Of a stretch of DNA of 64,000 nt, positions 1 through 64,000 are shown piece by piece. Position numbers and translations under genes: made by a program. Source of the stretch: Octopus vulgaris (Eukaryota); NCBI GenBank assembly GCA_951406725.2, contig OX597825.1, positions 61,380,001 through 61,444,000 of the forward strand, read 5' to 3'. The number at the start of each line of letters is the position of its first letter. Within the stretch, counting starts at the first letter, position 1. The notes beneath the pieces were generated by a model. The model had not been told where the DNA came from. It did no database searches and worked only from the letters and a program-made list of their open reading frames with translations.

Positions 1-714
1 TTCATGATGTTGCAGTCCTCTCAGCTGTAGAAATGAGTTTAGCCTGAAGAGGGGTGGACCCCACCAGGCTTTCTCATCCAAGATATGCTGCAAAGCTGCA
101 GCACTCCAACGACTCCCAACTTGTCCATTGTCCATAAATGTCAATTATATTTTTCCATAAATGGTTAAATTTGAGAGAAATTTAAACAAAACTAATACAG
201 TAATATTACATTAAACATTTTAGCTCTGTCAGAATGTAACTAAAAAAATGTCTTCAAAAACGAAATACTTTCAATGTTTCTGAGGTTATTTCCTGGTTTA
301 TGTGGTTTCCATTGCATTTACTAAATAGAAGACACTTTATATTTATTTCTCGGAGAGTGCTTGACAAGATTTTAAATTGCAGCTGTAATATGTTAAACTC
401 TTACATAAAACAGTTATATATTTTTGGAATCTTTACAAGTTGTTTCTCTTCTATAGTCTGTCTGAACTTGCAAATGAGGAAGCTTTTAATGGCTATTCAA
501 TCCGCAAAAATTAGCAGCCACATCACCCTCTTATCGCATTCAACAATCTTAAAAGTAAAAAGAAATGTCACATTGGGTGTAGGAATGGCTGCATGATTAA
601 GAATTTTGTTTTTCAGATATGTGCAACTTGTCTACCACGATAACCCTAGGCTGATGGAAGACTTGTAAGTGGATTTGGTAGATAGAAGCTGAAAGAAGCC
701 TATTGAATGCATGT

Positions 715-960
715 GGAGGTGCATGTCTTAGTGGTTAAGGTGTTTGGCTCATGATCGTAAGATTGTGATTTCGATACCTGGTCTGGGTGATACATTGTAA
801 TCTTGAGCAAAACACTTCCTTTCATGTTACTCCAGTCCACTCAGCTGGCAAAAATGAGTGATCTTTTGACAGACCAGTGTCCCATCCAGGTGGAAAATTT
901 GTAAGCTATGGAAACTGGCAAACCGGCTCTTGTGAGTCCGTCAAGAAGGAAACTTTATCT
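715..960 (+). mobile_element. tRNA-derived SINE (decayed)
   Basis: A-box-like 'tcttagtggtt' and B-box-like 'atttcgatacc', then the core 'cttgagcaaaacacttcctttcatgttactccagtccactcagctg'. The core is shared with 23323-23470 and 1-40. Confidence 0.6.
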
Positions 961-1031
961 TTACCAACCTCTCTCTTTACCTATTGTGCCTGTGTGTATG
1001 AGTATGTGTGTGAATGCACACACACACACAT

Positions 1032-1200
1032 CTCTTATATAAAATCCATTCTGTCTGTCTGTCTGTCTTCTTGGATCTTGGACATCCTCCATCCGATTGT
1101 GCTCAAATTTGATATGTAGATACTGACGGTATCAGGGCGTGTATAAATCATAAGAAACTTACAAAAATCGATTCCAGGTGAGAATGCGATCGATAAAGCT
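1032..1200 (+). mobile_element. Non-autonomous Helitron-like 5' fragment
   Basis: Starts 'TCttatataaaa', followed by a (ctgt)n tract and 'ccgattgtgctcaaatttg'. The architecture matches the Helitron-like 5' ends at 18898 and 19293. Confidence 0.45.
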
Positions 1201-1744
1201 GTTTTTGTTCTGATTTTCTTCTGTCAACCTGTTCATAACTGCACCTTCCATTTTTTGTTGTTTTTGTACTGCTTAAATGCACGTTTCTTTCCTGCCAAGC
1301 TTACTGTTTAAACCATGTTTGTGTTCTTCCAGTCAACAGCCTTATCATTACTGGTAATTTAAACTCTTCGGTTGCATATTTGTGTGAATAAAATCGTTTT
1401 TCTTTGGAATAGAAAAAAAGTCTATCTTTATTTCTTCTTTTGCTGGTGTACTGACACCCTGCTGTCAGTCTCCCTTCCTCACTTCCTGGTCAACCTTCAT
1501 GTTCAGTCTCCCTTCCTCACTTCCTGGTCAACCTATGTGCCCCACTGTTTTGTACCCTCTTTCCCTCTCTCATTTTCGTCCCTTATTCAAGATGTTGCAT
1601 TGGATTGAGGAAATTGTGGTTCAAATGAATTGAATAAACTATGTATAAAGTTTTATGCCACCTGGCAGGTGTTTGTGCAGATCTTCTTTTCAGGTGCTGA
1701 CAAAAGGCTCACAATAACTACCTTTCCACTCTCACTCCCAAGTA

Positions 1745-2230
1745 CACAATTTCAGGACAGCTACCATTAACGTGGGCACAATGAAAGGTCTGGTGACATT
1801 ATTAAAACGATGGAGTATACCTATGTTGATGTGTGTGGCATGCAAGAAGTGAGATGGAAGGAAGCCTCTGCAAGATTCCTCACAGGTAACAATCAGAACT
1901 TCAAATTCTTCTGGATAGGCAGAAGTGATGGAGTGGCTCATGTAGGCATACTCTTAGCAGAATGTGGATGGATAAGGTGACTGAGGTAGTCAGAGTATGC
2001 AATAGTCTTATTAAGTTAAGACTTATCATAGATAAATTAACAGTTACATGTATCTCTGCCTATACTCCACAGGCTGGGCTGACTGATGACCAGACGGACC
2101 AATTCTATGCGGTCCTTCTGCAGAGAACTTCAATGATAAATGACAGAGACTTGGTTATTGTGGCTGGTGACTTTGAACAAGTCGGGCAGCATTCTCATGG
2201 ATTCTGATGTGTGCATGGTGATTATTGCAG
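1745..2230 (+). pseudogene. RTE-clade LINE AP-endonuclease fragment (frameshifted)
   Basis: Translation across frameshifts gives ATINVGTM..., CGMQEVRWK..., VGILLAE, CISAYTPQAG and VIVAGDF. These are APE motifs typical of RTE ORFs. Confidence 0.85.
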
Positions 2231-2334
2231 CAGTCCTTCAGTTTTTCCTAAACCCTGTAAAAGAACACAGAATGTTGGGTCTCCAACCAGACCTTTCGTG
2301 ATAACCTTAAAGCTAGGAACTTTTCAGCACCTCT

Positions 2335-2392
<58 letters not shown>

Positions 2393-2526
2393 CATATACA
2401 CACACACACATAAATATATTATATATATATAAAGATACATACATGTATATACATACATATAAATATGTGTGTGTACATATATATATATATGAATATAAAG
2501 TAGTCTTCTGTTTTTCTGTAAATTTC

Positions 2527-2625
<99 letters not shown>

Positions 2626-2672
2626 ATAATTTATATGTATGTATATATGTGTATATATATTTATGTATATAT

Positions 2673-3300
2673 TTTGAACATTGGGCCTCATCGAGGCAAT
2701 GACAACTGATCGAGATCTTTGGAGATATACTGTGCTTGAGAAGACCTGGCAAGCCAAGTGAGACCATAACCATGGCCTATACCAGTGCTGTATAACCAGC
2801 CCATTTAAGAGTACTCTTCAGTCATTGGACAATAAACTATACTTGTGAAGACCTGCTGAAACTAGTGAAATCACTGTCATGGCTAATGACAGTACTGATT
2901 GATTGGTACCCATGCCAGTGGAACATGAGAAGCATCATTTGAGTGTGATCATTGCCAGGGCCACTGACTGGCTCCCGTGCTGGTGGCACATAAAAAGCAC
3001 CATTTGAATGTGGTCATTGCCAATGCCACCAGACTGGCTCCTGTGCAGGTGGCATGTAAAAAGCACCATTATAGCATGGCCGATGCCAGTACCACCTGAC
3101 TGGCCCTCATGCCAGTGGCATGTAAAAGCATCCACTACACACTCAGAGTGGTTTGCATTAGGAAGGGCATCCAGCTGTAGAAACTTTACCAGATCAGATT
3201 GGAGACTAGTGCAGCCTCTTGGCTTGCCAGCCCTCGGTCAAATCATCCAACCCATACCAGCATGGAAAGCAGACGTTAAACGATGATGATGATGAGGATG

Positions 3301-3301
<1 letters not shown>
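2673..3301 (+). mobile_element. RTE LINE 3' end: ORF C-terminus, 3'UTR with internal repeats, (GAT)n tail
   Basis: Homologous to 61760-62360 on the minus strand, which is contiguous with an RTE RT. It has repeated 'gtggca..taaaaagcacc' units and ends 'cgttaaacgatgatgat'. Confidence 0.8.
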
Positions 3302-3357
<56 letters not shown>

Positions 3358-3391
3358 CACATAAATATCTATGTAGGTATGTATATATAGA

Positions 3392-3621
3392 TTGGCATAT
3401 TTCGGTCATGTTATGCGGAGAAAATCCCTGGAGAAGAACATCATGCTCGGAATGGTCAGTGGCACGGGAGGAAGAGGCTGACCAAAACCCGCTGGCTTGA
3501 CATCATCAAGAGTGATACCGGAATGGACATAGCCAATCTAAAAGAAGCGGCCCAGGATAGAACTGATTGGAGGACACTGATCCAACGAGTAACCGAGAGT
3601 CGACTTCGACTGACTGGATAA
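3392..3621 (+). pseudogene. BovB-like RTE LINE C-terminal fragment
   Basis: Translates (one frameshift) as LAYFGHVMRRKSLEKNIMLGMVSG..RG*PKTRWLDIIKSDTGMDIANLKEAAQDRTDWRTLIQRVTESRLRLTG*. This matches the BovB C-terminal pattern YFGHLMRR..SLEK.LMLG...RWLD...DR..WR. Confidence 0.85.
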
Positions 3622-4304
3622 GGGGGGAGGTATGTATATAATGCCTAAAATTAGTGAAATTGTAATAGTTTAATATTTTGGAGAAAGCCAACTTGTGACT
3701 GTTTACTATTGATTTGTACAAGGAGATGACAACCTGGATATTATCATAAAATGAAGAAATAAGAATTGTGATGTTTATGCCTTTCCCAGTGATATTAGCA
3801 GTGTAAATATAAAAGAGTTCTAAATTCAAAGTATGCACAGAGTTTTCCAAAAATTCTCTTCAACTTGCCAAAATATTTCTGTCAGATATATACAGATTAT
3901 ATAATTTTTTTTTTATTTCCAATAAAATGTAACCTGACACAAAAGTATTATTGGAACATCACACAGGATTTTTACATCATAAAACTAAATAAGTAAAATT
4001 AGATATGAGGTGATACTAGAAATATCTTTAAACATATCCAACACATTGAGGAAACCACAACAACAACAACAGCAACAAAAGAATGTATGTTACAGATTAT
4101 GTTAAAATCATAGTCTAGAATTTATCCTCTAGAGTGCACTATGATGTCTAGTGAAAAAGTTCAACAGAAAATACATATAGATATAATGCTGACACATCAC
4201 CTCTCTGGACATTTTCACGTACACTGACATTGTTGCATGTAAGTAAATTTACATATATATGTAAGTGTATATACACACACATGCACACACACACACACAT
4301 ATAT

Positions 4305-4360
<56 letters not shown>

Positions 4361-4478
4361 TATGTATGTATACACTTACATATAGATATGTGCATGTGTA
4401 CACTTATATATATATATATATAAATATATATATGTTTGTGTGTGAAAATATGTAGAAAGATGACATGTTAGCTATCTT

Positions 4479-4526
<48 letters not shown>

Positions 4527-4529
<3 letters not shown>

Positions 4530-4677
4530 GAGATAGGGGTTGAAAATTCAACCCACCATGGGATAACATATATCCAATATACTGCTATGTAATGGTGTAA
4601 TAAAGTATTGATTGCGTATCATCTGATGGTTGATGTTTGATTGATTTAAGTATGTTTCTCCATTTTCTAATTTTGTA

Positions 4678-4678
<1 letters not shown>
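4527..4678. mobile_element. Short rearranged PLE 3'-end relic in a TA tract
   Basis: 4528-4590 is an inverted homolog of about 41500-41560. 4598-4670 is a direct homolog of about 41318-41385. Both are parts of the large PLE-derived fold-back element. Confidence 0.6.
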
Positions 4679-4723
<45 letters not shown>

Positions 4724-4838
4724 GTATATATATATGTATATATGTATGTATGTATGTATGTATATATATGTATATATATATATATGTATATATGTATGTA
4801 TATATATATGTATATATGTATGTATGTAGGTATATATA

Positions 4839-4908
<70 letters not shown>

Positions 4909-5374
4909 TGTATGAATGCATAGAAGACACAAAAATCATAATTTAAACATCTATGTTTCCATATGCTCATGTGTCAAACAGAGTTTATTGAAGTTGGTTT
5001 GCTATAGCCAGATGCCATTCTTGTCACCAGCTCTCTCCTGTTTTTGCAAATAAAGTGATATTTCTTTTGGCCAGACATGCTTTCATGGAAGACATCAAAT
5101 GAAGGACACCCATTGCATGATGGTGGCTCACATTTACAACTATTGCATGATAGGAAGACTAGGAAATACTAAGAAAAACTCACATAGATATGCAAATATG
5201 GATAAACATATGACAAGCTTCTTTTAGTTTTCATAGACCAAATCTACTGGTAGGGTTGGAATTAGTTTAACTGCTGCCAAAGGTACCACAGTGAGACTGA
5301 AACTGAATCCAAGTGGTTAGAAAGCAAACTTTTATACCCATAGTCTATTATACACACACACACACACATAAATA

Positions 5375-5586
5375 CACAGTGGCCCAAAAGTAGGTTCACA
5401 GTTATCCCATAAGTACTTCAAATTTCTTTCAAAATATTATATTACATTTTAATGTTTTTTTTACAATTAACTAAATTAGCATAGAATAATGGTTTCATAT
5501 TTTTTTATAATTAAAATCTAAATTGTTAATATATGAATGTGAAAGCGATAGTTGAATAACTGTAAACCTACTTTTGGGTCACCCTG
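5375..5586. mobile_element. Tc1/mariner-type MITE (212 bp)
   Basis: About 31-bp TIRs (cacagtggcccaaaagtaggttcacagttat / ataactgtaaacctacttttgggtcaccctg), with TA flanking both sides. Confidence 0.85.
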
Positions 5587-5969
5587 TATTCATTAAAAAT
5601 GCACTAAGTAGTGTGGATGATGAAATATAGTCATGTACAATCACCTTGGACATGGAAAAAAGCCATACATTGCATGAACTGTCTAGAAAGAAGAAATCCT
5701 CCTAATAAATGATATAAGCATCATCAGGTATGTATACATAGCCATTGTTCATGGTCACTGAAATTTGGTCACTCTTGTATGAGATCAGCTAAAGGTACAT
5801 TTACCGATGTGTGAAAAACTTGCTCAAGCTGGAATAAATTAATTAGGGGCACAGTTTATTCATGCACAAATAGACAAACACACACATGGCCATGGCCTTA
5901 GGGCTGAAACATATAAAAAAATAAAAGAATATATATATATAGTAAGCGTAGGTCGCATACAAGTGGGTT

Positions 5970-6456
5970 TATATTTATAAAAAAGAAGTTTGAAAATGCC
6001 ACTATATACGATAAATTTGAATTTTCTGAGAGATTTTACGTGTTTCGGCTCTTCTTGAAAAAAAAACAAACCTTATCAAAAATATATATATTTTAAAAGT
6101 TATGTAATAAAAAAGTTCATAATAGTTTTTTACTAGTCTCAACAGAGTCCATGTGGTGGTGTTTTGTGTGGGGTAGCATAATGGCTGTCTTGTGCATTGT
6201 CTAGAATTGTTGGCTGTAATAGTGAGCCAACGATTCTAGTCAACCCACAAAACAGCCATTATGTTCCCACACACAAAGCACCACCACATGGACTCTGTTG
6301 AGACTAGTAAGAAACAATTATGAATTTTTTTATTACACTTAACTTTTAAAAATATTTTTGATATGGTTCGTTTTTTCAAGGAGAATCAAAACATAAAATC
6401 TCTCAGAAAATTAAAATTTATCTTATATAGTGACGTTTTCAAACTTCTTTTTATAA

Positions 6457-6461
<5 letters not shown>
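5970..6461. mobile_element. Fold-back element with ~245-bp diverged inverted arms, probably PLE-derived
   Basis: Arms at 5970-6215 and 6225-6461 with a 9-bp spacer, inserted in a TA tract. An HHR-like motif lies at 6034-6061 (-). Confidence 0.7.
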
Positions 6462-6515
<54 letters not shown>

Positions 6516-6625
6516 CACACATACACATATATATCTATATATACATAGTAGTACTTCACTTTACAAGGACCTGCTTTATGAGACTCTGGGTTTGTGAGTT
6601 TTATTTCGTAATAAATATAAAATGT

Positions 6626-6843
6626 GCATTATTTACATTATTTACATTTGGTGGATATTTGTCCTCATCTTTGTTGTTAATATGTTTCAGCAGATATACC
6701 CTCCAGCCTTCAAGGATGAAGGCTGGAGGGTATTTCAACCGAAATGTTGTGTTAACAAGAAAAAAAAAGGAGGACAAATATCCATCAAATGTAAATAATC
6801 TAAATAATGCACGTAATTCCTCATTTCTTAAATATAGAACTGT
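6626..6843. mobile_element. Fold-back PLE-derived element (family F1), centrally deleted, with 12-bp TSD
   Basis: Inverted arms contain 'gatataccctccagccttca' / 'tgaaggctggagggtat'. The direct repeat aatataaaatgt lies at 6614-6625 and 6844-6855. The 3' terminus is 'aaatatagaactgt'. Confidence 0.85.
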
Positions 6844-7329
6844 AATATAAAATGTTGCAAAAATTTCTACCCGCCATAACATATGCTTCTGCATGTTACC
6901 GAGAAATTTTTAGACAGTGAAAAAAGACTTTTTTAAGCAAACAACTCTAGACTTGTCTTTTAGAAAGAAATCTACAAGTCTGTCTACAAGTGTTTGTGAA
7001 TTGGGGATGACATCTACAAGTGAAGGTGTGCATGTGTCTAGAGCAAGTGAAAGTGATCTGAAAAACGATTATATTGAAAATACTTTTTATAATAAATGAT
7101 TTTGACATTCTTTTTACTTTACGTAAAATATTCTTTACATTCTACTGTTGTTTTATTACCATTTATTTATGAGTATTATAAATTTTATAGGTAAAATATT
7201 TTTCTGGAAACAATTACAATTTATAACATTGCTACTTTGGGGAACAATTGCCATGCTTCATGAGTTATTGCTTTAAGAGTGATCCCTGGGAATAAATTAA
7301 CTTATATATTGAGACATGTATATATTCTG

Positions 7330-7683
7330 TTATTCTTTTACTTGTTTCAGTCATTTGAATGTCGCCATGCTGGAGCACCGCATTTAGTCGAGCAAATTGA
7401 CCCCAGAACTTCTTCATTGTAAGCCTAGTACTTATTCTATTGGTTTATTTTGCAGAACCGCACAGTTACGGGGATGTAAACACACTGGCATCAGTTGTCA
7501 AGCGATGTTGGGGCATGCACACACACACACACAAACACACCAACTAATACACACACATACATACATACATATATATATTTTTTTTTCAGGCATTCAGTCC
7601 TCGTGCCGGTAGCACATAAAAAGCACTACATTCTTTGAATTGTTGGCATTAAGAAGGGCATCCAGCTGTAGAAACTTTGCCAG

Positions 7684-7729
<46 letters not shown>

Positions 7730-7892
7730 CGATGGGCTTCTTTCAGTTTCTGTCTACTAAATCCATTTACAAGGATTTTGTTAGCACGAGGCTATAATAG
7801 AAGACACTTGCCCAAGGTGCCATGCAGTGGGACTGAACTCGGAACCATGTGGTTGATAAGCAAGCTACTTACCACACAGCCACTCCTGCACT
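7330..7892 (-). mobile_element. tRNA-derived SINE (family A) with nested insertion
   Basis: Reverse-complement match to the full copy at 13456-13874, interrupted at about 7580-7686 by an RTE-tail fragment. Confidence 0.8.
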
Positions 7893-7910
7893 GCATATAT
7901 ATCTAAGCAC

Positions 7911-8302
7911 ATGTGAATTGAAGGCAATTTTTTCCTCCATCTTCCTCTCCTATTGCACCTTCCTCTGTTTCTGAAGAAGAGCTTTGCTCAAAACATAAAA
8001 CCATCTTTCTTTCCTTCCCTGAGTGTCTGCTAGTACTTTACATGTATCACGACCTTGTGTTTTTGTTTTCTGAGTTTGTTCTTCATTTTTTGGGGCATTT
8101 AGCCCTCGTGCCAGTGGAACATAAAAAGCAACCACTACACTCCTGGAGTGGTTGGTGTTAGGAAGGGCATCCACCTGTAGAAACCTTGCCAGATCAGATT
8201 GGAGCATGTTGCAGCCTTCTGGCTTACCAGCCCTCAGTCAAACCGTCTAACCCATGCCAGCATAGAAAGTGGATGTTAAACGATGACGACGATGATAATG
8301 AT
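7911..8302 (+). mobile_element. Chimeric element: HHR-bearing head plus RTE 3' tail, copy 1
   Basis: HHR motif at 7967-8001, junction 'ggcatttagccctcgtg', then the RTE 3'UTR ending in a (GAT)-like tail. Confidence 0.7.
7967..8001 (+). ncRNA. Minimal type I hammerhead ribozyme (CpG-decayed)
   Basis: gttt CTGAAGA a-gagc-ttt-gctc AAAA cat a aaac. Stem I is gttt/aaac and stem II is gagc/gctc. The inferred GAAACGT has decayed to AAAACAT. Confidence 0.65.
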
Positions 8303-8523
8303 ATATATATAGATATATGAACACTCTATATACCTAATATATATAGTATCTTCTTTCTTGAAAGATTTTAGTCAAATTAGTCAAACCTAGTACTTTTGCA
8401 AGTTTAGTAACTATTCTATCACTCTTTTTTGCTCAGTCAAGATTACTGGCATGTAAACAAACATTAGATATGGCAGGGGATAAACGCACACACACATACA
8501 CAGACACACACAGACACACACAG

Positions 8524-8554
<31 letters not shown>

Positions 8555-8722
8555 TCCCCCAACACACATACAACAAGCTTCTTTCAGTTTCCACCACCGA
8601 AATATGCTCTCAAGGTTTTAATTGTCCAATGTACCATGCAGTTGCAATGGGACTGAATTGAGAAATCTGTGGTTGGGAATCAACCTTCTTACCACACACC
8701 CATGCCTGCACTTATCATATAT

Positions 8723-9072
8723 AACGTCCACTTTCCATGCTGGCATGGGTTGGAAGGTTTAACTGAGGGCTGGCTCCAATCTGATCTGGCAAAGTTTCTA
8801 CAGCTGGATGACCTTCCTAACAGCAACCGCTCAAATAGTGTAGAAGGTGCTTTTTATGTGCCACCGACACGAGGGCTAAATGCCTGAAAAAAGCAGAACA
8901 AATACAAAAAACAAAAACACAAGGTCGTGATACATGTAAAGTATTAGCAGACACACAGGGAAGGAAAGAAAGGTGGTTTCATGTTTCGAGCAAAGCTCTT
9001 CTTCAGAAACAGAAGGTGCAATAGGAAAGGAAGACGGAGGAAAAAAATTGCCAATAATCTGTTCAGTTCACA
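8723..9072 (-). mobile_element. Chimeric HHR head plus RTE tail element, copy 2 (inverted relative to copy 1)
   Basis: The reverse complement aligns along its length with 7911-8280 and has the same junction. Confidence 0.7.
8976..9010 (-). ncRNA. Minimal type I hammerhead ribozyme (degenerate cleavage site)
   Basis: Minus strand reads gttt CTGAAGA agagctttgctc GAAA cat g aaac. Confidence 0.65.
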
Positions 9073-9571
9073 ATTTTGTCAAGAACTATTTTATATCAGG
9101 ATTCTCTTCCTGCCAACCACGACTGCCAGTAGGTGTACTAAGTATATCATACTAGAAATTCACAATGCCATACCAAAACATTATCACTCATACAATAATA
9201 AAACAGTCAGATGTAGTCCTTAATTTTCAACATTGTCCCCTTGAGCCACAAGACAATATAAGTATTTTTGTTTCCACTCAGGTTACTTTGTCATGATGCT
9301 ACTTTCCAAATATTACCATCAAGAGAGCAAAGTATAGAGCGCTAATGCACTGCTTCAAGGCTCTTAATCTTCCAATCAGCAACATGGAATTTGTAATATG
9401 TTATTATCCTCCTCTAGAGACTGCTGTAATGTCTCGTACAGAGAATGCATATCTGTATATAGTTCTGTATATATATATATATATGTATGTATACATACAT
9501 ATCTTCATCAATATATGTATGAGTTTGTGTGTATGTATGCATGTATGTATGTGTGCATGTATGTTTGCATG

Positions 9572-9604
<33 letters not shown>

Positions 9605-9691
9605 ATATTTATATATGTGTGTGTGTGTGTGTATATTTATATATATGTGTGTGTGTATGTATATATATATAACATCGAATGTGTATATATA

Positions 9692-9741
<50 letters not shown>

Positions 9742-9747
9742 CATTCG

Positions 9748-9828
<81 letters not shown>

Positions 9829-9863
9829 TATATATATACACATTCGATGTTATATATATATAC

Positions 9864-9930
<67 letters not shown>

Positions 9931-10845
9931 GTATGTATGTATGCATGTATATGCTACTTGTGTCTGTAATTTTCTTTTTTCTGCATGTATCATCATCAAT
10001 TTAAAATTCTTACCTTTTCTTGCATGGTTATATATGCATACGTGTACATTACTTACAAACACACAAACACACTCACACACACACACACACAGAGGCAAAT
10101 ACACAATCACTCATACATATACTCAAACATGCACCCACATATACACATACAAATATGCACACGCATACACACACACACACATACACACTGATATATACAC
10201 CAATCAGCAATATTGAAATTTGACAAATCTATCCTACCCATGCTTGCAAGGATTAATGGATGCAGAAACCAAGAAAAAGAAAGTAAGTTTATTTCTCAAC
10301 TACTACCTTATAATGTCTGCTTAGATTTAATATAACAGCATGTAAAAGGAAAAAGAAAAAGAAAAAGAAAGAACCATGACTGTATAGAAAAAAAATAAGA
10401 TGCAATAAAAGATCGGAAAATGCACATTTTATTTGCTCTGCTGATTATTATGTTAGTAAATGCTATCAATGCTCTGTAAACATTGTGTAAACTCACAGCA
10501 TTACTTCTAAGTTACACTGAGTGCAAGGTCACTCTTAAATCATTATGTTTCAAAGTGAACGTCTTGGTTGTGATGCTTAGAAAGAGATATTAAAATTGGT
10601 TTCTTGATGGACGTGATGTAAGGATGGGTAAAAAAAAAAATAATAATAAAATAATAAAACAGGAAAAAAAAACAACAAAAGCTTGTCCTTAAACAGGCGC
10701 TCATATTTTCGTGTTGTAGTTCAATCAAGTGGTACCAAATGTGTGTATGGTGTGTGTGTGTATATATATATATTTATGTATATGTATATATACACACACA
10801 TATGTATGCATATATATGTTTGTGCGTATATATATATATATTTCG

Positions 10846-10884
<39 letters not shown>

Positions 10885-10907
10885 GTGTATATATATATGT
10901 TTGTGTG

Positions 10908-10937
<30 letters not shown>

Positions 10938-10938
<1 letters not shown>

Positions 10939-11128
10939 CATCATCATCATCGTTTAACGTCCGTTTTCCGCGCTAGCACGGGTTGGACAGTTTGACCGGG
11001 TCTGGGAAGCCAGGGCCGCTCCAGGCTCCAGTCTGAATCTGGCAGAGTTTCTACGGCTGGATGCCCTTCCTAACGCCAACCACTCCGTGAGTGGATTGGG
11101 TGCTTTTTACGTGCCACCTGCACAGGGA
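10938..11128 (-). mobile_element. RTE 3' tail / RTE-tailed short element
   Basis: (CAT)n followed by 'cgtttaacgtccgttttcc...ctggatgcccttcctaacgccaaccac', the same tail as 3140-3300 and 41980-42305. Confidence 0.75.
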
Positions 11129-11277
11129 TATATATATATATATATATTTTATATATATGTAATTACTTGGAATTCTGGTATGTATCTATTAGTATGTTGA
11201 TTAAAGCACATTCACCATGTGGGCTGATGTCATCACAGCAATGATATAATTTTCACTGGATTAACAGCAGATATATA

Positions 11278-12009
11278 CAGGGTTTGGACAAAATAATGGA
11301 AGCACCTTAAAATTTCAAACAAATTTATTTTAGTATGGAGTAGGACCGCCTTTTGCAGCAGTAATTCTACAAGGTATGGACTCGTACAAAGTTTGAATTG
11401 TTTCCAAAATAATTTTTGTCCATTCTTCTGCTAAAACAGTTTCCAGTTCTTGTAGTGATGTTGGTACAGGATATCAACTCCTTACTTGTTTTTCTAAAAT
11501 GCGCCATAAATGTTCAATAATATTGAGATCTGATGGCTGTGGTGGCCAGATAAGATGTTCAACTTCACTAGAATGTCCCTTGTGCCATTCAGTAACACCT
11601 TTAGCTGTGTGAATCGGTGCATTATCATCCTGAAAGATTGCATTTTCCTCCAGAAACAGTTCCACAACCATAGGATGAATTTGATCTGATAAAATGCTTA
11701 ATAGTCTTCACTATTAATTCTGCCATGAAGGGAAACCATTGGGTCATCAGATTTCCAAGAAATAGCCACCCCTAGATCATCACAAATATTCTTCAACGTT
11801 TAACAGTTAGCCAAATTACTCTTTTCTGATGATACCTGAAAAGAAAGAGCAATTTTAGCAAAACATATTAAGCAACACTAATAATAAATAAAAAAGATAT
11901 AAAAATAAACAAGTTTTTGAAAATTTTATAGATATTTCAAAATTATGATGCTATGATGCTAGGTGTTGGACAAAATAATGGAAACACCTAGCATCATAGC
12001 ATTATAATG
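11278..12009 (-). mobile_element. Tc1-like DNA transposon deletion derivative with transposase C-terminal fragment
   Basis: TA followed by TIR cagggtttggacaaaataatggaagcacct. The minus strand encodes FQDDNAPIHTAK...WPPQPSDLNIIEHLW (second D and E region of the Tc1 DDE domain). A TIR-derived sequence recurs at 11966-11990. Confidence 0.9.
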
Positions 12010-13455
12010 AAAAATGATAACATATTGCAAATTTCACATCGTTTTCTGGAAAAACTAAGACTCATCTACACTTTGCGTTTATTTCTGTTTTGCATGTCCA
12101 TGAGTTGATAGTTTCAGTTTCAAAAGAAAGAATCAGATCTAATCCTTTACTAGGCAAATGAAACACCATGGAAAAGTTACTGTAAAAATTGAACCAGTAT
12201 CTATTTTATAAATCAGTTGGTGCCATGAAAAATATCTGTAGTACACCCTGTAAAGTGATTTATATTATGAAAGGCATCCAGCCATAGAAACCATTCTAAA
12301 GTTGAGAAACTGAATATATTGTCCTCTGACACATTGAATTCTGACAAATCATTCAACATGGAATGCAAATGTAAAAGCAATGATGATGGTTATGAAGTCA
12401 TTTTGAGGTGGAACGAATGATTTGTGTTTCAAAGAGGAATAAAATATTTGGCTTACATTGTCGTTGTGGATATGGTCAAGGTTGTGGACCAAAACCTGTA
12501 TATACTGAAATAGAGGATGAAAATCTTACAAGCATATTGCTTCTTGTACTTTTCCTTCTCTTCTTGACTTTGATGTGACTGGGTGAAAAGATGAATGATT
12601 GGTCAGAGGACAGAAGGAAAAAAAGAACATGGCTTGTAGGTTGCAACTAATTACTACTTCAGTTTGCTGTGAGTAACTCACCTGGTAATCAGTACCCTTT
12701 CAAAGACCTCTCAAAATCCTGTGTGATACAACCTCAATTTCAAATTAACCATAGCCTTCTTCATTAGCAAATTTTCCTACCGTTTTCCTAGTCCAAATGC
12801 ATACAGCACAGCAAACTCTGCTAAATGGTTAGGAAGATAGTTTTAAAGCAAGCAATTTGTTAGATTTACAGCAACAGATAAAACATTTAGATGTCTGGCT
12901 ATGATTGATGGTTACAAGGGCTGAATCAGTGAACTGCGTTCCTTGCATGCTTATATGATTTTTTTCCAAAATCGAAACAGAAGATTAGCTTAGTGATTTG
13001 CAGAAACAAGAACAAAATTTTCTCTCACAAGAACAAAACTGAAATAACTAGATTATTACAGTTGTTTGACTAGGATGAGAAGTGGTTGGTTTCTTATTAC
13101 AGAAGTGGATTTAGAAGAAATATTTAAAAGATAAATATTTGAAGGAGATCTAATACTTTCCAGGTGAATATCATTGTTGATAGTAATCATTTTATTTAGA
13201 CTTCTTGAAATTAAATTAATTCTCTTTCATGTTAAAACAATAAAAACATACCACATATTAAAATTTCAATTATGCAAGATATATCACAAGAAACGCTATT
13301 TCTACTTACAAGAAAGATATTGAGGAGCTGAATCCTTTGTAGTTTTTAGTTGTATGTCTAAACCTTTTGAGTTCAAATCTCTCCAAAAATTAATAAAGTA
13401 CCATTAATACACCAGGATCAATTTTAGCAACTTTTCCTAGATGTTAAAAAATAGT

Positions 13456-13874
13456 GGGCAGTAGTGGCTGTGTGGTAAGTAGCTTGCTAACCAACCACAT
13501 GGTTCCGGGCTCAGTCCCACTGCGTGGCATCTTCGGCAAGTGTCTTCTGCTATAGCCCCGGGCCGACCAATGCCTTGTGAGTGGATTTGGTAGACGGAAA
13601 CTGAAAGAAGCCTGTCGTATATATATATGTATATATATATATGTGTGTGTATATGTTTGTGTGTCTGTGTTTGCCCCCCTAGCATTGCTTGACAACCGAT
13701 GCTGGTGTGTTTACATCCCCGTTACTTAGCGGTTCGGCAAAACAGACCGATAGAATAAGTACTGGGCTTACAAAGAATAAGTCCCGGGGTCGATTTGCTC
13801 GACTAAAGGTGGTGATCCAGCATGGCCGCAGTCAAATGACTGAAACAAGTAAAAGAGTAAAAGAGTAAAGAGTA
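13456..13874 (+). mobile_element. Full-length tRNA-derived SINE (family A, Octopus-type)
   Basis: A box tggctgtgtgg, B-box-like gggctcagtccc, an internal (TA/TG) tract and a (taaaagag)n tail. There are more than 10 related copies in the window. Confidence 0.9.
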
Positions 13875-14218
13875 GAATCGGTAGAGATGCATAGATAGTG
13901 TTTACACTCTTTTGCATCTCTCTATATTCTGAGTTTAAATTTCTTTCAAACTTGTTTTAGCCTTTTATTGTTTTGGGGCAAGGATGAATCCTATATCCCA
14001 GTTTATTAAAATGCATCCTCTCCTAAAATGTGTGTCCTTTATTCCACTGGTCAGCACACATCAAACCACCAGACTGTGACATATTTTTTATGAACAAATG
14101 ATTTTTGAACTGATAAACTAAGTTGTTCCTGGTTTTCTTTCAATACTACATGCATCCAGTGTACAGCTCTCTGAACATTAAGTACATGCTGTGTTTTGTA
14201 TTGTTTTCCTGTTTATAT

Positions 14219-14538
14219 ATACAAAGTAAGAAAACAGCACAGCTCCCATGACTTCAGGAAACATTTTTTCACGCTGAGAGTTGCTGAAGCATGGAACAAA
14301 CTACCCGCATCAGTTGTTAGTTGCCGGAGCACTGCATCCTTCAAAACTTCCATGCTTCCTGAGATTCGCCAACACTACACTTGATTTTCTCCCCTCCATA
14401 CACACACAAGCATATAACTGACTCATACATTGTTCACTTTCCAGACATTTCTACATTACTGCATGTACTTTATATGCACTTTCTGACAAGTTGTGGTGCA
14501 CCTGAGCACTGTATACAATAATTTCATTATTATTATTT
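14219..14538 (+). pseudogene. CR1-clade LINE 3' end
   Basis: Encodes YKVRKQHSSHDFRKHFFTLRVAEAWNKLPASVVSCRSTASFK (CR1 pattern R..FF..RV...WN.LP..VV...S...FK), followed by a 3'UTR and an (ATT)n tail. Confidence 0.85.
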
Positions 14539-15252
14539 TAGATTCTGTATTGAAAGTATTCAATGTTATAGATGTAATATGACTCAATTGTTAAGAGATT
14601 TGCTTTGTGATCATGAGATTCCAGGTTCAATCCTACTGCATGCCATCTTGGGAAAATGTTATTTTTCTATAACCTCAGGTCAATTCATACCTTACGAGTG
14701 GAATTGGATAAATGGAAACTGCATAGAAGCCTATCAGATGAATTGTACCTGTTTTGCCTGTCTTTATGTTCTGAGTTCAAGGTTGACTTTGTCTTACATC
14801 CTTTCAGGGATCGATAACATATGTCCCAGTTGAACAGTTGGGTTGATGTAATAGATTTGTTTTCCTTCACTGAAATTGTTGCCCTTGTACCAAATTTGAA
14901 ATCATTATTATTTCTTATTATGTAGGTAGCAGGGCTCTGAAAGGAGTCTCAGGTAGTAGCATCCCTGCCTTCCTGAGCTAGATTTCCACCACATTTCTTA
15001 AAAATTGTGGTAAAGGACTTGGTCTCGGGACCACTTATGTCTAGAAACTGAGGTTGGGGGCAAGCTCCCCGTAGAAAATACAGCTCCAAAATAAGCCTAA
15101 TGATAGCTAGGGAGAAGGGGCATCAGCCAGCCCAAAGATCAGGATAAGCTGCACCTGCTTGACTCAGTTGCTATGGCATTGAGGTAGATCTGGCCACCCA
15201 CTTTAATGGAGACAAAACCTGGATTTAAAACACTGGATGATGATGATAATTA

Positions 15253-15665
15253 TGGTGGCAAACTGGCAGGATCGTTATCATGCCAGGCCAAATGCTTAGT
15301 GGCATTCAGTGTTCAAATTATGCCTTTCATCCTTTCAGGGTCAATAAAATAAGTACCAGTTGAGTGCTGGGGTTGATATAATTGACTCATTCCCACCCCT
15401 GAAATTGCTGGCCTTGTGCCAAAATTTGGAACCACTATTAATTGTTATTGTAAGGCCATGAACTGACAGAATCATTATCCAGACAAAATGTTTTATAGCA
15501 TGTCTTCAAGTTTACATACTAAGTTTAAATCCTGCTACGGTCGACATTGTCTTTTGTCTGCTTGTGGTTGATAAAATAAGTACTAGTTGAACACTAAGGT
15601 CAATGAAATCAACTTGCTTCCTCCCCCAATATTTCAGGCCTTGTGCCTATAATGGAAAGGTTAAT
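15253..15665 (+). mobile_element. Two tandem copies of SINE family B
   Basis: 'ctggcagaatcgttag...aaatgcttag...gttcaaat...gcctttcatcctttc..ggtc.ataaaataagtaccagttgag' core. It also occurs at about 16045, 20870(-), 29575, 30910(-), 31870 and 33500(-). Confidence 0.75.
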
Positions 15666-16234
15666 TAATTATTGTTCTTTATAGTAGATTCCTCAATGGA
15701 AATATCACACTTATCTGTTTCATTTCGTAACCTCTTTGTACTGTCTTCAATGTCCTAAGTCCTTTGTGGTGAATCAGAAGAATCATTACAGCAGCAAACA
15801 AATTAATTGTGCTAATTATCCTGGTTCTTCCCATTTAGAGGTAAAATCTCACCAAAGGTCAAATTTTACTTTTCATCCCTTTGGAATAGATAAAAATAAA
15901 GTACCAGACAAGTACTAGCATCAACGATATTCGAATATAACTCTCTCCCTTAATTAGCAGAACTCATACCTAAATGAAAAATTACCACCACCGCCGCCTC
16001 TGCCACCACCATCATCATCAGCATTATTATTAGGGCCCCTATTAGGTCAGACAAAATGCTTTGCAGCATTTCTTTTGGCTCTTTTCATTCTGAGATCAAA
16101 TTCCACCAGGGTTAACTATGCTTTTCATTCTTTCAATGTCAATAAAATAAGTGACAGTTGAGTACTAGGTGTCGATGTAATTCACTACTCCTCTCTTCTC
16201 AGAATATCAAGCCTTATGTCTATATTAATAAGGA

Positions 16235-16300
<66 letters not shown>

Positions 16301-16435
16301 CGCCTGGTCCCCGTGCCGGTGACATGTAAAAGCACCATCCATTCATGTCCGTTGCCAGCCTCGCCTGGCCCCCGTGCCGGTGGCACGTAAAAGTTAGGAA
16401 GGGACGCTAAATGGCAATGATGATGATGATGATGA

Positions 16436-16952
16436 TTGAGTGCATGCCATCAAAGTGACACTGGGGTAAAATATACGAAGCCCAGTATACCCATCATGAC
16501 TACCCATCTGATAAGGGTACATGACATAGTGATCTCATATCAAGATAAACAGTGCATGACCTTGCAGGTGGGGCCCAGTTAGAATTTTCTTCAGGTCGAG
16601 TAGCCCATATCAATCAAAAGGTCCCTGAATAATGGTTGTTTAAGGTTGTTGAACGAAACACCCATGTTTCCAAAGGTGAATTATCCAAACCCCAAAGAAT
16701 TCCTCTCGACACATGGCTATGATGCTCTCCCACTACTTCTGCTCATGATCAGAGATACACATATTGTCAGCAACTAAGGGAGATGCTCAACTGGTTAAGG
16801 TCAAACAACTGACATCCAAGTCTGTAGTATTGAACAGAAAATTTACTGTAGCCCATCTTTTACACCAAGACAAAATAAAGTACATATTAACACTTCCAAT
16901 CAGTTAAGATAAGAAGCCATAAGAGCCACTGCCTAGTATTGCATCAGGGCAT
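16436..16952 (-). mobile_element. Non-coding retroelement family C embedded in trinucleotide microsatellites
   Basis: Homologous to 26451-26766 and 31165-31802. Its terminus 'gcatcagggc|at' is shared with copy 3, and it is flanked by GAT/CAT/ATT repeats. Confidence 0.75.
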
Positions 16953-17039
16953 CACCATCATTATCAGCATCATCATTATCATTATCATCATCATTATTAT
17001 TATGTAATGACCTGACCAGTCCATTTAGATACCTTGGAA

Positions 17040-17770
17040 GTATAATAAACTTTAAGTGTGCTCTTAATGGTGAAATAACTGTTAGAATATCTAAGGCTAC
17101 AAGTGCATTTGATACATTTTCCCATCATTTGTGAAAATAAGTATATATAAATTCTGTATTTTGAGCACATTTTTGTATGAGGTAGAAGAAGGGACTCCCT
17201 ACTACAGACACAGAAGGGAACTTGAGACCTTTCATATGTGCTCTCTGTGCAATATCTGCAACCAAAATGGCAAGATAAAAGAACCAATGTCAAAATCTTA
17301 GAAAAATGTGATATTTCTAGTATAAAAATTATGCTACTAAGAATTCAGTGCAGATGAGTAGGACATGTTGCTTGAATGTAAGATGACTGCAAACATTCTT
17401 TTGTATGGCCAATAAGAAGGATATGGCAGTAAATGAAGACCAGGTCTTAAGGGTTAGGGTTAGGGTTAGGCCTTAAGTATAAGGATACTCAGGCCTTAAG
17501 TATAAAGATAAGTTGAAGGAATCGCTAAAATCTCCACAACTTAATTTGACGTTTTGAGTAAGTCATTGCCTAGACCAGTGTGCATGGCATAAAATGTGTC
17601 ATGGTGCATCAAAACAGTTTGAGTTGAAGAAACAGAACAATAAAAGAGTTATATCCTGCAACCAACAGACACACTTGACCAATTCCAATCAACATGAAAA
17701 TCATTAGTGTTCACATTGCGACTTCATCACAAAATTCCGTACATTCCTACATCAATCGAAAATAGATGCG
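17040..17770 (+). pseudogene. Decayed RTE-clade LINE C-terminal region
   Basis: Translates with stops as FHMCSLCNICNQKWQDKRTNVKILEKCDISSI..R*VGHVA*M..., KYKDKLKESLK...AWHKMCHGASKQFE and a terminal CSHC zinc-finger relic. Confidence 0.75.
17451..17470 (+). repeat. Short interstitial telomeric repeat (TTAGGG)~3
   Basis: gggTTAGGGTTAGGGTTAGG within the RTE relic. Confidence 0.7.
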
Positions 17771-17852
17771 GCTACTTTAAATTTTAAACATTTAACTTTT
17801 TTTGAAAATCATCTCCTGCAAACACTCAAATGTTGAAATCGACAGGAATGAC

Positions 17853-17881
17853 CATCATCATCATCATCATTGTCATCGTCG

Positions 17882-17918
<37 letters not shown>

Positions 17919-18120
17919 TGTTCGACCGTGGTCGAGACAATGGAATTTACTATGTTACGCCAGACTTCACGGTCCATCATAGCATTACGGAGGTCCTGTT
18001 GCTGGATGCCTGTATCCCTGGAGATTACATCAGGGTAGGAGAGTGTGCGCCCTCTGGTATTGCGAGTAGATGGCTTCCAGAGGAGAAGAGTAGAAATTAC
18101 TTCTTTTTCAGCTCTACAAC
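17853..18120 (-). pseudogene. RTE-type LINE extreme 3' end with (GAT)n tail
   Basis: The minus strand encodes RAEKEVISTLLLWKPSTRNTRGRTLSYPDVISRDTGIQQQDLRNAMMDREVWRSIV, followed by (GAT)n. Confidence 0.75.
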
Positions 18121-18897
18121 ATTATTGAAAGTGTCACATCAGTAAAGGTGGAGGCTGTGGATATATTTGTTACAGAACATTTCTCTTTATCTTGGAATAT
18201 AAGAAGGTATTGTAATGAACTATCATCACCTTATACAATAACTGCAAAAGTGATATGATCAAATCTTTTTCTCAGTCAGTCTTTAGTTTCCAGTTTCTTT
18301 CTTCTTTCATTTTCCCTTTCTTCATTCATCTCTCCTAGCTCCTCTATTCTTCCCCCTCCTCTTTCCTTTCCTCTCTTGACCATTCTTGCATTTCTCATCT
18401 CTTATTCTGATTCAATATTAATGAGTTTCACATGCAAGCCATACATATACATTCTTATAAAACTTTCAGTTTCACAACAAAAGACTCTCAATTTATTATT
18501 TACTTTGAGATGAGTATAAACTGAAATAATTCTTTGTAAAAGTAAAGCAGATATAAATGTTATCATTTCCATTATTCCATTATTCTATTATTCTAGGTTC
18601 AATTTATATATTATATTGTTCATCCTACACTACACCTATTTCCCATACAGTTATAATCTAAATGCAGTAAAATCTGGATTCTGCAAGTAACATATTTCTA
18701 CTTAACGGTGGTAAAGTGGCAAAGCTGTTAGAATATCAAACAGTAGGCACAGGTATGGCTGTTTGGTAAGAAATTTACTTCCTAACCACATGGTTCTGTG
18801 TTCAGCCCCACTGCATGACACTTTGAGCAAGCGTCTTCTACTATTGCCTTGTGAATGGATTTGGTAGATGGAAACTGAGAGAAGTCTGTTGTATCTA

Positions 18898-19291
18898 TCT
18901 TTATATATAAAACTGTAGTTGTGTGAGCGTCTGTCCCCTTCGATTTAGATTCCTAACTACTCCCACATTTTGCGGTGCAGTTTAACCAAAGCCGGGTATC
19001 TTATAGTCGTGATTCATATCGAGCCCTTCTGGGTATTAGCGCGCGTCTACGATGAGTCTACGAATTTAAAAATAATTTACCATTATTTTTTTCCATTTTC
19101 ATGCATATTTTTTTAAAGGGAAGTAACTCTCTAAAAATGTCTGCGATGAGTCAACGATTTTAAAAAAAGTTTACCATCATATGTTTTCCATTTTTAAGGC
19201 ATTTTTTTGCTATTTTTTGGCTATAACTCTCTAAAAATGTTGTATAGTTATTTCCCTTACAAACCCGAGCAACGCCAGGTGATACTGCCAG
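18898..19291 (+). mobile_element. Non-autonomous Helitron
   Basis: 5' a|TC..., subterminal hairpin cccgagcaacgccagg, 3' end ccag|t (CTAG variant) and no TSD. A close copy lies at 37210-37605 (-). Confidence 0.8.
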
Positions 19292-19292
19292 T

Positions 19293-19620
19293 ATATATAT
19301 AAAACTGAGAATGTGTGACTGTCTGTCTGTATGTGTGCATCGCTAAAACTTGAGAACTACCCAACTGATTTCATTCAAATTTTACACATGCCTTACTTAG
19401 GGTCCATGGAGTGTCATAGGCAAAAACATTTTCAACTTCTTGCCTAATGCGAGCCTGGAGCAATCTCTTATCTCTTATACTATTTCAGTATTACAGGTCA
19501 AAAGTGAAACAATAACATCTCTATTGTAATGTGAGATAATACTTTCAGTTTTAATAGCTTCACTATGTATATAATATATACATAGTGAATCTGTTAATGG
19601 TGAAACTATTATCTCACATA
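19293..19620 (+). mobile_element. Second Helitron-like 5' fragment directly abutting the first
   Basis: 'atatataaaactgagaatgtgtgactgtctgtctg...actgatttcattcaaattttacac', the same 5' architecture as 1032 and 18898. Confidence 0.45.
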
Positions 19621-19739
19621 TATATATATATATATATATGCATACATACATATATATATATATATATTAAACAAACTAAGGAAAATAATTTCTTCAAAGT
19701 GGTGTGTTAAACATCCAATTCACTGGTACATTAGTTGAA

Positions 19740-20390
19740 TACGATATACATATGAATAACGCATTTGGTCAAGATATTTTACAAATTTATATCAAAGCAC
19801 TTTAATAAAGAACATGAATATTATAAAATAATTAACAATAAAAGGATTAGAATAGGCTTTCCAGTATCAAAAAATTTGTTTAGAATTATCTCTTCTTTTA
19901 ATAAATCTTTAGACTACTTTTATAATAACAGAAACAATAATACTATTACAGAAAATGATCTAGCTAGAGATCATGATTGTAGAGATGAGGATGTTATTTT
20001 AATAATCTTTGTTTACAGAACAATATCATATATAGATGTAGGGTGGATTTGGAATGAAAGAAATTATTTTTACATAGAGTCAACAGAAAATTTTATGAAA
20101 AAACCAGATAGCAGTCCCTGAGTGCAGCTTTACGAATAGAGATAGGTTTCACAGTACTAGTCTTAGTAAACTAAGTTGGAAATTGAAGGATAGTAACAAA
20201 TTATACAAAATAAATTGGAAAATATTAGCCATGCTAGATCGTATAAAATTAATGATGCTAGATGCAACTTATGTATAGATGAATTACACCAGATACCAAC
20301 ATCTAAGAAGAAATTGCTTAATGAAAGACATGAGAATGTTCTATCTTGTACACTCTATTCTAAATATGTTTTTAGAAAATTTTATCAAGT
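19740..20390 (+). pseudogene. Penelope-like element GIY-YIG endonuclease region, decayed (Neptune-like)
   Basis: Across frames it reads ISKHFNKEHEYYKIINNKRIRIGFPVSKNLFRIISSFNK...YFYIESTENF...STSLSKLSWKLKDSNKLYKINWKILA-HARSYKINDARCNLCIDELHQI...LLNERHENVLSC. This fits the PLE pattern T.LS...W.LK...I.WKIL...Y...C.LC..E...LLN.R.E...C. Confidence 0.85.
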
Positions 20391-20659
20391 GTCTATATTT
20401 CTACTCATATGTATCCATTTATCTTCCCATGTACATGTATATATGAATAATCATATATTTGTGTATATGCATATATATATTTGTATACATGGGTACATGT
20501 TGATTGTATTTATCTGATGCTATCTATATGTTGTTATGCATATGTATGTGTTTATGTGCATATATATATATAAGTGTGTGTATATATATATGTGTGTATC
20601 TATATGCATTAATATACGTGGATTTGTATTTATGTGTGTATATATATGTATGTGTATGT

Positions 20660-20706
<47 letters not shown>

Positions 20707-21709
20707 TATATATTTGTATGCATATGTGTATATGCATCTGTACAAATGTGTCTATGGAAGTCTCTATATCCATATGTATATATATGGATGTATATGTATG
20801 CATCTATGTGTATTGCTATATATACATAAGTAATCATATAGGTATTTCTATATGTGCATAAATGTATTGGTTTTAAACTTTGGCACAAGGCCATCAATTT
20901 CAGGGTTGGGTAAGTCGATTACATCGATCCCAGTGCTCAAGGGGTGTTCATTTTATCAACCTCAAAACAATGAAAACCAAAGTTGACCTTGCTGAAATTT
21001 GAACTCAGAACATAAAGGTGGATGAAAAGCTGCTAATCATTTTGTCTGGTGTGCTAATTATTCTGCCAGCTCACTGCCTTAATATTAGCACTAATAATAC
21101 AATACAAAATAAGACATGCATGTCACTCTTATGTAAAGTATTAAAGAGAGAAAAAAAATAACGGATTGTAAATATTTCCTTTTAAGGATAAGCATTTAAA
21201 TGGCTTTAAGAAACTATAAAGTTCTATTCTGACAGTATTTTGTTAATAAATAATGTTAATGCACCATTGCAGACAGTTAAACAACACACTAAAACTTCTC
21301 AGTTAATTCATATGCTATTAACATTTTTTTAGCCTTGTGCCTAAATTTTTTATGTTGTTGATATTTATGTGCTTTTATATAAAATATTTCAGCATTAAAG
21401 GAAGAAAATAAAAATGTCTTTTCAGAAAGACAAATTAATATTTGTTGAGAAAAATTACTGAAAATATCCCCTCAGGAATTTTATTTTAAATGGAAATAAT
21501 TTAATTTTTTTTAAACTAATATTCTTCAACTCTTGGCATGTCGTTCAAACTTATAATCTTTTTGAAACTTTAATTCTTTTTTTTTTTTAGAAAATGGGCT
21601 ACTCAAAAAACAAAGCTAAAAAAAAATGATAACACTTGATTTACTGGTTTAAGAAAAATGCAATATTTTATTTATATTTATTTATTGGTATGTCTTCTGT
21701 AAATTTCAG

Positions 21710-21834
21710 GATATAAAGATAAAATTTTGGCACTTAAAGGATAATGCCAGAAGTTGAAAGTTACTTTTCTGAACCCCCTTTCAAGATATTTGACGATCAC
21801 TTTTTAAAATGAATTGTAAATAATGAATACTATC
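21710..21834 (+). other. Candidate host exon (5'UTR, possibly ending in ATG AAT ACT ATC)
   Basis: Acceptor 'aaatttcag|' and donor '|gtaagt' in unique sequence. All three frames contain stops upstream of the ATG at 21823. Confidence 0.3.
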
Positions 21835-23322
21835 GTAAGTTAATTTAAATTTCTTAGTCTGTATTTGCTATATATTTATATGATATATTTATATGATATA
21901 TATATATTATAGTTTTGTCTTAGTATATATATTTTCTTCTATCATTGTTGCTAAAGGGGATTTAGGGGGAGAGATAAGTGTAGTAAAATAAACTTGCTTA
22001 ATCTCTCTCCTGGCTCTGTGTGTGTGTATGTGTTGTTTATATGGTGTGAATATGTTTTGTTGTGATTATGTGTTATGTATGTATGGTGTGTATGTTAGTG
22101 CAGTATTTATATATACGTGTGTCATTGCATGTGTTTTGAACATATGGTAGGTGCTTGTTGTACTGTACTTATTTGTATGTGTGTGTGTATGTGCATGTGT
22201 CTAGATATCTCTGTATATGTCTGGGTGTGTGTGTCTGTGTGTATGTCTGTGTAAATGTATTCTGCTGTGCTTGCATGTATGCATGTGTGCATCTCTGTGT
22301 ACGTGTTTGTATGTATATATTGTACAATGGCAACAACAAATGTTTCAAGATAAGCACTATAAAAGTGTTTGTGTTAAATGTTCTGAGTATATTCTGCAAT
22401 GTCAGTATTGAAGCCAATTGCACATATTGACTTCAGATATACATCTAACTAATTAGAACTTAACCAGTTAGCAGCACATTAGGATAACTTATCATGTTAT
22501 GGCAGATGAGCTTTGTCAAAATCTGATTGGCAGTCAGTAGGAGACATGAAGACAAAGATAATTGGATGGTGAGCAGAAAGAGTTAAAACCAAAGAATTAA
22601 AGAATCTTCTGACACTAGCAGACACATCACTTAAGTTTTCCTTTCAACTTATCTTAGCACTACAATAAATCAGTACAGTAATGATGGAATTCCCTTGGAC
22701 ACTGTCAGCATGGTACTGTTTCTGAAAGTCTTAGATCAAACCTCTATATTTGTTCATAAATCAAGGAATATTTCACTCAATGGATAGATTTCTACTGTAA
22801 TCTCTCTGTCTCTGTCTCTCTCTTTCTGTCTCTGATTGCTCTTCTTTCTCATTATCATACATGCATGCAATATTGGTTTCTAACATAAGTTGTACAAGCT
22901 GACTGGGCACTCTACCAATTCTGTTTTACATTAGTCTCCCTCAGATACATAATATAGCACTTTTATTGCCATATTTATGTTGAAATATACTGTCTTGTTC
23001 CAATTAATTTCAAAATAATGAAGAACTCAGTAAAATAACTTTGTGTCATTATTAAGCTATTGTTTAGAACATAAATTGATGTTAAGTTTTGATAGAAAAT
23101 TTTCACTTTAAACAGGAATTTTTTATGCTAGAATTAGAAGCAGTCACAGACATGTTAGTATTAAAAGGGTAAATGTGTTCTGTATCTCTTAATATATTAA
23201 TAAATTATCCCCAAACAATTTGACTTTTGGCAGTGGCTAATTCCTCCTCAGGATACTGAACATGGCCAAGGATAGGCAATAAATGATAAGCAGTTATATA
23301 TTTTACTAACTACTGAAAGTGA

Positions 23323-23640
23323 AGGTGCTTGGTTCAGTGGTTAGAGCATCTGGCTCACAATCACGAGGTAGTGAGTTCAATTTCCAGATCGGGCAGTGTG
23401 TTGTGTTCTTGAGCAAGACACTTTATTTCACGTTGCTCCAGTTCATTCAGCTGTAGAAATGAGTTATGATATTTCTGGAACCAAACTGTATCAGTTCTGC
23501 CTTTCCCTTGGATAGGAAGATGCATACATGACTGTTGGTCTTCCGTAATCAATCTTGCCCAAACTTGTGCCTCAGGGGGGCACTTTGTAAGTGCAGTCCC
23601 ATGGTCATTCATGACCAAAGTGGATCTTTAAATTTTACCC
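23323..23640 (+). mobile_element. tRNA-derived SINE, same family as 715-960
   Basis: A box 'tggttcagtgg', B box 'gagttcaatttcc' and core 'ttcttgagcaagacactttatttcacgttgctccag'. Confidence 0.7.
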
Positions 23641-23757
23641 TGATTACTGAAAAACTGAGAACAATGAGTTGGCAGAATCATTAGGGTATCAGACATGATG
23701 ATTAGTAACACTTCTGCCTTTACCATTCCTCCTTTTGAGGTCAATAAAATAAGTACC

Positions 23758-24109
23758 TAGTTCTATATCTAAGAAATGAGGAATCATGTACATTATTTAC
23801 ATTATTTACATTTGGCAGATATTTGTCCTCATCTTGTTTGTTGTTAATACGTTTCGACTGATATACCCTCCAGCCTTCATCAGATGTCTTGGGGAAATTT
23901 CGAACCTGTGACTCTTATTCCTAAGGTATTTTTCAATATTATTATTATCATTATTATTATAATTCAGGTCACTGCGTTGAATCGAATTCGGAGTCTTAGA
24001 GTTAGTAGCCTACGCTCTTAACCACTATGCCATATGCCTGTGGTCATATGGCATAGTGTGTTAACAACAAACAAGATGAGGACAAATATCCGTCAAATGT
24101 AAATAATGT
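23758..24109 (-). mobile_element. Fold-back family F1: tRNA-like head, (AAT)n, HHR and tail, with deleted inverted arm
   Basis: The minus strand has a tRNA-like head at 24038-23963, an AAT tract, an HHR at 23888-23843 and the tail ...gatatagaactag. The inverted arm is 24042-24109. A possible TSD aaataagta lies at 23747-55 and 24110-18. Confidence 0.85.
23963..24038 (-). promoter_or_regulatory. tRNA-derived Pol III head (A/B box)
   Basis: ggcataTGGCATAGTGGttaagagcgtaggCTACTAActctaagactccGAATTCGATTCaacg: A box, anticodon-like loop and degenerate B box. Confidence 0.7.
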
Positions 24110-24277
24110 AAATAAGTAGGAGGAGTGGCTGTGTGGTAAGTAGCTTGCTTACCAACAAAATAGTTCCAGGTTCAGTCCCACTGTGTGGCACCTTGGGCAA
24201 GTGTCTTCTACTATAGCCTCGGGCTTACCAAAGCCTTGTGAGTGGATTTGGTAGATGGAAACTGAAAGAAGCCAGTC

Positions 24278-24310
<33 letters not shown>

Positions 24311-24390
24311 TCCCGGGTTGAGTTGGGGTTAACCACAGTAAATAAGGTACTCAATACATGGCAGAGTAAATTAATTTATTTTATAGAAGG

Positions 24391-24441
24391 AGCTTCTACA
24401 GGACTAGAACTGTTTCATTCAAATGAAATCATCAGGAAGCT
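24391..24441 (-). ncRNA. Type I hammerhead ribozyme, intact core (mirror copy)
   Basis: Identical to 24438-24488 on the opposite strand because of the palindrome. Confidence 0.9.
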
Positions 24442-24488
24442 TCCTGATGATTTCATTTGAATGAAACAGTTCTAGTCCTGTAGAAGCT
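24438..24488 (+). ncRNA. Type I hammerhead ribozyme, intact core
   Basis: agcttc CTGATGA tttcatttgaat GAAA cag ttctagtc ctg TA gaagct. Stem I is 6 bp, stem III is A-CAG/CTG-T, and the GUA cleavage triplet puts the cut after 24482. Confidence 0.9.
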
Positions 24489-24499
24489 CCTTCTATAAA

Positions 24500-24565
<66 letters not shown>

Positions 24566-24970
24566 GTGTGTATATGTTTGTGTGTGTGTGTTTGTTCCTG
24601 CAGCTTACTCAAGCTGTTTCTTTAAATATTTTCTTATAAATTCTATTTTGGTAATATTGTTTTTCCTTCAAAAAGCAAAACAAAATATTTATTGTACAAC
24701 ATTCATAATTTCACCCTTTATTTTCTTTTCACTGTCATGAAAAATTATTTTGTCTGAGTAGTTTTTAGCAGCCTTTATACTATGAAGTATGAAATTTCAA
24801 AGAATGACACTTTTAAGAGATGATTTTTAAGATCATGAGCAGGTATCTTCTACTAAAGCTCTGGCTGAACCTGAACCTCCAACTAAGGCCTTGTAAGTAA
24901 TTTGGTAGAAGGAAACTGAAAGAAGCCAATCGTAGGTATATTTGAGCGATCAGTTGCAAGAAAACACGTA

Positions 24971-25017
<47 letters not shown>

Positions 25018-25042
25018 ATGTGTGTTTGTGCTTCCTTCTCTT

Positions 25043-25371
25043 AGTGTCTTCTACTGTAGCCTTGGGCTGACCAAAGCCTTGTGAGTGGATTTGGTAGACA
25101 GAAACTGAAAGAAGCCCGTCGCATATATATATGTATATATATATATACGTATGTATGTGTGTGTATATGTTTGTGTGTCTATGTGTGTCTGCCCCAACAG
25201 TGACGCTGGTGTGTTTATGTACATGTAACTTAGCCTTTCAGCAAAAGAGACCGATAGAATAAGTACTAGGCTTACAAAGAATAAGCCCTGGGGTCGATTT
25301 TATCGACTAAAGGCAGTACTCCAGCATTGCCGCAGTCAAATGACTGAAACAAGTAACAGAGTAAAAGAGTA
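25043..25371 (+). mobile_element. SINE family A, 5'-truncated
   Basis: Matches 13540-13870. Confidence 0.8.
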
Positions 25372-26184
25372 AGTACCCATTGAGCACTGGGATTGATGTA
25401 ACTGAGTTGCTGCTTCCCCTCGTGACCTTGTGCCAAAATTCTAAAGAATAATTACTAAAGACCTGAAAGATGTGAACTGGCAAATTTGTTGGACTATCTG
25501 AAAAAATACTTTGCTGCATTTATTTAAGCTTTTTACATCAGTTCAAATCCTGCAGAGGTCAGCTTTGCTTTTTATCCTTTTGAGATCATTAAAAGTGTCA
25601 CTCAAGTATTGTGTCAATGACCATTAAATCCCTCTCCTTAAAACTGCAGGCGCTGTACCTAAATTACCAATGATTGATGGTAATTGAAGACCTGCCATAG
25701 TTGAATCTGTATTTCCTTTCCTAGCAACTCAAGAAATATGCACAACGAAATGGTGAGTGGGTTTGATTCAATTCTGTATCTGTTAAATCAATTAGTTATG
25801 ATGGTCTTGTGCCAGTGTGAGAAAATATTTTAATTGCAGAAGGCGCCAGATTGTTTATGAATTATTGAAACATTATAATCATAGTTCATGTCAAAGTTAT
25901 CATCGCCATTCTTGGCATTGTCATAATCGCCACAGGAAATATACTTGATTGGTATTGGATGAAATATGCATGCATGTGTTTATCTGTGTGCCAATCTTAA
26001 TCTTTGATTTGACACTGTATTGACAGTTCTGACATTGTTTCTGGTTCATACACACACACACACACACACACACACAGAATCCTCCAATAGTGTCATATGA
26101 AATTTTGGACTAAAGTACCTCATTATTTGCATTATTTACATTATTTTCATTTCACAGATATTTGTCCTCATTTTGTTTGTTGTT

Positions 26185-26230
26185 AACACAACGTTTCAGG
26201 TGATATACTCTCCAGCCTTCATCAGGTGTT
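26185..26230 (-). ncRNA. Minimal type I hammerhead ribozyme, intact core
   Basis: aacac CTGATGA aggctggagagtatatcacct GAAAC GT T gtgtt. Stem I is 5 bp, stem III is reduced to the palindrome ACGT, and the triplet is GUU. Confidence 0.85.
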
Positions 26231-26277
26231 TTGGGGAAATTTCGAACCTGGGTTCTCATTCCTAAGGTATTTTTCAA

Positions 26278-26343
<66 letters not shown>

Positions 26344-26389
26344 CATTATTATTGTTATTATTATTATTATTGTTATTATTATTATTATT

Positions 26390-26450
<61 letters not shown>

Positions 26451-26452
<2 letters not shown>

Positions 26453-26765
26453 GAGTGAGAGAGCAGTGCATGCCATCAAAGTGACACTGGGGTAAAATAT
26501 ATGAAGCCCAGTATACCCATCATGACTACCCGTCTGATAAGGGTGCACCAGGCACATGCATCACAACCATATGTGCGTGACATGGTGATCTCATATCAAG
26601 ATAAACAGCACATGACCTTGCAGGTGGGGCCCAGTTAGAATTTTCTTCTGGTCGAGTAACCCAACCTTCTCAAAATGTCCCTGAATAAGGATTGTTTAAG
26701 GATGTTGAATGAAACACCCAGGTTTCCAGAGGTGAATTATTCAAACCCTATGATGCTCCCCACTA

Positions 26766-26766
<1 letters not shown>
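26451..26766 (-). mobile_element. Family C element inserted in an (ATT)n tract
   Basis: Homologous to 16436-16740 with (ATT)n on both sides. Confidence 0.8.
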
Positions 26767-26828
<62 letters not shown>

Positions 26829-27664
26829 CATGGGTATATGGTGTAGTAGTTAAGTTAATGTAAATAATGTACATAATTTCTCATCTCTTAAATATAGAAC
26901 TGTAAAGTACCTCACATGGAAAGAAGAGTTGGCATCAGGAAAAGCACCCTGTTCATCCAATGTCAACAAATTGAAAGTGAATGAATGTGATAATTATGAC
27001 AAAGAAAATTCAGGAAGAAGAGGAGGTGAAACTGCTGCCACTGCTGGTTTTCAGACTCTTTGTAGAATGAGAAACAAAACCTTTCAAAGAGCAGACGAAC
27101 TCAGGAGAGTCAGTTCCTATCCAGTTAAAACCACCAGCAATGAGTATCCCTTAGATATTGTCACTCAGCATCCTCCTAGGAGAAGGACAAACTGATGTAA
27201 AATCTGCAGTTTCACATAATTAAGGATTATCTCAAATTGGCTTATCGCTAGGTATTAATCATAGAAACCTTGGGGAGTGGTACTCATGCTGTACAAGTGT
27301 TTATCCATATAATCTTATGACGTACAGAACATCTTTTCATGGAACTTCATTTTTCATTCCATAAACTGAAATTCTTCTGACAATGGATGAGTGGCGATAA
27401 GTGTAGACTTAACTAGTTGGAAGCACACTGCTATGGAGATCTGCAGTGGGACTGGATGGCCATCTGAGAGGTCATGTATGGAAAGTCTGAAATGCCACTG
27501 ACAATAAGGAAACAAAAAGAGACAGCAGTCATCTGGGAAGATGGAGCAATCACCATATCTGTGTGTGTGCATGTATATATAAATATATATATCTATATAT
27601 ATATATATAAAATGAGGGAATATTATTCCAAGCTTACAAATTGATAAAAGGTGTTTTTTTTCTA

Positions 27665-27714
<50 letters not shown>

Positions 27715-28405
27715 CTCCCTCTGTATACGTATATATATACATATATAAATACGTATACGTATATTGTGTGTGTGTGTGTGTGTGTGTGTGTTTGTAATAT
27801 ATATATATATGGATATACAGTTAGCATTTTTGTTTTCTGTGTTACGTTAAACTGTATCCACAAAAGGTTATGGAAAATATATGTTAATTGTACCCCAGAA
27901 GAATGTTTGACTTTATATAGAACCAGATGGATTAATATTGCAATGGCTGTGATTATACTATTATAGTGTATTTGTTTTTCAAGCCTATCATAAAGAGATA
28001 TATCATTCTTAGTCTAAATATATGTGTTAATATATATATTGAGTTTACTTATTTTCTGCTTACATAAGAAGTCTAACTTACTTCCAGGCTGCAATTAACA
28101 TATATATTCCACAACTATTTGAAATTGAAGTTAGCATAACAGAGGCAAAGAAATTGCTGAACATATATATACATACTTATATATCGTGCATCTGTACATG
28201 CATACAGACACAGACACACACGCACACACACACACACATATACACACACACCATATATCATATATATTCACATACATGTATACATCTATCTATCTATATG
28301 TATATATGCATAATACAGGTGTATATATAGATATACACACACACATATATATATATACATCTATCTATCTATCTGTATGTCTGTCTGTCGGTCTACCTAT
28401 CTATC

Positions 28406-28493
<88 letters not shown>

Positions 28494-28877
28494 TACATAT
28501 ATACATATATATATATATATACATATATATATTTATAAAATAAGAATATAATCAAAAAATGATTATATCAGTGGCCTGGCACATACATATATTATATATA
28601 TATATACATGTATATATCATATGTATATGTATGTATATATATATATACACACATATGTAATATATAAGTATGTGTGTGTGTATGTGTGTAACTGAGTTGA
28701 TTGCTGTAATTCTGTTACCTAGAATATATCACTCTTTAATAAAATAGAATTTATCTTGGGGCATGTTATGATTATGCAAACAGCTGTATGTTGTTTAGAG
28801 ACTATTTAAGTGTTTGTTTAACGTTAGTCTATCATTACCATTATCACCACCACCACCACCACCATCATCATATTAGT

Positions 28878-28977
28878 GAAGGAAGAAGAAGAAGAAGAAG
28901 AAGAAGAAGAAGAAGAAGAAGAAGAAGAAGAAGAAAAAGAAGAAGAAGAAGAAGAAGAAGAAGAAGAAGAAGAAGAA

Positions 28978-29009
<32 letters not shown>

Positions 29010-29043
29010 AGAAGAGGAAGAAGGAGAAGAAGAAGAGGAAGGA

Positions 29044-29078
<35 letters not shown>

Positions 29079-29145
29079 AGAAGAAGAAGAAGAAGAAGAA
29101 GAAGAAGAAGAAGAAGAAGAAGAAGAAGAAGAAGAAGAAGAAGAA
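28878..29145 (+). repeat. (GAA)n polypurine microsatellite, ~270 bp
   Basis: Direct inspection. Interruptions are purine-only (GAG, GGA, AAA). Confidence 0.95.
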
Positions 29146-29437
29146 GGGGGAGAATTAAAGGGTAAAAAGTTAGGGTATTGGAAAATATGTTTTGTAGAAT
29201 TTCTTGTGATATTTACTTTCTGAGTTCAGGCCTACCCAAGGTCAAATTTACCTTACATCTATCTACCTGGTGGTGGTGGTGGGTGGGTCAATAAAATAAA
29301 GGGTTGGCTGATCAAGTACTCAAGTAGCTACTGGCAACTAACCCCACTCCCTCAAAACTGACAGCCTAGTGCCTGTATTAGATATCATCATGATCATCAT
29401 CACCATTACCATTCTCCATCTCCACCTCTTCTTCCTG

Positions 29438-29449
29438 CTGCTACTACTG

Positions 29450-29523
<74 letters not shown>
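29438..29523 (+). repeat. (CTA)n microsatellite
   Basis: Direct inspection. Confidence 0.95.
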
Positions 29524-29524
<1 letters not shown>

Positions 29525-30344
29525 ATCAGCATTGTCATATTCATCATCTTTATTACTATTATTAAAGATGGCAGTAGGTGGCAAGCTGGCAGAATTTGTC
29601 CCCTCTGTGTGTAGCCCCTTGTGGGCAGTGAAAAAATAAAAATTGTTAGCATGCTGGACAGAAGGCTTAATAGTATTTCAACCATCACAACATTCTGAGT
29701 TCAAATTTCACCACAGTTGACTTTGCCTTTCATCCTTTTGGTATCGATAAATTTAGTACCAGTGAAACACTGGGGTCGATGTAATCAACTAGTCCCCCTA
29801 CCATAAAATTTCAGGTCTTGTGCCTATAGTAGAAAGGGTTATTATACATGGCTGAGAAGTTTGCTTCAAACATACACTGTCACCTTCAAGGTAAATATCT
29901 CCTATTATAGCCCTGGGTCAGCCAAAGATTTATGAGGGGGTTTAGTAAATAGAAACTGAAGTAAGCCCTTTATATATATCTTTTATCATTTATCTATTAT
30001 CTTTCACTTGTTTCAGTCATTTGACTGTGGCCATGCTGGGGCACAGCCTTGAAAGGACTTTTTGTTTTTTCAAACCTAGTACTTATTTTATCGTTCACTT
30101 TTTGTTGAACTGCTAAGTCATCGGGACATAAACACACCAATGCTGAGTGTCAAGTGGCGGAGAGGGACAAACACAGACATAAATACACACACACATAGAT
30201 ATATATGGCTGTGTGGTAAGAAGCTTGCTTCTCAACCATATGGTTCTATCCTACTGCACAGCAACTTAGGCAAGTGTCTCTTACTATAACCTTGGGCCGA
30301 CTAAAGCATTGTGAGTAGATTTGGTAGACAGAAACTGAAAGAAG

Positions 30345-30401
<57 letters not shown>

Positions 30402-31164
30402 TGTCTGTATCTATGCATGTTTGTGTGTCTGTATTTGTCCCTCCATCACCGTTGACAACCAGTGTTTGTGTGTTTACATCCCTGTAACTTAGCAGTTGGC
30501 AAAAGACTATGATAGAATAAGTACTAGGCTTAAAAAAATAAGTCCAGAGCAGTTCTATATAAAGATCTTGGTCTTGATGCTCAGAATATATTCTTTCAAG
30601 ATGTTATACAATTCTGAAAATGCAGATTTTATCAGCACTATTTGTCTTTTGATCTCCTTCACACATCTTGTGTCTTCTTTGATCAAAATTCAAAGACAGT
30701 TGAAGAATGGTAGTTGCTTTATGATTTGGTTCTTCACTTTCAGCATGCACTTTGGGTCTCCCTTCTTTGTCATCACCATTCACTCTGTCTTCTGGCAACT
30801 TAGGAACTGACTCTTCCTTTCACTTTCTCTGACAATAACCATCAGAAGTCTCTGTAATTCCTTTTCTGATTCTGCAAGAAAGACTATGCCATTTTTATAT
30901 CATATTTCTTTATTGCCCACAGGGTACTAAACATAGAGGGGACAAACAAGGACAAAGGGATTAAGTCGATTACATTGACCCTGGTGCGTAACTGGTACTT
31001 AATTTATCGACCCCAAAAGGATGAAAGGCAAAGTCGACCTCGGCGGAATTTGAACTCAGAAAATAACGGCCAATGAAATACCTATTTCTTTACTACCCAC
31101 AAGAGGCTAAATACAGAGAGGACAAACAAGGACAGACAAAGGGGGTACAGATATACAAAGCGTA

Positions 31165-31802
31165 ATTAACCCATATGACTACCTATCTGATAAGAGTACA
31201 CCAGGTATATGCATCACAACCATATGTGCATGACATGGGGATCGCATATCAAGATAAACAGTGCATGAACTTGCAGGTGGAGCTCAGAATTTTCTTCAAG
31301 TTGAGATGCTCATCAAATTTAAAAGGCCCCTGAATAATGGTTGTTTAAGGATGTTGAATGAAACAACTATGTTTCCAGTGGGGAATTATTCAGACTCCAA
31401 AGAATTTCACTCAACACATGGTTATGATGCTCCCCCCCCAACTACTTCTGCTCATGATTAGAGATGCACGTAATAGTCACTAAAGGACATGCACAACTGG
31501 TTAAGGTCAAACAAATGAGAATCAAATCTATGGGATTGAGCTGAGTATTTGCTGTAGCCCATTTTTTATGCCAAGCCAAAACTTGCACTAACATAGCTAG
31601 GGATGGGAGTGGGGCGATAGGGGCAGTCTGTCCCAGGCAGCACTCTTAATGGGGCAACACTTTTCATCATGATGTGTTTTTTGTGGGGTCTGGGGTCGGC
31701 ACACATTCTAGCTACACTAGGGGAAACATGTACATGATAACACTTCCAATCAGTTAAGATCAGAAGCCATGAGAGCCAGTACCTGATACTGCATCAGAGC
31801 AT
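31165..31802 (-). mobile_element. Family C element with a ~140-bp GC-rich insertion (31585-31725)
   Basis: Homologous to 16490-16952. The insert is bounded by imperfect inverted 'tagctagg...tctagcta' and may be a decayed MITE. Confidence 0.7.
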
Positions 31803-31819
31803 TATTATTATTATTATTA

Positions 31820-31870
<51 letters not shown>

Positions 31871-32110
31871 GGGCAGTGAACTGGCAGAATCGTTAGCATG
31901 CTAGGAAAAATGCTGAATGGCATTTTGTCCGTCTTTCCTTTGAGTTCATATTCTGCCGAAGCTGACTTTGCTATTCTGGGGGATTCTGGGGGGTCGATAA
32001 AATAAATCCCATTTGGGTGATGGGGGGTCCATGAAATGGCTGGTTTTGTGCCAAAATTTGAAATCATTATCATTATTATTATTATCGCCATCATCGTTGT
32101 CGTCATCATT

Positions 32111-32169
<59 letters not shown>

Positions 32170-32725
32170 TATTATTATTAAGAATAAAAGAAATCAGAAA
32201 ACTCATCGCAACATCATGAGATTATTGTTCATTTTTGTTTCTAGATATTGTTTCTACATCAATACACACTACTTTTGACTTGTATTTCAAGTGATATGTC
32301 CAGCAGAGTAAATACATAAGTGTCTAGACCATTTCTGTTAAAGTAGCCATTTGTATAACTGTCATCAAATAAATAGAAATCTTTGTCTTAAGACATACTC
32401 TTCATTTTATGTCTGTAGCACCTGTTTAATTACATCCGATCACTTCTTTGTTTTCCTTCTTCATTCTTTCTCTCTGTTGTTCCATATCAAATTTATCAAA
32501 ATTGTTGACATATACAGAGGTTGGAGTCTCGTACAAATAAAGCTGACAAAAGAAACATCAAGTTTTCATTTACCAAATGTCATTTATTTGAATCTTTATA
32601 TATGTATGTGTGAGAGTGTGTCAGTAGGTAAGAGATGGAGAGAGAAGAAGTAAGAGATACGTATGTCTATGAATGTTCGTTGGCCACATTTATTCATGTA
32701 TATATATATACACATACATACATAC

Positions 32726-32756
<31 letters not shown>

Positions 32757-32828
32757 AATCTATCTATCTATATATATATATATAATATATATATATGTAT
32801 ATCTATTATATATATATATATCCATCTG

Positions 32829-32876
<48 letters not shown>

Positions 32877-33030
32877 CATATATATATATAAATATATAAG
32901 TTCAGTAAAATTTAGATTCAGTTGGATATGGTACTTAAGTTAAAGGCACCAGAATTTAGTATGGTATTATCCATATAATTCAAAATGGGGTGATTACAAT
33001 CAGAATAAGCAACAAGGATATCCAGAGGTA

Positions 33031-33120
33031 ATGCAGTACGATCGTTTCATGTGACTCCATTTAATTGAACAAAGCAAATATTGCACCAGTTTTAAAATGT
33101 AGAGCAATCTTCAGCTGCAT
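33031..33120 (-). ncRNA. Type I hammerhead ribozyme with extended stem II, intact core
   Basis: atgcag CTGAAGA [~59 nt] GAAA cgatcg TA ctgcat. Stem I is a perfect 6 bp, stem III is the palindrome ACGATCGT, and the triplet is GUA. It lies within a PLE-like AT-rich segment at about 32890-33200. Confidence 0.8.
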
Positions 33121-34010
33121 AAAAATATAGAATTTAGTTAAATTCAAAGGATTCATTTGTATAGTTATTCTATTAACCAAAATCACAAAGAGGATAAGTA
33201 GATAGACAAAGAACATGTTTTATCAGCAACATCATAGTTAAAACTATGTTGTTGATGAAACATTTTTTTTGCTATTGATGAAAAATATCTTTTTTTAGTT
33301 GAAGAAATTGATTCCAGGCCTCAATCTTTGTAAACCTGGTACTTATTCTATCAGTCTCTTTGCCAAACTGCTAAGTTACAAGGACATAAACACACAAGCA
33401 TCAGTTGTCAAGTGATGGTGGGGAACAAACACACACAAAGACACACATATAAATACACACACACACACACACATACACACACACACACATATATATATAT
33501 TTCTTTATTACCCACAAGGGTCTAAACCCAGAGGGGACAAAGAAGGACAGACAAACGGATTAAGTCGATTACATCGACCCCAATGCATAACTGGTACTTA
33601 ATTTATCGACCCGAAAGGATGCAAGGCAAAGTCGACCTCGGCGGAATTTGAACTCAGAACATAACGACAGACGAAATACAGCTACGCATTTCACCCGGCG
33701 TGCTAACGTTTCTGCCAGCTCGATATACGATGGACCTCTTTCAGTTTCTGTCTACCAAGCTATAGTAGAAGAAACTTGCCAAAGGTACCATGCAGAGGGA
33801 TTGAACCTAGAATCATGTGGTCGAGAAGCAAGCTTCTTACCACACGTCCATGCCTGCACCTATATATATATCTAAATGATTATTGGTATGGATGTTAATA
33901 TATAAAGAGGATAGATGATTTGCAAGTTTCAAAGCAGTTATCCTAAATATTTTAGATAAAAATATCCCTTATGCTGTCAGGTATGTGTTCCATACTATAC
34001 TAAAAATAAA

Positions 34011-34183
34011 ACAGTTCTATATTTAAGAGATGAGGAATTATGTACATTATTTACAGTTGACGAATATTTGTCCTCATCTTGTTTGCTGTTAACACAATGT
34101 TTCAGCTGATATACCCTCCAGCCTTCATCAGGTGTCTTGGGGAAATTTCAAACCTGTGTTCTTATTCCTAAGGTATTTTTCTA

Positions 34184-34226
<43 letters not shown>

Positions 34227-34508
34227 GATATTATTATTATTATTATTGTTATTACGTTTATATATTTGTTGTGCAAGATTTTTTATGTGAAATCGAATTG
34301 AACTCAGAATTTTGGGGTTAGTAGCCTGCACACTTAAGCACAGGCATATGGTGTAGTGGTTAACAAAAAAACAAAACCTTAGAAATAAGAAACCCAGGTT
34401 CAAAATTTCCCCAAGACACCTCATGAAGGCTGGAGTGAATATCAGCCAAAACGTTGTGTTAACAACAAACAAGATGAGGACAAATATCCGTCAAATGTAA
34501 ATAATGTA
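34011..34508. mobile_element. Fold-back family F1 with HHR in both arms and tRNA-head remnants at the apex
   Basis: Minus HHR at 34091-34136 and degenerate plus HHR at 34415-34460 (CTCATGA...AAAAcgttgtgtt). tRNA-like pieces lie at 34295-34363. A possible TSD tatactaaa lies at 33996-34004 and 34509-34517. Confidence 0.85.
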
Positions 34509-35779
34509 TATACTAAAGGTGTTGTTTTCATTTATCCAAGGGCAGTCATTTTTGTTGATAGTGCTATGATATTTTAACTTCAATGTCATGTCATAGCACG
34601 AGGTAGTACCTCAGTGATGTTTTTGAACAGCTGCTGATTACATGTGTTATGTTTTCAACAAAAGAGTAATATAATGAAGACTTGCAGTTGCATTTTGGAA
34701 TATTAAGTGTTTCATTGTCCTCTTTGTTCATGAGATATTTGGCAGCTGTCTCCTGCACTTCGATGGCAAAACATAGCGTTTAATATGTGACATGATATAG
34801 TGGTTACAAATCGAGGAGAAGCTACACTTCATGCTAATATTGTCATCTTTTCTAATAGTATTAAATTAATGCAGCATTCTGCATATTATACTTGATGTAA
34901 ATACATGAAAGCAATCAAATTGCCTGTGGTATTTGTCTGAAGATAATATCTGCTATGGTCTTAGCATTTAAACAACACAAAAATATATTATTAAAAAAAA
35001 CCATTCAGTACTGCTGGACTGAATGCTAAATGTGCATTTCTGCCATTTTGGACCTTTTTAAAAGCACATTACTAATACAGGAAAACTGTGATTAAAAAAT
35101 CACTGATGTTGCAATTAGCCAGCCTGCTGAATAAAAATTTATTATGAGCAACAAAACCAATATCAGATTAACATAACATTCTGTGAATCATACTTAATAT
35201 AAATACTCCTTGAAAAGCCAAATGGATTGTGGTATTTGACAGTAGATAATATTCCGTATAGAATTAATATCCACTTTCCATGCGAGCATATTTTGAATGG
35301 GTCATCACCGTCTAAAACACTTATTATTTGGAGTCATTACTTTTAAAAACTGGTGCTGATATATGTGTAATTTGTCTTAGTTTTACCAGCCAGATAGCCT
35401 TTCTAATGCCAACTGCTTTACAGAGTGTACTGGGTACATTTTCTTGCATACTTATCTCTGCACTTTTTTTGTGCACACAACAGGTGGTAGAAAGATATGT
35501 GGTATGATGAAAGGAGACAGCAGCAGGAAATGAGCAATAGAGAGGTGATAATCAAGTGAGTATACAAGGTAAAGTAGACTTGACAGTGTGTGTGTATGTG
35601 TGTGTATATGTGTGTGTGTATATATATATAATATTAAAATAAAAACCACAAATTTTCTAAATAAAACTACCCAGGTGGAATAAATTAATTTTTAATCAGG
35701 AAATCCTGGGTAACTGTATTTACAAGATTTGTGGGCTTTTTTCTTTCCTCTCTTAGCAGATCGAATGCTTTTCTACTGC

Positions 35780-35863
35780 AGGGCAAGTACCTTCTACTGT
35801 AGCCTCGGGCTGATCAAAGCCTTGTGAATGGATTTTGTAGGTGGAAACTGAAAAAAGTCTGTC

Positions 35864-35942
<79 letters not shown>

Positions 35943-36170
35943 TATATATATGTATATATTTCAGTGTGTGTCTGTTTTTGTCCCTCCTCTATTGCTTGAC
36001 AACCGATGTTGGTGTGTATATGTCCCTGTAACTTAGTGGTTCGACAAAAGGGAATGATAAAATAAATACTAGGCTTACAAAAAATAAGTACTGGGGTTGA
36101 TTTGTGTGACTAAAGGCAGTGCTCAAGCATGGCCTCAATCAAAATAAATGAAACAAGTAAAAGAATAAAG
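35780..36170 (+). mobile_element. SINE family A, 5'-truncated
   Basis: Matches 13535-13860. Confidence 0.8.
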
Positions 36171-37209
36171 ACATATATATATATATACATACATATATAT
36201 ACATATTTCTATATAGTCATACACATACATATATAATATATATATGCATATATATACATACATATGCAGGCACAGTATTTATAGCATGAGACATAAAAGT
36301 TTTTCTTACCCATCACTATTAATTCCCAAAATAAAGAAAATATCAATACATGAAATATAACATTTATATATATATAAAAGAAAGCAATGAAGACTGCAAG
36401 CATGTTTGATTTTGTATGATATGTAATGACATAATACTTGGTGCTAGCAGTATTTCACGTTTGGTTTTATTGTAGAACAATATTATTTCTCTTCTAAAAT
36501 TAAGACAGATACTTTGTATAGAAATCACAACACTACACCAATTCTTTTCTGAAGAATGCCAATTCTTTAAGTATGCCATTTCTTACTAATGCTTATAAAC
36601 TTATATGGAAATGACTTATAATCTGGGAAAGTATGAAATTACTTTTAAGCTACTTTGACGATGAAGTTTTAAGTTGTTGGAAGAAAAATATGAAAAATAT
36701 GCAATGGTAATTTCATGTTTCTGGAAATATTATGGATGATCAAGCCCATAGCTTGGGACTTGTCATGTGATATTCTGTGATCCTCTTACTCCATATGCTA
36801 GAGTTGTAGCAAACATGCTCAAAACTAATTTCTATTCTATAACAATTGTAACATAAATGCCAACCTAGTTGTGAATATCATAACAATTTCTTTCAAACAA
36901 TGTGTTTTCTTTGAAGTAATTATTTATTTAATTTTCATCTCTCTATTTGTTTATTTCATGTTTTCTTTTGTTTTTTTTGTGTGTGGGTGTGAGAAAATAA
37001 ATTTTTAATAAGTTTGTTTCCATATTTGTTTTTAATTTTATTTTTTTTACACTTCTGGAAATTGAGATTCTACTTCCTTCTTCAGCATCTTAACATTTAA
37101 CTTTTCTATATGTTCTAAATAGATTCTATGTGTAGCATACAGGTGTGTGTGGTGTATCTATGTGTATTCATAACACAGATATATACACAAAGACATATAT
37201 ATATATATA

Positions 37210-37605
37210 CTAGCAGTATCGCCGGGCGTTGCTCGGGTTTGTAAGGGAAATAACTATATAAGCATTTTTAGAGAGTTATAGCCAAAAAATAGCAAAAAAA
37301 TGCATTAAAAATGGAAAAAAATGATGGTAAATTTTTTTTAAATTCGTTGAATCACCGTAGACATTTTTAGAGAGTTACTTCCCTTATATAATAGCGAAAA
37401 AATGCATTAAAATGGAAAAAATGATGGTAAATTTGTTTTTTAATCGTAGACTCATCGTAGACGTGCGCTAATACCCAGAAGGGCTCGATATGAATCACGA
37501 GTATAAGATACCCGGTTTTGGTTAAACTGCACCGCAAAATGTGGGAGTAATTAGGAATCTAAATCGTAGGAGACAGACACACAACTTGACTTTTATATAT
37601 AAAGA
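37210..37605 (-). mobile_element. Non-autonomous Helitron
   Basis: The minus strand has 5' TC, hairpin cccgagcaacgcccgg and 3' CTAG|T. It is homologous to 18898-19291. Confidence 0.85.
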
Positions 37606-37679
37606 TATATATATCAGACGCCATGATAGATCGTTAGCCACTACACACACTTTTTTCTCTCCTTGTTTTTTCTGTGTAC

Positions 37680-37715
37680 CTTTCTGTAGAAGAGCGTAGG
37701 CTCAAAATGTAAAAG
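37680..37715 (+). ncRNA. Minimal hammerhead ribozyme relic (family related to 7967)
   Basis: cttt CTGTAGA a-gagc-gtag-gctc AAAA tgt a aaag. Stem I cttt/aaag covaries with gttt/aaac at 7967. Confidence 0.55.
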
Positions 37716-37793
37716 ACTTTTTTCTATTCCTTTTTGTACACCACCTGTCTTCGCCTTTTGTTTTTTTTCGTAAACTTTCCCTACATATATATA

Positions 37794-37832
<39 letters not shown>

Positions 37833-37837
<5 letters not shown>

Positions 37838-38254
37838 AAAATTGTATAATTATGAGCATAGTTATAATTAGGGTTCAGCAAAATTTGCTTCACCACATAC
37901 CGAAATTTAGAAATAGCAGTTAAACTACTATTTTACTACCATAAGATATCTCCCAGACAGCAAAACCCAATAACTCACTCTAGAAGTGTAAAGAGATAAA
38001 ATTAAAAACAAATATGGAAACAAATGCATGAATTGTTGAGTATTGCTATCTGGGAGATATCTTATGGTAGTAGAATAGTATTTTAACTGCTATTTCTAAA
38101 TTTCGGTATGTGGTGAAGCAAATTTTGCTGAACCTTAATTATAATTATGCTCATAATTATAGAATTTTTGTATAAGTTTACCGATAATGATTCTTTTAAC
38201 ATACCAAACTACTCGGTAAAATTATGAATCATTAATTGATTAATTAATTTTACC

Positions 38255-38260
<6 letters not shown>
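37833..38260. mobile_element. Fold-back relic with ~130-bp inverted arms and a one-sided extension, PLE-type
   Basis: Arms at 37833-37963 and 38043-38173. The right arm extends about 85 bp further. The element is flanked by TA/ATT tracts. Confidence 0.65.
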
Positions 38261-38305
<45 letters not shown>

Positions 38306-38310
38306 TATAT

Positions 38311-38376
<66 letters not shown>

Positions 38377-39477
38377 AGATATATATATATACTAGGCTTC
38401 TTTTCCATTTCTGTCAAACAAATTCACTAAAACGATTTGATGTGCCCTGGGTAGAAGATGCTGAAGTTGGTGCATAGTGGGACCAAACCTGAAACAGTAT
38501 TGTTCTGCTGTATTATTATGTGATGTCTTTTTCTTAAGTGGGAGAAAACATATGAAAGATTATTTCCATATAATTCATTTGTTTTTCTCATTTGGAATGT
38601 CCTAGTAGCTTCAGATAATGTTATTTTGCTCTCAATTGGAGCTTATCAATACAACACAACTTGGGATTATGAAACTAGATGGCCTATGTTCATTTAAATC
38701 ATTTAGGAATTATATACAATCAACTTTCTTTTGTTTTTTTCTTATCTCTTAACAGTGGAGAAAAGAAGTGAAGAGACAGGGGGAGGGCAATAAAAGCCTT
38801 GGAGTGATTTAAAATTAAAATTAATATTATACACAGTATGATTGATATCTTCTATTTTCTTTACTTCTAACAGTAGAGGAGAGAAAAAAGAGAAAGAGAC
38901 TGAGTGATAGAATGAGGGAAAGTCTCATATGTGTTTAAGATTTCATTCTGGGAATCATTGAAGGATCTTGTTTCATTTCTCCAAATTATTCTTTTTTTTT
39001 TCCCAATACTTATTTGTCTAGTTCTTCATATAGATTCGATTACCAATTTCTCTACAAACCACATACAAGTCCTTCTGTTTTTCTCAGGTAAAAATGTGAG
39101 ACCTGTGGTTGGAAATATGTCGGAGACACTCTTGTTGGAAATATGCTGTTTATCACCTCATGATGACTTCAGATAAATTTCCAATATGTTTCATCTCACC
39201 GTGGAATCTTGCAATCAGTTTTGTGCGTAGCCTTCAGAATTCGACCATCGTTTAATACAGATGTGTGAAATTTTACTGGGGACTGTTGTGGTTTCCATCT
39301 ACAGCTGCTTTCAGAGTAAGAGGTGGAGAGAAAGAGAGTCTGTTAAGAAATAGAAAAGAAGGAGAATTTTTCCTTTAAGGGAGGGTACTGTTCAGGGCTT
39401 CTTTTTTGCTTTATTATTATGTGATATCTTTTTCTTATGAGTGAGAGAACATATGAAAGAATATTTCCATATAAATG

Positions 39478-39523
<46 letters not shown>

Positions 39524-39524
<1 letters not shown>

Positions 39525-41562
39525 GATAAGAAAATGGAGAAATACATCTAAATCAAATATCAATTACCAGATAATACTCAATCACATACTTTATTAAACC
39601 ACCACATAAGAGTCTGTAGGGTTAGATATAAAAAGCAGAACAAATCAGTGTACATAAAGGAATGTACATAAAAAAAGTGTACATAAAAAAGTAATGTTGT
39701 ATAATAAGTAGAATATATATAAAAGAGAATATAAATATAAGAAAATATAAAAATATAAGTATAGATTATATCTTACAGCTGTTTCGGCCATGTAGATAAG
39801 TATGTCTCATTTTACCAATATTAGCCCTTTATGGTAGGTCAATATATAGATATAAATGAGACATTTACAAAAATATCATAAGGCCTCTTTGGAGATTATG
39901 TAATATAAAACAGTCTACATATATACCCACATGGGTGTGGGTGCATACCCATAATACAACATATACATATACATATGAGTGCATATACTCACACTCCTAT
40001 ACATATAAAAATATACATATACATAATGATATAAGTAAATAATATAAATTAGTAAACATATAAATGTGTTCAACATCCAATGTCTCAGTTTTACGACTTA
40101 ATATTGTGATAATAAACATACACAAATTAGTACCTAGATGCAAATATACATAGTCAATAATACATTATATTTCTTCATACTAATTTCTAAAGTGTCATTA
40201 AAGTTAGCATCATTATCGTTGTCAATACCATTAATCTTATCATTATTATCATTCATAATATTATTAATAACGCTTACATTAGGATCCAGAGCGGTATATA
40301 TGTATGTCCGGTTTCCAGTTAGTAATTTTCCTTATGGCATAAATACACTATTGGATTTGAATTTAAAATTATATATGTCCGGGTTCCAGATAATAATTTT
40401 CCTTATGACATAAATACACTATTGGATTTGAATTTAAAATTATCGTAATTTAAAATTATCGTTATCTTATGATAATTTTAAATTCAAATCCAATAGTGTA
40501 TTTATGTCATAAGGAAAATTATTATCTGGAACCCGGACATATATAATTTTAAATTCAAATCCAATAGTGTATTTATGCCATAAGGAAAATTACTAACTGG
40601 AAACCGGACATACATATATACTGCTCTGGATCCTAATGTAAGTGTTATTAATAATATTATGAATGATAATAATGATAAGATTAATGGTATTGACAACGAT
40701 AATGATGCTAACTTTAATGACACTTTAGAAATTAGTATGAAGAAATATAATGTATTATTGACTATGTATATTTGCATCTAGGTACTAAATTGTGTTTGTT
40801 TATTATCACAATATTAAGTCGTAAAACTGAGACATTGGATGTTGAACACATTTATATGTTTACTAATTTATATTATTTACTTATATCATTATGTATATGT
40901 ATATTTTTATATGTATAGGAGTGTGAGTATATGCACTCATATGTATATGTATATGTTGTATTATGGATATGCACCCACACCCATGTGGGTATATATGTAG
41001 ACTGTTTTATATTACATAATCTCCAAAGAGGCCTTATGATATTTTTGTAAATGTCTCATTTATATCTATATATTGACCTACCATAAAGGGCTAATATTGG
41101 TAAAATGAGACATACTTATCTACATGGCCGAAACAGCTGTAAGATATAATCTATACTTATATTTTTATATTTTCTTATATTTATATTCTCTTTTATATAT
41201 ATTCTATTTATTATACAACATTACTTTTTTATGTACACTTTTTTATGTACATTCCTTTATGTACACTGATTTGTTCTGCTTTTATATCTAACCCTACAGA
41301 CTCTTATGTGGTGGTTTAATAAAGTATGTGATTGAGTATTATCTGGTAATTGATATTTGATTTAGATGTATTTCTCCATTTTCTTATCTTGTATTAGTAA
41401 TTTGTGGTAAATCATTTTACCTTTGCCCATATAATACAGTAAATTAATTGATTGCATCGCAATCATTAACATTTATGTATTAACTTTGTTGAGTACTTCA
41501 CTAGCAGTATATTGGATATATATTATCCCATGGAGGGTTGCATTTACAACCCCTATCTCAAT
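39524..41562. mobile_element. Large young PLE-derived fold-back: ~925-bp near-identical inverted arms plus 170-bp 3' extension
   Basis: Arms at 39524-40448 and 40467-41389, with only a handful of mismatches or indels. HHR-like motifs lie at 39770-39896 (-) and 41019-41145 (+). It is inserted in (TA)n. Confidence 0.85.
41019..41145 (+). ncRNA. Hammerhead-like motif with variant core and ~100-nt stem II (mirror at 39770-39896, -)
   Basis: atct CCAAAGA ggcc...ggcc GAAA cagctg TA agat. Stem III is the palindrome ACAGCTGT. The core differs from CUGANGA at U4 and G5. Confidence 0.6.
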
Positions 41563-41563
41563 T

Positions 41564-41610
<47 letters not shown>

Positions 41611-41979
41611 GTATATATGTATATATGTATGTATGTATGTATGTATATATATCTTGGTTTTGTACCAACTTGGATTTGAATTAAAGATCGTCTACACCTA
41701 TATATTTTTTTTCCTTTCCTTGTATTTTATTTATTGATGTTTGCAAATACTGAATGTATATTTGTATATATACTTTGCTTGGTTTGTATTGGTGGACTTG
41801 GATGTTTGAGATCCCTTTGAAGGATTTCGATCCTCACCTCTTTTATATATATATCACACTTTCTAAGGGTTAGCAAATAGAAATAACACTTGCTACCCAA
41901 GGACAAAAATCATGTTACAAAGTTTTATTTGTAAAGATGATGATACACTCAGAATATATCAGAGTATAAAATGCACATT

Positions 41980-42012
<33 letters not shown>

Positions 42013-42305
42013 GTTTAACGTCCGTTCTCCATGCTAGCATGGGTTGGACGGTTCGACCGGGGATCTGGGAAGCCAGAAGGCTGCACCAGGCTCCGGTCTT
42101 ATCTGGCAATGTTTCTACAGCTGGATGCCCTTCCTAACGCCAACCATTCCGTGAGTGTAGTGGGTGCTTTTTACGTGCCACCTGCACTGGTACCAGGCGA
42201 GGCTGGCATCGGCCACGGTCGGATTGGTGCATTTTATGTGCCACCTGCACGGAAGCCAGTCGAGGCGGCACTGGCTTCGGCCACGATTCGGATGGTGCTT
42301 TTTAC
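41980..42305 (-). mobile_element. RTE 3'UTR/tail copy
   Basis: (CAT)n followed by cgtttaacgtccg, with repeated 'ggtgctttttacgtgccacc' units. Confidence 0.8.
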
Positions 42306-43489
42306 GCTATCAAATGCATTAATTAGTATCTCTTCTCATGTGATTCAGATTATAAATACTGCTTGTTTCTAATTTGGATTTATTAACCCAAATTTCAGCA
42401 TGTATATTGGTAAATTCAACAGTATATTACAGAGCTTAACTCTTAATTTCTTGTAAGACACAATTCTGCATGGGATGGTAAGAGTAAACCAGAACTGAAA
42501 TACTCAACCTCTCAAGAATAATACTAACAATGTTTACATTCATTTGTAAGGAAATGTGTCTCTGTTTAATAGAGGAAAAGATTCTGATCCTGTCTTGTAT
42601 CATTCACTTATATTCCAGAACAGCAGTGCTCCAGTATGGCAGCACCTCTGAAGCTGAAACAGGTAAAAGAATAAAAAAAGAGAGAAAGAAAAGGGAAATA
42701 TTGAATCATTACAGAGCTGGGCTTTTGCTTTGGAAATTTTCGACAGGATTTTAAGAGATTAATATCATAAACATTGTAAATGGAGTTTATCTGGTAAATA
42801 GATTCTTGAGAGGACTAGAAAACAAAGCAAGTAGAGTCTTATGTGAAGTCTATATGAAGAATATTGTTTGCAATTTTGTTTGAGTTAAAATTTTCCAGGA
42901 TATCAATTTGATTTATGTTCCAAGTTTATCCGAGCATAAACTTAGGAGAATGTAATATCAGAATAGCATATTTTCTCTTTTAGTTAGGCTAAATCCAACA
43001 AATGTTTTCAAGAAACCCAATTCTTTGATGTTTTAAGATATAGATCCATGTCAAAGTTAGTTTGAAATCCTTATTAATGTCAGTGTTCTTCCCTGCAAGT
43101 AAGATGTTGATCATTTTATTAATGTGGTTAAATATTGATGTATTTTCTTCTTTATGTTTAGATTTTAAGAGTTAAAAGTAAATAAAAAATACTGGTCCAA
43201 AAGCAAACTACTCATTTCTCCTCATCATCATGACCCATCCCCACCAGGCTCTGCAACAACAACTATGCTCTATCTTCCTTTGTCGAATGCCAGCCCTCTG
43301 GAATTAAGCCTCTGCTCACATTTTCCACAGGATGGCCACTTCATCATCAGTCTCCAAACCTAGGAAATAAAAATATAAAAAATAAAAATGAATTTATTTC
43401 AGAAATATATCTTAGCAGTTTTTATCATGAAGCCTGTTTCATATTTTCAGGAAGATCGGGTTCATTTTTAGCTATTTATGTCTGTGCTG

Positions 43490-43935
43490 GTATAGTCATG
43501 TGATGCATATGGATGAGGTCAATTTCACAAAGAAGTGCTGATCTCTAACTGTGCAGCAAACTTGTGGAAGAGTTAGACCCAGGAAGACGTGAGATGATAT
43601 GGGGAAATATGATCTTCGGATGTTGAGTCTCATAGAGATGATGACAAGTGATTAAGACTTTTGATAATTTGTTGTGCTTGAGATGACACACCAAACTAAG
43701 TGAAATTGTGGTTGTGGCCAATACTGAAGACACAAGGAAGGCACCTGTGCTGGTGACACATAAAAGACACCCAGTACACTCTGTAGAGTGGTTAATATTA
43801 GGAATGGTATCAAGCCATAGAAACCAGGCCAAAACACACTGGAGCCCCCAATGCAGTTAAACCATCATACCAATTCCAGTTAAACCATCTTACCCATACT
43901 AGCATGGAAAATGGATGCTAAACAATGATGATGTC
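43490..43935 (+). mobile_element. Decayed RTE LINE 3' end
   Basis: 'gttagacccaggaagacgtgagatga' (GRPRKTW-like) followed by the same 3'UTR and tail as 2673-3301. Confidence 0.7.
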
Positions 43936-46019
43936 TGAAAACTAGAATTACAGGCTATGGTGCCGTTAAATAAATTGATTATACCAAAATTGAAACAAAC
44001 TTATCAACTATTAAAAGGAAGACAAAAAGCTTTGCACTGACTGTTGTGGAGAAGGTTTATGTTCTGCTCTAGAAACAACAAATTCTGAGAATATACATTT
44101 TATGGGTATTATATATTCTCTTAATGTATATGACACTAGATAGCTCACTGAGATAATATAATTTTGAAGTAAAGTATAAATAAGTTGGTAGTTTACATTA
44201 TATTGATATCTTATCTGATTTAATATCCTTACAATTTGTTTAATGCCATCAAAATCTGATTATGTATGTGTTTCTATACCGTCTGTTCTTGTCTGCTAAT
44301 GATAAGTATTTCAAAGAACCAAACATTGAAGTAGTCAGAAAACTGAGAAACTACTTCAAGTCAGGTTCTTCTCATGTGAGAATTGTCAATTGTGTTCTGT
44401 AGAGGAATAAGTAAAATGCTTCTTGGAAAGCTTGTTCAAAATATAAAAGCAACATCTAATTGAGCAAACGAATCTTGTATGTCACAATAATAGGGAAAGT
44501 GTATATAAGTTTCTGGTTGAAATCTGGGGATATTTGTTTAGTAATCCAAGGAACTTCCTAAAGGGGCTTGTTGCTATTGTCCTTATCATCATTGGTATCA
44601 TTGTCCTCATGGTCGTTGTTATCATGGTCGTTGTCATCATCATCACCATCATCATCATCGTCATCAATGTCATCATCACCGTCATCATAATCAACGTCGT
44701 CACCATTATTGTCCTCCCCCTCCTCCCCCTCCTCCTCATCATCCTCATCATCATCATCGACGTCATCATCATCATCAACGACATCATCATCATCGTCCTC
44801 CTCCTATTCCTCCTCCTCCCTTCCCCCTCCTCCTATCCTTCCTCCTCCTCCTCCTCATCATCATCATCAGCAGCAGCAGCAGCATCATTATCAGTATCAT
44901 CATTGTTGTTGTTATTTAGCCATAAGTCAGTCCTGATTGTGCTGACCTATAAATCAGACACATTCAGCCAATGACCATCCTGTCTTTTATTTCGTTATTG
45001 AGTACCTAGGACGACAGTATAATGTGTCTCCTTCTTCATTATTGTTGTTAAGCCCCAGATCGATCCTGATACAGTAGAGCTATGATCGAAGGTGCTCCAA
45101 CATGATAAACCAGTCTTTTATTCAGGCATGGTGTATCTAGGACTACATTACGTAAAGAACTTTTCTTAATTGCTCTTCAGTCCCAAATTAGTTCTAATCC
45201 TGTTAGCCTATTATGAAAGGGATTCCAGCGATCACCATTCTGTCTTTGTTGATTTGTTGTTGTTGTTGTTAAGCAACAAGACAGGTAAGGGTGATTAGGT
45301 GATGGTCTAGGGCTTAAGGGTGGGAAACCCCAGACCTTGAAAAGAGAAAATTTGGTCGTCTTGTTGTAGTCAAGGGCTCTTCGTTGATGCCCGACACCAC
45401 TGGGAGGTGGCCCTCAAAGTCGCTGGAAATGGAGATCTCCAGGTTCAAATTCTTGGACAGCTGTCTTTGTTGATGAAAGAGAGTGTTATTTCAGATTTGA
45501 TTATTAATTAGGTCAAACAACCTCGTGGAATTTTTGTCATTAGCTTATTTTTCATATTTTCTTTGAAAAAAATAATTAGGTAATTTCTAGCAGAAAATAA
45601 TAAACAAGAAAAAATTACTTGGATATCTAGGTACACATGTATTTAGGGAAATAAGAAAGTAAGTGGATTAGCAAAAGATGGAACACAAAAGAGCAATAAT
45701 AAAGATTACATTCCTAATCTTTTCTAAAGTCAAGCATTCAGTAAAAGCATAATTAAGAGTGAAAAAATATTGGAAAGGAACAAGAGATAAACTAGTAATC
45801 TTTAATCCTCCATTATCTCAACCACATCTATTTGTGTACAAAACATCAGACATTGAAGAAAGATAATAAACAAAATTGATTCGTTAGCTTTGAGCTTGCC
45901 ATTTTCTTTTCAGATAAATTCTTTCTTGAGCAGGTCATATGGAATCACCTTTATGTTCTTGTGGAGATTATTCAGAACCCTTATGGCATTCTTTGCTCCA
46001 GTACAAAAGATGCCAGTCT

Positions 46020-46076
<57 letters not shown>

Positions 46077-46560
46077 TGGAGGAGAAGGAGGAGATTTCAA
46101 AAACGAGCTTTAAAATGGCTACCAAAGTTAGAGGTACAATTAATTTTCAAGGTTCTGCCAATTACAAATAAGTTTTTCTAATTCATTGGAGATAAAAAAT
46201 AATTTAACAAAAGAAACATTAAACTCATCTTGTTCTGTGTGTCTTTCTCCTTTCTTTTTCCTCTTTTTCCTCAAGTTTTTGCATCTTATTTTTTTTGCTC
46301 CCTTTATGTTTTTTTTTGTTTGTTTATTTGTAGATGGGTCATTATATACCATCCTCAATCTGTCATGGTTTAACAGTTTTATACAGACATTGAAATTAAT
46401 TAAATAACTATTACCATCTTTATCATCATCGTCATCGTTGTCATCATCATCATCATCATCATCATCAACACCAATCATCATCATCATGATCATCAATCAT
46501 CATCATCATCATCATCATGATCACCAATCATCATCATCATCATCACCACCAATCATCACC

Positions 46561-46619
<59 letters not shown>

Positions 46620-47261
46620 CCACCACCAATCATCATCATCATCATCATCCTCATCATCATCAGCATCAGCATCATCATTATTTAAAGCCTGTTTTTCATG
46701 CTGGCATGGGTTTGGATTGTTTTACACTATACAATAAACTGCAGGGCTCTGCTGAGCTCCAGTGTCAGCTTTGGCATGTTCTCTGTTGCTGGATGCTCTT
46801 TCTTAAACCCTTCCACTTTACAAGTGAGTATTGGGTGCTTCTCTTCATGCCACCCTGCAATAAGACAAAGAGAGTGAACAAGGAAAAAGGAAGAAAAGCT
46901 CCTGCTAATAAGTGATGGGGAGTATTCAAGATGGGAAGGTGGAATTAAGGCAAAGCTAGGTATGGTAGAGGAAGCATAGGTGTCTTGCTTTAGAAGGGAT
47001 ACATGGCCACTACTCAATAAAATAGGGATGGGTAGGAAGAGTAGGGAGGGCATAAAAATGATAAATAAAATCAAACTTTTCTTTTATCTTTTAATCTTTT
47101 ACTTGCTTCAGTCACTAGACTATGGTCATGCTGGGGCACAATTTGAGGGCGGTTTGGCAGTTTTCAAACATACCTGTATAATTTTTGTAAAAAAATTAAG
47201 AAGTGATTTTGTTGTTATGGCTGTTTGGAACACTATAAACCTTACAATAATAACCATCCAG

Positions 47262-48015
47262 ACCAATTTTGGCCATTTTTTTAAGAATTAAAAACCATTG
47301 GATGAGCCATTTTGGTAAAAACCAAAAAAATAATTGTAAATATTTTCAGAGGAAAAGGTGAACAATTCAAGGGAGGTTTGGCTGTTGTTTCTAGCACAAC
47401 CTAAACCACCCTCAATTTTCACTCTCACATATCTTGCTGAGTTTTCAATATTTTCTCTCCCATTAAACACATTTTACAGAATAATGATGCTAAAGTAATA
47501 CACATGTGGTCATATGGTGGAATATAAGCAACAAAAAAAATTGTAATCTAAATTTCTACTCCCACCTCAGTCAAGCGGAACCATGTATGCGTGTGTAAGA
47601 AAAAGCATTTTCTGACAGAAAAGTATACTATTAAAATGAATTATTGTTTATGCAACTCTTTCTTTCAATCACTGTGGATAACTGCCAGCAATGACCTTCT
47701 CAGGCTCTACAATATTTTAATTTATAAACAGAAACAATTGGGGGCAGGGAGTGGGGTTGCAAAAAATTCATAATTTCTCAAATTTTCTTTACTTTAGCAT
47801 ATAAAATTATTAAAGGGAAGAAAGATATCGAACAACATCAATACATGTGAGAGTGATAAATAAACATGGAGGGTTGTCTTGGGCTGTGTTAGAAACAACA
47901 GCCAAATCTCCCTTAAATCACTCACTTTTCCCTCTAAAAATATTAACAATTTTTTTATACCACAGAGGCCCCCCCCCCATTGCCTTGAAGGCGCAACAAA
48001 AATTGGCCAAAATAG
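47262..48015. mobile_element. Old inverted-repeat element (~200-bp diverged arms)
   Basis: 47370-47413 'gggaggtttggctgttgtttctagcacaacc' is inverted at 47869-47912. Weaker homology extends to 47262 and 48015. Confidence 0.55.
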
Positions 48016-48559
48016 GTTCAGAGTGGGATGATGAGGGAGTGGGGTTGTAAGAAAAAAATTTTCAAAACATTTTTCATACAAAGATATTGAATTGGGATTC
48101 CATAAATTCCAATATACTCTGAAGCCATAACATCTAAGTGGTAAATGTAAAAAATTTCGCTAAAAAGTATTCATTTTTCTAGTTGTTATAAAGCAACAAA
48201 GTCGTGGGTGTATACCTCTGTAGTTATGCCCTTTTATTTGTATGATTTTTACATTTCATGTTTATTTCATTCATTGTTTGCAATGTTCTCTCTCCCCCTC
48301 TCTTGCTCACACACACACACTACAAAGCTTAGAGATAGGCTGCTAAACTTGAATTTGTATGTTGCTTTGAGGGGAAGCTAAAACTTGACAAACCACTTTC
48401 CTGTCTGTAGTTGGACTACCTTGATGTTTGTTTAAATATGAGAGATTATGACTGTGATAAAATAATGTGAGCAATATTTACTAAGCAAGTGAGCATTATC
48501 ATACAAAGAAATAATTAGGCGTAAAATATCATAAAAATTATTAGAAATGTGAAAATATT

Positions 48560-48607
48560 ATCAAGTGGCCAGCAGAAAACCGCCTGGAGGGCGATCTTCT
48601 TGCTAGT
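48560..48607 (+). mobile_element. Helitron 3' end
   Basis: Hairpin cgcc-tggag-ggcg about 10 nt upstream of CTAG|T. Confidence 0.55.
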
Positions 48608-49548
48608 ACATATAATAGATATATGCAAACAAACACATGTATATGCTACACGTTTTTAGGTATATATATATATATACACATATAAAAATGATAAATTATT
48701 TGTATACACACTCCTAAGTATCTATCCTCTTAATACAGAGAGACCATATATATTAAATACTCATCTATAATGTAATATTATGTAATTATATCTATATATG
48801 TATAATTATTTTATAAATAGCATTACATCATATAGTAATAATATACAATTTACTATTAATTAGAATCATTTAATCAACAATCTTTGTATAACTGAAATTG
48901 AAATAATTAAAATATACAGCCAATCTATATTAGGCAACCACATAATATGCAATTTTTCCCTCTTAGCATCATGAATCTACAAGTAACAATAAAACTCCTA
49001 ATTTTAATAATCTTGATTAATTTTAATTAATATCATAAAACTATTAAAACTATTTATTATTATTTTTGCTTAATTAAAAAAAATATTAAAGACATGTCAT
49101 ATATCTAATAATATTTTTATACTCATGCGCACATATACATATAATAGGTGTATATAAAAAAATGCAATTGCATACACTACACGTTAATAGAATTATATGT
49201 ACATACATATAAATAATACATATTTTTAATTGCTGTCCTCTTCAAATTAAACTTCATACACACATACATAAACAAATCTATCTAATTCGATAAGATTTTA
49301 TAATGATAAATACATAGAGAGTAATATGCATTGATTATGTAAACCAATAGAAATTTACATAGATAACGGTTTTATTTTTACTTTTCATTTTAATTTATAT
49401 TGTTTATTATTATTTAGTTTATATTTTTATTTTTTACCCATTATACTATATTTTTGTTTTTTAATATTTTTTAAAATTATTAGCATATACATGCTAATAT
49501 ATAAAAATATATATCCAATCCATCAAAATGTAACTCCTATTGTACTCT

Positions 49549-49686
49549 AGCCCTGATGAGATTTTACCCAATATTATTCAAAATATTATTCAAAATACTT
49601 TTCCATTCTAATCTTTGGGTTATTCCAATCTTTGAATTTGCAATTACACATTCGACTGAATTGAATCGTTGAAACGTTCATAAGCT
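49549..49686 (+). ncRNA. Decayed hammerhead with long stem II in an AT-rich PLE-like segment
   Basis: agcc CTGATGA gatt...aatcgtt GAAA cgttca TA agct. Stems I and III are imperfect. Confidence 0.5.
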
Positions 49687-49749
49687 TTATTTGGCAGTAT
49701 GTTGATAAATTAATTTTATATCCTTGCCAACTCTCCATTCTTCTTCTTC

Positions 49750-49784
<35 letters not shown>

Positions 49785-51761
49785 CAGTAATGGTAAGACA
49801 ACAAAAGAATGAATGAGACCTTGATATTATGTAAATAGAGGAATTTATCTATAATATATTACAGATATACATATTGAACTCATAATACTTACTGTAGTCC
49901 CGTTCTGAATACTTTCTTGAATACTTTCTTGTAAACTGTTTTTAACATTTTCTTATCATTATCAAAGAATATATAACTGTATTTTAATACTTTTGTGATA
50001 ACCAGTACTTAACACAACAAAGCTTATACAAAACTTTACATTTTACTTTTGACAATCTTTTCCTAATAAAGTGAAACTGGTCAAATCAATAAACATCTTT
50101 AAAATTATATTTTCAAACCTTCTTTTATATATATATATGATTGGATTCTTTCAACTTCTGTCTATGAAATCCACTCACAAGGGTTTGGTCAGCTCAAAGC
50201 TATATTAAAAGACACTTGCCTAAGCACCATACCCTAAAGTTGCCAGATTTTAGTCATTTGTATTCAGTATCATTATATTGGTAGCTGCAATATTTATTAG
50301 TCAGAGCATTACTATGAAATTAAGAATATTGACCATTGGCTAACTGCAAGGCCATAACGTAAGATACATAAAGGACTGGACTAATATTTTACATATCACC
50401 CTTTGATGATAACTATTTGATTCTCATAGATCATGCACCATTACTTGCTGATGTGAGATTTATCCATCCAATTAAGATAAGCAGAGGTATACCTAAAAGT
50501 GTAGATATGGTTGGGTGGTGTGGTTAAGAAGTTCATTTTTGAATCTCATGGTCTCAGTTTCAGTCTCAATGCATGGGACCTTGGGCAAGGGCCATTTATT
50601 ATATTTCTGAATCCTCCAAAACCTTGTAAGTGCATTTGGTAAAGAGGAACTTAAAAGCTTATAGCCCACATACACTCACATACATGTATAATTATACATA
50701 TGTGGATATTATATATGTATGTGTGTTCAGATGTTTGTCTTTTTGTTTGATTTTGCACTCAACAATACTTGTGTAATTTGAACTGTGCTGTTGTCATCAT
50801 TTCTCCTGCTGGTAAATTGTCAAAATATTCCTTTCCTGAAAAACAGGTATGTGTTAGTGACAGGAAAGGCATTCAGCTGTAAAGCAATGATTCAATAGTA
50901 TATTTGTCTAACCTGTGCAGTCTTGGACAAACAGAAGTAAAAAGAATGAATTGATGAATTATTTTATGCAATATGTGTATATCATCAGAATTTAATGATA
51001 TTAAACAAATGTTCTTCTATGAAATAAGCAGATTAAATACAATTATTTAATTGGATTTTAGTTGTTATTGCAATTAAGTAGCTGAAATGAAATACATCTG
51101 CTTCAGAGAAGAAAACTGAATTGCTGTTTATTCTGTTATCCAAATTCTTTCAATGGGGTTTTTTACAATATACCAAAGATTTCTCAATATAGAGAAGAAA
51201 TATGGTAAAATTCTTTATTAGAAATCAGAAGTACTTAGATTCAATCAACATCACTGAGTATGCCCCACAGACAATGAAACATGCTGCTACAATTACCACA
51301 CAAAAATATTCTTTTATTGATATATTCTTTTACTTGCTTCAGTTATTTGACTGTGGCCATGCTGGTGCACTGCCTTTTGTCCAAGAAAGTGACCCCAGAA
51401 CTTATTCTTTGTAAGCCTAGTACTTATTCTGTCGTTCTCTTACATAAAATTTTATTCAATCACACAAAGGATCTTCAGACACTGGGGCTCACTGGGAGAT
51501 AACAAGGGACTGTGACCACTGGTGATTTTGTTGTACATGAGAAGAAATATCAAGCTAAGTAAAATCGTGCCTATCTATGCATCCAGGTTGTCCTTTATGG
51601 CCATGCCCACACTGCCTCTTTCAGCTGAGAGGTCTTTGTTTTGGTGGTGCTGGTGCCATGTAAAATGAACTGTATGTATGTATATGTATGTAAATATTCT
51701 TTTATTCTTTTACATGTTTCAGTCACTTACCTGCAGCCAGGCTGGAGCACCGCCTGTGTAA

Positions 51762-51817
<56 letters not shown>

Positions 51818-52228
51818 AGTTAGATGCGAACTTAATCTTGGTCTGACTGGCATCTTTCTTCATGTTTCCTGAAATTTATATTCACAACTTTATTGGTACA
51901 TTTACCTTCTCTGGGATGTCACTAATAAATTTGAGAACTTGACATTGTTGGAAAGCATATATGAACTCAATCTTGGTTTGCTTGGCACCTTGCTTCAAGT
52001 TCCTGAAACACACATCTACAACTTTATCGCTATATTTACACTCTCTAAGATGTTACTAATTGATTTGAGAACTTTACATTATTGGAAAACCTTTATGAAA
52101 TTAGCTGAAGATTACTTGACATATTATATTTGCTGTAATATTTGCAGCTTTAATAAATTGTTATAGTATGAAACAATTGTTCTAAATTACTGGATCCATT
52201 CTTGTTGCTTATTGTTTGGTTATTTTTT

Positions 52229-52263
<35 letters not shown>

Positions 52264-52274
52264 CTATCTATCTA

Positions 52275-52319
<45 letters not shown>

Positions 52320-52346
52320 GTATGTATATATATATATATTTATATC

Positions 52347-52650
52347 TATATTATATAGAGGGCATTATTACACATAAATGCCATATGCTAAGAGGGACTC
52401 TTAAAGTCAAAACTACTAAAATAAATAAACATATCGTATCGAATGCAACTCTCGAAGCAAGTCACTTAAAAGCAGAATTCAGCTGCAGATCACTGTGATT
52501 TCGTAAACAGTGCAGTGGTGTGCCCTCTATATAATATAAATAAATATATTTAAGTGAAAAAATTGGTGGATTTTTCTTGTATGAGGTTTTTCACGCTGTC
52601 TACTTGATAAATATTTATGAAGATTTTATCCTATTTTTAAATTGTGTATA
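52347..52650. mobile_element. Short fold-back PLE-type relic
   Basis: tatattatatagagggca / tgccctctatataatata inverted ends plus a one-sided extension. The minus strand has a possible HHR 3' half, GAAAtcacagtgaTCtgcag. Confidence 0.45.
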
Positions 52651-52899
52651 CATATATATATATGATAAAAGGAAGAAAATGGAGTCTGTCGTAGGTCAAC
52701 CAACATGTTGAAATGTAACTCCCTTTTGGGAAAATTCTCCCTTGATGAAACACCCAATTAACCAGTTTCAATGTGTTTGCTGAAATTGCTGAGTGGAGTG
52801 AAACTGCTCAGTTTCCACGTATATTCTTGAGTAGTTAGAGGTTCGATACCTCAGTTTCGTTTCTCTGGGGTTAGTATCTATGTTTGTTTTCGATTTTCT

Positions 52900-53640
52900 C
52901 GTATTTCTTTGTTGTTGTGGTTTCGTTTTTATAATGGATTTGTCTCCATAGTTTTTTCATAATTAGCGAACCACTCTTGTTGTTTTTCCTACATTTTTAT
53001 GCATTTTACTTCTTCCCAGTTTGTGTCTTCTTTCCATAGTTTTTGCAGTTTTCAAGACATTGATTGTCACTCTGCTCAGCAATTTCAGCAAACATAATTG
53101 CGTCAATATTTTTCACTTTTTCTTTGTGTCTTGTTTTACATGATTGTAGAAGAGTGATTTCTGTTTCCAGCCGGCATAGAGCTAAATTCGCACATATCCT
53201 TCTCTCTTCTAGTGATTCATTTCTTATTTCTTTAATAAGATATTTCCTGAGCAGGATTGGGCTTTCTTTACTTCGCCAATTCTGGTAAGTGTTTGCTATA
53301 TTGTTGCATCGAATGCTTTTCAAATATGCATGTTTCCTTTGAATCAGGAGTTTCTTTCAGAGATGTGGTTTTAAGGTATTATGTTGTTGTACTCCCAGAG
53401 ATGTGGTTTCAAGTGAGTTTGGTCTTATTACTTTCTTATTGTTTGTCTCTGTTGCTGGAGAACCTTCTGTATGGGTATCATTCACAGTTCTATCTGTATT
53501 CATGAAGATTGCATCTAGTCTTGAAATAAGTAAATCTAACTTATTAGATATTTCTGTGAGATGTTCTTCTGTATTTTAGGCGTTTCTCAGCTGTGAATTT
53601 GATTGTGTTCCATTCATTCTGGTGTCTTGTACATCCTAGG
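52900..53640 (-). pseudogene. Degenerate retroelement ORF fragment (possibly PLE N-terminal region)
   Basis: Non-repetitive 105-aa ORF at 53006-53323 (NNIANTYQNW...PILLRKYLIKEI...LETEITLLQ) with frameshifts on both sides. No catalytic motif was recognised. Confidence 0.35.
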
Positions 53641-54770
53641 AGATATGTATAGAGTGTTACGTGTGATGTACAGAAATTGAATATTGAGAAAAAAGTTGTC
53701 AGAATTTTAGAAAAAAATCCTTTTATTTCTTCATTATTATTAGCGCTTTTGTTCTTTTCTAGAACTTGTCAAATAAAATTATGTGAGTGCACAAACAGCT
53801 TGTTCATTTATATACAACATGCCTTTTTTGGGTTTTGTTTAGAAGAGAATATTGTTTGTGTTTTTTGGGTGAGGATAGATAGATAGATAGAGAGATAGAT
53901 AAATAGATAGATAGATAGTCAGACAGATAGACAGACAGGTAGAGGGAAAGAGAGAGAGAGAAGAGGTATCTACCTTCCTATTCACCATTCATTCATTTAT
54001 CCATTTATCTAGTCCTTTACCATTGTATTGGAATGGATTTATGGATGATGACTTCTTCAAAATAAATAAATAAATAAATAAATAAAAATATATACAAAAA
54101 ATAAAATTAAAAATTGAAAAAACGGGTTCAGTTTGGTCATCACTGAAAGTCATTTTGCTTTCTTTCTCTTGTAAGGATAGAGAAGAAAGTTCACAGTAAT
54201 TTATCGAATATCTAGCAATAAAATTTATGCAAGTCAACTGATTGAATGTAAAATACCCCATGTAGTAGCTTGCCCTGCTGGAAATAACAGCTAAATCTCC
54301 CACAAATTACAATTTAAATACCATCTTAATTTCTGTAGAAAATAAGATTTCACTGCTATGGAAAATATGCCTTAAGAAAGGGGAAGAATTTGCAGTTATA
54401 ACTGTTGCAATTTTGACTATAAATTTGCTGAATCAGGGTTCAACTTAGGGCTGTAGTCATTACGAATAACAATAATTACAGCCACAATGATTAATACAGT
54501 AACAATAGAGCATATTCTCTCGGTCAGCTAAAACTAATTTTAATTGTGTCACGTAACTCAAATTCAAACTAAGCACCAGTTGGGAAGCTAGCAAACAGAT
54601 TGCATTGGGAGCAAGGAAACAAGCAAATTTCATAGAAGAGAAATAATTGCTGTATTAATTAGTAATAATTATATTCTCTGTATGATTTAGTTAGCATTTT
54701 TATGTTTTCATTCATTGCTATTCATTCTTCAATTACCTTGTACTTTTATCAACATTTCATATTTCCACGA

Positions 54771-54832
<62 letters not shown>

Positions 54833-54944
54833 TATCATCATTAATATCATCATTATCCTTATTATTATTATTATTATTATTATTATCATTATTATAATTT
54901 GTTTTTGTGGTAAGTTTTACGTTTTTATTCATTTCATCTCTTAG

Positions 54945-55051
54945 GAAGGGGTTGCACTCATGCCCTTAACAGGCTCTTTGAGATTGGTCAGGTCGATTCG
55001 GGTGATGTCCTTCGTGATTGTGGTTTTGGTTACAAACGCAATTTATTGTAA
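54945..55051 (+). CDS. Candidate terminal coding exon of an unknown host gene
   Basis: Acceptor 'ttcatttcatctcttag|' and a locally GC/CpG-rich island. The phase-1 frame reads RGCTHALNRLFEIGQVDSGDVLRDCGFGYKRNLL*. Confidence 0.3.
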
Positions 55052-56252
55052 CACATCAAAGTAAAAGTCATTATAACTTTTAAATGGTTATTTATTGCAT
55101 TGTGTTCTATTGACTCATTTAGTTGTATCTATTAGAATCTGATAAAAGGACCATTATTATCTTAATGACTTCAGCTAATTCATTTTAGACTGTAATCAAT
55201 TTTCTGATTACTTTCTAAAACTATTTAATACATGGCATACACAGTTTCATTTGCATTGCAAGATAATATATCATGCTACATGTTATTTCTATAGTAAGTT
55301 GAATATATCATACCACATGTTATTTGTTAGTGCTGTTGAGACTCATGCAGTTAGCTCTGACCTAGAAGACCTATGGCCAATGGTGGATTAGGATTAGTAT
55401 CATTTTTGTTTCTATAACGAGTGACAAGATGATCACTCCTACTATGCTTCACATCATGTCCCATGTTAGCCCTATCCTAGGGGATCTATGGTTAATGGTG
55501 TTCCAGATTTGCCCACCTCATCTGTAGACATCTTTTTTTCTGACTTGGCCTTCCTTTTCTGAAGGCAGTAGAGATTGAGATAAAGGAAATTAGGAGATTG
55601 TTTCTATAACAAGTGACCAGATAATCACTCCGATAATGCCATCATGTCCCATGTATCCCCATGTTGTTTTTGTGTAGAGTTATGATTAAAAGCATTCTAG
55701 TCATGACCATCCCCACTTTTTCTATACCAGGATCTACTTTGTGTCATGAATTTTTTCTTCTTTTAAGATGGTAGAGTGTGATTTCAAGGAGATTTAGTAG
55801 CTATCTCTATCAGGTTGAGTAATTACGTAGAATCTCCCTAGTTGACTTGCCATGTGTAACTTCATCTTTTTGGAATGAAGTGTTTGGCCTTCTAGAAATG
55901 TTGCTAAATTGCTTCAAGAACCAATGTTTTATAATGGCTGATTATCATTGTGAAATAAATTTCCTACTTAAATCCAGCTGCCTTGAATACCTTAAATAAA
56001 TGATGTCAGTTAATTAAGAATTTGAATATAAGTATATGATATCTGACTTCTAGAAATAACTTCCTTTCTATAATATTCTTCAAATCTGTTTGGTGATTAT
56101 TTATGTTTAAGAAATTATGTTAAATAAATGGTTCATCTATTGTTTTACAGTCCATCGATTCTAAGTTGAAATTATTAATTTTCTCTTCATTCTCTGTAGG
56201 CTTAAGATTTTCAATAACATAGATTTTAAGAAGGTGAGCAAAAACACACATG

Positions 56253-56320
<68 letters not shown>

Positions 56321-58904
56321 CACACACAAAAAGAAAAGAAAAATATGATATTCATCTCCAAGAAATTTCAGTATTTAATCTCTTGCCAATTCCCCAGTTT
56401 TCATTTTATTAACAAAATTAATGTCAAATATTTCAAATTCTTAATTTACAAATGACAATACTAGGAATTTTAAATAATGTTGTACCAAAAATGTCATTAA
56501 TTATTTTGTTCCACTTTTTAACTTTTACAGCAATTAAAGGGATCTTTGTTTCAAGAGAAAGTGAAAAATGGTAATTTATCCCAATAGTTTTAGTTCTTTG
56601 TATTGCTCATATATTCAAATAAGCTCATTAATCTAAAATTGGCTGTTGTAGTGAGAACATTTTCAACATCAACTGAAAATGAATGAAAGGTGTTGTCAAA
56701 TGTTACTGTGTGTTTATAATTAATTAACACATTTAATCAACAGAGAAGCCTTTCTTGTACTGAATAGATATATCATGAACTGTCTCTTCCAGTATCTTCA
56801 TTACTGTATTTTACTTGCCACAGGTCATTTTAACTGACAAAATTGTATGTTGTTGTTGTGTGTCTTGCCATTGTAATTGTTGTAAAGTGGTCTGTTGCCA
56901 CTGTTGTATCTGTCTTTTGACAACGGTTGTTGCTCTGACAGATATTGTTATATTCCAAAGCCATCGGTAGAATGTTCCTACCATATAGTGTTATTATCCT
57001 TAAAAGGTGGATCATTATACATCCACTCAGTATCACAGTATACTTACTATATCAGCACAGACTGTCAACATTCTACATGTACTCTCTACCTTCCCGACCG
57101 TCCCCTTTCGACCAGCTACTAGTATATTTATAATGGCTGGCTACTAAGGGAGCTTCTTTTTCCCTTTGTCCAACAGTTTACTTGTCAGCTTCATTAGTAT
57201 AAATATCAGGGGAAAAGTACTGAGTGTAGTATGTAAAGTAGTTGTCATTAGGAAAGCTATAGAAACTGTGCCAAAGCAGACACTGGAGCCTGATGCAGTC
57301 CCCCAGCTTGTTGGATCCTATCAAAACATCCAACCCAAGCTGGCATAGAAGACAGACATTATTAAACGATGAGTTTCTTGTTTAAAGAAACCTGGGAGAT
57401 ACCAGTGTTAGTTTAAGTCCAGTACTTGTCTGGTAGTTATTTCACTGAACCCAAAATGTTGAAAATCAGAATTGGTTTCATCAAGGTTCAAGCTCAAAAT
57501 ATAACAGAGCAGAAAGTATTTTGTCCAACATGCTAATCTGCCACCTTAACCCTTAAGAGTTTAAACTGGCCATATTCAGTCGGCCAGATCCAATCTCTCT
57601 CACCTACCCTACAATGTCATTTTAGCAATAAACAACCACATCATCGAAATCTTGAAGTTATGCGATAGTGGAGGATTAATTCAAAACAATATGAATGAAT
57701 AAACATTACATTTAACAGAGAAATTTAAATGCTGAATGGTTAATATTTAGTGTTATCAACTTCTGTTCTGTTTCTATATTATGAATTTTAATGCAGACAG
57801 TGAGCAATACAGATATATCATGATATATCCTCAGCAATATCTGTAGGCAGTAGACTGGTAGAGTCATTAGAGTATTAGTATTTGCTGTAAGTATCTATGT
57901 TTCAAATCTTATCAAAGCCCACTAAGCATTTACTCTTTTTGGTGTTGGTAAAAAAATACCAAACCAGGGTTACAGAGTGGCAGAACTGGAAGAATGTTGG
58001 ATTAGATGTTTTATAATGGTATTTATTGAAAGAGTTAAACAAATGCTCTTCCAAATTCTTTACAGATTTCTATCACAACATGAATTGGTTACACAAAAGA
58101 TATATTTTCGTATCTGAATGTGAATGAATATTGGTCATCAAGCATTATATTACAAGAAGAACTATTTAAAATAAGTAAAATATTTACGAGACTTTCAAAA
58201 CATTATCTTGATTTTTTTTTTTATGTATTCTTATATTTGTTTAGATAACAAATTAAAAAGGCATAAACTTGCTACTGGAAGAGAGAAACATTAACTTCAA
58301 TTAGTAACTATCCTTTCAAACATAAACATTCAATAATGTTTATAAAATTATGATTTTCAGAACCAACCTCAAATGCTACACTTGCTTGCAGCCATGCATA
58401 TAGTTAAATACTGATTTCTTTAAAGGAAAATAAAAATAGTGATATTGCTTTGAACTGAAGATCTATGTGTGTGTATTTGTGTATTTGAAGAGAGAAAGTA
58501 TATTGCTAAAATTTGTGTGTATAGAAATTGTAAAGGAAATATATTTGAATGAATGTCATATTGCATTTACAATTTAACAAAATGAACTTAGCTGAAAATG
58601 TTGCATATCCGTACATATATATATATACACAAAACACATACACACATACATACATATAACACACACACACACACACACACATACACATATATATATTGTT
58701 TAATGTACACAGTATATAGTTATGAGCTACTAATAGTTTCATACATAGAAGATATTATCCAACCAGGTTTTCAAACCTGCCTAGATAATATCTTCAACGT
58801 ATGTAACTGTTAGTAGTTCATAACGATATACAGTGTACATCAAACAATTTTTATCTCTCACCAGGTGAAGTACTTTTTGTTGATCTTACCTGAATGGAAA
58901 AATA

Positions 58905-58964
<60 letters not shown>

Positions 58965-58967
<3 letters not shown>

Positions 58968-59386
58968 AGTGGCTGTGTGGTATGTAGCTTGCTTACCAAC
59001 CACATGGTTTCGGGTTGATTCCCACTGCATGGCACCTTGGGCAAGTGTCTTCTACTATAGCCTCAGGTTGACCAAAGCCTTATGAGTGGATTTGGGAGAC
59101 AGAAGCTGAAAGAAGCCTGTCGCATATATTATATGTATATATATATATATATATATATGTATATGTGTATGTATATGTTTGTGTGTCTGTGTTTGTCCCC
59201 TCCAACATCGCTTGACAACCGATGGTGGTGTATTTACGTCACCATAACTTAGGGGTTCGGCAAAAGAGACTGATAGAATAAGTACTAGGCTTACAAAGAA
59301 TAAGTCCTGGGGTTGATTTGCTTGACTAAAGGCAGTGGTCCAGCATGGCCGCAGTCAAATGACTGAAACAAGTAAAAGAAAAAGGA

Positions 59387-59389
<3 letters not shown>
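58965..59389 (+). mobile_element. Full-length SINE family A in a TA tract
   Basis: Collinear with 13456-13874. Confidence 0.9.
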
Positions 59390-59424
<35 letters not shown>

Positions 59425-59473
59425 AAAAAATTGGAGTCAATAAGATTGAGTATGGTTGGACATATATTCTTTA

Positions 59474-59578
59474 ATCACTACAATTGTTTCCATGCAATGT
59501 AGTTCTCCAGGGGTGCAGGCACTTGATTATGCAACTGTTTCCCTGTATTATGCAATCGGTTGTTTTTCCTCAGGCGAT
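59474..59578 (-). ncRNA. Hammerhead candidate with long stem II region
   Basis: atcgc CTGAGGA [~76 nt] GAAA caattg TA gtgat. Stem I is 5 bp with one G-U and stem III is the palindrome ACAATTGT. Stem II closure is not evident. Confidence 0.6.
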
Positions 59579-60149
59579 ATGTAAATATTGTTGTAAGTTC
59601 AAAGTCATTGGTTTCAAGAACATCCTCTCTGTCTGTCATGGCCTGAATTTAGTAGTAGTTACTGAGCTTATCAAGGTGTGTTGCTGCTGAAGGGCTATTG
59701 GCAAACTGCTTTCAATGTGTAGATGTAGTGGAATGGTGATTCTGTTGCTGTTAATGTAGTTGCCATTTTAAAGGGATTGGCATTTCATTTCTTTGTACTG
59801 TTGGTTTAGTTTGTGTGGTTGGTTACACATGCGATTGTCCTTAGCTGACCTTTAAGATTCAGCTTATATGTAGAGATGTGTTGCTTTACATATACTTCCA
59901 TATATATACTAATGCTCGGGCACATACACACACACACATACATATATATACATATTCATCTATATATACATATATACATACGCGCACACACACACACACA
60001 CACTCACATATATATACATAAACATAATATATATATATACACACAAGCACACATATATGGACATTTATGTACACTTACATACATACACATGCATGCATAT
60101 GCATACACAGATGCTCGTGTGTTCATACACACACACACACTCACACACA

Positions 60150-60440
60150 TTTGGTGGCTTGGAGTTACGCATTTGGTGCCAGCGACATATAAATAAGAAT
60201 GCAAATGCTTTTGCTGCCCTTTGAATTCCCAGATATATTTCTGTATCAAGATTTCCATTATTTTGAACAGAGCATCCAAGGTCGACGAATGAATCAACAA
60301 CGTCAAGTAAAATTTTAGTGGGGTTACAAACAGCACCGCATACAGGTCGATGCATTACAAATGTTTTTTCCAAGCTGATGGTCAAACCAAAATCATCACA
60401 AGCTGAGTCAAATGCAGATACAAGAGATTGCAGACCTGGA
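60150..60440 (-). pseudogene. RTE LINE RT-region fragment
   Basis: Encodes QSLVSAFDSACDDFGLTISLEKTFVM...VVDSFVDLG.SVQNNGNLDTEI..GIQRAAKAF. Confidence 0.8.
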
Positions 60441-61759
60441 ACTCGACTGATTGCAGATAGTCCTCTTTCACTTAAGCATGAGAACAGTACAAACTAAAGA
60501 GGAAGGGAAACTGGCTGTATAAACCCTGACAAAAACTTAATTTACAAGTAAAGCATATTCCTCAACACATGCAGGGTTGAAGCAACCTTGAAAAAAAAAA
60601 ACTGATTCAAACCTTTGCAAAACATGCCAACATAAAACGATGATGATGATAATGAGTAATATGAGGGTTAGTTTACTTTCGCCAGTATTTTTAGAAATAT
60701 TATCAGAAAGCTATGAAATTCTAATAAATTCTTTTATAAAAAAAGTATTAAAAAGTATTAAAAAAGTATTTTTATATTTACAGCAAAACATTTTGAAAAA
60801 TATTTTGTTTACATAAACAAAGAATAATATTTACTTTTGTATGAAAATATAGGACCTGAAAGATAAAACATTTCATTGTTAGATAAGAGGTCTCACTGCA
60901 ACTGAACTCCGAGAATCTAGGGAAAATATAAAGAAAATTTATGAAATATAATGAATGATTTGATGAACAGATTAATACTGAAAAGGAAAGAAAAGACAGA
61001 ATAACTTGATTAGGTAAGGGTATGGGTTGGTTATGAAATCAATTGGAAAAGTTATTTCTACACTCTACAAAGAAACTTTTCAAATAAGTGCTCTTTTGTA
61101 TTTTCTTGGTTTTATATGTTCTTATTCATAAGTTTTAAATATTAATGGCTACAGAGAGTACCTTATTTTAGCATTGCTGCAATTTCAGAATGCCAGAGAC
61201 GTTCGTTCTTTTATTTCTTATGACTTCCATTTATCTAAGGAGATATGTTTAGTTCTTTTCACTTCATAACAAATTCAAAGCTGGGATAAAATCTTGTAGG
61301 TGGTATTATTTGCAAAGAGAATGTCAGCCTAAAACTTGTAGCACCTAATTGAAGAAATTCAACCAAAGTAATCTTACAGAAGTAGAAATTTATGCCAAGA
61401 AAATTTCCAAAGATTAGAAAAGGTTATTCCTAATCTTTTCAAAGTCATGCACTGGTGATAAAATGTGTGAATGGATTAACTAGTGAGCAAATAATTCATG
61501 AGCCATATATCTTTTAATTTTTCACTTGTTTCAGTCATTAGACTGTGGCCATGCTGGGGCACCACCTTGAATTTTTAGTCAAATGGATTGACCCCTGTAC
61601 TTATTATTTTAAGCTTGATACTTATTCTGTTAGTCTCTTTTGCTGAACCATTAAGTTACAGGGATGCAAACACACCAACACTGGTTGTTAAGCAGAGGTG
61701 GTGGTGGTGGTGGAGCAAACACAGACTGAAAGACACATGCATGTAGATATATATATATA

Positions 61760-63057
61760 TCATCATCATCATCATCATCGTCGTTATCATCGTCATTTAG
61801 CGTCTGCTTTCCATGCTGGGATGGTTTGGACGGTTTGACTGAGGGATGGCATGCCAGAAGGCTGTACCAAGCTCCAATTTGACCTGGCAAGATTTCTGCA
61901 GCTGGATGCCCTTCGTAACGCCAACCACTCCAAAAATGTAGTGGGTGCATTTTACATACCACAGGCATAGGGGCCAGTCAGGTGGTACTGGCATCGACCA
62001 TGCTTGATTGATGCTTTTTACATGCCACCAACCCAAGAATCAGTCAGGCAGCACTGGCAATGACCACACTTGAATGGTGCTTTTAACATGCCACTACTCA
62101 GGACCAGTCAGGTGGCTCTGGTATCGGCCACAACAAGGATTTCATTTGACTCAATAAGTCTTCTCAAGTACAGTTTATTGCCCAATGATTGAAGGGTTAC
62201 TCTTAAATGCTACACTGGCGTAGACCATGGTTATGGTCTCACTTGGCTTGCCAGGTCTTCTCAAGCACAGCATATCTCTAAAGGTCTTTGATCACCTATC
62301 ATCACCTCTGTGAGGCCCAACGTTCAAAGATCGTGCTTCACCACCTCACCCCAGGTCTTCCTGCACTGTTAGGGTGTGACAATATTTCTTCCACTGTTAG
62401 GGTGTGACACTTTTTCACACAGCTGTCTTCATCCAAGCGCAACACACGACCATACCAGAACAGTCATTTTTCTTGCACACCACATCTGATGCTTCTTATG
62501 TGCAACTTTTCTCTCAGGTCACTTACACTCTGATGTGTATGCACACTGACATTACACATCCAGTGGATCATACTAGCTTCATTTCTTGCAGGCTTACTTA
62601 TGTCCTCAAAGGAAGCTATCAACTACTTCTAGTTTTTCCCCCTTGGCATGTGATGGAGGCTGTTTTCTGCACATTTTCAGTGTGTATTGCCCCTGTGCTA
62701 CACAAAAAAGCTATCTTCCCAGTTAGTCTTCGTTTGATATTGCTGCACCTCTTATGTATTCATAGCTTGCACCGGGTAGATCTTATGGAGTTTCTACCTA
62801 TACCTTTTCTACAGAACAAGCAGGGCCATCTACCTGAAGGGATTTGTGATTTGTCTGCCTTCCTACTTATAAAGACCTTGGTTTTTGCTAGATTCACTCT
62901 AAGGCCCATCGATTCTAGACCTTACTTCCACACCTGAAACTTCTCCTCTAGTTCTGATAGTGACTTAGCTATTAGAGCAAGGTCATCAGCATAGAGGATC
63001 TCCCAGGGTCATCCTGTCTTTAATTCCTTTGTCATTGCCTGGAGGACTATGATGAAT
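61760..63057 (-). mobile_element. 5'-truncated RTE LINE: RT C-half, Cys-rich insert, 3'UTR and (GAT)n tail
   Basis: The minus strand encodes FIIVLQAMTKELKTG*PWEILYADDLALIA...GLRVNLAKTKV...GRWPCLFCRKGIGRNSI...IHKRCS. The YADD motif is at about 62982-62993. Confidence 0.9.
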
Positions 63058-63060
63058 AAA

Positions 63061-63671
63061 ATGTTGAATCAAAATTAGATTTAATACAAAATAGGATTCA
63101 GTACATACGCTCGTTTCAAAGGACAATACAAATATGTAAGAAAAAATCATAATCATAATAATTACAATTAAATTTATGCATTGTCATTCTCTTCAATGTG
63201 AGGAGTGAGAAATTTTTGGAAGGACATCAAAAAAGTTTTAATAAAATAAAGTAAATTAAAATAAGATACAATAAGGGAGAATACAAATGGTGTAATAGGG
63301 AAAAAATATCTGATTTTTCCCTATTACCCCATTTGTATTCTCCCTTATCGTTTCTTACTCTAATTTGCTTTATTTTATTAAAAATTTTTTGATGTCCTTC
63401 CAAGAATTTCTCACTCCTCACACTGATGAGAATAACAATGCATGAATTTAATTATAATTACTATGATTATAATTTTTTTCTTACATATTTGTATTGTCCT
63501 TTGAAACACACGTATGTATTGAATCCTATTTTGTATTAAATCTAATTTTGATTCAACATCTTTTTCTCCTCCATTTTTCTATAATTGTTTATGGTATACT
63601 TATACCTATAACGATATTTTTCAACTACTCTTTCCGTATTCTTATTACTTGCTCATGCTGTTTTTTATGAA
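63061..63671. mobile_element. PLE-derived fold-back with ~245-bp arms and an HHR in each arm
   Basis: Arms at 63061-~63306 and ~63313-63559 plus a 3' extension. HHRs lie at 63420-63517 (+) and 63103-63199 (-). Confidence 0.85.
63420..63517 (+). ncRNA. Type I hammerhead with long stem II
   Basis: aca CTGATGA gaataacaat...attgtccttt GAAA cacacg TA tgt. The mirror arm reads aca TTGAAGA...GAAA cgagcg TA tgt, so the ancestral stem III was probably CGCGCG. Confidence 0.7.
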
Positions 63672-63781
63672 TATGATGAATCTTTATTAGAAATCATTCT
63701 TTCTCTCTTTTTGGACCTCTCAAAAAGTTTGAATTGTTCTTTTTTGAACTTATTTTTTCCCTGTATATATGTATGCATGTG

Positions 63782-63821
<40 letters not shown>

Positions 63822-63822
<1 letters not shown>

Positions 63823-63980
63823 TAGGCCTTTTTCAGTTTCTGTCTACCAAATCCACTCACAAGGTTTTGGTCAGCTTTGAGCTGTTGTAAAAACACTTGC
63901 CCAAGGTGTTATGTAGTGGGACTGAACCTGGAACCATGTGGTTGGGAAGCAGACTGTTTACCACACAGACATACATGCCC
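63822..63980 (-). mobile_element. SINE family A head
   Basis: Reverse-complement match to 13460-13615. Confidence 0.8.
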
Positions 63981-64000
63981 CTACATATGTTCATATTTCT

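Follow-up and report, generated by a model that had tools for sequence, protein, structure and literature searches.

The closest described relatives of the insertion analysed here are Penelope-like elements (PLEs), in particular the Hydra clade of C-terminal EN+ PLEs, which includes Hydra-1_Obim (Craig et al. 2021, PMC8557442). In Poseidon_Ac (PAc), the element's protein starts at two RNA-internal positions close to the pLTR–ORF junction and extends both strands of the target (PMC11167929). The tail is then the gap between RT start sites and cleavage by the hammerhead ribozyme (HHR) is dispensable (Frangieh et al. 2024, PMC11167929), with the steps after priming left unvalidated (PMC11167929). 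Adineta Penelope shows head-to-head inverted pLTRs, junction palindromes, solo pLTRs and a TATA+Inr promoter, and the origin of such inversions, antisense self-priming versus a sense template, is stated to be open (PMC3846280). Schistosoma PLEs carry dual minimal HHRs on opposite strands, 100–700 bp apart (PMC4209133), D. virilis Penelope uses a TATA-less internal promoter (PMC2377424) and retrozymes are described as PLE derivatives (10.64898/2026.07.22.740005). A recent annotation of octopus repeats includes a count of active Penelope families, and the whole word 'ribozyme' and the stem 'palindrom' have no match in its available text (PMC13282606).

Head-to-head PLE palindromes are already known, and the value of the present locus is mechanistic evidence on PLE replication. 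Among the insertions of a (TA)n-targeting PLE with Hydra-clade motifs it represents the shortest common kind, and we consider it probable that the unit consists of two run-off cDNAs (133 and 68 bases) copied from capped PLE RNA and joined head-to-head. The locus lies in a 64-kb window of the Octopus vulgaris genome (G000:C12:61380001–61444000; the whole stretch analysed), in which 24374–24505 is the sole long perfect palindrome other than simple repeats. As the first-pass annotation had read it, these 132 bp equal their own reverse complement, with 0 mismatches and 0 spacer around a centre of AAGCTT, and a further arm of about 65 bp continues on one side. Its placement of the unit in the TA tract of a SINE also holds: the flanks are (TA)15 and (AT)32 within a SINE-like repeat with 90% identity to another copy at 25043–25154. 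The features are as follows, with +1 defined as the first base of HHR stem I (the A of AGCTTC) in the parent element.

24118–24278, plus strand: host SINE-like repeat, 5' part, outside the insertion; left end approximate
24279–24308, no strand: left (TA)n target tract, inside the SINE-like repeat
24309–24441, minus strand: long ('tailed') arm, HHR plus tail, corresponding to parent RNA +1 to +133 by parent alignment
24309–24373, minus strand: PLE 'tail', 65 bp, on one arm only; putative gap between the two RT start sites
24374–24505, no strand: perfect 132-bp palindrome, from self-comparison of the sequence
24391–24441, minus strand: type I hammerhead motif, predicted cut after 24397
24438–24441, no strand: AGCT, parent +1 to +4, the self-complementary 4-bp overlap between the arms
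24438–24488, plus strand: type I hammerhead motif, predicted cut after 24482; stem II of 3 bp with U·U at 10.1–11.1
24438–24505, plus strand: short ('untailed') arm, parent RNA +1 to +68, 94.1% identical to parent L172 over 68 nt
24506–24564, no strand: right (AT)n target tract

Aligned to the parent, the long arm is 93.6% identical to L172 over 141 nt and differs from a second long relative, L059, at 2 of 135 positions; it is likely to represent the first cDNA, primed at about +135–138, and the short arm likely represents the second. The window copy contains neither the parental TATA motif at −29 nor an ORF, the PLE ORF being present in the parent only.

Both hammerhead motifs are formed by the stem I 5' strand AGCTTC, the core CTGATGA, 12 nt, GAAA, stem III CAG/CTG with an 8-nt loop, TA followed by the predicted cut, and GAAGCT, and the plus- and minus-strand motifs share AGCT (24438–24441). 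The CUGANGA and GAAA boxes, an NUH triplet and stems I and III of a type I HHR are all present. A stable stem II with G10.1–C11.1 is absent, its place taken by only 3 bp and the U·U. Folding predictions assign the catalytic stem II a pair probability of 0.016 and place a competing hairpin that swallows GAAA at −8.8 kcal/mol, against −6.7 kcal/mol for the HHR fold. Rfam returned 0 matches in the window at the gathering score; at E ≤ 10 its 55 matches were of generic hairpin (miRNA) types, with no hammerhead family among them. The annotation of two intact, overlapping hammerheads therefore stands for both motifs and for their AGCT overlap, while 'intact' is a statement about the motif alone, given the 3-bp stem II, the U·U and the lack of an Rfam hammerhead match. 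Variation between copies falls mostly in N7 and loop II, and a palindromic core in loop III is predicted to be able to dimerise, a property known for PLE HHRs (PMC4209133); both features suggest that the parent carries a genuine ribozyme.

The same annotation proposed a functional switch, in which a transcript would alternate between the HHR fold and a 66-bp hairpin that keeps the ribozyme off and is a Dicer/ADAR substrate. Points in its favour are the completeness of both motifs, the chance of co-transcriptional folding, and one contig guessed to be RNA (X1 record 5) that spans the centre of some family copy; this contig has 6 differences and is the only one with 31 or more letters on both sides of the centre. 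Prediction for the full palindrome nevertheless favours the hairpin over the HHR fold by 75 kcal/mol in a read-through transcript, so the ribozyme would be permanently off, not switchable. Stem II is weak, the TATA motif is missing, the junctions of most sibling copies are imperfect, with the loss of one HHR or of both, and the geometry can be explained without selection. We thus find a regulatory switch very hard to credit; service as a Dicer/ADAR substrate, or cruciform extrusion, is plausible as a side effect.

Searching the 2.8-Gb genome (227 contigs) establishes that the window unit is a member of a large family and not a unique inversion. With the 197-bp unit as query there were 679 candidates, and all 40 scored copies were 98–100% identical over the whole unit; perfect palindromes occurred in 15 of 30 copies fetched from this set. 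The exact 30-bp centre is found at 340 loci, the 22-bp centre in either core variant at 673, and the exact tail 30-mer of the extra arm gives 3,859 matches, nearly always in (TA)n; reversed-pattern controls for these exact counts gave 0 matches. The tail count is a lower bound, as the 30-mer misses a large subfamily with AT before +1. This subfamily, represented by L178 and matches on C1, has a loop III with a 6-nt palindrome and often occurs as inverted pairs 0.1–7 kb apart. The proposal of a recent insertion is borne out: the unit appears young, since the scored copies are 98–100% identical and its arms are still identical. At position 16 it carries a base that 28 of 29 close relatives do not share, and at position 52 it differs from 18 of 29. 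The question whether inversion points cluster at AAGCTT is answered in the affirmative by the 673 loci, and a perfect AGCT centre is present in 8 of 100 copies sampled on C1.

Two explanations of the palindrome as such can be weighed against these counts. Palindromes are a known class of assembly or long-read fold-back artefact, and the locus evidence comes from assembled contigs. However, the 673 loci share one fixed centre and have differing flanks on both sides, and like asymmetric junctions occur in contigs of independent public runs (for example, X15), so that an artefact has a negligible chance of being the cause; contigs from X15, X16 and X17 cover all bins, and no piece in the public-run contigs spans the window unit. 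The second is a dedicated non-autonomous palindromic element, MITE- or retrozyme-like, amplified as a unit from master copies, for which one could cite the 40 of 40 scored copies that share the full 197 bp and the short head-to-head units that make up 58 of 69 two-arm copies on C1. Against this, junctions vary from copy to copy, and the perfect centre is found again in separate subfamilies with their variants mirrored (49 of the first 50 loci concordant). The unit has no promoter, its tail lies outside the inverted part so that no TIRs enclose it, and the parent is an RT element. We regard such an element as highly improbable.

The predicted PLE origin was confirmed by a parent with an RT + GIY-YIG ORF. 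Copies chosen by their tail often continue past AGCT into a microsatellite-rich 3'UTR of 2.2–3.4 kb and a GIY-YIG C-terminus, the latter on the HHR-sense strand. L172 is a full tandem of 3'UTR, TATAAAT at −29, AGCTTC-HHR from +1, tail, ATG at +184 and ORF. This single ORF (713 aa, 2.14 kb) combines RT and GIY-YIG, with YRDD at 347, YIG at 603, DKT in place of DKG at 116, RWR (a variant of RWK) at 38–40, a CxCX5C linker at 567–575, and CxxC (667–670) and CxH (695–697) flanking a conserved E and N. The arrangement is likewise that of a PLE: a tandem forming the pLTR, an inverted truncated copy, a tail on one end, and a TA/TG tract at the tail end in 96 of 100 sampled copies. On these motifs we classify the parent as an EN+ PLE with Hydra-clade motifs. 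It resembles the clade as described (PMC8557442) in its single RT+GIY-YIG ORF, DKT, RW[K/R], CxCX5C, and CxxC and CxH near the EN end, as well as in the HHR within the pLTR, the (TA)n targets, the inverted truncated copy and the one-end tail. It differs in having RWR where the clade has RWK, an HHR unlike that listed for Hydra-1_oBim, insertions that are mainly 200-bp head-to-head units, and a unit of about 4.5–5.7 kb (owing to the long microsatellite-rich 3'UTR) compared with <3 kb (PMC8557442); the 2.14-kb ORF and 2.2–3.4-kb 3'UTR exceed a size of 'generally <3 kb' that is descriptive, not strict.

From 89 scored candidates, a protein search yielded 92 matches; the top 16 contain no stops and are 95–100% identical. 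Homologues number 1,118, the top matches 37–52% identical and almost all unnamed; some carry PF01541/PF00078, although Pfam matched neither RT nor GIY-YIG domains in two PLE ORFs, one of them a 492-aa fragment. A set of 59 tail-to-5'UTR junctions, 19 of them inspected, yielded no intact-ORF parent of the window's own loop II variant, and the nearest long relative, L059, has only the C-terminal end of an ORF in the fetched sequence. A second DKT/CxCX5C PLE family, with a 731-aa open frame at L121:5737–7929 (+) and a fragment also in L125, sits a few kb from copies of the first. Within the window, 19759–20398 is a broken PLE endonuclease-region fragment, 22–50% identical to the L172 protein (E 6e-10). 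At 23783–24115, 26122–26250 and 26856–26901 lies a second family of short repeats, in inverted and direct arrangements around (TAT)n tracts; it carries a minimal hammerhead motif on the minus strand (cores near 26225 and 23883) and is probably another PLE family. The window also holds a near-perfect inverted repeat, 39613–40448 and 40467–41300 (827/834 identical, 18-nt spacer), with 71-bp tandem units near its centre; no HHR core was found in it.

Where the arms end is informative about the template. The sample comprised the first 100 tail matches listed for C1, with 169 arms in all; it covers one tail variant and one chromosome arm, and retains two near-duplicate pairs (L081 twice and L118/L119). 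The 5' starts of the arms pile up at a single base: 41 at +1, followed by 51 at +2 to +11 and 37 at +12 or later, with just 2 at −1, 3 at −11 to −2 and 35 at −12 or beyond. Both −1 starts come from one locus whose parent base there is A, and two of the three arms at −11 to −2 are probably over-extended alignments. At the other end are two fixed 3' termini, about +133–137 for the tailed arm and +65–68 for the untailed arm. A second, inverted arm is present in 69 of the 100 copies and ends at +65 to +68 in 60 of these; both arms reach +1 or +2 in only 20 of the 69.

Cleavage by the HHR was considered as the cause of this wall and excluded, because the predicted cut would place it at +46, where none of the 169 arms starts (one starts at +45); the template RNA would accordingly be uncleaved by the HHR. 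Structure in the upstream RNA acting as an RT block was rejected as well, the 70 nt upstream folding weakly (0 to −3.8 kcal/mol). Of 16 distinct upstream types, 15 have a TATA-like box at −29 and one has it shifted. A pyrimidine run and YAG occupy −11 to +2, with −2 to +2 fitting a splice acceptor (YAG in 15 of the 16 types), and in D. virilis the intron extends up to HHR helix I (PMC4209133), so that the wall might instead be a splice acceptor, other processing or an RT-blocking site. Yet no exon-1 sequence before +1 is shared by 30 contexts, nor by 25 tailed-arm junctions. This absence, together with the unstructured upstream RNA, argues against splicing or an RT block, and the fixed TATA spacing and an HHR cut at +46, not +1, count against this group of alternatives in general. 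We judge them very unlikely; a capped RNA start at the first base of the hammerhead is the likely source of the wall, with the YAG fit and the TATA-less internal promoter of D. virilis Penelope (PMC2377424) as points against it.

An additional base at the junctions points the same way. At 73 junctions where TATATA meets +1 directly, a hand count of the base before +1 gave 45 G (T 12, C 11, A 5), an excess with p = 4e-11 versus 25%. This extra G is absent from target and parent: among the 16 upstream types the base at −1 is T in twelve, C in three and A in one, and never G. The 73 TATATA junctions constitute the clean test. The wider counts before +1 (G 493, A 79) are indicative only, since their DY-AGCT control, with 1,340 matches, mostly picked up a natural subfamily (88 of the first 100 listed). 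The G occurs on lone tailed and lone untailed arms (L189, L206, L209; L206 and L209 are untailed and lie between TA tracts) and on both arms of some palindromes (L196, L199/200), and one long copy, L217, starts with G directly before +1 and continues through the tail into the ORF. In 139 spaced palindromes the complementary C is found at 80 of the first 100 listed arm ends, many of which can also be explained by templated inserts. The commonest spacer between two +1 ends is an identical 4-base templated insert, suggesting repeated prime-and-release during end joining. Other possible sources of a non-templated G or C are terminal transferase activity of the RT and repair polymerases. In full-length L1 insertions an extra 5' G has been attributed to mRNA capping (PMC11702581). 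In the non-subscription literature, and in PMC11167929 apart from its supplementary figures, no description was found of PLE insertions with a cap-marked 5' wall at HHR stem I.

The arms share their variants: loop II is identical in 45 of 46 pairs (28% expected), 38 of 39 of those with imperfect junctions, and N7 in 37 of 37. This comparison shows that both arms come from the same subfamily, and fits equally well with a single RNA used twice, with two RNAs of common source, or with later conversion between the arms. It is also compatible with fold-back, proposed for head-to-head Penelope palindromes (PMC3846280), in which one cDNA, or an antisense template, folds back and copies itself into the second arm; some spaced junctions do resemble snap-back or templated inserts. 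Several observations make fold-back unlikely. The second arm reaches further 5' in 18 of 69 two-arm copies (two of them likely alignment over-extensions) and so contains sequence missing from the tailed arm, as in L108, whose tailed arm ends at +1 while its second arm continues past −130; the tailed arm reaches further in 15, and 36 are within 5 nt. Lone untailed arms occur, an extra G at the 5' end of the sense strand indicates a sense template, and a zero-spacer AGCT would leave no loop. The lone untailed arms (L206, L209) and the lead of the second arm in 18 copies and of the tailed arm in 15 instead suggest two independent primings.

A pair of run-off cDNAs, our preferred reading, would arise as follows. 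By analogy with PAc in vitro, the RT-EN protein would nick both strands of (TA)n and begin synthesis at two AU-rich sites inside the RNA. With priming on the 5' copy of the repeat, the cDNAs would run to the cap after about 135 and 68 nt; the template would be capped, uncleaved sense RNA, with C often added opposite the cap, and the two cDNA 3' ends would be joined by microhomology. As +1 to +4 is the self-complementary AGCT, a perfect palindrome would be one frequent joining outcome, and its completion of both HHR motifs would follow from an RNA that likely starts at stem I. It counts against this reading that a perfect AGCT join is possible only where neither end keeps the extra C, whether it was never added or was trimmed off. 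The product would be promoterless and likely inert. Short RNAs from solo 3' repeats, or from an array on C8, could be an alternative template. This array (G000:C8:91475367–91483204; L233–L246) is a head-to-tail repeat of about 271 bp with an internal inversion, each unit comprising TATA promoter, HHR, tail, 5'UTR and the first ~45 nt of the ORF, and it supplies 29 of the 59 tail-to-5'UTR junction matches. It looks like a retrozyme-type derivative of the palindrome's PLE family, and is a candidate source of short capped RNA.

The unit as read here is akin to PAc in the extension of both strands, two internal starts, uncleaved RNA template and AT-rich target, and differs in that its RT start sites lie in the 5'UTR with TA microhomology, those of PAc being 111–118 nt into the ORF and not target-homologous (PMC11167929); the present tail is about 65–69 nt, and the 5' ends of the present family accumulate at a single position, with an additional G. 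Head-to-head inverted repeats, a junction palindrome, solo pLTRs and TATA+Inr in a pLTR are shared with Adineta Penelope, whose palindromes are 15–38 bp and read as antisense-template self-priming (PMC3846280); the present family numbers hundreds of loci and offers evidence that the template was capped sense RNA. Opposite-strand HHR pairs recall Schistosoma PLEs, at zero distance rather than 100–700 bp (PMC4209133). Like non-LTR retrozymes the unit is short, non-coding and PLE-derived with a type I HHR, but retrozymes are head-to-tail tandems able to give circles and the window unit is head-to-head and promoterless (10.64898/2026.07.22.740005). Head-to-tail HHR tandems are absent from the window unit and present in the C8 array.

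In retroviruses, synthesis that is primed close to the 5' end of the RNA and runs off at the cap yields a short cDNA, the minus-strand strong-stop DNA, and the promoter lies upstream of the terminally repeated R region. The palindromic unit would be alike in its short run-off at the cap, and would differ in being primed by target DNA at two sites and integrated as such. We tentatively raise, as a possibility that we think more doubtful than the two-cDNA origin itself, that these insertions are PLE strong-stop fossils. A U3-like TATA promoter would drive capped RNA from HHR stem I, with HHR plus tail acting as R; a dimeric RT would prime both strands, and a cDNA would have to jump to the 3' repeat to regain a promoter, failing which the two cDNAs would be joined. 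If true, this would settle the question of sense versus antisense template for PLE inversions and explain pseudo-LTR formation.

The palindrome is thus a recurrent by-product of a known element class, not a new ribozyme device, and back-to-back 'complete' hammerheads can arise in this way. Thousands of young short insertions provide a base-resolution read-out of RT starts, the RNA 5' end and the joining step, and the apparently intact ORF of L172 offers a parent protein for testing the mechanism. The octopus genome itself holds several hundred inserts capable of forming perfect hairpins, and read-through transcripts of these could enter RNA editing or small-RNA pathways.
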